Part shown: one piece after another, positions 1-64,000 of the stretch
Layout of the letters: each line of letters opens with the position of its first letter
How positions within the stretch are numbered: position 1 is the stretch's first letter
DNA from: Eledone cirrhosa
Taxonomy: Eukaryota
Direction: 5' to 3'
Length of the DNA stretch: 64,000 bases
Assembly (NCBI GenBank): GCA_964016885.1
Contig: OZ024741.1
Location: 181,164,001-181,228,000 of the forward strand
Position numbers and translations under genes: made by a program
Notes under the pieces: generated by a model
Databases searched by the model: none
What the model was told of the DNA's origin: nothing
The model's input: only the letters and a program-made list of their open reading frames with translations

Positions 1-144
1 TTTTTTTCTTCCTTCTTTTTCTTTTTTCTCCGTCTTTCTTTCTAACTGTCCTTAACATTCTCACTACCATAACAACTTTTTAAATGGAAGTTGTAAAATT
101 TTTTAAGGTATGTCAAATTTATTTATAAAATTGTTTATATATTG

Positions 145-210
145 TATTTTGTCTGAAGAGGGCATACCATATTTTTAATATGATATCCCTGAAATATATA
201 TAATGAAATA
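145..210 (+). ncRNA. Minimal type I hammerhead ribozyme motif in a PLE terminal-repeat fragment
   Basis: TATTTTGT-CTGAAGA-GGG..CCCT-GAAA-TATATA-TA-ATGAAATA: stem I pairs (with GU), core CUGAnGA/GAAA, palindromic stem III, AUA triplet; flanks match 19392, 29469 and 30000 copies. Confidence 0.65.
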
Positions 211-250
211 AATATGGTTTTATAAATGTAGTTTCCATTTGTTTAATATC

Positions 251-356
<106 letters not shown>

Positions 357-934
357 GTACATATGTAATATATTAATAATATATATATAAAATGTATATA
401 TATATAATATATAATATATATATATATGTTAGTAAATACGAAGAAATATTTATACTATTCCACACACATATAATATATGTTATGTCGTCGACCACTGATT
501 CCAACAACCAGCGTTCTAGGCCAGCACGTGACACCTGCGTTCCCAGCCATGGCACGCGCGACCTTGGAGTAGTTACCATGGAGATCTAGCCAGACACAGT
601 CTAGTTCTTTGAATTTACAGACGATAACTTTAAGACTGGCTTTTGGTGTTTTAACCAACTCACTGGGGCTGAGCATATAATATATATATATGTGTGTGTG
701 TGTTATATGTGTGTGTATGCGCGTGTGTGTGTGTTATATGTGTGTGTATGCGCGTGTGTGTGTATTATATGTGTGTGTATTATATGTGTGTGTGTATGTG
801 TGTGTGTATGTGTGTGCGTGTGTGTGTTATATATGTGTGTGTGTGTTATATGTGTGTGTGTATGTGTGTGCGTGTGTGTGTTTTATATATGGGTGTGTGT
901 TATATGTGTGTGTGTGTGTATATATAATATATAT

Positions 935-978
<44 letters not shown>

Positions 979-1176
979 ATTATATATGTATATTATGTGT
1001 GTCTCTATATATATATACATATATATATGTTTAAATGTGTATGTGCGTGTGTATGTGTGTGTTAGCGTGTGTGAATGTGCGTATGTATGAGTGTGTGTAT
1101 GGTATGTGTGTGTTAGCGTATGTGTCTGTATGCGTGTGTGTCTGTCTGTGCGTGTGTCTGTGTGTATCTGTGTAAG

Positions 1177-1211
<35 letters not shown>

Positions 1212-1437
1212 AAGAATTCATAAGTTTCCTAAAATATGTCTGTATGCTTAATTTTTCTTAAAAATTATAAACTGGTTCTTCCTATCAGAGATAATAATCT
1301 GATTTGAGAATAATGCATCTCAAAATATGAACATGGGTGTATATATATATATGTATGTGTGTGTGTGTCTGTATTTGTGTGTGTGTTAAATATATATCGA
1401 CTAGTAGAAAACCACCCACCGGGTGGTTTTCTGCTAG

Positions 1438-1730
1438 TCTATATATCTAAAACAGAGAATGTCTGTCTGTCTGTCAGCTCACTAAAACTCGAGAACCACC
1501 CAACCGATTGTTTTCAAACTTTACGCATGTAATACTTATGGTCCTGTGAGTGTTTTGAGAAAAGAATTTCAAATTTTCGATGCCCTAGGGACCGCATTAG
1601 GCGATTTAGCTGTCTCTCTCTATAATTCTTAGTCTTTCTTTTTTTAGATAGATACATAGATATAACGTTGCGCCCTTATAATATCTGTCTGTATGTCTGG
1701 CCGTCTGCATTACGACATTATGACGCTATA

Positions 1731-1763
<33 letters not shown>

Positions 1764-2079
1764 GTATATATAGTGTGTGTATATATGTATATATAGTGTG
1801 TAACGTTTTTCGAAATATTTACTTCTGCGTTCACAGATTGATTTTTTTTAGTTTCAGAAGATCCCGTTAAGGGTGAAAGCAGTGATTCTTTGCTTAAACT
1901 TTAATCTGTTATTTTAATATATATATATAATCATATATTCGTGTACAGATATTTTTGCATACACAATAACAAAATATAAACAAACGTATTTATTTTACGA
2001 GGCTCGATAAGGATAAATATATATCAAATATATAAGAACCCTAGAGCAAATCCCGAGCAACGCCGGACCATTCTGCTAG
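1438..2079 (+). mobile_element. Non-autonomous Helitron
   Basis: 5' TCTATATATCTAAAACAGAGAATG followed by (TCTG)n; 3' CCCGAGCAACGCCGG weak hairpin then TTCTGCTAG|T; no TSD. Confidence 0.7.
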
Positions 2080-2746
2080 TTGTAATGAAAAGAAAAGCGA
2101 TGATATGATTTAATTAATATTTAATAATCTAAAATACATTAGAGTTCATTGTTCATTCTTTACTTGTCTTGGCCAGGGATATGATAACAAGGATAATATA
2201 TGTGATCACTATATGGTTGCTATGGATTTTAAAGTGCAATCTATTAACTGTATTTTCTTCTAATGCCTATCATAGTCTCGAACTATGTAGAATTAGCGAA
2301 GCTGAATGTTGAAATAAAGCCTCTACTTTCTTTGCATCGGTTCAGAATCTATACAATATTCCTAGTAATAGTTCTCAATGATTGCAAATTCTAAAATAAT
2401 TGCATAGGAGTTTTACAGCATGGTACCTCCGTTACTCGATGGTTATCATGAGTTGAAAGTGTTGAAAAAATCAAACATATTTAAATCTCTCAGAGTGCAA
2501 TTATTATGGCATCAATTTAGATTAAAATTTTGAAAGCAATTCGCTATCATGATATTGTTTGTCCATCCAGTAATTGTACAATTAGTGTGGAAGTAAATAA
2601 TTTGAAATCCTTATTAGATGAGATAACTTTTTAAAGTTAAAATGGACCAAGCTGAAATTGTTGCTAAAATATTGAAAACTGAATTTTCAAACAGAGAAGA
2701 TGAAAAAGAAGTTTTTTTAGTGAAGATGAGAAACGCAATGCTTATA

Positions 2747-3470
2747 CAGTGTGGCCCAAAAGTCACACAGGGGTCGCAACTGTTTATATTTTTTTTCTTT
2801 TCTTTTCTTTTCAGGAATTATATGAATTAGGCCTGGGAAATTAATTATGGAAAATACAGTACCAAGCAACGCACCCAAGCTGCGAAATTCTTCTATCAAA
2901 ATCAGGGGTCAATAGTTCAGACCCAGAGAGCATATCGGCGACACTATCGAGTAAGAGATGCTCCTAGTGACAGTGTGATTAAGAAATTGGTTAATCGTTT
3001 CGAAGAACAAGGCGCAGTAAGTGATCGCCTACGATCTGGGCGGCCTCGCAATGTCAGAACTGATGAGACAAGGGAACAAGTTCGAGAGAGTTTCGAGGAA
3101 AATCCAGGCATATCGACTGGAAGGCGGTCAAGACAGCTCGGGATTTCACGAACTTCGCTGCAAAGAGTTCTCAGAAGTCTTGACCTTTTTCCATACAAGA
3201 TGCAACTGGTTCAACAACTGAAGCCCCAAGGCTATCAACAGAGGCTCCAATATTCTGTCAAATCCAGGAATTGGCGAGAAATGATCGAAATTTTACCCCA
3301 AATTTAATGATGACTAATTTCTCATAAGTAATGTAGAGATGTGACAAGGATTGATAAATGCAAAATAATTTCCATTATGTCCTTTAAGTTGTATCAAAAT
3401 TTCATACATCAATCTGTACAATTCAGGAAGTTAAAAACTAAAACCCCTGTGTGACGTTTGGGCCACCCTG
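2747..3470 (+). mobile_element. Internally deleted Tc1/mariner-superfamily DNA transposon
   Basis: TIRs CAGTGTGGCCCAAAAGTCACACAGGGGT / ACCCCTGTGTGACGTTTGGGCCACCCTG; TA target duplication on both sides. Confidence 0.9.
2847..3307 (+). pseudogene. Truncated transposase N-terminus (HTH/DUF4817-like), catalytic domain deleted
   Basis: IKKLVNRFEEQGAVSDRLRSGRPR...ISTGRRSRQLGISRTSLQRVL..LFPYKMQLVQQL matches mariner-like DNA-binding region; frameshifted near start and end. Confidence 0.8.
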
Positions 3471-4020
3471 TACTTATTCTACAATCGAGGATAGGTTTAC
3501 GGTATTTTACGACACGATCAACTCGAAATTTCAAATATTTCAAGACGATTAAATCGTGCAAGTTATTTCAATAATTCACTTAGATTCATCTAGAAATATC
3601 CTGAAATAGAAATCATAAGATTGAGGTTAATGTTAATCAGTTGTATGGAATATATAATATCGATATATAAATCGATATGGAAGGTGAAATATTCCATTTA
3701 AAATCAAATATCCAACCTCAATTCCACCAATCGAATTATTCTATAAAGTTGCTGACATCCTGAAGAACCATTTCCTTATGTAATTACAGCATTTTGAATA
3801 TTTTGCTGTAAACGAGTGATTCTTACAGGCAGAAGATCCTTCAATATTTTATCTTGTATTAAGAATGTTATGAGATCAACGATATTTGAAAACAAATTAT
3901 CTAACCTGGTGATCTTAGTAGTGGAATCATCTCTTGTATAGGAACTTAGCATGCCTCACCCAATAATAATATATTTTCTCCCCAAACAACCAAAACACAC
4001 ATCTATTTGTATATGCGCTT

Positions 4021-4106
4021 CAGTGGCAGTGGAAGCATTTCTGAATTAGGAGGGCATATACATTTGTATATGCCCTCCCAATTCAGAAACGCTTCCACTG
4101 CCCCTG
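4021..4106. mobile_element. Hairpin MITE-like element (86 bp)
   Basis: Near-perfect inverted repeat CAGTGGCAGTGGAAGC...GCTTCCACTGCCCCTG; CTT on both flanks (possible 3-bp TSD). Confidence 0.65.
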
Positions 4107-4484
4107 CTTAAATATGATTCTGAAATTGAAGTTGTGAGGTGAGAAAAGTTTCCCTGTAATTGATATTATAAATATGACATTTTTGATTTAATAAAATCAA
4201 TTTGTTGTTTTATTTCAATTTGATGATAGTTCAATAAAGGTGCAAAACCGATTTTCCGGTACTCTTGGTTCTAGATCTATGCCGGATTATCCGTTTTACC
4301 GGACTAGGTAATAATTCTCGGGAAACATTCTCCATACGCCTAAACTACGATAACATGTTTAAAATTAAATCTAATGCTACACACTAACCTTCTAATTAGA
4401 ATTAACTAGTGTGGGGAATCGCGGGATATTCAAGTGTCCATCCATCCATAATTACAAACAGATTAAAAGAGGTGGTTCCACCCC

Positions 4485-4651
4485 CAGACCTGTCAACTCT
4501 CCCCGTCCATCGGGGAGATCTCCCATTCACTTTGGGGTGGATGAGAGATGTCTTCTCTTGTGAAAATGGGTATAGCTTTCATTAGGTAAAGTCTCTCCAT
4601 TTTGCTTCATCATGGTACTCCCCGTTTGGGTTTTAGAGCTTAGCAGGTCTG
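4485..4651. mobile_element. MITE with CAGACCTG termini
   Basis: CAGACCTGTCAACTCT ... AGAGCTTAGCAGGTCTG imperfect TIRs. Confidence 0.55.
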
Positions 4652-4838
4652 CCCCCCATACTCCCCCTCCTTCTTATTTTTTCTTCTCCTTACTGAGATA
4701 GATTTGAACCAAATTAAAATTATTTTCCATTTGCTATCGAAAAGGTAAAGCTTAACCGTAGGGCAGAAAGCTCTTATAATATTTACACTCTATTTTTTCT
4801 TAAGTGCTAAGTTGAATAATATTTTTACTGTAACAGGT

Positions 4839-4899
<61 letters not shown>

Positions 4900-5303
4900 A
4901 CACACACACGCGCGCACACACACACACATACACACACACACACGTGCACGCACACGCACACACGCACACATACACACACATACACACACACATACACACA
5001 CACACACGCGCGCTCCCCCCCCCACACACCATATATGGATAGATAGATAGATAGATAGATAGATATACATATCCATAAACAGCTTAGTTACAATGTGATG
5101 AAGAAACCGGATATTATATTATCATCCACTAAACAATGAGTATTATACTGATATCTGTGATATATTATTTCTAGATGCATATTTAACATTTCACAGTATA
5201 TGTTAAGTTAGTGAAATCAAGCAAGTTGTTAAGCAAGTTAAGTTCGTTAAGTAAGCTGTTAAACACACACACACACACACGCACACATACACACATACAC
5301 ACA

Positions 5304-5927
5304 TAGATACATACATACATACATGGTGGCTGCCAACTCGTTTTCGAGTACGACCACTACTTTATATCCATGTAGGAGAACCCCTACCGATGCGCTGAAT
5401 GAGTGTGACTTTTTAGTCCAGCCAACGACTTGAAAACTCTGGTACAAACACTACACTTGTGACATTTATTGACACATAGTGCTGGGCCCATGGTACCATG
5501 TGACGACAAGGGCAGAGAGATCTCCAGATATAAAGCAATGCCTGTGCCGTGAAGCTTTTATAGTGAGCAAAGGCAGTGCACAAAGCCAGTCCCACTCTCT
5601 TAACCAAGATGATATTTACCAAAAAGAAGAACAAGTCAACATCATTGGATACCATCAGAGTTGCAGGTGTTATATCAGAGTTTTCCTTCTAGAATTCTGC
5701 CTTGACAAAGGCTAAGGGGTCATCTCTCCCGGTGATTTTGGATGGCCATTGACTCTTAAGAGCTCTTTTGCCCTTTGACAGGTTTTCTTTTTAGTCCTGC
5801 AGGATGTCCAAAGTCACCCTCCTCACCAAGAAACCTTGGTGGGGTTGCCAGTTTAGTCGCCAACGACCCGACCATGGGACAGGTTGTACTGGGATACATG
5901 TTACCAGTAGCACCAACTGGTGACCTG
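5304..5927 (-). mobile_element. Deleted RTE-like LINE derivative with (ATGT)n tail
   Basis: Minus strand ends in C2H2-like C.RVFKSL.GLKSH..SAH then short UTR and (ATGT)n; same 3' end at 46512-46640. Confidence 0.5.
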
Positions 5928-6208
5928 ACATACATACATACATACATACATACATACATACATACATACATACATACATACATACATACATACATACATG
6001 CATACATACACACACACACACGTACAGACATACATACATGCATACATACATACATACATACATACACACACATATAGACATACACACACACACACACATA
6101 CATACATACATACATGCATACATACACACATACACACATACACACATACATACATACATGCACACACACATACATACATACATACATACATACATACATA
6201 CACATACA

Positions 6209-6240
<32 letters not shown>

Positions 6241-6601
6241 CACACATACATACATATGCTTACATAATTGTTTGGCGGACGGAAAATGTATTGCGTATAT
6301 ATATCTATATCTGTGAAAAGTATACGAAAAACACAACAGACGATGATGTTCAATGAAGATATATATTAGTTTCACGCTTAATAAAGTAAGAATAGTCTTA
6401 ACGTTTCGGACGCTAGTCCTTCACCAGAATATAGAATAGAAATTAAAGAAGAGATAGAAAGATATAGGAGAGTGAGCTGGTTCTGTGCATATTACCATCT
6501 CTTGAAAAATTGTTGATTGGAACGTTTTATTATAGGAAGGTCAGTTGGCCATCGTTTGTATTTAGAGTGGATATGTATATAAGTGAGTATGTGTCTGTTT
6601 T

Positions 6602-6675
<74 letters not shown>

Positions 6676-6811
6676 CATGTGTGTGTGTGTGTGTGTGTGT
6701 TCATGTGCGTGTGCGTGTGCGTGTGTGTTCATGTGTGTGTGTGCTCATGTGTGTATGTTCATGTGTGTGTGTTCATGTGTGTGTGTGTGTGTTCATGTGT
6801 GTATGTGTGTT

Positions 6812-6845
<34 letters not shown>

Positions 6846-7089
6846 CAAGTGTGTGTGTGTGTGTGTGCGTGTTCATGTGTGTGTGTATGTGCGCGCGCGT
6901 GTGTGTGTTTCTGCGTGTTTGCTGTTGGTCTGTACCAAGATATGAAGGTATGTGTTTTTGACCGTAACAGAGCCGTGGTAAACATAAGCGGTGAATGTGC
7001 GCGTGCATGACAGCGGACGAGGTAAGGTTGGTAGTGGAGTTTCCATTCTCCATCCAAATCTACAGTATCAGAGCCACGGAACTTTGTTG

Positions 7090-9140
7090 AGGATAGTCGG
7101 AGTTTCCTCAACACAGTTCCGTGGCTCTGATACTGTAGATTTGGATGGAGGATTGAAACTCCACTATTTAGGTGTGGCGCCAGAAAAGACTGCACAGGCG
7201 GGAGTGGGGATACTCACAAGCCCCTAGGTGTCAGAATGTGCTATGGACTGAATCCCATTAGGAGGGAAGATTTGCCTTTTGAAGCTTTGACTGAAAGATA
7301 GGTCTCTGTGGGTGGTGCAAGTTTATGCTCCAAACAAGGAGTCCGAATACAGATCCTTCCTTGATGATGTCACTGCAGCATTAGATGTAGTTAAGACTGA
7401 GTCATATATCCTGATGGGAGACTTCAGTGCACATGTTGGCACTGACCACCTGACATGGATGTGATTGGAAGGAATGGCGATCCCGATCTACATACGAATA
7501 GAGAGGCCGTATTAGACTTCTGTTCTAATAACTGTTTCTACTTTAGGCACAAGGCCAGCAATTACCCAGTGCATTACTGGTACTTTATTTTATCGACCCC
7601 GTAAGGATGAAAGGCAAAGTCAACCTCGGCGGGATTTGAACTCAGATCGTAAAGGGACGTAACTATGCTGGAAAGCATGGCGTCCGACCCTCTACCGATA
7701 CTACCAATCCACCTGTTCTAATAATGGACTCTATTATGAACACCTTCTTCCGGAACAGAGACATCCATAAATATACATGGTATAAGGGGAATCAGGGACA
7801 GAGATCAATAATTGATTTTGTTATTGTCTCTGATCTCTTTGATCCCGTACTGGATGTTTGTGTTAAGAGAGGGGTTGAGCTGTCAACTGATCACCATCTA
7901 ATTAGCTGCAACTTAAGACTACCTAAAGCCAAAGAAGCCCACAAAATTGGCCGGTCCAGGGCGACCTACAAAATAAAGTTGCTGGATAAGGAAATCAAGA
8001 CTAGGTATGCAGATACTATTGCATCCAAATTTAGAGAACTCTCTGAGCAATCTGAGGACGTTGAAACAGAGTGGAGATTGTTCAGCTTTTGAATGTTGTA
8101 GGCGAAAGAGGCTTGGTGTGGTGCCGGATGGCAGGAAGACCTCTTGATGTAACTAAGAAGTCAAAGATGCCATTCGAGCAAAGAAGGAGGCCTACAAAGC
8201 TTGACTTTGAAATAAGTCCTCCTTCCACTTGCAGTACACGCAGGCACGAAGAATTGCAGCAGAGACAGTAAAGGCATCCAAAGTTAAGACACGGAATCCG
8301 ACTTCAGATCAGTAAATAAAGTGTTCTGGCAGACCATCCACCGACTTCGAAATAAGAAGTCCTCCTTCACGCCTGCTATCAGGAACGCGCCTGCGGTTCC
8401 CACGCTTGAGAGAGGTGTATCCTCGCGAGGTAAAGAGAATACTTTGCTGATCTCCTAAACTCGATCGCAACAGCATGTTCTGGTGTACACGAGGTGCATC
8501 TGGGAGCGGTGACTAATCTATCAGAAGCTGAGATCACCAGAGCAGTTAAAGAGCTCATATGAAGCAAGGCCACTAGGGATGATGGAATCCGTACAGAGAT
8601 ATTAAAAGCCTTAAATAGAGAAGGTATTCTCTGGCTGACTCATGTGTGTCGGGTGGCCTGGATGTCTGGAAAGGCACCTAATCAATGGCAATCGGGTGTG
8701 ATAATCCCAGTTTCCAAAAAGGGAGACTAGAGAGATTTTTCAATTATAGAAGGATCTTCTTGTTAAGCCTCTTCGTTAAAGTCTATGCTAAGAGATGCAG
8801 GGAGATTGTCGAGTCCAAGCTAGCTGATGAACAGTGAGGTTTTCGTCCAGATCAAATATTCACACTGCAACAGGTCTTCGAGAAATCGGAGGAGTATTGC
8901 CAAGAGGTATATTCTTATTTTGTAGACATCGAAAAGGCATATGACCACGTTCCTTGGGCCCTGTTGTGGAAGTTTGTGCAGGAGTATGGGATCGATGGTC
9001 AGCTTCTTGCTGTCCTGATGTCTCTATACGAATGCCTGAGTATCTGTATTCGGATAAATTATGCTAAATCGAAACCGTTCAATGTGGGAGTCGGACTCTG
9101 GCAAGGGTGCGTATTGTCAACTCTCCTGTTCATTATTTTC
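7090..9140 (+). pseudogene. RTE-clade LINE ORF2 remnant (AP endonuclease + reverse transcriptase)
   Basis: AQAGVGILTSP, VQVYAP, ILMGDFSAHVG, SIIDFVIVSD, STDHHL, FVDIEKAYD, GVGLWQGCVLSTLLF motifs across frameshifts and stops. Confidence 0.9.
7532..7712 (-). mobile_element. tRNA-derived SINE inserted in the RTE LINE
   Basis: Minus-strand A box TGGTAGTATCGGTAG and B box GAGTTCAAATCCC; 12-bp TSD CTGTTCTAATAA at 7520-7531 and 7713-7724. Confidence 0.9.
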
Positions 9141-9158
9141 ATACACACTTACATACAT

Positions 9159-9336
<178 letters not shown>

Positions 9337-10580
9337 TCGCATATATATTAGTCGTCGACTTTCTTATTGTAGTCATTAGCCAGTATCAGACATTAGCTTC
9401 TCTGCCATAGGCCCTTAAATTCGAAATAGTGACCGAGTGCACATGCAGACCGTTGGGAGTGAATATTAAACGCCTACTGTTTTGTAGCTTTGGTCTGCTA
9501 AGACTAGGAGAAGAAGACTTCTGATGTAGAATCTCGGTTAATGCCTCTATCAGTTACCTTGATGTTTTCGCGTCACTGACCTATGTTAGCTGATACTTAG
9601 AGAGTGGTATTCGTATTATGTGGTTGCTTGCCACTATAATCTCGACAAAGTACAGCTACTTTAAAACACCGAAGTACATTATGCCTCTTGTAACCATCAC
9701 TACTTAGCATCATAATACCCTACCATGCTAAAAACCGACAGCACCCCCAAATTCAATATATGTGAGTCGCGGATAAAAAGCTATATCATTTACCTATTGT
9801 TTCTTCACAAGTATATTTTAAATTTATAGCCTCGTTTAAATGATTTTTGTGTGGTTGATTTATGCTGATTGGGAGAATAAATACTGTATATATTTTATCT
9901 AATGATTCTATGGACTTACTTTTTATATATTGCTCTGATTGTTAATTATTTAATTAATTCGTCATTGAGCCACACCGTGAATGGTTGCCAAAAACATATA
10001 TATATATCTATAGCTCTGTCTAGTTTATATGTATATAAACTTTTAAATTTTATATATTCCCGTAAGGTTGAGTGAAACTTTAGGCAGTATTCGGCTGCGC
10101 TTTCTACACAGGCACCAATCACAAACTTTCTGACTTGACCACTGGCCACGTGACAATTATTAGCCATTTTGAATTCGTTTCTGGCGGGGATCATTTAAGA
10201 AAAATCTTTGTCCAATTGAGTTTATCTACTGATGATTTCCAAACTCGTTGATTTATCCAAGATAGGATATATCCAAAAAGTGAATGAAACCTCCGGGGGT
10301 AGATTTTGATGATTTTGGTATGTTTATGTACATTTTTTCTTCTAACTTTGATTTTGTACCTAATTATGTATGGTTAACTATATATCTAGCCGATTTTTAC
10401 AGGCTATCAGAAATACTAGGTAAATTTTCTGTGGCTGTGAATCTATCATTTATTTATATATTATTTATTCATAAGTATATTTTAAACTTATAGCCCCGTT
10501 TAAATGATTTTTTGTGTGGTTGATTATGCTGATTGGGAGAAGAAATACTGTATATATATTTTATCTAATGATTCTATGGA

Positions 10581-10649
<69 letters not shown>

Positions 10650-10975
10650 GGAAAAAAAGAAATGAAATTTCATTTCCCACTCTTAGTACGGCTGTTACTT
10701 AAATATAAGTATGTACACGTACATACATATATGTATACAGACGTACAGTAGTATGTATATATATATACACACATGCACACATATATATATGTACGTATGG
10801 ATTCACCATGGATTCAACATTTATTATAATGCTCGGTGTGTTTGTAAACAAACATCCCGTATTAAGCCGTAGTGTCTAGCAACCATCGTTGCTCGTTTGT
10901 TCAACACAGACAAAAGAACGCTGTACTAGTTTCAAGCTTATTAGCTATCGTCAGCAACGTATACCTTCCTGCCAG
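10650..10975 (+). repeat. Dispersed repeat family, second copy at 55860-56102 with inverted piece 56108-56243
   Basis: Long high-identity match, e.g. TACAGACGTACAGTAGTATG and TACTAGTTTCAAGCTTATTAGCTATCGTCAGC. Confidence 0.8.
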
Positions 10976-11182
10976 ATTGTTGAACGTATATACTTACCTT
11001 ATGCATATTAACGGCTGAGTAGCCCAATTTGCATATCGAGTGGGTTAATCGGCCTTCAACCTCAGCCGGTGGCCCTCGAGGGCCACCGGCTGAGGTTGAA
11101 GGAGCAGAATAGCGGTCGCCCTCGGGTCCTCGATTTTCAGCCCCATGGATTTTATCTATTACATTCACGTATTATATTTCGA

Positions 11183-11240
11183 ATACCTGATGATATCACC
11201 GGATTCATACGGAACCCGGTCATTGAAATGATCATAGTAT
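11183..11240 (+). ncRNA. Minimal type I hammerhead ribozyme motif
   Basis: ATAC-CTGATGA-(ACCGG..CCGGT stem II)-GAA-ATGATCAT-A-GTAT; palindromic stem III, AUA triplet. Confidence 0.7.
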
Positions 11241-11431
11241 AATAAAGCTTTCAAGGATTTACACAAATCCAGCCTCCTGTCATTTCATTATAATATTTAA
11301 CTCCGTAATAGCACCACCAATTACAAAAACAAAGGCGGTTGAACTGCTTTACGTTGAGTACTCTCTATATTATTACATTACGATTGACCATACGGAATAG
11401 ACCAGCTCTATACAGTGGTGAACCTCAAACC

Positions 11432-11512
<81 letters not shown>

Positions 11513-11734
11513 TATATAAGCAAGTATTGCATCAGGAAAAATATAAACACATCGGCAAGAAATGAGATCAGGAATTTATTTGCTTTAACATATGTTTCTG
11601 TGTCTATTATAATTGTCTACATATGTTGATTACAATATATATTGTTCAATCATATGCAATACTTAATTATTTATCGCACTTCATCAGAAAGCTGATACGC
11701 AGTTTTCTTGTTTAAGTATTCATTCAAGTATTCA

Positions 11735-12663
11735 TTCCTGTACCTTGAGATAAAAAGGACAGATCCTGAACACTATAGATCTTTCTTGCAATCAGACTTG
11801 GACACAATGCAGCAATGGATCACGGACTGGCAACTCAAGTTGGCTGTGGACAAGTGTACCATCATGCATTTTGGGAAGAAAAACCCAGCGTCCACATACT
11901 CCCTCCACATCACTAATATCAAGAAGTCTGCTTGTGAACGTGACCTGGCAATTTGCGTTGGACGAAGCACGTATTTAAAATTGTCAAGAAGGCCGAAGGT
12001 GTCTTAGCATCACTCAGCAAGACCTTTGTCAGCCGCTCTCCAGCTATCTATTTAAAGCTGTATATAGCTATGGTGCGGCCACACTTAGAATTTGCACCAC
12101 CAATCTGGAACCCCTATCTTGCTCAGAACATTGACCTCCTGGAAACTGTTCAGAGACGTGCAACCAAGCGAATATCCTCCATCAAGCATCTATACCATAC
12201 TCTGAACCCCTTTGCTTCCTGGGCATGGATACATTGAAGCTCCGACGTCTGGCAACTGACTTGGTAAACACCCACAAAATTATTAACCATCTTGCCAACA
12301 ACAACCCTGAGCACCTTTTTGAATTCCATGTGTCTAACACACGTGGGCATGCCCACAAAGTCAGAAAACAGCACAGCTCCCATGACTTTCGGATACATTT
12401 TTTCACGCTCAGAGTTGCTGAAGCATGTAACAAACTACCTGCATCAGTTGTTAGCTGTCGAGACACTGCATCCTTTAAAACCTCCATGCTTCCTGAAATT
12501 GGCCAACACTACACCTGATATCCCCCCTCCATACACACGCACACATGTATTTCATGACTCATACACTGTTCATTTTCCTGACATTTGAACATTATTCTAT
12601 GTACTATACATGCACCTTTGATGAGTTGTAGTGTATCTGAGCACTGTACACAATAATTTCATT
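11735..12663 (+). pseudogene. CR1-type LINE 3' fragment (RT C-terminus and 3' UTR)
   Basis: LQSDLDTMQQW..KCTIMHFG, LYIAMVRPHLEFAPPIWNP..LETVQRRATK, TRGHAHKV..FFTLRV..NKLPASVV with frameshifts. Confidence 0.88.
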
Positions 12664-12769
12664 ATATATTATATATATACAGAAAACAGAAACGTTATCT
12701 ACCTTCACATATAATATTTAAAGCTGTATATAGCTATGGTGCGGCCACACTTAGAATTTGCATCACCAT

Positions 12770-12990
12770 ATAAACACACTAATAAACTAATAAACTAAGA
12801 TAACCAAAACACAGTCACCCAAACCCGAACACACACACCAAACACTATACACACACGCAAAAGCATGCGCAGAGAAGAAGACAAACATAAATAAATAAAC
12901 AGATAAAATAAAAATGGCGTAGACATACATTACAACAGGAGGAAACATAATAGTACCACTGATGATGTTGTAGATGTGCAACGAAAGAAC
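12770..12990 (+). mobile_element. Fragment of PLE 3' UTR (same family as 49698-51470 and 52506-53231)
   Basis: Shared GCATGCGCA..GAAGACAAA, AAAATGGCGTAGACATAC, CCACTGAnGATGTTG..GTGCAACGAAAG. Confidence 0.7.
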
Positions 12991-13234
12991 TTTGCTAGAT
13001 TATATATATGTATTTATATCTGTATTCTTGACCATTTGTCAGTCAATGATAAACAGAATATTTTAATTATTAATAAGTATTTTTTAAGTGAATATGATTT
13101 GAAAAATACGAGTTGTTTAAACAGACAATATTTTCATTATTTAGAAATATTTCTAAATGATGATTTAAAAAAAAATATTTGTTGAGGTAATAGGAATTTT
13201 TTCTAAGGTGAATACGATTTTCGATTCTTAAATA

Positions 13235-16200
13235 ATACCTCGACGAGGAAGAAAGAACACATCTGGTTGGTCTATCGATAGTGGAAAGAAATAACGGCTA
13301 AGGAGAGCCGAAGAAGGTGAACAAGATAGTGGTCAACGCCAACAAGATCGGGACAAGCATGCGCATAGAAGGATCGATAAGACTGATAAAGCAAGGGCTG
13401 CGCGTCTGGCGGAACAGAGGGAAAGAGACAGAAACAGGAGAGATCATGAATCGGGTGGTCGGAGAGCTGAGCGTCTGGCGGAACAGAGGGAAAGAGACAG
13501 AAGCAGGGGAGATCATGAATCGGATGGTCGGAGAGCTGAGCGTCTGGCGGAACAGAGGGAAAGAGACAGAAGCAGGAGAGATCATTAATCGGATGATCGG
13601 AGAGCTGAGCGTCAGGCGGAACAGAGGGAAAGAGACAGAAACAGGAGAGATCATGAATCGGATGGTCGGAGAGCTGAGCGTCAGGCGGAACAGAGGGAAA
13701 GAGACAGAAACAGGAGAGATCATGAATCGGATGGTCGGAGAGCTGAGCGTCAGGCGGAACAGAGGGAAAGAGACAGAAGAAGGAGATATGACGAATCGGA
13801 CGCTCCGAGAACTGAACATCTTTGCCAACAAACCATTAGAGATAGAGCAAGGACAGTTCAACGATGTGACCTCTCTGCTGATGTTGGACAGATGAATAAG
13901 ATCTGTGTCTGTTGTCATGCAATGCTTTTTCATGGTGAAACTGCTAACTTTTGCTGTATGAATGGAAAAGTCAGGTTGGGGAATCTGCAGCCTTTACCAC
14001 AGGACCTTCACAGTTTATTTAGTACCGATCAACCTAGGGCAAACGAGTTCAGGAAGAACCTCAGACAATACAACTGCCTGTTCCAAATGACATCTTTTGG
14101 GGCCGAAGAAGTTCGTTCCTCAAGGAGTGGATGGAATCCTTCTATCGTTATTCATGGTCAAATTCATCATTACATCGGTTCCTTAACCCTAATCCCAATG
14201 AACAACCCCAATTTCTTCAAATTTACTTCTTGGATCCTCAGGATAGTGTTGATTTGAGGATCAGGATACTCCATAACGATGGCATTCAGCGCGACATAGT
14301 TGAATTATTGGAAATAATACTCAGTCAATATAACCCTTACGTTGCTTCATTTCGAATGGCAAAAGAACAAATTAAAAATATTCCCGAAGCTTCGATTATT
14401 ATTGATCCCGATAGGAGACCAGCAATGGAACATGAGAGAAAATTCAATGCACAAACTGCAAAAGAAGTTGCCGTTATTATACAAAACAGCACCGAAGTTC
14501 AAGCAAAAGCACGGCACATTGTGTTGAAAGAAAAAAGCGGACAATTGCAAATAATCTCAGAGTCCCATCGGTCCTATGACAGTTTGCAGTATGTCCTATT
14601 TTTTCCTTTTGGCGATGACGGATGGCATCATGAGCTGTTAATGAGCAACAACAAGAAGTTGATGCCAATGCGCTACAATGCCTATCGAATAATGAACCAT
14701 GAGAATGAATTCAACCAACTTCTCAGAGGCGGTCGTTTATTTCAGCAATATTTAGTTGACATGGCTGCGAAGATTGAAGGAGATAGACTGCAATACACCC
14801 GAATGAATCAAACATCATAGTGATCTACAACATACAAGGGCCTTACTGACGCATTGAATGATGATGACGATTTTCGCAATATTGGCAGGCGAATCATACT
14901 ATCTTCCACATTTGTCGGTGGACCGAGATATATGATGGAGAGATGCCAGGATGCCATGATGTACATACGGAAGTACGGCAATCCATCACAATCGTTCTTC
15001 ATCACAATGACATGCAATCTAAACTGGCCTGAAATCCGGCAAAACCTATTCCTGAATCAGAAGCCACATGACAGGCCAGATTTAATTGCCAGAGTATTTG
15101 ACCTGAAGCGGAAACTGTTAAGAAAGTATCTTACTGGAGTAGATGGCCTATTTGGCAAGTGCATTGCTAAGTGCTGAATATCAAAAGCGAGGTCTTCCTC
15201 ATGTGCACTGTTTGCTATGGCTCAATGAAGCCTCCAAGCCCAGACCGCAGGAATATGATAAATTTGTTCAAGCCGAAATACCAGATCCAAACAAAGATCC
15301 AGAGGGTCATGAATTGGTGCTGAAGCACACGATCCACGGTCCGAATTGCTCTAACAATTCGCCATGTTGGAAAGATGGAATGTGCAGTAAGCGGTACCCT
15401 AAGCCTTTCAATGAATATACATTGTGTGGAGAGGACTCTTATCCTGTGTACAGAAGACGGTTTCCAGGAATGGGAGGATTTGAGGGGCACCAAGAAGGAA
15501 GAGAAGCCGAAATATAACTTCGGAATGGGTGGTTCTCTACAATATGAAACTATTAAAATTGTTCAACTGCCAGCTAAACGTAGAGATGTGCTCTTCCGTG
15601 AAATCGATCAAATACGTTATCAAATATACCATGAAGGGAAGTGATCAGGCAATGTTTGGAGTGAACAGGGAAGATGAGATAATATAGTATTTAACAGTAA
15701 GATATATCGGTCCTTCAGAAGCTGTTGCCTTGGTACTTGGATTTCCAATTCATGAGAGAGAACCGGCCGTAGTTCGCCTTCAATTTCATCTACCTGAGGA
15801 AAATCAAATCTTTCGGGTCAATGCTGCTGTTAAAGTAAACAATAACATGGCTAAGACGACTCTGACTGAGTTCATGGATCTTTGCGATCGTGATCCGTTT
15901 GCAAAAACATTGTATTATGCCGATGTGCCAAAGTTTTACACTTGGAGTAATAAGAGATGGGAAAGGAGAAAGGTGGGGAAAACAGTTGAGCAGTATCCAG
16001 GGATTTTTGAGGCGAACGTTGTGGGACGAGTATACACTGTTTCTCCACGAAGTGGTGACCTGTATTATTTAAGACTCCTTCTGCATCACGTCAAAGGGCC
16101 AGTATCCTTCAACTCTTTCAAAATGTGTGATGGAGAACTCCTGCCATTATTCAAAGACGTCTGCAGAGAGAAAGGTTTGCTTCAATCGGATGATCATTGG

Positions 16201-17912
16201 CAGCAGACTCTGGAAGATGCTGAGCGAACAAGGCTTCCCAAAGCCATGAGAGATCTATTCATCGGGCTCCTCACAAATACGGAAATTGACAATTCCAGTG
16301 CTTTATGGGTTCTATTTAAGCATTCGCTGTCTGAGGATTACCTTCAAATAGAAAAAAGGGCTACCAGAAACTCCAACCTTTTGATTAGCGAGAGACATTA
16401 TGATCAATGTCTTCTGTATTTTGAAGACAAACTTAACGACCTGGGCAAAGGTCTTAGTGACTTTAACTTACCAAGGCCAAATAATATTGTTGCTAATCAG
16501 GATATTGGCACTTTGGAGTTATTGCATGAATTACAATACAGCAGAGAAGAGCAGCGTCGATTTGTAGAAGAGACGGAGCCTCTATTGAATAGTGAACAAA
16601 AACACGTGTACGACTTCGTTTGTAACAGTTTAGAGACGAACACATCTGCATTGATTTTCATTGACGCTCCAGGTGGAACAGGAAAGACATTTCTAATTAA
16701 CTTAATTCTTTCAAAAGTGAGGGGAAACGGTGACGTGGCTATTTCTGTTGCGTCATCTGGCATTGCCGCAACACTGATGCCTGGTGGAAGAACAGCGCAT
16801 TCTAGGTTCAAAATACCGATAGTAGTGAAATAAAATGGTCTGTGCAACATTGATAAAAACTGAAAGACGGCAAATCTCTTCCATCATACAAAGCTGATTG
16901 TTTGGGATGAGTGTCTCATGATTCGGAGGGAAAGCTTCGAAGCTGTTGACCTCACTCTTTGTGACATATGCGACAACAATGAGGCATTCGGTGGAATTTT
17001 GACAATTTGCTGTAGCGATTTCCGCCAGCTTCTTCCGGTAGTGAAAAAGGGAAATGAAGCGGACGTGGAAAACGCTTGCATCCTACTTATGGCGAAGCTT
17101 CAAAAGATTTCAGTTGAAGACAAACATGCGATTGGGTGGGGGAGCAGGAGACTATTCACAGTTCCTATTGGATATTGGAGAAGATAAGATAAAAAAAACT
17201 GAAAATGAGGAAATTATTTTGCCAAAAGAAATGGTTCTCCAAGCAACAACTATGGAAGAATGTATTGATTTCATCTACCCATCATTCGACAATCCAGCTG
17301 AAGTGTTTTCGAACAATTGCATCTTAGTACCTCTCAATGAAATGATGAGAAGCATCAATTCCACCTGGAACCATAAAAGAGTACTGGTCCTATAATTCTG
17401 TGAGTGATGGTGCCAATGCCACTCATTTCCCGACTGAATTCTTTGATTCGGTTGAACTATCAGGACTGCCACCACAAAACCTGGAATTGAAAAAAGGATC
17501 GCCAATAATTCTTATGAGAAACTTGAATCCTCCACGGCTTTGTAATGGAACGCGCATGATCGTGGAAGAACTGCACGACAATCTCATAGTAGCAAGAATC
17601 AACACTGCTGCTTTCAGAAATGAGATCGTTATGATACCTAGAATAAGAATTAATCTATCCGAAGGTGAGGATATCCCTTTGCAGCGAAGCCAATTCCCAG
17701 TTCAATCGTGCTTCGCTATGACTATTCATAAAGCACAAGGACAAACTATGGAAAACCTCTTGGTTTATCTGGAACGACCTGTATTCCAACACGGTCAACT
17801 GTATGTAGCCCTTAGCCGCGGAAAACGAAAAGAAAATGTCAGAGTGTTTCTGAAAGATACCCAGTCAACTAAGAATGTTGTCATCAAAAGTATTCCTTTG
17901 AACAAACTGTAA
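13235..17912 (+). pseudogene. Helitron Rep/Helicase (RepHel) pseudogene
   Basis: Zn finger CVCCHA..FCCMNGKV; Rep motifs FFITMTCN, EYQKRGLPHVH, KYVIKY; Pif1 helicase [43 protein letters not shown]; multiple stops and frameshifts. Confidence 0.95.
13402..13800 (+). repeat. 69-bp tandem repeat (about 6 copies) in Helitron ORF N-terminus
   Basis: GCGGAACAGAGGGAAAGAGACAGA recurs at 13409, 13478, 13547, 13616, 13685, 13754. Confidence 0.95.
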
Positions 17913-18357
17913 CAGTATAAATATGAGAAAATGTTGATTTCGACGTCAGAAAATGAAAGGAAAAGGAAAAACTAAGACAAGTAAGAATAATTTCTTTCAA
18001 ATGTTTGTAAATAAAACCAGCTTTTCATTAACATTGCAGCTTTTTAAGCAGAAAAATCTTTCAGAACAAACAGTCAAGCATCCATAGAGATATAGAAAAA
18101 AGAATTTTGGAGTGGAGTGATTGGATAGCTATTAGTGAAAAATGATTTGATATTTTCTTTGTGAAAATACTTGTGAATAATACAGTGAAAAGACAAGTTT
18201 CGCGTAATTCGGACCACGGGTTCCCGAGATACGCGGGTTTTTTCGGGCACCTTTATAAGTAGCCAAATCAGCGCATAATGGGAAAATTCTTTGTAGTAAG
18301 GTACCATTGAAATGTGAATACAACGCAGATAGTGGTTGTGAGAGAGAAAGAGAGAGA

Positions 18358-18394
<37 letters not shown>

Positions 18395-19391
18395 GGTGGT
18401 GGTGTTGTATGAAATCATGACAGGTAAGTTCAAAGAATTGAATACAGCATTACTGTATCTAGCTGGAATTTGGTGACTGAATATTAAGTTATATGTATTT
18501 ATAACTTGTGTTAGGACAGGATGTATGTGTGTGTGTGTCTGTAACCAGTGTATATAGGCCACAGACACCCACACACACAAACACACACATATATATATAT
18601 ATATATATACACGTACATATACACACACACATACACGTATATATATATTGGCTTTCCAATGTCATTTTACATTATATACATTTTGTGTATATTTTAATTA
18701 TTTAAAAATTATTTTTAAGTGAAGATGACCCAACGGGTCACGGGTGGTTTAGTATAATATATAATTTCATTTATAACCAATCAAATTACATTTATAAAAA
18801 AAAGCCTTCGTGAGCCACCTTTTTTAAGTAAAAAGAAATTCAAACACAAACTGGCGCGAAAGCCGATGTGCTTATTCGCGTGACTGCATCAACCAACCAA
18901 ACTTCACTCATATATGAAAAAAGAACCTGAGCCCCCCCCCCCCCCGTTTGAAGGCAAATATAATAAGAACTTTGTAACGCGAACTGGGGCGAAATTTATT
19001 ATACTTATTCACCAACCAACCAAATTACTTCTCTAAAAACCTAGCATTTCGAGCCACTTTTGTCCATATAAAACAGAAGTAACATTCAAAGACCAATCAG
19101 ATGTGAGAAAAACCACAAACCCTCCATCTCAATTCTACTTTTGAAAAGCCGAAGAACTGCGAAACCGGTAAAGGAACCAAATAAATATATATATAAAAAA
19201 AAAAGACTCCAGTTGTATTTTCGATTTCATCTTTTTTCCTTATACTTTCACTCGTGTAGGACACCTCATTTTTTTTTCATTTTGTAAAAAAAACCTCACT
19301 TTCTAATATATATATATTTTCCTATCCAGGAAAAACTTGAACCGTTAAGATCTTATTCCTGGATATGTCAATATTTATAAAACAAACTTTG

Positions 19392-19452
19392 TATTTTATC
19401 TGATGATACCGTACCAAAGTTTTGGTACCCTTGAAATATATATAATAAAATA
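19392..19452 (+). ncRNA. Minimal type I hammerhead ribozyme motif
   Basis: TATTTTAT-CTGATGA-(GTACCAAA/TTTGGTAC)-GAAA-TATATA-TA-ATAAAATA with perfect 8-bp stem I. Confidence 0.75.
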
Positions 19453-19507
19453 AATATGGTTTTATAAATATGGTTTCCATTTATTTAATATCATTGAATA
19501 CATATAT

Positions 19508-19869
<362 letters not shown>

Positions 19870-21260
19870 GTATATATATACATACATACATATATACACA
19901 TACATACACACACACATACATATGTTTGTCTCTGTGAATAAATATTTTTCCTGCTACTATGTTTTAATGACAACAATAATGTTATAACTAATAAATCCCT
20001 TGAGGTCAACTCTACCTTTCATCTTTCGAGGGTCGATAAAATAAAGTACTAGTTAAGTATTGAGCTTCAACATAATCGACTTTCCTCTTTACCCTAAATT
20101 GCTCGCCAATATTAGAAAGAATATTTTCTCTGAATAATGTGCAAACACATACACATTTTTTTTACTAAGAAAAGAAAACTATACATCTTGGAACATAGTG
20201 ATAGACCACGTCCTTCAATTCATTTATACACTTCCATCATACGTCTTATATCACCGTAGACGATTCCTGCCCATAAGCCAACTAAAAAAGACTAGACGAA
20301 TTTTACATGATAGTTTATTGAACAAGGGACATAATTCCTTCTTTATTATTTAAAATTATGTCCCTTGCTTTATATAACATACTATTTAGTGGTTTGTCTA
20401 TAATCATATTTTGGACTATTACAAATTCAAAATGAACGCGTACAACCCCACACGCTTATTTAGTAGCTGCATGGACACAGTATGGTCAAATGGTTACTAA
20501 TAACGGAAGAATAAATCCCAAGGAGGGGCATCTTGGGAAAATATCATTTAACATAGCCACGAAACAACCGAAGTCTCATGAATGAGATTGAGTAGAGGGA
20601 AACTGTTTGGAAGTCTGTTGGATGGAGTGCAAGTGTAATTCAAAGGGCCAGCCTTGCCACACACTGGGTACACATGTCCAGGGACTGGTCAACAAATTAT
20701 ACCTTAATTTCATGAACAGGGTTCTCCGTTGATCAAACAACCGAAACAATCATCTACGAAACCGACAGAGGTCGCTTCATTCCACTAGTAGCTCATACAC
20801 ATACTTCAATTTTCCAGAACTTTGGGGATACTGAACCGCAGACAGTGTGGAGTTTGTCATTATTGTCAGTTCGAATAACTGAAGTATTGGTTGATGCTCG
20901 CAGGCGTGCTTGGTTATTCCGGCGTCTTAGTCCCGCAATCACCTACATCAACTCTTGCAATGGGACTGAATCAATTAACATGTGATGGTTACTAAATGAG
21001 TTTCTTAACTTTATAGCCATGTATATCTACGTAACAATTAAGTCAAAGATGTACATCCATATATGTATACTGAAATACTAGTATGTATATGAATACACAC
21101 ACGTATACATATGTAGATGTACCAAGTTTTTTTTTCACTGATCACTTTACTGTGAGTGGCCAGCTATTCTGTATGTAAACACACAGACAAACCGGTTTTT
21201 AGAGTCATACTGGTTTTTGAGGAAACACCTTTCCTCTATTCTCCAGAAAGCCAGACAAGG

Positions 21261-21305
21261 AATATTGAACTAGTTTCGTTGTTGTTACAACTCATCAGCA
21301 ATATT
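21261..21305 (-). ncRNA. Hammerhead motif of array unit (minus-strand copies also at 21731-21775 and 22201-22245)
   Basis: Reverse complement of AATATTG-CTGATGA-GTTGT-AACA-ACAAC-GAAA-CTAG-TT-CAATATT. Confidence 0.8.
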
Positions 21306-22973
21306 TACCTATCTTCCGGCCTCTCTAGAGAATCGTAAAAGCACATATCGCTATATGCTTTTTCTATGAAAATTAGTAGTGGGCAGACCAACTTGCATAG
21401 AGTGTGAGTAAGTACCGGTTCAACGGAGACGATAAAAACAAATAACGAAACGAAATTAAATTTCGTTTCGTTTATAACTCACTTTTGTATGACTGACGCT
21501 CAAACAATTAAGTCAAAGATGTACATCCATATATGTATACTGAAATACTAGTATGTATATGAATACACACACGTATACATATGTAGATGTACCAAGTTTT
21601 TTTTTCACTGATCACTTTACTGTGAGTGGCCAGCTATTCTGTATGTAAACACACAGACAAACCGGTTTTTAGAGTCATACTGGTTTTTGAGGAAACACCT
21701 TTCCTCTATTCTCCAGAAAGCCAGACAAGGAATATTGAACTAGTTTCGTTGTTGTTACAACTCATCAGCAATATTTACCTATCTTCCGGCCTCTCTAGAG
21801 AATCGTAAAAGCACATATCGCTATATGCTTTTTCTATGAAAATTAGTAGTGGGCAGACCAACTTGCATAGAGTGTGAGTAAGTACCGGTTCAACGGAGAC
21901 GATAAAAACAAATAACGAAACGAAATTAAATTTCGTTTCGTTTATAACTCACTTTTGTATGACTGACGCTCAAACAATTAAGTCAAAGATGTACATCCAT
22001 ATATGTATACTGAAATACTAGTATGTATATGAATACACACACGTATACATATGTAGATGTACCAAGTTTTTTTTTCACTGATCACTTTACTGTGAGTGGC
22101 CAGCTATTCTGTATGTAAACACACAGACAAACCGGTTTTTAGAGTCATACTGGTTTTTGAGGAAACACCTTTCCTCTATTCTCCAGAAAGCCAGACAAGG
22201 AATATTGAACTAGTTTCGTTGTTGTTACAACTCATCAGCAATATTTACCTATCTTCCGGCCTCTCTAGAGAATCGTAAAAGCACATATCGCTATATGCTT
22301 TTTCTATGAAAATTAGTAGTGGGCAGACCAACTTGCATAGAGTGTGAGTAAGTACCGGTTCAACGGAGACGATAAAAACAAATAACGAAACGAAATTAAA
22401 TTTCGTTTCGTTTATAACTCACTTTTGTATGACTGACGCTCAAACAATTAAGTCAAAGATGTACATCCATATATGTATACTGAAATACTAGCAATATTTA
22501 CCTATCTTCCGGCCTCTCTAGAGAATCGTAAAAGCAGTATACATATATGGATGTATACATATATGGAGAATAGAGGAAAGGTGTTTCCTCAAAAACCAGT
22601 ATGACTCTAAAAACCGGTTTGTCTGTGTGTTTACATACAGAATAGCTGGCCACTCACAGTAAAGTGATCAGTGAAAAAAAAACTTGGTACATCTACATAT
22701 GTATACGTGTGTGTATTCATATACATACTAGTATTTCAGTATACATATATGGATGTACATCTTTGACTTAATTGTTTGAGCGTCAGTCATACAAAAGTGA
22801 GTTATAAACGAAACGAAATTTAATTTCGTTTCGTTATTTGTTTTTATCGTCTCCGTTGAACCGGTACTTACTCACACTCTATGCAAGTTGGTCTGCCCAC
22901 TACTAATTTTCATAGAAAAAGCATATAGCGATATGTGCTTTTACGATTCTCTAGAGAGGCCGGAAGATAGGTA

Positions 22974-23018
22974 AATATTGCTGATGAGTTGTAACAACAA
23001 CGAAACTAGTTCAATATT
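22974..23018 (+). ncRNA. Hammerhead motif of array unit (further plus-strand copies start at 23444, 23913, 24385, 24855, 25325)
   Basis: 7-bp stem I AATATTG/CAATATT, CUGAUGA, 5-bp stem II, GAAA, palindromic ACTAGT stem III, GUU triplet. Confidence 0.8.
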
Positions 23019-26000
23019 CCTTGTCTGGCTTTCTGGAGAATAGAGGAAAGGTGTTTCCTCAAAAACCAGTATGACTCTAAAAACCGGTTTGTCTGTGTGT
23101 TTACATACAGAATAGCTGGCCACTCACAGTAAAGTGATCAGTGAAAAAAAAACTTGGTACATCTACATATGTATACGTGTGTGTATTCATATACATACTA
23201 GTATTTCAGTATACATATATGGATGTACATCTTTGACTTAATTGTTTGAGCGTCAGTCATACAAAAGTGAGTTATAAACGAAACGAAATTTAATTTCGTT
23301 TCGTTATTTGTTTTTATCGTCTCCGTTGAACCGGTACTTACTCACACTCTATGCAAGTTGGTCTGCCCACTATTAATTTTCATAGAAAAAGCATATAGCG
23401 ATATGTGCTTTTACGATTCTCTAGAGAGGCCGGAAGATAGGTAAATATTGCTGATGAGTTGTAACAACAACGAAACTAGTTCAATATTCCTTGTCTGGCT
23501 TTCTGGAGAATAGAGGAAAGGTGTTTCCTCAAAAACCAGTATGGCTCTAAAAACCGGTTTGTCTGTGTGTTTACATACAGAATAGCTGGCCACTCACAGT
23601 AAAGTGATCAGTGAAAAAAAACTTGGTACATCTACATATGTATACGTGTGTGTATTCATATACATACTAGTATTTCAGTATACATATATGGATGTACATC
23701 TTTGACTTAATTGTTTGAGCGTCAGTCATACAAAAGTGAGTTATAAACGAAACGAAATTTAATTTCGTTTCGTTATTTGTTTTTATCGTCTCCGTTGAAC
23801 CGGTACTTACTCACACTCTATGCAAGTTGGTCTGCCCACTACTAATTTTCATAGAAAAAGCATATAGCGATATGTGCTTTTACGATTCTCTAGAGAGGCC
23901 GGAAGATAGGTAAATATTGCTGATGAGTTGTAACAACAACGAAACTAGTTCAATATTCCTTGTCTGGCTTTCTGGAGAATAGAGGAAAGGTGTTTCCTCA
24001 AAAACCAGTATGACTCTAAAAACCGGTTTGTCTGTGTGTTTACATACAGAATAGCTGGCCACTCACAGTAAAGTGATCAGTGAAAAAAAAAAACTTGGTA
24101 CATCTACATATGTATACGTGTGTGTATTCATATACATACTAGTATTTCAGTATACATATATGGATGTACATCTTTGACTTAATTGTTTGAGCGTCAGTCA
24201 TACAAAAGTGAGTTATAAACGAAACGAAATTTAATTTCGTTTCGTTATTTGTTTTTATCGTCTCCGTTGAACCGGTACTTACTCACACTCTATGCAAGTT
24301 GGTCTGCCCACTACTAATTTTCATAGAAAAAGCATATAGCGATATGTGCTTTTACGATTCTCTAGAGAGGCCGGAAGATAGGTAAATATTGCTGATGAGT
24401 TGTAACAACAACGAAACTAGTTCAATATTCCTTGTCTGGCTTTCTGGAGAATAGAGGAAAGGTGTTTCCTCAAAAACCAGTATGACTCTAAAAACCGGTT
24501 TGTCTGTGTGTTTACATACAGAATAGCTGGCCACTCACAGTAAAGTGATCAGTGAAAAAAAAACTTGGTACATCTACATATGTATACGTGTGTGTATTCA
24601 TATACATACTAGTATTTCAGTATACATATATGGATGTACATCTTTGACTTAATTGTTTGAGCGTCAGTCATACAAAAGTGAGTTATAAACGAAACGAAAT
24701 TTAATTTCGTTTCGTTATTTGTTTTTATCGTCTCCGTTGAACCGGTACTTACTCACACTCTATGCAAGTTGGTCTGCCCACTACTAATTTTCATAGAAAA
24801 AGCATATAGCGATATGTGCTTTTACGATTCTCTAGAGAGGCCGGAAGATAGGTAAATATTGCTGATGAGTTGTAACAACAACGAAACTAGTTCAATATTC
24901 CTTGTCTGGCTTTCTGGAGAATAGAGGAAAGGTGTTTCCTCAAAAACCAGTATGACTCTAAAAACCGGTTTGTCTGTGTGTTTACATACAGAATAGCTGG
25001 CCACTCACAGTAAAGTGATCAGTGAAAAAAAAACTTGGTACATCTACATATGTATACGTGTGTGTATTCATATACATACTAGTATTTCAGTATACATATA
25101 TGGATGTACATCTTTGACTTAATTGTTTGAGCGTCAGTCATACAAAAGTGAGTTATAAACGAAACGAAATTTAATTTCGTTTCGTTATTTGTTTTTATCG
25201 TCTCCGTTGAACCGGTACTTACTCACACTCTATGCAAGTTGGTCTGCCCACTACTAATTTTCATAGAAAAAGCATATAGCGATATGTGCTTTTACGATTC
25301 TCTAGAGAGGCCGGAAGATAGGTAAATATTGCTGATGAGTTGTAACAACAACGAAACTAGTTCAATATTCCTTGTCTGGCTTTCTGGAGAATAGAGGAAA
25401 GGTGTTTCCTCAAAAACCAGTATGACTCTAAAAACCGGTTTGTCTGTGTGTTTACATACAGAATAGCTGGCCACTCACAGTAAAGTGATCAGTGAAAAAA
25501 AAACTTGGTACATCTACATATGTATACGTGTGTGTATTCATATACATACTAGTATTTCAGTATACATATATGGATGTACATCTTTGACTTAATTGTTTGA
25601 GCGTCAGTCATACAAAAGTGAGTTATAAACGAAACGAAATTTAATTTCGTTTCGTTATTTGTTTTTATATCTACGTACTTACCTAAATATGTTTTGTATA
25701 AACATAAAGATTTATATTATTTTCAACAATTGAAAAAATTATCACCATTTTGAGGTGCAAGACTCTAGTAAAATCTATGAACAGTTACCTCCCCTAGCCT
25801 TGTCTGTTAAAACAGCGAAACATAATTCCTCTATGTCGTTGTGGTTTTTCAAAAAGCTAGAAATCGCAGCCAATATGTCCATTAATCATAAAATATTGTA
25901 CAGAAAAATGAAAGAAGTACACAATAGATAATGTGGTTCTTCATATATTATGTCAGAATAAAACATGGGAAGATTATAGCTGGAAAATCTTTGATCATTG

Positions 26001-26126
26001 ACTTGGAACAGAAAGGGCATACAACGAAACAACTGAAACAGATATATAACGAATACTGACTATTATACTTTACAGCAGATGATGGAACTTTCGTCTGTTT
26101 CGAAGCATTCAGTTGTTCGATTAACT

Positions 26127-26517
26127 CAAAGGTTCTCAAACTTTTTGGGCCACCACCACCCTCACAGCCACGTAATACACTCAGCGCTCCCAACCCTATT
26201 CCCAGAGAGACCTGCCTACAGGCAAATTGTAAATAATATACAATAAATAAAATCGTTAATTTATATATAATAAATAATATATAATGAATAAAATCGTCAA
26301 TTTATATATAATAAATAATATAATATATACTATGTATAGATAAATATTACATATTTTTTATTTTACTATATTTATATATAATATGTATCATTTGATATTT
26401 AATATACTATTATATCATCTCTATCGACCCCCACATCATCACCTCTTAGGCTCCAGCACCCCTTGAACCTCGTCAACGCCCCCCAGGGGGTGGCAGCGCC
26501 CACTTCGAGAATCTCTG
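26127..26517. mobile_element. hAT-type MITE
   Basis: CAAAGGTTCTCAAA...TTCGAGAATCTCTG termini; perfect 8-bp TSD GATTAACT. Confidence 0.85.
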
Positions 26518-26834
26518 GATTAACTGAACATCCAACACGACACGTGTACTCTTAACGTGATTCCGAATACACGACAAGGCTGAACCGTTTTCATATAGTT
26601 TTCGTTTATCCATTAAGACATTCGCTCAAGATGCCACGAAGTATAATCAAAAGCAGGATCTCCTGATTGATAAGTGAACTTCTTAACTAGTCAGCGGTTG
26701 TTCAATAGATATTATATTATATGTAGGAGGATGTCGATCGACTTTTCGTCAAATTGGGCCGAGGAAACAATGTTTCCGTCGGTCTTTTCAATTGCTAATA
26801 CTATCTATCGGTCGCAACTCCAGGTAGAAGGAGT

Positions 26835-26948
26835 AACGTGAAATAAAGTGTCTTGCTCAAGGTCATAACGTATCGCCAGGTCCAGGAATCGAACTCACAA
26901 CCTCACGATTGCGAATTCAATTCTCTAACCACTCAGCCACACGCCTTC
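26835..26948 (-). mobile_element. Second tRNA-derived SINE family (related copies about 34540-34650 minus, 48511-48640 plus, 60771-60900 plus)
   Basis: Minus strand GGCGTGTGGCTGAGTGGTTAG (A box) ... GAGTTCGATTCC (B box) ... CTTGAGCAAGACACTTTATTTCAC. Confidence 0.75.
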
Positions 26949-26950
26949 AC

Positions 26951-26981
<31 letters not shown>

Positions 26982-27420
26982 TTCGTTTTTGAATTTGTTT
27001 AGCAAGATTCTTTATCTGAAATCGTGTGTTGAAACCGATATTGTTATACTTTGGGAGGGTCATGTTGCCAATAACAAACACACGCACCAGTTGCTTTCAC
27101 TTCAATTTATTATATATTTATAAATTTATAAATTTATAAATATATAATTAGCCTACATAATAATGAATTAAATCATCAACTTCAGTACTTGACTTATACA
27201 TTATTTTAACGACCTTGGAAAGATGAAGCGCATAGATAGCCTCAGTGGGATTGTATCTAAATAGCGCATTGCATTTGTTTGTCGCTCTAACAACTCTGTC
27301 AGTTCATCGTTCTATTAAGCATTCAGTAATGCACTGGGATAATTTCTGGCCTTGTGCCAAAAGTAGAAACAATTATTTTCATATGAAATTTTGTAGAGAT
27401 ATATTTACGAAGATGTAGAT

Positions 27421-27717
27421 CAGTCATGGGCTACCTGCAGCCCGCGAAGGTTACTGAATGGCTCGCCTAAGTCACCTGAGTGAAATCTTTCTGATTTTTA
27501 TACCAAAACTTTTCAGTCGTAATTTATCTTTCTATCATTTTTACGATCGAGGAAAACAACCTGTACGAATTCTGAAGAAACAAATCGAAACAACCTGAGT
27601 TACCACCCTTTTTTTAAAAATGTAGGCACGAATGTAAATTAGCGCTTGGGGCCCGCCTGATGATGAGCCATATCTCATGCATGCGGCCCGCTTCTCGAAA
27701 AAGGTTGCCCATGCCTG
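27421..27717. mobile_element. hAT-type MITE
   Basis: CAGTCATGGGCTACCT...AGGTTGCCCATGCCTG TIRs; TSD ATGTAGAT/GTGTAGAT (7/8); GCGGCCCG subterminal motif. Confidence 0.85.
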
Positions 27718-28415
27718 GTGTAGATTATGACAATTCCTTTATTCTTATTATCCTTTAATTGGTTTCAGGAAATAGATTGCTGCCAGGCTGGGGTACCACG
27801 ACAGAGTTTTCTTTTTGCCTAGTAAGATGTGCTACAGATTTTGATATTACATAATGTGGATCTTGCAATGGGAGGGTTCTTTTCTGAGTCGTCTCACTTG
27901 GTCGTATTAGAAACAGAAGTAAGAATTTGTTTTATTCCCCGCTCTGTTACCTGTTCGGAGGAAAAAAAAAACAACACAAACAAAACATTTTTAATATTAA
28001 AAGAACAATAACAAAAAACATCGATTCACTTTCGAGTCATATTTTTGTATTGGGGCAACGAGAAGTGTAGTAGGACCACGGGACCACGAACAAGTATGAG
28101 GAAAACAAAATATAAGTGTGATAATATTGATTTAAACATCCAGCAGCAAAAATGCTAACAACACTCATACACACACATTTTGTTGAGTTTGAATATTTGC
28201 GACTTCAAATACAATTTTGCCATCGTTGCTTCTTCAAGAATATTTCTAGACATAAAGTGAGAAAAAACCCCACAAAACATTGAAGTGATGTATGAGAAAA
28301 AAGTGTTTCACCTTGTCTATCGAAGAATAGACAAGGTGAGACACTTTTTTGTAGAAGGAAGAGTAAAAAAAAATATAACCTTGTCATATGAAGAACGGGA
28401 GGGGATTATCCCCCC

Positions 28416-28446
<31 letters not shown>

Positions 28447-28451
28447 ATATA

Positions 28452-28641
28452 TAATTGTTTCTACTTTAGGCACAAGGCCAGCAATTACCCAGTGCATTAC
28501 TGGTACTTTATTTTATCGACCCCCGTAAGGATGAAAGGCAAAGTTAACCCTGGCGGGATTTGAACTCAGATCGTAAAGGGACGTAACTATGCTGGAAAGC
28601 ATGGCGTCCGACCCTCTACCAATACTGCCAATCCACCGCCC
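28452..28641 (-). mobile_element. tRNA-derived SINE (same family as 7532)
   Basis: Near-identical to 7532-7712. Confidence 0.9.
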
Positions 28642-29333
28642 TATAATATATAATATATATATATATTATACCACCTGGACTGTCTTCCTCTATTCTCCCT
28701 TCTTACCTTTTCTACACCTCATTGTACTTCTTCTTTGTCTGTATGCTGGACAACAGCCCTTACTCTCTTCTGTTTTACTATTTCTCTCCTTTCTATATTT
28801 TTCTGTTTTGGCTAAGCCCTTGCACACTCTATATTTGTGTAATTTGCCTAAAGGCATAACTTGTCTCTTCCTGTTTTGTTGTGCCCCAATGTACACTGCA
28901 ATGAAAGGTTTCAACCTTAATGAGCCGAAACAGTAGTGATTTCCAGAGGTTGACTGAGGAGATGGGACTGTCCGTCTTTCTGTTTTTTTTCCTATTGTAT
29001 TTGTCCTGTGCACTCCCTATTTGATATATATATATATATATATATGTGTGTGTATACACCAACCCACGTATACATATACATGTAAATGTGTGTGTGTGTG
29101 GCAGAGGTGTATGAGTGTGCCTGTCTGTGTATGTGTGTTGGTATGTTTGCTTTGTTGATTGCATGAGTATAAAACTAAATGAAATTAATTCTGAATATTG
29201 AAAGTGATTTAAAAATATTTGTTAACCTACATACATAATATTTGTTAACCTACATACATACATATAAACATACATACATACGCATACACACATTTATATT
29301 ATGTGTATTTACATATTTATGCATAAATGTATC

Positions 29334-29380
<47 letters not shown>

Positions 29381-29468
29381 ATGTGTGTATATGACTACCT
29401 ACATAAATATATATATATATATATATACGATATTAACAAATGGAAACTATATTTATAAAAACCATATA

Positions 29469-29533
29469 TATTTCATTATACATATTTCAAGGACACCAAG
29501 TTAAATTATGGTGTGCTTTCATCAGATAAAATA
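29469..29533 (-). ncRNA. Minimal hammerhead motif in PLE terminal repeat
   Basis: Minus: TATTTTAT-CTGATGA-(CACCA/TGGTG)-GAAA-TATGTA-TA-ATGAAATA. Confidence 0.65.
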
Positions 29534-29718
29534 TAATATAGATCAGTTTTATAAATAAATATTGACATACTCTTAAAGAATGCAACCATTACTGTTGGAA
29601 GCTCCCGGATAGTGGAGTTATAACTTTAATTATATTATTAGGTAAGTTAGTATTGGATATTTTTAAATAAGCCGTTGGGTTACGGAGAAAGAGAAAGATA
29701 TATATATATATATATATA

Positions 29719-29908
29719 TATAGGAACGAGTAGGACCCCGACGGCTGAGCTCAAGCCGTTTCGATTGTAATTCTGAATTAGCCGTCGAAACGGCTTGAGC
29801 TCAGCCGTCGGGGTCCTACTCGTTCCTATTACCCACTCTACTGCCCTAAGTATTGAGTACTTTGGTGCGTTATGGTCCACCTGATTCCTTACCACATTTC
29901 CTTCGTTA
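29719..29908 (+). mobile_element. Short PLE-like 3' terminal insertion with fold-back (family A); other copies 30771-30975, 30991-31198, 43826-43967, 44979-45182, 47541-47640
   Basis: Shared GTATTGAGTACT..GGTGCGTTATGGTCCA core, all abutting (TA)n; inverted duplication at one end in four copies. Confidence 0.6.
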
Positions 29909-29999
29909 TATATATATATATATATATATATATCCAGCGAATTTCCGACCGTTAAGGTTGATTTCCATGGGTATGTCGTTATTTATAAAACAAATCTTG

Positions 30000-30064
30000 T
30001 ATTTTATCTGATGAAAGCGCACCAAGATTGACTTGGTCGCCCTTGAAATATATATAATAAAATA
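30000..30064 (+). ncRNA. Minimal hammerhead motif in PLE terminal repeat
   Basis: TATTTTAT-CTGATGA-(ACCAAG/CTTGGT)-GAAA-TATATA-TA-ATAAAATA. Confidence 0.72.
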
Positions 30065-30193
30065 AATATGGTTTTATAAATATAGTTTCCATTTATTAAT
30101 ATCTTGGTATATTTACTCCAGTAACTTGTTGAGTGCTCTATATCAGTTATAAACATTTATGTTTGTCGGAATTCCAACAAATTAAATACAACT

Positions 30194-30313
<120 letters not shown>

Positions 30314-30385
30314 TACGTTATTCCGGGTTGAATCGGAGGTAACCACAGTAAGTAAGGTACTCAATACATTGCAGAGTATAACAGT

Positions 30386-30502
30386 TTTAATATAGATGAG
30401 ATTCTACAGGACTAGAACTGTTTCATTCTTTAGAAATCATCAGGAATCCTGATGATTTCTAAAGAATGAAACAGTTCTAGTCCTGTAGAATCTCATCTAT
30501 AT

Positions 30503-30506
<4 letters not shown>
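30386..30506. repeat. Perfect 60-bp-arm palindrome containing a hammerhead core
   Basis: Arms exactly complementary around A30446; CTGATGA-TTTCTAAAGAAT-GAAAC..GTC present on both strands; related unfolded copy at 49468-49582. Confidence 0.9.
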
Positions 30507-30543
<37 letters not shown>

Positions 30544-30586
30544 GTAGGTAGTCATATACACACATCATACACACACACGCACACAC

Positions 30587-30678
<92 letters not shown>

Positions 30679-31193
30679 GTGTGTGTCTGTATGTGTGTGT
30701 GTGTGTGCAAAGAACAATAAAAATACAGAAGTCAGGTGTAGGTAGATAGTCCATATATATATATATATATATAACGAAGGAAATGTGGTAAGGAACCAGG
30801 TGGACCATAACGCACCAAAGTACTCAATACTTGAGGTAGTAGAGTGGGTAATAGGAACCAGTAAGACCCCGACAGCTGAGCTCAAGCCGTTTCGACGGCT
30901 AATTCTGGACATTTAGTCCAGAATTAGCCGTCGAAAAGGCTTGAGCTCAGCTGTCGGGGTCTTACTGGTTCCTATATATATATATATATATAACGAAGGA
31001 AATGTGGTAAGGAACCAGGTGGACCATAACGCACCAAAGTACTCAATACTTGAGGTAGTAGAGTGGGTAATAGGAACCAGTAAGACCCCGACAGCTGAGC
31101 TCAAGCCGTTTCGACGGCTAATTCTGGACTAATTTTTAGTCCTGAATTAGCCGTCGAAACGGCTTGAGCTCAGCTGTCGGGGTCTTACTGGTT

Positions 31194-31249
<56 letters not shown>

Positions 31250-31331
31250 GGAGGTGAGTTTTATTGTAGCACAATAAAGCAATGCAAATATCGGATAAGT
31301 AGCACTCTACATTTGTAGGACTGGAGTATAA

Positions 31332-31671
31332 ATAATATAATATCAAAAGATGGTTAAAAGAGTTCCAAGAATATTATTATGCGCATTTCAAAAACAAATA
31401 TCATCATGGGATGATATCTGCGTTCTCATTAGATAAAATAGGGAGACATGATATGAAGCTTAAAAAAACACTTGTGAATAGTGCAGTTTTAAATCAACAT
31501 ATCTTGATCAACATTGATTTAAAACTTTACTATTCACAAGTGTTTTTTAAGCTTCATATCATGTCTCCCTATTTTATCTGATGAGAACGCAGATATCATC
31601 CCATGATGATATTTGTTTTTGAAATGCTCATAAAAAAAATACTTGGAACTCTTTTAACCATCTTTTGATCT

Positions 31672-31679
<8 letters not shown>
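31332..31679. repeat. About 165-bp-arm inverted repeat with hammerhead motif (31570-31641)
   Basis: Arms complementary with few mismatches; right arm TATTTTAT-CTGATGA-long stem II-GAAATGCTCATA; left arm retains palindrome ATGCGCAT. Confidence 0.85.
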
Positions 31680-31733
<54 letters not shown>

Positions 31734-31735
<2 letters not shown>

Positions 31736-32120
31736 AAGGTGGGTCAAATTCCCGAGATCCATGGACGAATTCTCTCCAGTGGTCTCTGTCCCTCATTATC
31801 GCTGCCATGTCCTGCGTCTCCAACAGACCAGTGTCTGTCCTTAGGGCATCAACATACGTTAACCTTGGTCTTCCTCTTCTAGTGTGTCCATGTAGGGGCT
31901 CCCAAAGGAGCACTGAGTGCAATGTCAACTCTGGATGTCGGTGAGCATGTCCAGCTAACCTCAGTCTCCTCTGTGTCACTTTTGAGCTGACTTTTGGGAT
32001 GCTCCCATACAGCTCTGAGTTTTTCATCCTCAGTGTATACTGATTAATGTTCAGAGCCATCCTCAGCATTCTCGTGTAGCACCCATCCACCATCTGAGTG
32101 AGTTTCTTGGTCAGTGTCCA
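31734..32120 (-). mobile_element. 5'-truncated RTE/RTEX-like LINE 3' end
   Basis: WTLTK..DGCYTRMLRMALNI..RRLRLAGH..RH..LLWEP..RGRPRLTYVD..RDHWR open to the stop, which abuts (TA)n. Confidence 0.8.
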
Positions 32121-32665
32121 TATATATAACGTGTGTGCATGCCTATATATATATGTATGTATGTGTATAGTAAATGTAAACTCATATGCACGCACACATA
32201 TGTATCGAATCTTAGAACGCTGTCGCCTCTCTTCCATACATCTTATCCTCCAATTATGTGTGTTTGTGTGCGTCTGTGTGAATGTATGTGTGCGTGTGTG
32301 TGCATGTATGTGTGCGTGTGAATGTATGTGTGTATGTGTGTGTGTGTGCGTGTGTGCGTGTGTGTGTATGTGTGTGTTTGTGTGCGTGTATGTGTCTCTG
32401 TGTGTGTATTTGTATGTTTATTTTCGTGTGATTTGCTTCGTTTTTAAATTTTTTTTTCATAGGCATACAAAATGGCTGGACTTTTCGATATGAATATAGA
32501 AATATAAACAATGAATATTAATAAATGTATCAAGCATCACCTCCAAACACTTGTTTCCAAATACAGTTATACTTCAATACCAATAAAAAACATACACAAT
32601 ATTTATACATAATATTATTGGATTTTTAAATATTATCTATATTGATATCACTTTATGTATTGCAC

Positions 32666-32722
<57 letters not shown>

Positions 32723-33690
32723 CAATACTTCACCATGTATATATGTATGTATGCACGCATGCATGTATGTATGTGTGAATGTATGTTTGTATGTATTTAT
32801 TTATGTATGTATGTAAGTATGTATGTTTGTAAGTATGTATCTTCATGCACAGGCATTGCACGATAGAATTAATTAATAATTATTAATAATGGTATATCGT
32901 GCAATGGCCATACTCGATAACACGGGGGTAGCCATCATGTATGTATATATTTATAGAGGGTACACGTTCCGTTTGAATACATGTTGCATTCATTTGAAGC
33001 TTAGTATTCTCTTTCCTTTACATTATGAATTACATTCCAAGAGGAAAAATATAATTTCAATGTATAAAAAAAAAATGTTGGACTATTTTTTTATACTTTA
33101 CATCACCGTGATTTCTCAGACCATTGCATAAAGCTTTTATTAGTCAGAAAATACGATCGTTATTCTCATTTTGTTTCTACCAATCTATCAATATATGTGA
33201 TTGTTATATCATCTTTATTTTATGTATCTGAATGTCGAACTTCAAATGACAGTTTTATGATAAAAATCACACGATAAAAATTCAGCTCACAATTATTTAA
33301 AACTGAATAACGGAATGACGTGGGATTTACACATACGCCATAACTTGTAGGCGGACTGGAATCCGTTTTCGAATAACTTTCATATATTATTGCTTTAGAC
33401 ATGCGTAAAGATAAACGTCTCCAGAGATAAAATAAAGCACCAGTAATACACTGGAGTCGATTTAATCAACTTTCCATATATAATGGATGACTGAATACGG
33501 GCGTGTGTTTTTTTTTTAAATTTCCCCCTCCTTCCTCTTCTCTTTATATTTCTATTTTATCTTTTATTTCTAATTTTATCTTCTGATGAACCGTCCGAAA
33601 CGTAAAGACCCCTTTTCTGTTTATTCAAGCGTTAAACTAATATATTTCTTCATTGTACTGAGTCATTTGTTTTGTTATTTCTGTTTACTT

Positions 33691-33794
<104 letters not shown>

Positions 33795-34139
33795 CATAGT
33801 AGTTCAAACTTGGTATAAATATCCAAGGGTTTGGAGCACTAAGTCCATAGGACGAGTATAAGTAATCACAACAGTGGCATGTACAGGTACTTCAGCCAGT
33901 CATAAAATGAAAAATGGCTTCCAGCTATGGAGATTTTAGAAAGTATAGGACAGTTCTAAGGGTAGGTAATACCGAAATTATCTATAAATTGAGAATGCCT
34001 TAAATAATGTAAATGAAAAGGGCGGTGACTATATATATATATATATAAAACAAGTTAGGCAACTTGTGTTTCACAGGGAGCCCAGGGGTTGAATTGAAAA
34101 GTCGAAAATATAAATTCAATTAATCTGATCAACCCTATT

Positions 34140-34400
34140 TTCAGAACAAATTTTGTTCCATGAGGACAGCGGTTGCAGCAGTCGAGTTCGCATATTTAAG
34201 CAGCGTTTCTCTGAAGCTAGTTGTGAGAGTATATTCTACTTCGAGCTACACACTGGCAATATTTCGTCCCATTGACGTAGGGATGGGTTTTTCTAGTATC
34301 CCCCATTTAATGGAAAATGCTGTGCCGTTATGTTTGAGGTTCCACACATGGTGAATAGTTTATTTTTTCAAACTATTCACCATATTAGGATGTCTGAAGG
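34140..34400 (-). pseudogene. Decayed PLE GIY-YIG endonuclease C-terminal fragment
   Basis: Minus-strand HVWNLKHNGTAFSIKWGILEK resembles the 38287 domain; frameshifted. Confidence 0.5.
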
Positions 34401-34761
34401 TTGTTTCTGTCGTCAATCCCCAACTCTATACTATATATAACGTAGTTTGCAGAGAGATTCAGAGTGACACAATGTGTGACAAGGTTGACCCTTTAAATTA
34501 CAGGGAGAATTTATATTAATCAGCTGAGAGCACTACAGCAACGTGAAAAAAATCTTACTCAAGGATGCAAGACACCGCCCAGCCTGGAAATCGAACTTAC
34601 GATCGTAAAATCGTAAGCCGAACACCCTAACCACTAAGCCATGCATCCTCACATATATGGATAAAAATATGTGGCTGTGTATGTGAATATATGATATAAT
34701 ATAATACAATATAATATAATATTATATATATATATATATAATATAATGTAATTTAATATAA

Positions 34762-34951
34762 TATAATTGTTTCTACTTTAGGCACAAGGCCAGCAATTAC
34801 CCAGTACATTACTGGTACTTTATTTTATCGACCCCGTAAGGATGAAAGGCAAAGTTAACCTCGGCGGGTTTGAACTCAGACTGTAAAGGGACGTAACTAT
34901 GCTAGAAAGCATGGCGTCCAACCCTCTATCGATACTGCCAATTCACCGCCC
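34762..34951 (-). mobile_element. tRNA-derived SINE
   Basis: Same family as 7532. Confidence 0.9.
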
Positions 34952-35067
34952 TAATTTAATATAATATAATATAATATAATATAATATAATATATATATAT
35001 ATACCGTCTAACCCATGGTAGCGTGGAAGATGGACGTTAAACGATGATAATGATGATGATGATGATA

Positions 35068-35105
<38 letters not shown>

Positions 35106-35162
35106 ATATATATATTCAGCCACGTATTTACACACGCTCACACTCTCCGCCCCCATATATAC

Positions 35163-35286
<124 letters not shown>

Positions 35287-35290
35287 GTAC

Positions 35291-35361
<71 letters not shown>

Positions 35362-36519
35362 CATATACATACATACACACATATATATATATATATATAA
35401 ATGAAGTATTTCCGAAGGGAAAGTAAAGGAAAAGAGAGTGCTCTATGTAGGCTACAGAGCTTTTTAGTTATAAATTCTTTCTGATGATTGAAGGCAGACG
35501 TAAATTTCAAGCTCGTCTGTCTTCATGAAACCTTTGGTAAATAAATTAATTATCTTATGTTGTTTAATACATAACTATATATATATATATATATAAATAT
35601 ACATACACCCACATTTTAATATATACACATAAATACACAGATATGTGTGTTTGTGTGGATGTGGATACGCGTAGCATGAGATGTGCGCGCGCGCGTGTGT
35701 GTGTGTGTATGTGTGTGTGTGCATATGTGTGGTCATCTATATATTACACCTTTCTCTCCGGCCAACAACTAATTCTTTTTTTCAAATACCACGTTGGAAG
35801 AAGAATCAGGATGGAGAGAGAGGTGCTGTATCCCAGCAAGTTTTATGAAAGGTGGGTGAAAGTGGAGAGAATGGCCCGAGTGAATGGGCCTTCTCTCTAT
35901 ATCAGCCTGTAGGTTGAGGAAAAAGAGGAGAAGAGGAAAGGAGTACAAACTCTTCGTACTCCTGGAGATGAGGGTTGTACATTTTTTTCGGGGGTATGTG
36001 TTACCCATATGAAATGTCTCCCCCTATTGGGGAAAATCGATTAATTTTTAAATTGCATTTGTGATAATATTTTACACGTTTTTATTGTATGTAAACTTCC
36101 CCCTTTGTATTTTCCCCCTTCTTTTGTGCCCCTGTGGCTAATAAGAAACATATATATTACGTAAGTGTATTTTAAAACACACTGACCAAAACAGGAGCGC
36201 TGCTTGGAAATATATCTTAAAATCTTGTCGGGAATATAATACTTTGTGTCAATGTTTGACTTTGAATTTAGTATTTGATAACTGTCTAAGTCAGCAGACA
36301 ATCAAAAGTTTATAAATAGGTGTCTTCTTATTACCTTGTATGCCTGTCTATCAATATTTCTCTGACGTCATTGCAAGCTGCTTCTCAGAATATTTAGTGA
36401 TTTAAATTCAGAGTTAATGTTAGAATGATACTATACATAGATTGTCGTCACGGAAATAAAAAAAAACAGCATTCTGAAGCGTTTTAATGTAGGACTAATG
36501 CTGTATATGTGTAAGTTAT

Positions 36520-36702
36520 ATAATTGTTTCTAATTTTTGGCACAAGGCCAGCAATTACCCAGTGTATTACTGGTACTTTATTTTATCGACCCCGTAAGGA
36601 TGAAAGGCAAAGTTAACCTCGGCGGGATTTGAACTGAGAATGGCAAGGGACGTAACTCTATACGTCAAAGCATGGCGTCCGACCCTCTACCGACACTGCC
36701 AA
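36520..36702 (-). mobile_element. tRNA-derived SINE
   Basis: Same family as 7532. Confidence 0.88.
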
Positions 36703-36878
36703 TAATGTGTGGAAATGTGAGATATATTTTATCTTGAAGTTTCTCTCATTTACTACAAAGCAGTAGTAAGTTCCTGTAATCCTAACTTCTGATTTTAATC
36801 AGTTTCGATTTCCGGGCGTTTCACTAACTTATTTAATCACCATACTAAATTATGAAGGTTTTGACCGCAATTATATTT

Positions 36879-37034
36879 CTTCTTCTTCTTCTTCTTCTTC
36901 TTCTTCTTCTTCTTCTTCTTCTTCTTCTTCTTCTTCTTCTTCTTCTTCTTCTTCTTCTTCTTCTTCTTCTTCTTCTTCTTCTTCTTCTTCTTCTTCTTCT
37001 TCTTCTTCTTCTTCTTCTTCTTCTTCTTCTTCTT
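36879..37034. repeat. (CTT)n trinucleotide microsatellite; (GAA)n also at 61832-61916 and (GAT)n at 35044-35106
   Basis: Direct reading. Confidence 0.97.
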
Positions 37035-37238
37035 GAGTCTGGCAAACCGTATTGTTTATAGTTAGTATACTATTCACCCTAGCAAATCTGGTCCCTTATA
37101 ATTTTGAACACAGATATGTATATATATCTGTTTATCTCTCTTTATCGTATTGAATTATATTACACGGCCCGGAACATTTTTTGTTTGAGCTATTTTAATT
37201 GTAAAGGACTACTCTGAGTTTCTAACTCAATTTATACT

Positions 37239-37314
<76 letters not shown>

Positions 37315-37553
37315 CGTTTCTGCAAAATGGCGTAGGACAGAACAAAGGAGAGGCACAGAAACAAAGAAAGGAATCCCCAGTCACTGAAGAGGTCACAGAG
37401 TGTGTGACGAAAGAACTATGACTATATATAAACAACTATCTGGTTGTGGAACCAACCAACCAACCAGAAATTTATAAATATATAATAAGTTGAAGTGAAA
37501 GCAACTGGTGCGTGTGTTTCTTATTGGCAACATGACCCTCCCAAAGTATAACA

Positions 37554-37611
<58 letters not shown>

Positions 37612-38133
37612 ATGTGTGTGTGTATGTGTGTGTGTGTGTGTGTGTGTATGTATAAGAATGATGGGCTCATGCACCGAGATGATACTAAATAGCTTAAAAG
37701 ATAAGATGAAGACCCTTAAAAGACGGAAAAAGAAGTTGCCATCGGCCGTTATGAGAAATTGAACCCCATATCTCATAGCGGCCGATTGCAACTTCACTTT
37801 CCGTCTTTTCTTCAGCCTATTTTATAAGCTATTTTACAGCATCTCGGCGCATGAGCACACCATTCTTTATATCAACTGTATATATTCTCGGCGCGTAAAA
37901 AATGCCGAGAGAATGGCTACGTATATTCTTCGCACGAGGGAACGGCCGAAGGCTTTAAAAACATCATTTTTGTCTGTTCTCTTGCCGCTTCCGTTTGGAT
38001 TTGCCCGGGAACGTAACTTTATTATATAATGAAGATGTCTGATGAGATCACAGTTCTGGTTACACGGAAACACGTGGCCTCGATCGTCATTGAAATATGT
38101 ATTACAGTCTTTTCGCATTTTCCTTATTATCTA

Positions 38134-38192
<59 letters not shown>

Positions 38193-38204
38193 ATATATAT
38201 ATAT

Positions 38205-38670
38205 CCTTATCGTGGGAAATAGACGGAACCGCGACAGAAATTGCAACTGCCGCGACAGAGGATGATGCCCCCTTAGAGGATACTGCTTGACCGATAGGGT
38301 TATATATAGATGCACTATTACTAGCCACAATAGCGTTAAACATTATATAGGGGCCACCTCCGGCCCGTTCAAAATTAGGTTTCGAACACATCTCCACTCT
38401 TTCACAAATAGAAAACTAAGGCACTCCACCTCGCTCGCGGACTACATCACATCACTAAAGGACTTAAACATTAGCTTCTCCACGCACTGGGAGATTGTCG
38501 GCAGGGCTGCACCGTACAACTTCAAGAGGAAATGCGATCTTTGCCTCATGGAGCTCTACCACATCATAACTGCACCTCACGAGCTCATCAACAGCAGAGC
38601 TGAAACAGCGATAAGTTGTACACATCGCTTAAAAATATCCTTCTTTAGATGGGTTAAGAATGAAAAGTGA
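38205..38670 (+). pseudogene. Naiad-type PLE GIY-YIG endonuclease, 5'-truncated
   Basis: CNCRDRG*CPLE/GYC (CxCx5Cx5C with one stop and one frameshift), VIY..YIG, FK.RF..H, CDLC, INSRAE..CTH. Confidence 0.82.
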
Positions 38671-38961
38671 AATAGTACACTGGATCTCCCTGCAACAAGT
38701 ATTAACACCCCGGCGGGCAGGCGCAGCAAAATAACACCCAGAAAACAATCCTTGCATACCAGACCCAGCCTCAGACAAACGGGAAAAAAACAAAAAACAA
38801 AAAAAATTATCCGGGAAAGACTGCCCTAACACCGGCCAGAGTTACCTCCCTTGACCTGCTGCAAAATCAAAACAAGATATTTTTGCGAGCAATGAATCTT
38901 GATGTGGATTTAACCCCCAAAACTCTTTCCGAACTATATAAGGAACACTTGTGATTATTTA

Positions 38962-39001
38962 TGCCCTTGAGAAGCCCAACTGGGCGAAACGTACGTAGGT
39001 G
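38962..39001 (+). ncRNA. Variant hammerhead-like motif in the 3' region of the Naiad-like PLE
   Basis: TGCC-CTTGAGAA-GCCCA.TGGGC-GAA-ACGTACGT-A-GGTG; palindromic stem III, atypical core. Confidence 0.45.
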
Positions 39002-39214
39002 ATATTTTAACTAAACATGTTTTAACGGTCTATTCTCCGATTTTTCACTTTCCCACGTGCTTACGCTCTGCTAACTCTCTAGCCCACTAAATATTAACAC
39101 TTCGAATATTTAATACTGCCGGCACTAGTATCGAGCACCTTTGGCATACACTACTTGGCAAATAACTATATGTATCACCTATCCCTCCTTTTTCTCTCTT
39201 TCTCGATACGTAAA

Positions 39215-39268
<54 letters not shown>

Positions 39269-39627
39269 ATATATATTTATAAATTTCTGGTTGGTTGGTT
39301 GGTTCCACAACCAGATAGTTGTTTATATATTGTCAAAGTTCTTTCGTCACACATTCTGTGACCTCTTCATGACCCTCCCAAAGTATAACAATATCGGTTT
39401 CAACACACGATTTCAGATAAAGAATCTTGCTAAACAAATTCAGAAACGAAATATATATATATATATATATATACATGATGACTGCAAACTCTGCTAACAG
39501 TATTGCAATCGCTTGTCAGATTCAGATGTGTAACGCTCGGATATGGCTTTTCAATCCATATATATATATATATATATATATATATTTCGTTTCTGAATTT
39601 GTTGGCAACATGACCCTCCCAAAGTAT

Positions 39628-39763
<136 letters not shown>

Positions 39764-39907
39764 AGATGACGGGACTTGCATAATTTTCTCTGCTAGTACC
39801 GGTTGTATCTCAGCGTACTCAATAGGTAAGGTTATGTAAAAATCCCACAGTAGACACAAAGTTAATTGCTTCAATACAACACACGTAAATGGGTACCATA
39901 AATCTAT

Positions 39908-40020
39908 ACCCATACTCAAGTTTCGGCCACACTTAACGCAGCAAGAAAGCGTACAGCATCGACTGTCTGCATTTATTATGCAACAATGCACAATCGACGC
40001 ACGTGGCTTCATCAGCGGGT
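39908..40020 (-). ncRNA. Type I hammerhead motif with extended stem II
   Basis: Minus: ACCCG-CTGATGA-A-GCCAC...GTGGC-C-GAAAC-TTGA-GTA-TGGGT. Confidence 0.65.
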
Positions 40021-40437
40021 CTCATCTAATCAATAACCAATCGATCGACAGAATTAGATTCCACTCCTATGGCAGTGAATGCGATAGGCGACACAGTAGT
40101 ACATTAATAACTGAAATCCCTGCGCGTCATCTTATATATATTCGTATGTAGTTGACTCAATACCGAAGTAGAGTTTAAATATTCATTTAAATGAATATTT
40201 ATATATATAATCTGAGCTCAAGTGAGGTGGACGACGGAAAAATACAGCTTACTATGATTTCAATGCTTTAATGTTAGGGTCATTCCCTCCAGCGCACAAA
40301 ACAAGACGACTATCTACGATAAAATAGGACAGTGGGTCTTTTCGTCTAAATTCACAGTGAACATACAGCACAAAACGAAAAAGGGTGCAGCACTGACATA
40401 TATAGAGAGAAAGAAACAGAGAGGGAAAGAGAAAGCT

Positions 40438-40472
<35 letters not shown>

Positions 40473-41086
40473 GAAAGTGAGTGAGAGAGAAAGAAAGAGG
40501 GCGAGAAAGAGAGGATGAGGGAGAGGAAGAGAGAGGGTGAAAGGGAAAGAGAGGTGGAGAGAGAGTGAAAGAGAGTGAGAGATGGAGAGAGGGAAAGCGA
40601 GAGAGAGAGAGACAGAGAACACCAGAGTACTGGAATCCACGATTCTTCCTTTATTAGCACTGAAACCATCGTTTTCTTTATTCCTTTCAAATGAATAATA
40701 ATGAAAAAACTAATAGAGAACACGATGTGATTTTAAGATGAAAAAGAAAACCCACTCTGAAAACCTCTATATGTGTTTAAAATGTTCATTGAAAATAACA
40801 ATGAATCCTAATAGCTCCTTATTGAGAAGACCGCCAGATGACGTGAAATCTGCAAATTTCTTTTTCAATGTTCAGGATATCAAAAGAATATCAGACGAAT
40901 GAAATTGAATTCCAAGTACTAATTTTGCCGTATTGTTACCTATTTTATTCGTTTACTGTTTTACTAGTTTTAATCTTTAGACAGCGGCCATGCTGGGATA
41001 CCATATTAAAGGGATTTAGTCGATCATATTGATAGCAGTACATATTTTTTCAAGGCTGGTACTTATTTTATTGAACTCTCCCGTCT

Positions 41087-41458
41087 AGGTTATGATTAGG
41101 GTAAGGGTTAGGGTTAGGGTTAGTGTTAGGGTTAGGGGTAACGTTAAGGTTAAGGTTAAGGTTAAGGTTAGCGTTAAGGTTAGGGTTAGTTTTAGGTTTA
41201 GTGTTATGGTTAATGTTAAGGTTAGGGTTAGGGTTAATATTATGGCTGGGCTTAGGGTGAGGATTAATGTTAGGGTTAGTGTTAGGAGTAGAGTAAGGTT
41301 TAGGGTTAGGGTTAATGTTAAGGTTAGGGTTAGGGATTGGGTTAGGGTTGGCGTTAGGGATAGGTTTAGGGTTAGGGTTAGGGTCAGCGTTAGGGTAAAG
41401 TTTAGGTGATAGTGTTAGGATTAGGGTTAGTGTTATGGTTAGGGCTAGGGTTAGGTTA
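41087..41458 (+). repeat. Degenerate interstitial (TTAGGG)n telomere-like repeat
   Basis: 6-bp periodic TTAGGG/TTAAGG/TTAGTG variants. Confidence 0.9.
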
Positions 41459-42042
41459 AATAACAATGAATCCAATGACTATTAAAAGAATATCAGAGGA
41501 ATGAAATTGAATTCTAAATTGTTACCTATTTTTATCCGATTACTGTTTTACTAGCTTCAACCTTTAGACTGCAGCCATCCTGGGATACCATATTAAAGAG
41601 ATTTAGTCGATCATATTGAACGCAGTACATATTTTTTCAAAGCTGGTACTTATTTTATTGAACTCTCCCTGTCAAGTCGTAACACCCTCCCCCTCACAGA
41701 CATTCATGCATATACATATACGACAAATTTTTGTAGTTTCCATCTTTCAAATTTCACTCATAAAGCCTTATTTAACTCTAGGCTACAGTAGAAGACACTT
41801 ACACAAGGTGCCACACAGGGGAAGCGAACCAGAAAACAGTTGATTGCAAAACGAACTCTTTAAGTATACAACTATGTCTACGCCTATATATGTAACGCAA
41901 AGTAATGTAAAGGCCCTTTATTTCTGGTGGATTCGTAGGGGCGCCGTCCGAACATAAAGCATGTCTTGAAAATTCGGAACCTGGAGGAGCCTATACTTTT
42001 CCTGGCTGGTACGCAGCCGATATCTTCCAGATAGACAGAAAG

Positions 42043-42482
<440 letters not shown>

Positions 42483-42533
42483 AGTAGAGAGAGTGAGAGA
42501 AAGGAAGAGACTGAGATAGAGAGAGGGAGGAAG

Positions 42534-42633
<100 letters not shown>

Positions 42634-43020
42634 AACTGCAGCACTGGACAGTTTTTTTTAAATTTATTTATCGATCTTGAACGTATGAAAGTCAAAGTTG
42701 TCTTCGGCTGGATATAATTCAGAGCCAAGTGACACGGAATAAATACCGTAGTCCGACGCTTTAACGGCTCTGTTGACACATTCATATATATGTATGAACC
42801 CGTACACAGGGGTATTAGGGGCGCCGTCATAATATCCGGAGTTTCTCCGGCATTCTAATTCTAAATCTGGGAGAAAGACAGTAAGAGAGAGAGAGAGAAA
42901 GAGAGTGAGGAGATAGAGAGAGAAATAGAGGGAGATAGAGAGAGAGAGAGAGGGATATATATATATATATATACACCCGCCCCACTCTCAAGCGTGAAAC
43001 TAATATTAAAATTTGTACTG

Positions 43021-43063
<43 letters not shown>

Positions 43064-44801
43064 CAAGTGGAAGCTTAGTAAAATCGAAGCTTTGGCTGTG
43101 GGCAAGCAAAGTCGACCTACAATAGGAATGAGTTAGCAAAGCACTTAATAACATACGTTTAAATAGCTTGACAAATTGAACATTGCGCAATGTTCAATGT
43201 GTCAAGCTATTTAAACGTGTATATATATATATATACAAATAAATAATCGAGAATCGAATCTCAGCCCACGAAATCACGAAACACAATCTTCGAAATGTGT
43301 GGCAGAGGGCTCAATAGTTTGGGTAAACAGAGCTATAACTATCGTTAAAATACCAACACATAGAGACAATGCTTAAAATCATTCGCACAGCCGAAAAAAC
43401 GACCAGGAAAATTCGGGTCACACAAATAATAAATTAATAAATTAATAAATTAAATGAATGTAAAATCTTACCCGGACCCGCTAGAAAGATGTTAAAATCT
43501 AGCTTTATGGGTTTCTGCAGTTCCTTAATCAATTACCGTCGGCCCACATAAAAATTATATCTGACTTCTGGTAAAGAGATGAACGAGGAAGCTGCTTTCT
43601 CAACAGGCATTTCGTTCAGAAATATAGAGACATCCGACCCGTTACTAAACGCACACGGAGTCCAGCAAGGGAGGGAACCCTATAATAGGCGAATGAATTC
43701 AGTAAAGTGTATATTTTTGTAAAAATACAAAATATCACATATCGAATTAGAGTTCTCAACAGACGTGTTAAAATTAACAAGAGCTATTCATCAGTCAATA
43801 AGATTATATATATAAATATATATATACCGAAGGAAGTGTGGTAAGGAACCAGATGCACCATAACGTATCCGAGTACTCAATACATAAGGTAGTAGAGTGG
43901 GTAATAGGAAAATGTTCAAGACCCCGACGGCAGAGCTCAAGCCGTTTCTACGGCTATTTCTGGACTAAATTAGAATTTTTAGCGCGGTAATAAATAGCCG
44001 AACTTTTCAAGGGGTAATTCCTTATATAGGAAGATTGAAGTTGTAAACACAATTAAATCTTTCATGGCGGTGGGGGTGACTGAACTTGCCTGTAGAACAA
44101 TGAGGGAGTGGGTGGAGCCGGTCAAGCGTTGAAAGTGAATTCTATACAGAAAATTCTAAGGAATGTGTATGAAATTAGGCTAGATAGAAAGCAGGCGAAA
44201 AAAGAATTCTGGAGGAATCTGAGAGTGGGAAGTTATAAAATTAAAAAGTTAATAAATTGAGATAAATTGAGATAAATTGAGGGCGAGGTAAGTCCTACGC
44301 AATCGGTGTTTACATGCAGTTACAAGTTCATCTTTTTTGTTTAGGAGATGAAATGGTTATTGATATGGTATGTATGAGAAATCTTGTACGAAATCTTGTA
44401 AATTCCTATATGATTCAGGTTGAATGATATATAACATTTGTGGTGTAATCTACCCTCGTAACTTTAGACACGGGTTTACTGTGTTTACTTCTACACATAT
44501 TAATATTATAATGCTCAGTATTTATACTTTGAGCTTGTTAATTGCAGGGTATCTATATGAGTTATTAACTCTATATTTTATTTGTATATATATATATATA
44601 TATATATATCAATCATATTTTTTTTATTTGTTTGACCCGAATTACTTGGTCGTTTCTATGGCTGTGCAGATAATGGTTTAATCATCGTCTCAGTGTGTTT
44701 GGACTTTTAACGTATGTTGTAGCTCTGGTTCGTTAGATTCTATTGAGCGCTTGCCACACATCTCGGAAGTTGTTTTTCGCTAATTTCCAATAGCCGAAAT
44801 A

Positions 44802-44981
<180 letters not shown>

Positions 44982-45181
44982 ACAAAGAAAGTATGGTAAG
45001 AAACCAGGTGGACCTCAACGCACCAGAGTAATCGATATTTAGGGTAATAGAGTGGGTAATAGGAAAAGAGTCAGGACCCCGACGGCTGAGCTCCGGCCGT
45101 TTCGACAGCTAGATCCAAACTGTTCGGATCTAGCTGTCGAAACGGCTGGAGCTCAGCCGTCGGCGTCCTGACTCTTTTCCC

Positions 45182-45218
45182 ATATATATAGAGAGAGAGA
45201 GAGGAGAAAGGGAAGAAG

Positions 45219-45256
<38 letters not shown>

Positions 45257-45310
45257 GAGAAAGGGAGGAAGATATATATATATAGAGAGAGAGAGGAGAA
45301 AGGGAAGAAG

Positions 45311-45342
<32 letters not shown>

Positions 45343-45437
45343 GAGAAAGGGAGGAAGATATATATATAGAGAGAGAGAGAGGAGAAAGGGAAGAAGATAG
45401 ATATATATATAGAGAGAGAGAGGAGAAAGGGAGGAAG

Positions 45438-45469
<32 letters not shown>

Positions 45470-45525
45470 GAGAAAGGGAAGAAGATAGATATATATATAG
45501 AGAGAGAGAGGAGAAAGGGAAGAAG

Positions 45526-45561
<36 letters not shown>

Positions 45562-45642
45562 GAGAAAGGGAAGAAGATAGATATATATATAGAGAGAGAG
45601 AGGAGAAAGAGAAGAAGATATATATATAGAGAGAGAGAGAGA
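45182..45642. repeat. Compound minisatellite (TA)n(GA)n-GGAGAAAGGGARGAAGA, about 11 units
   Basis: Direct reading. Confidence 0.9.
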
Positions 45643-46063
45643 AGGAAACGACCCTGATACTGTATTAGTAATTTTTTTAATCGACTTCGAAATGAGAGAA
45701 TTAACCTCGGCGGGATTTGAACACAGAGCACAACGGACTGAAACGAATAGCGAGGCATTTTAACTCCATTACACTAACGATTCTGCCAATTCACTGCCAG
45801 GCTGGTATGTAAATGTATATATTAGCTTAGAGAAGTATTTCGCCTTTAAAAGCTAAGTCTTGGTATGTTTGCCAACCAGCATTTTATTGATTCAAACAAG
45901 TCAACAGACAGCGCCCTATTGCCTTCTAATACCACTTTCTTTATCCACACTGATTAACCAGGCATCAAGTTGAACCGATGGATTGGTTATATACAGAGCT
46001 TTGGGATTAGAAGACTGAACGGGAAGAATGTATAATGTCTCCTTTTATCTCTACCTCTCTCTG

Positions 46064-46095
<32 letters not shown>

Positions 46096-46335
46096 TGTAT
46101 GTATGTATGTGTGTATGTATGTATGTGTGTATGTATGTGTGTGTGTATGTGTGTATGTTTGTTTGTATGTGTGTATGTATGTATGTATGTATGTATGTAT
46201 GTATGTATGTGTGTGTGTATGTATGTATGTATGTATGTATGTATGTATGTGTGTATGTATGTGTGTGTGTATGTGTGTATGTTTGTTTGTATGTGTGTAT
46301 GTATGTATGTATGTATGTATGTATGTATGTATGTA

Positions 46336-46366
<31 letters not shown>

Positions 46367-46511
46367 ATGTATGTATGTATGTATGTATGTTTGTTTGTAT
46401 GTGTGTGTGTATGTATGTATATATGCATGTATCTTTGTATGTATGTTTGTTTGTTTGTATGTATATATGTATGTATATATGTATGTATGTGTGTGTGTCA
46501 TCTCTCCCGGT

Positions 46512-46640
46512 GTTTGTACCAGAGTTTTCAAGTCGCTGGCTGGACTAAAAAGTCACACTCGTTCAGCGCATTGGTAGGGGTTCTCCTACATGGATATAAA
46601 GTAGTGGCCGTACTCGAAAACGAGTTGGCAGCCACCATGT
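46512..46640 (+). mobile_element. RTE-like LINE 3' tail fragment in (TATG)n
   Basis: VCTRVFKSLAGLKSHTRSAH; reverse complement of 5322-5450. Confidence 0.6.
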
Positions 46641-46863
46641 GTGTGTGTATGTATGTATGCATGTATGTGTGTATGTGTGTATGTGTGTGTATGTATGCAT
46701 GTATCTCTGTGTATGTATATATGTATGTGTGGGTGTATGTATGTATGTATGTATGTATGTATGTATGTATGTGTGCATGCATGTATGTGTATGTATGTAT
46801 GTATGTATGTATGTATGTGTGTATGCACATATATACATATATGTATGCATGTAAATACATCGA

Positions 46864-46932
<69 letters not shown>

Positions 46933-47268
46933 ATACACACACACACACGGACACACACACGCACACAAACACACGCACACACACACACACATATGTATAT
47001 ATATATGTAAATGTATATTTATGTATATGTGTGTGTATGTGTGAATGTGCACGTGTGTATATTCTTGTATTTATGGCTCCGTATGTGGATATATAAATAC
47101 ATGCACAGATCTAACTATCGATTTATCTGTCTGTCTGTCTGTATGTCTGTCTGTCTGTTCTGTCTGTCTGTCTGCCTGTCATTCTGTTCTGTCTGTCTGT
47201 CTGCCTGTCATTCTGTTCTGTCTTTCTGTCTGTCTGTCTGTATGCCTGTCCGTCTTTCTTCATTATTC

Positions 47269-47353
<85 letters not shown>

Positions 47354-47444
47354 GTACGTATGTGTGTGTCTATATGGGGAGTGTATATGTGAGTGTGTAC
47401 TTAAGTGTATTCTTGAATACGTATCTTTGCATATGGATATGTAA

Positions 47445-47544
<100 letters not shown>

Positions 47545-47636
47545 AAGTACTTTTTCCTATTTCCCACTCTACTACCCTAAGTATTGAGTACTCTGGTGCG
47601 TTATGGTCCATCTAGTTCCTTACCACGATTCCTTTG

Positions 47637-47704
<68 letters not shown>

Positions 47705-48152
47705 TTAAGTCGTTTGGAAGCCTCGACAATGCAAATGGGTAAATCTCCGGGTAACAAGGTCCGGTAGTGGAGAGAGAGATGTAAGTGGGTGTACGTTGAG
47801 ATGCGTGGTGTGTATAACATGTGTGAGATGTGTAGAATGAAGGGAAGAGTATAAAGGATAAAAATAAAAATAAAAATAAAAATAAAAATAAAATTAACAA
47901 CACAAGAGAGAGTTACCTTGGGAGAGATTTACTAGTCCCTATATATTTCGGATTCACATCCATCAACTGGGGTTTTTTCGGGGTGGGGGAAAAGGTTGTC
48001 TGTCGGACAAATATATATATGTCACTTTTACAAAATTTACACTCTACTCATATGTATTGAATGCTCATTTAAACGTTTTAAGTACTATGGTATTCTAAAT
48101 ACACATTCTCTCTCTCTCCCTCTCCCTCTCTCTCCCTCTCCCTCTCTCTCTG

Positions 48153-48217
<65 letters not shown>

Positions 48218-48261
48218 CATATATACACGCACACACATGTATGTGTGTATGCATGTATGCG

Positions 48262-48306
<45 letters not shown>

Positions 48307-48717
48307 ATGTATATTGTTTCATCCGCTTAGCAGCTTTAGAACATGTCAGAAAATTAACATGAAGGATTTTGTTAGAAGAATTAGTGGCTTAAGGACTGAA
48401 GCTGGAAGTTAAATTCAGTTAGTATATCCGGTTTCACGAAATCACGTAGTTGAAGGCCTTGATCTTCAATATATATATGTGTACACGTATATTTAGGTAC
48501 GGATATATGGTTGCGCGTGACTTAGTGTTTACGGTTTTCGACGTACGATCTTAAGGTCGTAAATTCGGTTCTCGGTGGCGAGTTGTGTCATTGAACAAGA
48601 CTCTTTATGTCATATTGTTCCAGTCCACTTAACTAGCAAACATAAGTTGTTTACGTAATTCAAATGCAAGCCCTGTTGCACACAAGGCGGGGTCCGGTAA
48701 AGTAGAGAAGAGAAGGA

Positions 48718-48932
48718 TAATGGTTTCTTATATAGGCACAAGGCAAGCAATTTTGGGGGAGGGGAAAGTCAATTAAATTGACCCCAGTGCGTGACAAGTA
48801 CTTTATTTTATCGATCCCGTAAGGATGAAAGGCAAAGTTAACATCGGCGGGATTTGAACTCAGATAATAAAAGGCCGTAACTCTATGCTGCAAAGCATGT
48901 CCGACGCTCTACCGATACTGTCAATCGACCGC
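48718..48932 (-). mobile_element. tRNA-derived SINE (partial plus-strand copy at 49073-49178)
   Basis: Same family motifs GGATGAAAGGCAAAGTTAAC..GGGATTTGAACTCAG. Confidence 0.85.
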
Positions 48933-49390
48933 CATAGAGCAGAGAAGGATGAAGTTGTGGATATCTTTTGATTGGAACGTTCTGAGAATCCAGGAACACA
49001 TTTTGCGGGCCACGTCCACTTTGCTGTTTATAAGAGTGGCCCAGCTTATGTTGTTATTAACTCCCTGTGTGATCTGAGTTCAAATCCCGCCGAGGTTAAC
49101 TTTGCCTTTCATCCTTCCGGGGTCCAGTAATGCATTGGGTAATTGCTGGCCTTGTGCCAAAAGTAGAAACAGTTATTAACATTTACTCTCGCGGTCGGGA
49201 TTTTACATATCTCTATATCAACTCAACATATTCCTATGTATCGAGTACTCACATGATTAGTAGTTTCTTCACTCTCAACACCACAGACTGTCTCTCCCCA
49301 CCTCTCTCTCTTTGTCTCTGTCTCTCTCTCGTTGTCTCTGTCTCTCTCTCTGTCTCTCTCTCTTTCTCCGCCCTCTCTCTATATATACTG

Positions 49391-49454
<64 letters not shown>

Positions 49455-49591
49455 GTGTGTGTGTGTGTGTATCCTGGGTTTAATCGGGGGTAACCACAAT
49501 ATGTGAGGTACTCAATACATAGTAGAGTATATATAATATTTAATATAGAAATGACTTCTACAGGACTAGAACTGTTTCATTCAATATATAT

Positions 49592-51470
<1,879 letters not shown>

Positions 51471-51521
51471 TATATATATATATATTCACACACATACACA
51501 CACACACATATATATATGTGC

Positions 51522-51552
<31 letters not shown>

Positions 51553-52505
51553 CATAAATATGTCATACCGCACATCTATTCTGCACGAATTTCTTGAACA
51601 ACAATTAAGGAATATTGCCTTCTCAGCCATTGTGGTCCCAAATCTTCTACTCTAGGAAATAATTATTACATTAATTATCTAACTGATAATCATTAGTCAG
51701 CAGCTCAAATTAGATTTCTTCTTTAAATGGTTTCCTAGAAATACGCAATAATTCATAAATTGGAATAAAATTTCTTATTATCTTTCATATTATTCAGAAA
51801 TAAATTTTTTATGAATATTATATAAGGTAAAAATAATTATCATCTATTAAATTATTTTTTCTTGCTGGAATTATGTTTTAGATAATATTTTACAAGCATA
51901 AAATATTACAAGCATAAAAATTATCAGATTTACTCTGATTTTTAATTTACAAGAGAAATATATTAGGCACATACGTTTTACTTTCGAAAACGAAAGTAAA
52001 ATTTAATTTAGACATTATCTTTGTTTTATATTGGTGTTGTTACTATTGCTACTGTGGTTGTTGTTATTGTAGTCGTTGTTCTTGCTCTTGTTGCCGCGAT
52101 ATACAAATATTCGATATACAAACTTTACATACATGCATGTATACAGCTATGCTGGAGTGAACATCTTAATTCTATTTCTTGTTCAGGCCGAGCCAACATA
52201 AAGCTCGATATATGCAAATGAGGCTAATCAGCCCATATACAAAAGCGTTAAAACTATATGTTTGTGGCTTATTTGAGTCCCAATATGAGGCGAGGAAGAG
52301 ATGCATAACCTTGACAACGACTAAACACCCAGAAACAACTATCGGTTGCTTCCCCCACGCTTCAGCTGGAATGGGGTAGATGGCGCCAGCCATCACCTTT
52401 AACATTCATAACTAAAGGCTTTCAAATGTTTAATCGTAAACATATCGTATATTCGCTATACAAACTTTACATATAAATATACATATATGAATATATATAT
52501 ATATG

Positions 52506-53231
52506 GGGGGAACTAAAAGGACGAAAAAACGGGTCAGTACTATACGAACATGCAAGACAACAACATGACGGTAACATAGACAACATAGAAATTAGAATAA
52601 TATCTAAACATAGAAATGACCCAGCAGATAGGCAAATCAGAGAGGCCAGTGAAATAGAAATTAGAAGACCAAGGCTAAACAGAAAGAATGAATGGAATAA
52701 CAACAACACCCAAATAAACAACACTGACCTAAGAGAAGTATAAATAAGTAAATAAAATAAAATAAATAAATAAATAAATACATACACAAGCACAATAACA
52801 ACAAGCACATAAACACACACTAGTCACCCATCACACAGCAAACAAAACACTATACACACAACCAAACGCATGCGCAAAGAAGACAAAATAAAATAAACAA
52901 ACAAGCAAATAAATAAATAAATATATAGACAGACTGAATAAAAATGGCGTAGACATACAATACAACAGGAGGAAAATATAACACCACTGACGATGTTGCA
53001 GATGTGCAACGAAAGATTTATGATAAACTATATATATGTGTTTGTGTCTATATTGTATCTGTATTATTTTTGAGCGTCGGTCAGTCAATGGCAACATTGA
53101 GGACCGAGTAAGTTAGATTACCGATATAAAAGACACAGAAGCTAGAAGCGAAAACCAACCAAACAGTGAGTGTGTTCTGTTATTAATTCTGGCAATATTA
53201 CACAAATATGACCCTCCCCAAGTATAACAAT
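52506..53231 (+). mobile_element. Second copy of the PLE 3' end, inverted relative to 49698-50447
   Basis: High-identity reverse complement; contains CTGACGA-TGTTGCA..TGCAAC-GAAA hammerhead-like core at 52987-53022. Confidence 0.88.
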
Positions 53232-53539
53232 ATATATATATATACGTATCAATGTAGCAATTATTTAAACATTTAAAGAAATTACCTGAAACGTTCAGTT
53301 GATTAACTATAAACATAATTGCAATGCCTGTGTAAACTCATCTTTAATATATTTAATAAATGTTTATGAGGAGAAATCTCAATTAATTTTTGAAAATCCA
53401 ATATTTTAATGAGATTTTATTACATACGGTATTTTATTTTTGTCTGATAAGCGAGCAATTTGGTTTGTTCACTCAAGAAGAAATATTACAGAAATACATA
53501 AATAAATAATATATAAACGGTGTTATTAGTGAGTGTCTG

Positions 53540-53950
53540 CCCATGCTTTGCAGCATAGAGTCACGGCCCTTTACGGTCTGAGTTCAAATCCCGCCGATGT
53601 TAACTTCGCCTTTCATCCTTACGGGATCGATAAAAAAAGCACCAGTAATGCACTGGGGTCGATTTAATCGACTTTCCCCTCCCCCAAAATTGCTGGCCTA
53701 GTGCCTATACTAGAAATCATTATTAAGGGCGGTCGATTGACAGTATCGGTAGAGGGTCGGACCCCATGCTTTGCAGCAAAGAGTTACGGCCCTTTATGAT
53801 CTGTGTTCAAATCCTGCCGAGGTTGACTTTGCCTTTCATCCTTACGGGGTCGATAAAATAACCACCAGTAAAGAACTCAGATCGATATAATCGGTTTTCC
53901 GAATGCCTCCAAATTACTGGCCTTGTGCCTAGACTAGAAATCATTATTGA
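53540..53950 (+). mobile_element. Two tandem tRNA-derived SINE copies
   Basis: B boxes GAGTTCAAATCCC and GTGTTCAAATCC with family tail, repeated head-to-tail. Confidence 0.85.
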
Positions 53951-54405
53951 GTGTCTGCAATATTTGATTATGAACTATATCGCCATCCACTGAGGTAACG
54001 CATTCGCCATTCTCTTCGCCGGGACCATAAAGGAACAACAAACTTAAACTTGGGGCTCATAAGTATGACGCAATAGTGGTGGAAATATCTATCGCCGTGG
54101 GGCCCAGGACCACCTCCCAACTTATTTCGATTTTGACGGTGAGAGTCGTCTGCAAGAACCATCTCCATAAGGACTAGCTAAAGAGCTATTCCCTACGGAC
54201 CCCTTCGTCGCTACCGTTCGTGTGTAACCCATTCGTAGTGCTCTATGTTGTGACCACGAGGCAACACCACGTGCTAGTCAATTTTTCACTAGCATGCATT
54301 GACGGAGATAATATATTCAAACAAGTAACTTAATTTAACAATGGTTGGTATTTTATTAGATATTATTTTATCACTAACATAGTAAGGGTTATTGTTTACT
54401 GTTTC

Positions 54406-54545
<140 letters not shown>

Positions 54546-54602
54546 AGGCCTGACTGCATATGTACGCGCGGCTATATGTATGTGTGTGTATATGGGTGCG
54601 CA

Positions 54603-54660
<58 letters not shown>

Positions 54661-54796
54661 TGTATGTATGGATAGATATATGTATATCTGAGGGTCCGTG
54701 TATGTGTACGTGTGTGCGTATGTCTGTGTATGCATGTACCTATATATGGGGGGGGTGAATATATGTATGTAAACGTGTGCACGCAAACGCGCGAGC

Positions 54797-54895
<99 letters not shown>

Positions 54896-55358
54896 ACAGA
54901 TAGGTGTGCGATCAGGAGCCCGAAATGTCTGTCTATGTGTGAGCACACGTGCGTGTGGGTGTTTAGGTGTCGAGCGAAGGGCAAACTAGGGAGTGGCAAG
55001 GCAGTTCATAACACCTTGACAATCTAGCAGTAATTCAGGCGACAGAACTAAGGTGAGTGACAGCTCATGCCTGAATGGAAATGGTCAGTGGGTAGATTTG
55101 AATGGTCAAACATTCAGATGACGTCTCGAACTCTTGACCAATCGACGGACCGCGCAAACAGGATGATGGCAGATGATAGATATTCGAAGGGTCGAAGTCC
55201 AACAGAAAGAGGGTTTGCTTCGAAATCACTAGACGTATCTGAGGAGCTTGCGAATCCAGAGTCAGGTTCGATCCACAAACACATCGCACCTCGAGCTGTT
55301 CGCCGGAGAAACAATACGTAATAAATTGCGTTCCGAAGCATCACTGATTCTTCGTTTT

Positions 55359-55394
<36 letters not shown>

Positions 55395-55788
55395 TAAAAT
55401 AACAGATTAAAGTATAAGAGAACATTAGTCTACGACCTCTTTTATACCATAAACGTGGTTCTGTCTTTGCGCGTAATTGTTTTTCACCGCTCCTATTAAT
55501 GACGTATTATTCGTTTTTTCCTGTTCTTTGCCAGGGAACGTTTCCACGAACCAAGGTATCGTCTTCCTGCCTTCCTCCGGTTGCAACGTTTTTTGAAATA
55601 TCCAGTTCTGCGTTTACAGATTGACTTTGTTAGTTTCAGAAGATCCGTTAAGGGTGAAAGCAGCGATTCTTTGCTTAAACTTTAATCTGTTATTTTAATA
55701 AATATTTGCTCTACGGTTCTTATATATTTGATATATATTTATCCTTATCGAGCCCTCTTTGGATTTTAGTCTTCAATTTTTTTATTAT

Positions 55789-55863
<75 letters not shown>

Positions 55864-56240
55864 TATGTATATGTACATACATATATGTATACAGACGTAC
55901 AGTAGTATGTATATATATACATACATGCACACATATATATATGTACGTATGGATTTACCGAGCATTTATTATAATGCTCGGTTTGTTTGTAAACAAACAT
56001 CCCGAATTAAGCCGTACAGTGTTTAGCAACCATCGTTGCCCTTTTGTTCAACACTGACAAAGGAACGATGTACTAGTTTCAAGCTTATTAGCTATCGTCA
56101 GCTATCAATGCTCGGTAAATCCATACGTACATATATATATGTGTGCATACTACTGTACGTCTGTATACATATATGTATGTACGTATACATACTTATATTT
56201 AAGTAACAGCCGTATTAAGAGTGAGAAATGAAATTTCGTT

Positions 56241-57233
<993 letters not shown>

Positions 57234-57261
57234 ATATATATATATATGTATATATATATGA

Positions 57262-58145
57262 TAAATGTAATCTGAGTCTTTCGAATATTAATAATAATAT
57301 TCGATTCGTTTGCAATTATGCAAACAAACCTAATTTTTAAAGCCATGCCAGTAGAATAAGCCCCTCATTCTTGCTCTTGTGTTGGCATGTAAACAGAACT
57401 ACAGACACTAATGTTTCTGAGTATTACCCTTTATCATATTAGCAGATCCACTGATCAGTCAGATTTGCATATCAGCAGACTAGCCAGTCAGATTTGCATA
57501 TCAGCAGACTAGCCAGTCAGATTTGCATATCAGCAGACTAGCCAGTCAGTTTCCATATATAAAAAAAAAAAATTTTCGCTCTACATGGCTGAATACAATA
57601 AATGTAATCTGAGTTTTTCGAATATTAATAATAATATTCGATTCGTTTTCAATTATGCAAATAAGCCTCATTTTTAAAGCCATGTCAGTAGAATGAGCCC
57701 CTCATTCTTGCTCTTGTGGCAGGCAAAGCCGGCCATTGATCGCTCGTATACAGGAAACTGACTGGCCAGTCTGTTGATATGCAAATCTGGCTGATCAGTG
57801 GATCTGCTAATATGCAGATCTGACTGATCAGCCAGTCTGCTAATATGCAAATCAGGCCGATCAGTCACTGTGTATTTTAGAAAATATCATATATTTTCAC
57901 TAGCACTGGCAGTTGGCAGGTGAACTGTGAGCTGTACTGATGAAGGGTGATACCCAGAAACATTAGTGTCTGCAGTTCTGTTTACATGCCAACACAAGAG
58001 CAAGAATGAGGGGCTCATTCAACCGACATGGCTATAAAAATGAAGCTTGTTTGCATAATTGCAAACGAATCGAATATTATTATTAATACTTGAAAAACTC
58101 AGATTACATTTATTGTATTCAGCCATGTAGAGCGAAAATCTTTTA
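57262..58145. repeat. Nested direct and inverted repeats with 28-bp subrepeat
   Basis: 57262-57420 repeated at 57598-57718 and inverted at 57950-58112; CAGATTTGCATATCAGCAGACTAGCCAGT x3 at 57460-57548 with inverted relatives at 57757-57867. Confidence 0.8.
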
Positions 58146-58147
58146 AA

Positions 58148-58192
<45 letters not shown>

Positions 58193-59228
58193 CTTATGTG
58201 TGATTCTTTGTATATGTGTGAAGTGTGTATTATATGTATATATTTGTATTTGATATAATCTGTACTTGTACTGAAGATAAAAGATCAATAACGGTAGAAT
58301 ATGAAATCTTTTTCTACTTCCTAACACCTTTTCTCTCTTACACACACACATTTACATTTACATCACCACTCTTGAATAAAGCTGTGGTATGCTTATATAT
58401 TCATGTATAATTGATATAAAAGCGTCATGTCTTATAAAGATATAGACAATCATACAGACACACACACATAGACACAGACACACACACATGCACACGCACC
58501 CCCCCCCCCCACACACACACATATATATATATGTAGAGATATATATGCGGACACACACATAGTACGTATATATACACACACATGTATATATATATAGTTT
58601 ATATTTAGATATTCGAATTATTTTTATGCGCATCTGCGGTATTTATTTCCATGCTATCCTATTATATATTCTAACCCGGTCCAGAATCAATGTCAGATCA
58701 ATAACCTATGATGCTGAAGAATGGATACTAGAATCGATTTCTACGCCATCGTGCCGTTTATTCTTAGACTGGTACAATTTGATGTCACCCAAGCAAAAAA
58801 AAAAAAAAAAAATCCGTCTCTTAGGCAGAGAACGAAGGACCATATTCGCAGCCTTTGTCACTAGAAGTAGTCCCACTAAAACTAGTAGAGAGTCAGGTGA
58901 TGGCAACTGAAGTAATTCTCCAATGTTCTTCAACCCTCGGGGCAAATAAAAAAGGATTGTAATTATAATTATAATTGTTTCTTCAATAGTTTCATGTAAG
59001 TTTATTTTGTGTTGGGTGGGTATAAACTACTCCTAGTTGGTGTACTGCATCAGCCGTGTTTTGTTATGGGGCTTAGTTTGTTGTTTCTTGTGTTATTTTA
59101 GTAGTTGCTCTGTGGAGTATGGTGTATAATGTGAGATGCATTATTTTATTGGGTAGTAAGGTTGTAAGATATATGTTGTGCGTGTTATATTAGTTTATTT
59201 TATTTTATTAGGTACTTATTGTATACAA

Positions 59229-59416
59229 CAGTGATTTCCAACATGGAGCGCACGCCCCACAGAGGATCAATTTGAATAAATAATCAGGGTAATTTCAAAA
59301 TGATTAATTTGTTTACACTTTGCAGTTGATCATCGCTGTTTTCCTATCAAAGTGGGGCATAACAATTTTCGAGATGTTGAGGTGAGGCATGGTGCTCAAA
59401 AGATTGGGAACCACTG
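59229..59416. mobile_element. hAT-type MITE, degenerate
   Basis: CAGTGATTTCCAA...TTGGGAACCACTG TIRs; TSD degraded. Confidence 0.65.
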
Positions 59417-59663
59417 ATATAGATAGTGTTTTGTGCATGAGGATTATTCTATTTGAGCTGTGTTATTGAATGAAAATCCTATGTAGGATGTAAGCTGTTC
59501 ATAGCAACGCTAATATTATTGGACATCGCGTAGTGTTGTGAACCCTAGTATGGCTTCTATGTTTTTAACCGCTACGTAGCGATGGTCGACCAACGCTTCT
59601 TGGCCACTGTCTTTTGGTCACGTTTTATGGAGCTTTTCGGTGATAAATATAAACGGTCATTTC

Positions 59664-60550
59664 TCAGAATGTTTCATATTGAGTGCTCGGTTTATCAGGG
59701 ATGTCCTCTCTCATCTCGGCTGCATGTGCTGGATTTTGAGCCACTGCTGTAGAAGCTAGAGCTGTTGAGAGGTTTCCTTTCAAACTGAGATGCCGAAGAG
59801 CTGTGTCGGCGTACGCGGATGATGTCACCATGATGGTGTTGGACACCACGGAATATGAGGTGGTCGACAAGGCTCTAAAGAAATATGAGGAGGTGGCAAG
59901 AGCAAAAATCAATCCAGACAAGTCGGGGGGGGGGGGGGGGCTTGCAGCTCGACACCTGGAGAGGTGGCAAATACTTACATCGCCAGTTACCGTCTGACCA
60001 TCGTGCTTTGTCCCAGTCATTGTTGGATCAGATTGGAGCGTTTGCTCTTCCACTTCATGTGGAATGGTCATGTCTCGCTGGCCAGACGGTCCATCTGCTG
60101 TCAACACACGTTGCACGGGTTACTCTGTATGTCGTGGCTGTTGATGAGCAAATATGCGCTGAGGCTGTGGCATTTAAAGAGATTCCTGGAAGGTGAGCAG
60201 GTGTGGTTCCCTTTTATCAGACGCGCTTTTCTGCAGCTCATTTGTCCGACAGAGCTGCAGTTCTGAGCAAAGAAAAGACAAAGGTTGGGCACCTGGCAAG
60301 TATAATGCTGTTAGGTGTTTACCGCCCTCTACCAGTCGGGAATTGGGATCAGTGGAAGTTCCACATTTGCAATCTATAGAGGATTAATGGCGGGGATGTA
60401 TGACGACGTTCTCGGGGAAATGTTGGGTGTCGACGATAACGAACTGGTTGTTTGTTCCGGAGGACCTTTGGCCTCCCGCGGACTATGGATGATTTCCAGA
60501 AATATCTTGCCTGGCAACGCTCTCAGGGGTCATAGCGAGTTCGAGATAAT
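59664..60550 (+). pseudogene. L1/Tx1-like LINE RT remnant
   Basis: GCPLS..FEPLL, VSAYADDVT, YEEVARAKINPDKS, LERLLFHFMWNG with frameshifts and an internal deletion. Confidence 0.78.
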
Positions 60551-63160
60551 CTCTCTCTCTCTTTCTCCACAGACACACGCATATATATTAGTAATTTTGT
60601 ATGACTGGTGAATATGAAAGTCAAGGTTAAATTAGCTTTGATTTAAACTCGAAACAATGGGCTTGGAAACTACATATGGTAAAGACTCAGCTATATCTTG
60701 CAGGATAAGCATGTAAATATATTATTAAATATTTTATTTCTTATTTCCAATATTTGCTATTTAAAATGTGAAAGCGCGTGACTTAGTGGTTAGGCTGGTG
60801 AGCTCACGATCATATGGTCGTGAACCCGTTTTGCCGGTGACGAGTTGTATCCTTGTGCAAGGCACTTAATTTGCTGTTACTCCATTTAACTCAACTGAAA
60901 ATGTAATTCTCTAACTATTTAAAATAAACTAAGAGTTATATATTAATTGAAATTTCATGTTTAGTTGGAGAAAAAAATTTGTGCCAATTATTTGTGAGAA
61001 TGGGAAATGTTTTTTTTAAACTAAGAATCAAATTCCCAAAGATAATTTACATGTTTAAGAGAAAGAATCTTCGATCGGTTTTTGTAGGTAAGTGACAACA
61101 ATGATATGTTTCGGTCTATTGGATCTCATCAACATAGTATAGTCTAAGTATAGTATAATTTTCTATAATCATACCATAGTCGGCTAAAGCTAGCCTGATT
61201 AGTTGAAAAAGCAATGAAAATATAGATATGCATTATGCTTAGCTAGTATATTTTGCATAATTTAAATATAAATTGAGCAAATTGAAATCACTTAAAAGTG
61301 CCACTGACTTGACTTTTGGTAAATAAGTCGAGACGTGATACATTGAATGCTGTGTGGAAAAAGCATTTTTTTGTATTGGAATTTTTTATTTGTTAAAGTC
61401 TTGAAATTCTATAAATCTTTCTAATGCACTTTAATGAAGGAATTTAAATAACAAAAAGAATATTTGATACGAAAGTTTCGTTATTATTATCAATATTATC
61501 TTATTAGTGAATACAAAACTGACATTTTCAGTTATGTTTTATTATGTAAATTGTGGTTTTAAATTCTCTTGTACCACACCGGAGGCATAAACAACTGTGT
61601 ATTTCGTTCAATAACTTCGTTAACCTATTGTCAGATACTGAAAGGAGAAAACAAATATTTGTATGGCATTTCAGGTAAGAAGTATTTAGCGATTTAAGTC
61701 TGCAAGCAATTTAATCTCAAAAGCTTAAAATAGCGCTGTGAAACCACGTTGATCGTTAACCTTCGAAATTTATGTTATATCCCTGTAATAATTCACGAAT
61801 CCTAACACCTCTTAGAAACGCAGCTTTATTAGAAGAAGAAGAAGAAGAAGAAGAAGAAGAAGAAGAAGAAGAAGAAGAAGAAGAAGAAGAAGAAGAAGAA
61901 GAAGAAGAAGAAGAAAGGTATAACAAAATGATACTAAGCAAAACGATGACCGAAGCAATAACTCCATATGATATTTTAGAAAATTTCGATGAATTGCTAC
62001 AAAGAAAATATCAAAGGGAGAGAAATAAATCTCAAGTGTTAACAGTTAAATGAAGCGGAAGACTGTATGACAAGGATTATTTTCTTTCAGAAGCTTTCCT
62101 TTCCATAGTCCACGTTACGGTGTAAACCCCAAGAGGAAATGAACACGACAATACGACAAAATAAAAGATGAATGGACAACAGTATAAACAGTTTATTTCA
62201 GATAACTCCTCTTTTGTTGGTGTATGAAAGAAAGCGTGAATCTACAATTGCTCAAGAAATGTACACGTTTGAAGATGACTGCGGAAATATTTAGTAAAAG
62301 ACCATTTGAAATGAAACATTAAGAATTAAAATGAATAGACCACTGTTGGTTTTGATAACGAAAAGCCCAGTGGTTCGCTCAGAGGAACAGCATGCTTGTA
62401 AAATTAACGTACCCTTAATGTAATTCTATGGGAGACTCAATATAACACGTTGTGTAACAAAGCTGGCTTTTTCAATTACAGGCACATCAGTGAAGTTTCC
62501 ACACGGTTTCTGTTTACCCAGTTTCATTCAAAATGTTCGGGTTACACCGAGACTATAGTAAAAGACTCCCCAAGATGCCACACAGTGAGAGACCAAACCC
62601 AGAAAATTATTATTGTGAAGCTAACTATTTAGCCATGATACACCAGGCATTAAGAATAATAGAAGAATCAACTTCTGGACTGAATGGTGAAGTCTACGTT
62701 GACGTAGAGTTTAGAATAAACATTTTAAATATTCTTTAAAATATTTAAGAAGAATTAAACATTAAAAATTATTTTTCTTCAGCCTATTAGAGAGAATAAA
62801 GATAAGAGTTATCGGAAGAGGGAAACCATTGAAATATCAAATTATTTTAAACATGCAGCTTACAAGAAGTTCGATATACCGAATTATGAAGCATATTGTA
62901 TTACTTTTCTTAAAGTTAATATGAAATTCAAGATTTTAAATTAAATTAGTGTAGATAAAATAATAAATAGTAAAAACATAGTTAACGCTACACGATAACA
63001 ATTTGTGATTGATTCCAGCAGGCTAAATCTTTTCGTACTATCAATGTTATTTCAAATTTTGTAATGGCGGAGCACGTTTCGTATTTGTTTCCTCTTGAAT
63101 AACTGTTTGACAAAATAAATACGTAGCAAATGTTGCTTGGTGTACAGAATGGTGTTATTC

Positions 63161-63502
63161 TTTCATTCTTACGGGGGCGATAAAATAAAACAGCAGTGAT
63201 GTCCCGGGGTCGATTTAATCGATTTTCCCCTTTCAAATTGCTGGCCTTGTACCTAAAGTAGAAACAATTATTATATACATATTTTAAGGCAGGCGGGCTG
63301 GCAGAATCGTTGTAGTGTCCAATAAAATGGTTTGTAATATTTGTTCCGGTTCTATACAAAGTTTAAATCCTACTGAAGGTAACTTTAATTTTCATCATTG
63401 AGATGTCGATAAAATAAAATACCAGTCAAGTACTGGGGTGAATATAAATAACATCTCTCTTATTCCAAATTATTGGTCTTGTGTCTAAATTAGAAACCAT
63501 TA
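63161..63502 (+). mobile_element. Two degenerate tandem SINE copies
   Basis: Family tail AATTGCTGGCCTTGTACCTAAAGTAGAAAC followed by GGCGGGCTGGCAGAATCGTT head. Confidence 0.7.
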
Positions 63503-63966
63503 TATCAATGTTTTCCTTCCTTTTATTCACTAGAACAGAACAGAAAAAAGAAAAGGCAGAAAAAGAAGTTTTAACTCAAATCTTCTTAAATATTGTTATT
63601 TATTTCAAATTTGAATTTGAAACGGAAATCTTACAAAAATAAACTTGTAAGGGATGATTTATCCCGAAATGATCTTCTCGTTATATAGTACGAAGATGGA
63701 AATTAGGAAATTAATGTTGAAATGCAAAATGTGTAAACATTTAGTTAACTTACAAAGCATTGAGAAATTTGAGATTTGAAAATATAGTCGCCACAATGCA
63801 AACGGTTGACAGTCACTGATGCCTCTGTCCACCTTTTTCCGTCTCTAGGGGTACTTTATCCGATGTATTTAACTATTATATATATATATCAAATATTATA
63901 ATATTATATGCATTGTGACAACTATATTTTTTTATGTTTGCAACTGGTCTCTACGGCAACAGATAC

Positions 63967-64000
<34 letters not shown>

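What the first reader, a model, noticed from the sequence alone, without database searches (positions are those of the whole stretch)
21022..25677. Whole inverted array is bounded by a 12-bp target-site duplication: single twin-primed insertion of a multimer
Seen: TATATCTACGTA lies immediately left (21022-21033) and right (25666-25677) of the array and is not part of the unit. It overlaps the array ends by 1 nt and 3 nt (TAT). Relative to ribozyme sense, the left arm is inverted and the right arm is sense, the geometry known from twin-primed L1 insertions and from inverted 5' repeats of Penelope. Inference: 4.6 kb of repeat was written in one event by reverse transcription of a multimeric or circular RNA (rolling-circle RT), rather than grown by unequal crossover. 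This would be a direct route from a ribozyme RNA to satellite DNA.
Basis: partly seen in the sequence, partly recalled or inferred. Interest (0 to 1): 0.85.

Follow-up and report, generated by a model that had tools for sequence, protein, structure and literature searches.

The report
Ribozyme repeat inserted from both ends
A 4.6-kb head-to-head array of a 470-base ribozyme-like repeat sits between duplicated target bases, and hundreds of related insertions share its two fixed ends, so it was likely written in one event by a Penelope-type reverse transcriptase copying one, probably circular, RNA from both cut DNA ends.

Summary
Observation confirmed. TATATCTACGTA flanks the array (21022-33, 25666-77); 8 of its 12 bases lie wholly outside the unit. 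The array is one insertion of a non-coding 470-bp hammerhead repeat (non-LTR retrozyme type) with at least 2,269 termini in this 3.0-Gb genome. Insertions target (TA)n, are head-to-head, carry 11-14-nt duplications (13 of 59 versus 46 of 3,422 mismatched pairs), and end at two fixed unit positions about 71 nt apart (283 and 208-213). Inner breakpoints are random. This is the Penelope 'tail' signature (two internal RT start sites, both strands primed), not L1 twin priming. All 10 copies here, on both arms, carry one base change absent from 644 other young copies. Another array has 18 of 18 copies with a change otherwise seen only twice singly and twice on an unplaced contig. That points to one monomer re-read many times, as rolling-circle RT of a retrozyme circle predicts; the papers read propose this but show no insertion-level evidence. 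No empty allele, RNA or partner element was found. A linear multimer template remains possible, and some old long arrays also grew by DNA-level duplication.

The parts
21022..21033 (+). left copy of target-site duplication (last base shared with the element)
21033..22491 (-). inverted arm, 3.1 copies of the 470-bp unit; outer end at unit position 212 (fixed end B), inner end at 164
22490..22536 (-). 47-bp templated patch (unit 418-372) at the central junction, 2-nt overlaps with its neighbours
22535..22567 (+). two short templated patches (unit 173-193 and 175-189) at the central junction
22564..25668 (+). sense arm, 6.6 copies; outer end at unit position 283 (fixed end A)
24844..24915 (+). 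one of 9 type I hammerhead motifs in the array (6 plus, 3 minus): 7-bp stem I, 5-bp stem II, 2-bp palindromic stem III; predicted cleavage after 24892 (GUU; an older subfamily has GUC)
25598..25668 (+). 71-nt 'tail' between ends B and A, present at the sense end only; holds a long predicted hairpin (about 25627-25657)
25626..25626 (+). unit position 241 T: variant carried by all 10 covering copies of this array on both arms (terminal copy shown)
25666..25677 (+). right copy of target-site duplication (first 3 bases shared with the element)

Best explanation
This is a single, recent insertion of a non-coding hammerhead-bearing repeat (non-LTR retrozyme type), likely written by a Penelope-like RT-endonuclease that would cut TA-rich DNA with an 8-12-nt stagger, prime from both 3' ends at two fixed RNA sites about 71 nt apart, and likely run several times round one circular monomer from each end. 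Shown: duplicated target bases, head-to-head arms, two fixed outer ends, random inner ends, (TA)n targets, variants shared by all copies of both arms, and unscarred read-through of the predicted cleavage site. Inferred: the enzyme is a Penelope-like element acting in trans (partner not identified). The top-strand end primes at site B (unit 208-213) and makes the inverted arm; the bottom-strand end primes at site A (283, with 3 nt of TAT pairing) and makes the sense arm. The two cDNA ends are then joined by microhomology with templated patches. The template is predicted to be a circle made by dimeric hammerhead cleavage and ligation; no RNA was observed. Odds by step: one insertion event about 0.9; Penelope-type two-site priming about 0.85; circular (or re-read) monomer template about 0.7.
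For: Family: 307 matches at 24 scored loci of 368 candidates, 2,269 A-end termini, 8,908 hammerhead motifs. Of the 24 loci picked by unit similarity alone, 23 have end A, 20 have end B and 19 have both. Of 79 complete A-ended insertions (50 stretches were picked by their A end), 61 have a B motif at the other end, 0 a second A end and 18 no recognisable end. TSD of 11-14 nt containing non-(TA)n bases: 13 of 59 true flank pairs versus 46 of 3,422 mismatched pairs, p=1e-12, mode 12. The same short-end/long-end pairing appears in 5 of 5 two-ended insertions of an intact 784-aa Penelope-like family among 8 loci examined. Frangieh 2024 (PMC11167929) show in vitro that a PLE cuts and extends both strands and starts RT at two internal sites that bound the tail. 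Monomer bottleneck: 11 of 26 young loci have a substitution in every covering copy, on both arms in 9. 241T is in 10 of 10 copies here versus 644 young copies with 241C; the other 10 genome hits are single copies in elements mostly 89-97% identical. 393T: 18 of 22 genome hits are all copies of one array, 2 lie on an unplaced contig and 2 are single copies elsewhere. In 54 two-arm loci, 0 sites are fixed differently between arms and 16 sample-private sites are fixed on both. Inner ends are not enriched at the cleavage site (6 of 142, p=0.41). The monomer folds as a circle at z=-9.5 against 40 shuffles.
Against: No empty allele seen, no circular RNA shown, and no autonomous element sharing sequence with the unit found. 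Frangieh 2024 found hammerhead cleavage dispensable, unprocessed RNA the main substrate, and no strand difference in start site. Variants in some but not all copies occur in 5 of 26 young loci (C9, C4a, C1a, C1b; C17b's 11 of 12 looks like an alignment slip). L127 shares two variants between only the outermost copies of both arms, which fits a multimeric template. Some 'fixed' variants are sub-lineage markers, not private: 380G occurs at 9 places, 322G at 3 loci. 241C>T and 2G>A recur in older copies, so they are mutable sites. Only 3 variants were checked genome-wide. One B/B insertion exists (L188). A single assembly may lack a homogeneous donor array. The young subfamily has GUU, a weaker cleavage triplet than GUC (recalled).
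Confidence: 0.62

Rival explanations
1. Same Penelope-type priming from both ends in one event, but the template is a long uncleaved linear multimer transcribed from an already homogeneous donor array (or a di-/trimeric circle), not a monomer circle.
For: Frangieh 2024: unprocessed RNA is the main substrate and hammerhead cleavage is dispensable. L127 outermost copies share two variants; C4a has one variant on both arms in scattered copies. About half of the young loci carry no fixed difference and are uninformative.
Against: No multi-copy donor for 241T in the assembly, and none for 393T apart from 2 copies on an unplaced contig. A new mutation in a linear multimer marks one copy only, so all-copy variants need a monomer bottleneck at some step. 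No ordered variant series is shared between any two of 26 young loci.
Confidence: 0.22
2. A short head-to-head insertion was made by RT, and the arms then grew by unequal crossover or slippage, with gene conversion between arms.
For: L096 and L137 show repeated blocks of variants; C9 shows an A,B,A,B pattern; C1a and C1b show paired variants. The 2026 preprint favours local amplification by unequal crossover.
Against: This locus has only two singleton substitutions and no duplicated variant. No site is fixed differently between arms in 54 loci. Young arrays reach 19 copies with 0.00% within- and between-arm divergence. A short seed carrying the variant on both arms would also give shared variants, so this rests on the lack of duplicated singletons and on the youth of the arrays.
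Confidence: 0.09
3. The inversion arises by fold-back or self-priming of one cDNA (hairpin at a palindrome, possibly on an antisense template, as proposed for rotifer Penelope elements), with only one target end priming.
For: Arkhipova 2013 (PMC3846280) proposed self-priming from palindromes at inverted junctions. 4 of 69 junctions here are near-perfect fold-backs (inner ends within 5 nt), 3 of them at the unit's own hairpin.
Against: 65 of 69 junctions have unrelated inner ends (within 30 nt in 10 of 69, p=0.41). The inverted arm's outer end is fixed even when that arm is only 7-21 bp long, which one-ended fold-back does not explain.
Confidence: 0.04
4. Classical L1-type twin priming on one linear RNA, or an assembly fold-back artefact.
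For: Overall geometry (inverted left arm, sense right arm, TSD) resembles twin-primed L1 copies (recalled). Only the left junction was checked with reads.
Against: No poly(A) end; both outer ends fixed; sense inner end near site B in 5 of 69. An artefact would mirror the same flank and the same end, but the flanks differ, the left flank is single-copy, the ends differ by 71 nt, the pattern recurs at dozens of loci, and a short-read contig crosses the left junction.
Confidence: 0.03

Closest known systems
Metazoan non-LTR retrozymes (Cervera and de la Pena 2020, PMC7229834; review PMC7761336; preprint 10.64898/2026.07.22.740005)
   Same: Non-coding, low-GC tandem unit of a few hundred bp with one type I hammerhead per unit and a weak palindromic helix III; highly self-paired predicted circle; TSD longer than 4 bp; coexists with Penelope-like elements.
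   Different: In the passages read, mobilisation by PLEs and circle-templated multimeric cDNA are proposed, not shown from insertion structure; head-to-head arms, fixed priming sites and (TA)n targeting are not described. The 470-bp unit is slightly above the 150-450 bp range quoted. Circular RNA was shown for those species, not here.
Endonuclease-bearing Penelope-like elements (Penelope/Poseidon, Neptune, Naiad; Craig 2021 PMC8557442; Arkhipova 2013 PMC3846280; Frangieh 2024 PMC11167929)
   Same: Inverted 5'-truncated copy head-to-head with the sense copy, a tail at one end only, 8-10-bp TSDs, AT-rich or (TA)n targets, hammerhead in the terminal repeat, two internal RT start sites.
   Different: No ORF; both arms are long multimers of one unit; tail about 71 nt rather than 30-40; the two start sites are almost always used one per end, whereas the in vitro work saw no strand difference.
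Non-autonomous Chlamys elements such as MRC1 (Craig 2021)
   Same: Non-autonomous PLE-type elements with multicopy head-to-tail insertions.
   Different: Those share 3' sequence with their autonomous partners; none was found here. Canonical hammerheads are reported absent from that clade.
L1 twin priming (recalled, Ostertag and Kazazian 2001; not read)
   Same: Both target ends prime; inverted left arm, sense right arm, TSD, microhomology at the join.
   Different: L1 primes at poly(A) plus a variable internal site next to the sense arm's inner end; here both sites are fixed and the inner ends are independent.

Membership tests
non-LTR retrozyme | tandem non-coding unit of a few hundred bp, GC below 50%, no LTR/PBS/PPT | tested here: met
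   470-bp unit, no ORF of 150 aa or more over the array; low GC seen directly; PBS/PPT were not searched separately
non-LTR retrozyme | type I hammerhead in each unit with short palindromic helix III | tested here: met
   9 motifs in the array; Rfam HH9 E=9.6e-8, below gathering; 14 of 14 pairs kept in 5 distinct sequences with one compensatory pair, not significant against shuffles (53 of 500)
non-LTR retrozyme | TSD longer than 4 bp and dispersed insertions | tested here: met
non-LTR retrozyme | self-cleavage and accumulation as circular RNA | not testable with these tools
   no RNA run listed; only predicted folding
Penelope-like element insertion (non-autonomous) | head-to-head inverted copy with a tail at one end only | tested here: met
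   61 of 79 A/B, 0 A/A, 18 without a recognisable left end; one B/B found separately
Penelope-like element insertion (non-autonomous) | AT-rich / (TA)n target and short TSD | tested here: met
Penelope-like element insertion (non-autonomous) | terminal sequence shared with an autonomous PLE | tested here: inconclusive
   no similarity to the ends of the PLE families at hand; the genome's PLEs were only partly sampled (10,357 candidates, 124 scored)
autonomous Penelope-like element | RT plus GIY-YIG ORF | tested here: not met
   no ORF in the array
L1-type twin-primed insertion | inverted arm's outer end variable and adjacent on the template to the sense arm's inner end | tested here: not met
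   outer end fixed at 208-213 in 59 of 79; sense inner end in 200-225 in 5 of 69, p=0.33
L1-type twin-primed insertion | 3' poly(A) and T-tract target | tested here: not met
   sense arm ends in GTTTTTAT followed by the TSD; targets are (TA)n

The most novel reading that the evidence does not exclude
These arrays are the direct genomic footprint of rolling-circle reverse transcription in an animal germ line: a Penelope-type enzyme (predicted elsewhere to be a dimer) grips a hairpin on one ribozyme-made RNA circle, starts at a different site on each side of the hairpin from each cut DNA end, and writes up to about 16 copies per arm in one step. That gives evidence from insertions themselves that retrozyme circles are the transposition template, an asymmetric two-primer rule for Penelope transposition in general, and a one-step origin of tandem repeat seeds.
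Probability: 0.5. Interest if true: 0.8.

Novelty: new member of a known kind. Interest (0 to 1): 0.63.

Why it matters
Two open points meet here. How animal retrozymes are mobilised is still a hypothesis (PLE enzyme, circular template), and how PLEs form their inverted-plus-tail structures is called undefined by Craig 2021. This very young, high-copy family gives both a readable record: PLE-type ends on a retrozyme, one start site per target end, and whole arrays descended from one monomer. It supplies defined substrates (a 470-nt RNA, two start sites, a TA-rich target) and intact candidate enzymes in the same genome for an in vitro test, and bears on RT systems that write long tandem DNA from RNA circles. 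The element class and the inverted architecture are each already known, which limits the surprise.

Tried and rejected
Empty allele: the left flank is single-copy in the assembly, with no haplotig or paralogue. One read-laying on 20300-21130 used 4 of 23 listed runs, all contigs. The X1 contig stops exactly at 21033, which a heterozygous empty allele would cause, but no loose end into the right flank was shown, X2 (same sample) runs on into the element, and 219 loose ends and 1,504 pieces were not displayed, so this is inconclusive. X15 and X4 did not cover the flank at the junction. No RNA holder was listed. Autonomous partner: 9 PLE 3' regions aligned to the hammerhead and tail gave scores within shuffle range; the 784-aa family and the L083 family showed no useful similarity; a hairpin pattern search listed only near-copies of the unit's hairpin, and its loci were not read further. 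The 66% match beside a PLE in L187 proved to be a sister retrozyme family, not a PLE end. Pfam found nothing significant in the three PLE ORFs scanned; their assignment rests on recalled RT and GIY-YIG motifs. Rfam at gathering threshold: 0 hits in the window. The idea that cDNAs end at the hammerhead cut was rejected (6 of 142), as was correlation of the two inner ends. The likeness of the TSD to unit 124-135 (2 mismatches) was not seen as a rule at other loci and is treated as TA-rich chance. C11 as donor of both 393T and 2A: 2G>A recurs in old copies, so only 393T is informative. The first structure count used a mis-registered structure and was redone; mis-aligned arm ends and was superseded. 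Three look-ups of earlier scan findings returned nothing.
Full report
OBSERVATION. The 12-mer TATATCTACGTA occurs exactly at 21022-21033 and 25666-25677 and nowhere else in the window without mismatch. Between them lie 3.1 copies of a 470-bp unit on the minus strand (21033-22491), a 72-bp centre made of three short templated pieces, and 6.6 copies on the plus strand (22564-25668). One base on the left and three on the right are shared with the element, so the duplication is 8-12 nt; the 8-nt core alone has a chance of about 4e-4. Each unit holds a type I hammerhead motif with a 2-bp palindromic stem III (Rfam HH9 E=9.6e-8, under the gathering score; none at gathering). One stem II pair changes on both sides in an older subfamily, which is not significant in 5 sequences. 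A short-read contig crosses the left junction by 29 bases without differences.

THE FAMILY. The window lies in a 3.0-Gb genome rich in microsatellites. The unit matched 307 times at 24 scored loci of 368 candidates. Exact patterns gave 2,269 sense-arm termini, 524 termini of one B-end variant and 8,908 hammerhead motifs. I examined the 24 top-identity loci, 10 loci picked by the 241T variant and 50 stretches taken nearly consecutively down the list. Three clusters were dropped before counting (C13 and an L085 fragment lack an A end; L121 duplicates L120), leaving 84 A-ended clusters, 79 of them complete. The sense arm ends at unit 283 in 75 of 79; this is partly by construction, but 23 of the 24 loci chosen without regard to ends also have end A, and 19 have both ends. 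The inverted arm starts at 208-213 in 59 of 79 by alignment or 61 of 79 by motif; 0 have two A ends and 18 have no recognisable left end. Among the first 100 B ends listed, two close pairs were fetched; one proved a B/B insertion and the other two separate elements. Almost all flanks are (TA)n. Where flanks carry other bases, an 11-14-nt duplication is found in 13 of 59 insertions against 46 of 3,422 mismatched flank pairs (p=1e-12), 8 of them 12 nt. Six others gave 17-32-nt matches within near-microsatellite, and three informative flanks gave none. This locus is unusual only in that its target is an imperfect TA run, which makes the duplication visible.

PRIMING GEOMETRY. The two inner ends are independent: within 30 nt of each other in 10 of 69 (p=0.41). 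The sense inner end lies near site B in 5 of 69 (p=0.33), and inner ends lie within 8 nt of the predicted cleavage site in 6 of 142 (p=0.41). Junctions overlap in 35 of 69, are blunt in 8, and carry 1-6 extra bases in 17 and more in 9 (no chance control was run). L1 twin priming (recalled) predicts a variable second site next to the sense inner end, so it is rejected. Penelope-like elements fit. Craig 2021 describe an inverted truncated copy, a 30-40-bp tail often at one end only, and (TA)n targets (abstract and passages). Arkhipova 2013 describe 8-10-bp TSDs around such structures and propose self-priming (passages). Frangieh 2024 show a PLE protein cutting and extending both strands from two internal RNA sites that bound the tail (parts 1-2 of 4). 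Intact PLE families in this genome show the same layout: in 8 loci of a 784-aa family, the 5 insertions with two outer ends each pair one short and one tailed end, in (TA)n. None shares sequence with the unit, so the partner is unknown.

TEMPLATE. If each array were re-read from one monomer, a mutation in that monomer would mark every copy on both arms. Among 26 young loci (261 copies), 11 carry such an all-copy substitution, on both arms in 9; there are 34 singleton substitutions and 6 partly shared ones. At this locus 241T is in 10 of 10 copies, while 644 young copies elsewhere have C and the 10 other T hits are single copies in more diverged elements. For 393T, 18 of 22 genome hits are all the copies of one array, 2 lie on an unplaced contig and 2 are single copies in other arrays. 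Across 54 two-arm loci no site is fixed differently between arms, and 16 sample-private sites are fixed on both. The arms here read through 9 predicted cleavage sites without scars, and the monomer folds as a circle far better than shuffles (z=-9.5). Against: 380G marks 9 places and 322G three loci, so not all fixed variants are private; only three variants were checked genome-wide; 241 and 2 are recurrent sites; C9, C4a, C1a, C1b and L127 have partly shared variants; L096 and L137 show repeated variant blocks that indicate later DNA-level duplication; and the donor could be absent from this assembly. Re-reading of one linear monomer by template jumps would look like a circle, but such jumps might be expected to leave scars at the cleavage site.

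MECHANISM. Likely order: an array is transcribed; dimeric hammerheads release monomers that are ligated to circles (known for other retrozymes, inferred here); a PLE protein makes an 8-12-nt staggered cut with 3' overhangs in TA-rich DNA; one end primes at A and the other at B, on either side of a hairpin; each runs round the template and stops at random; the two cDNA ends are joined by microhomology with templated patches (resembling polymerase theta joining, recalled). The duplication, ends, targets and shared variants are shown; the enzyme, the circle and the joining route are inferred.

COMPARISON AND NOVELTY. It works like a Penelope insertion and meets the sequence-level criteria of a non-LTR retrozyme. 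Cervera and de la Pena 2020 (passages and Discussion) and their review (passages) propose circle-templated tandem cDNA and name PLEs as candidates; Cervera 2014 describe the dimeric hammerheads (passages). The 2026 preprint (parts 1-3 of 5, the main text; supplements not seen) argues from co-occurrence and pLTR similarity that retrozymes derive from PLEs, invokes local amplification by unequal crossover, and leaves mobilisation open. Nine searches listed no paper whose title, abstract start or read passages report fixed two-site ends, head-to-head multimer arms or all-copy private variants for retrozymes; most subscription journals are not in the library.

VERDICT. A real feature and a new member of a known kind, with an unusually clear record of a proposed but untested mechanism. 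Interest 0.63.

Noticed in passing
window 10644-11054 and 55792-56241; L163, L187: A sister hammerhead repeat family, about 65% identical to the unit over its length, also in (TA)n; 55792-56241 and L163 are head-to-head.
   Followed up: partly
window 49690-51485 (-) and 52504-53242 (+): Two truncated copies of an autonomous Penelope-like family (RT end plus GIY-YIG by recalled motifs); the 1,130-aa open frame in L099 has an asparagine-rich insert and a minimal hammerhead in its 3' region.
   Followed up: partly
L178-L185 (e.g. G000:C1:62996980): Very young Penelope-like family with dozens of near-identical, often intact 784-aa ORFs, tandem and inverted, with a roughly 40-nt tail at one end; a candidate enzyme for in vitro work.
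   Followed up: partly
L060, L063, L081, L101, L036, L051: Another PLE family with two 3' ends about 60 nt apart and a hammerhead-like motif upstream.
   Followed up: partly
window about 30385-30515: A small near-perfect palindrome made of two head-to-head minimal hammerhead motifs of another family; similar pieces flank L180 and L184.
   Followed up: no
window 35473 and 57929 (+): Two further single hammerhead-like motifs unrelated to the unit.
   Followed up: no
window about 13300-17900 (+): Broken Helitron-like Rep/helicase frames (motifs recalled), with a 69-bp minisatellite at 13397-13815.
   Followed up: no
L188 (G000:C1:141066909-141067657): An insertion with end B on both sides, an exception to the one-site-per-end rule.
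   Followed up: yes
L096 (G000:C1:5738091-5752748) and L137: Long older arrays (about 30 and at least 14 copies) with repeated blocks of variants, i.e. higher-order repeats forming.
   Followed up: partly
L133: Sense-only insertion flanked by a 56-bp direct repeat with non-microsatellite sequence.
   Followed up: no
L120 and L121: The same insertion appears twice 17.7 kb apart, a local duplication or assembly repeat.
   Followed up: no
run X4 (organism B), window 21033-21130: A contig from another organism matches 98 bases of the unit without differences and continues into unit sequence, so the family may be shared with a related species.
   Followed up: no
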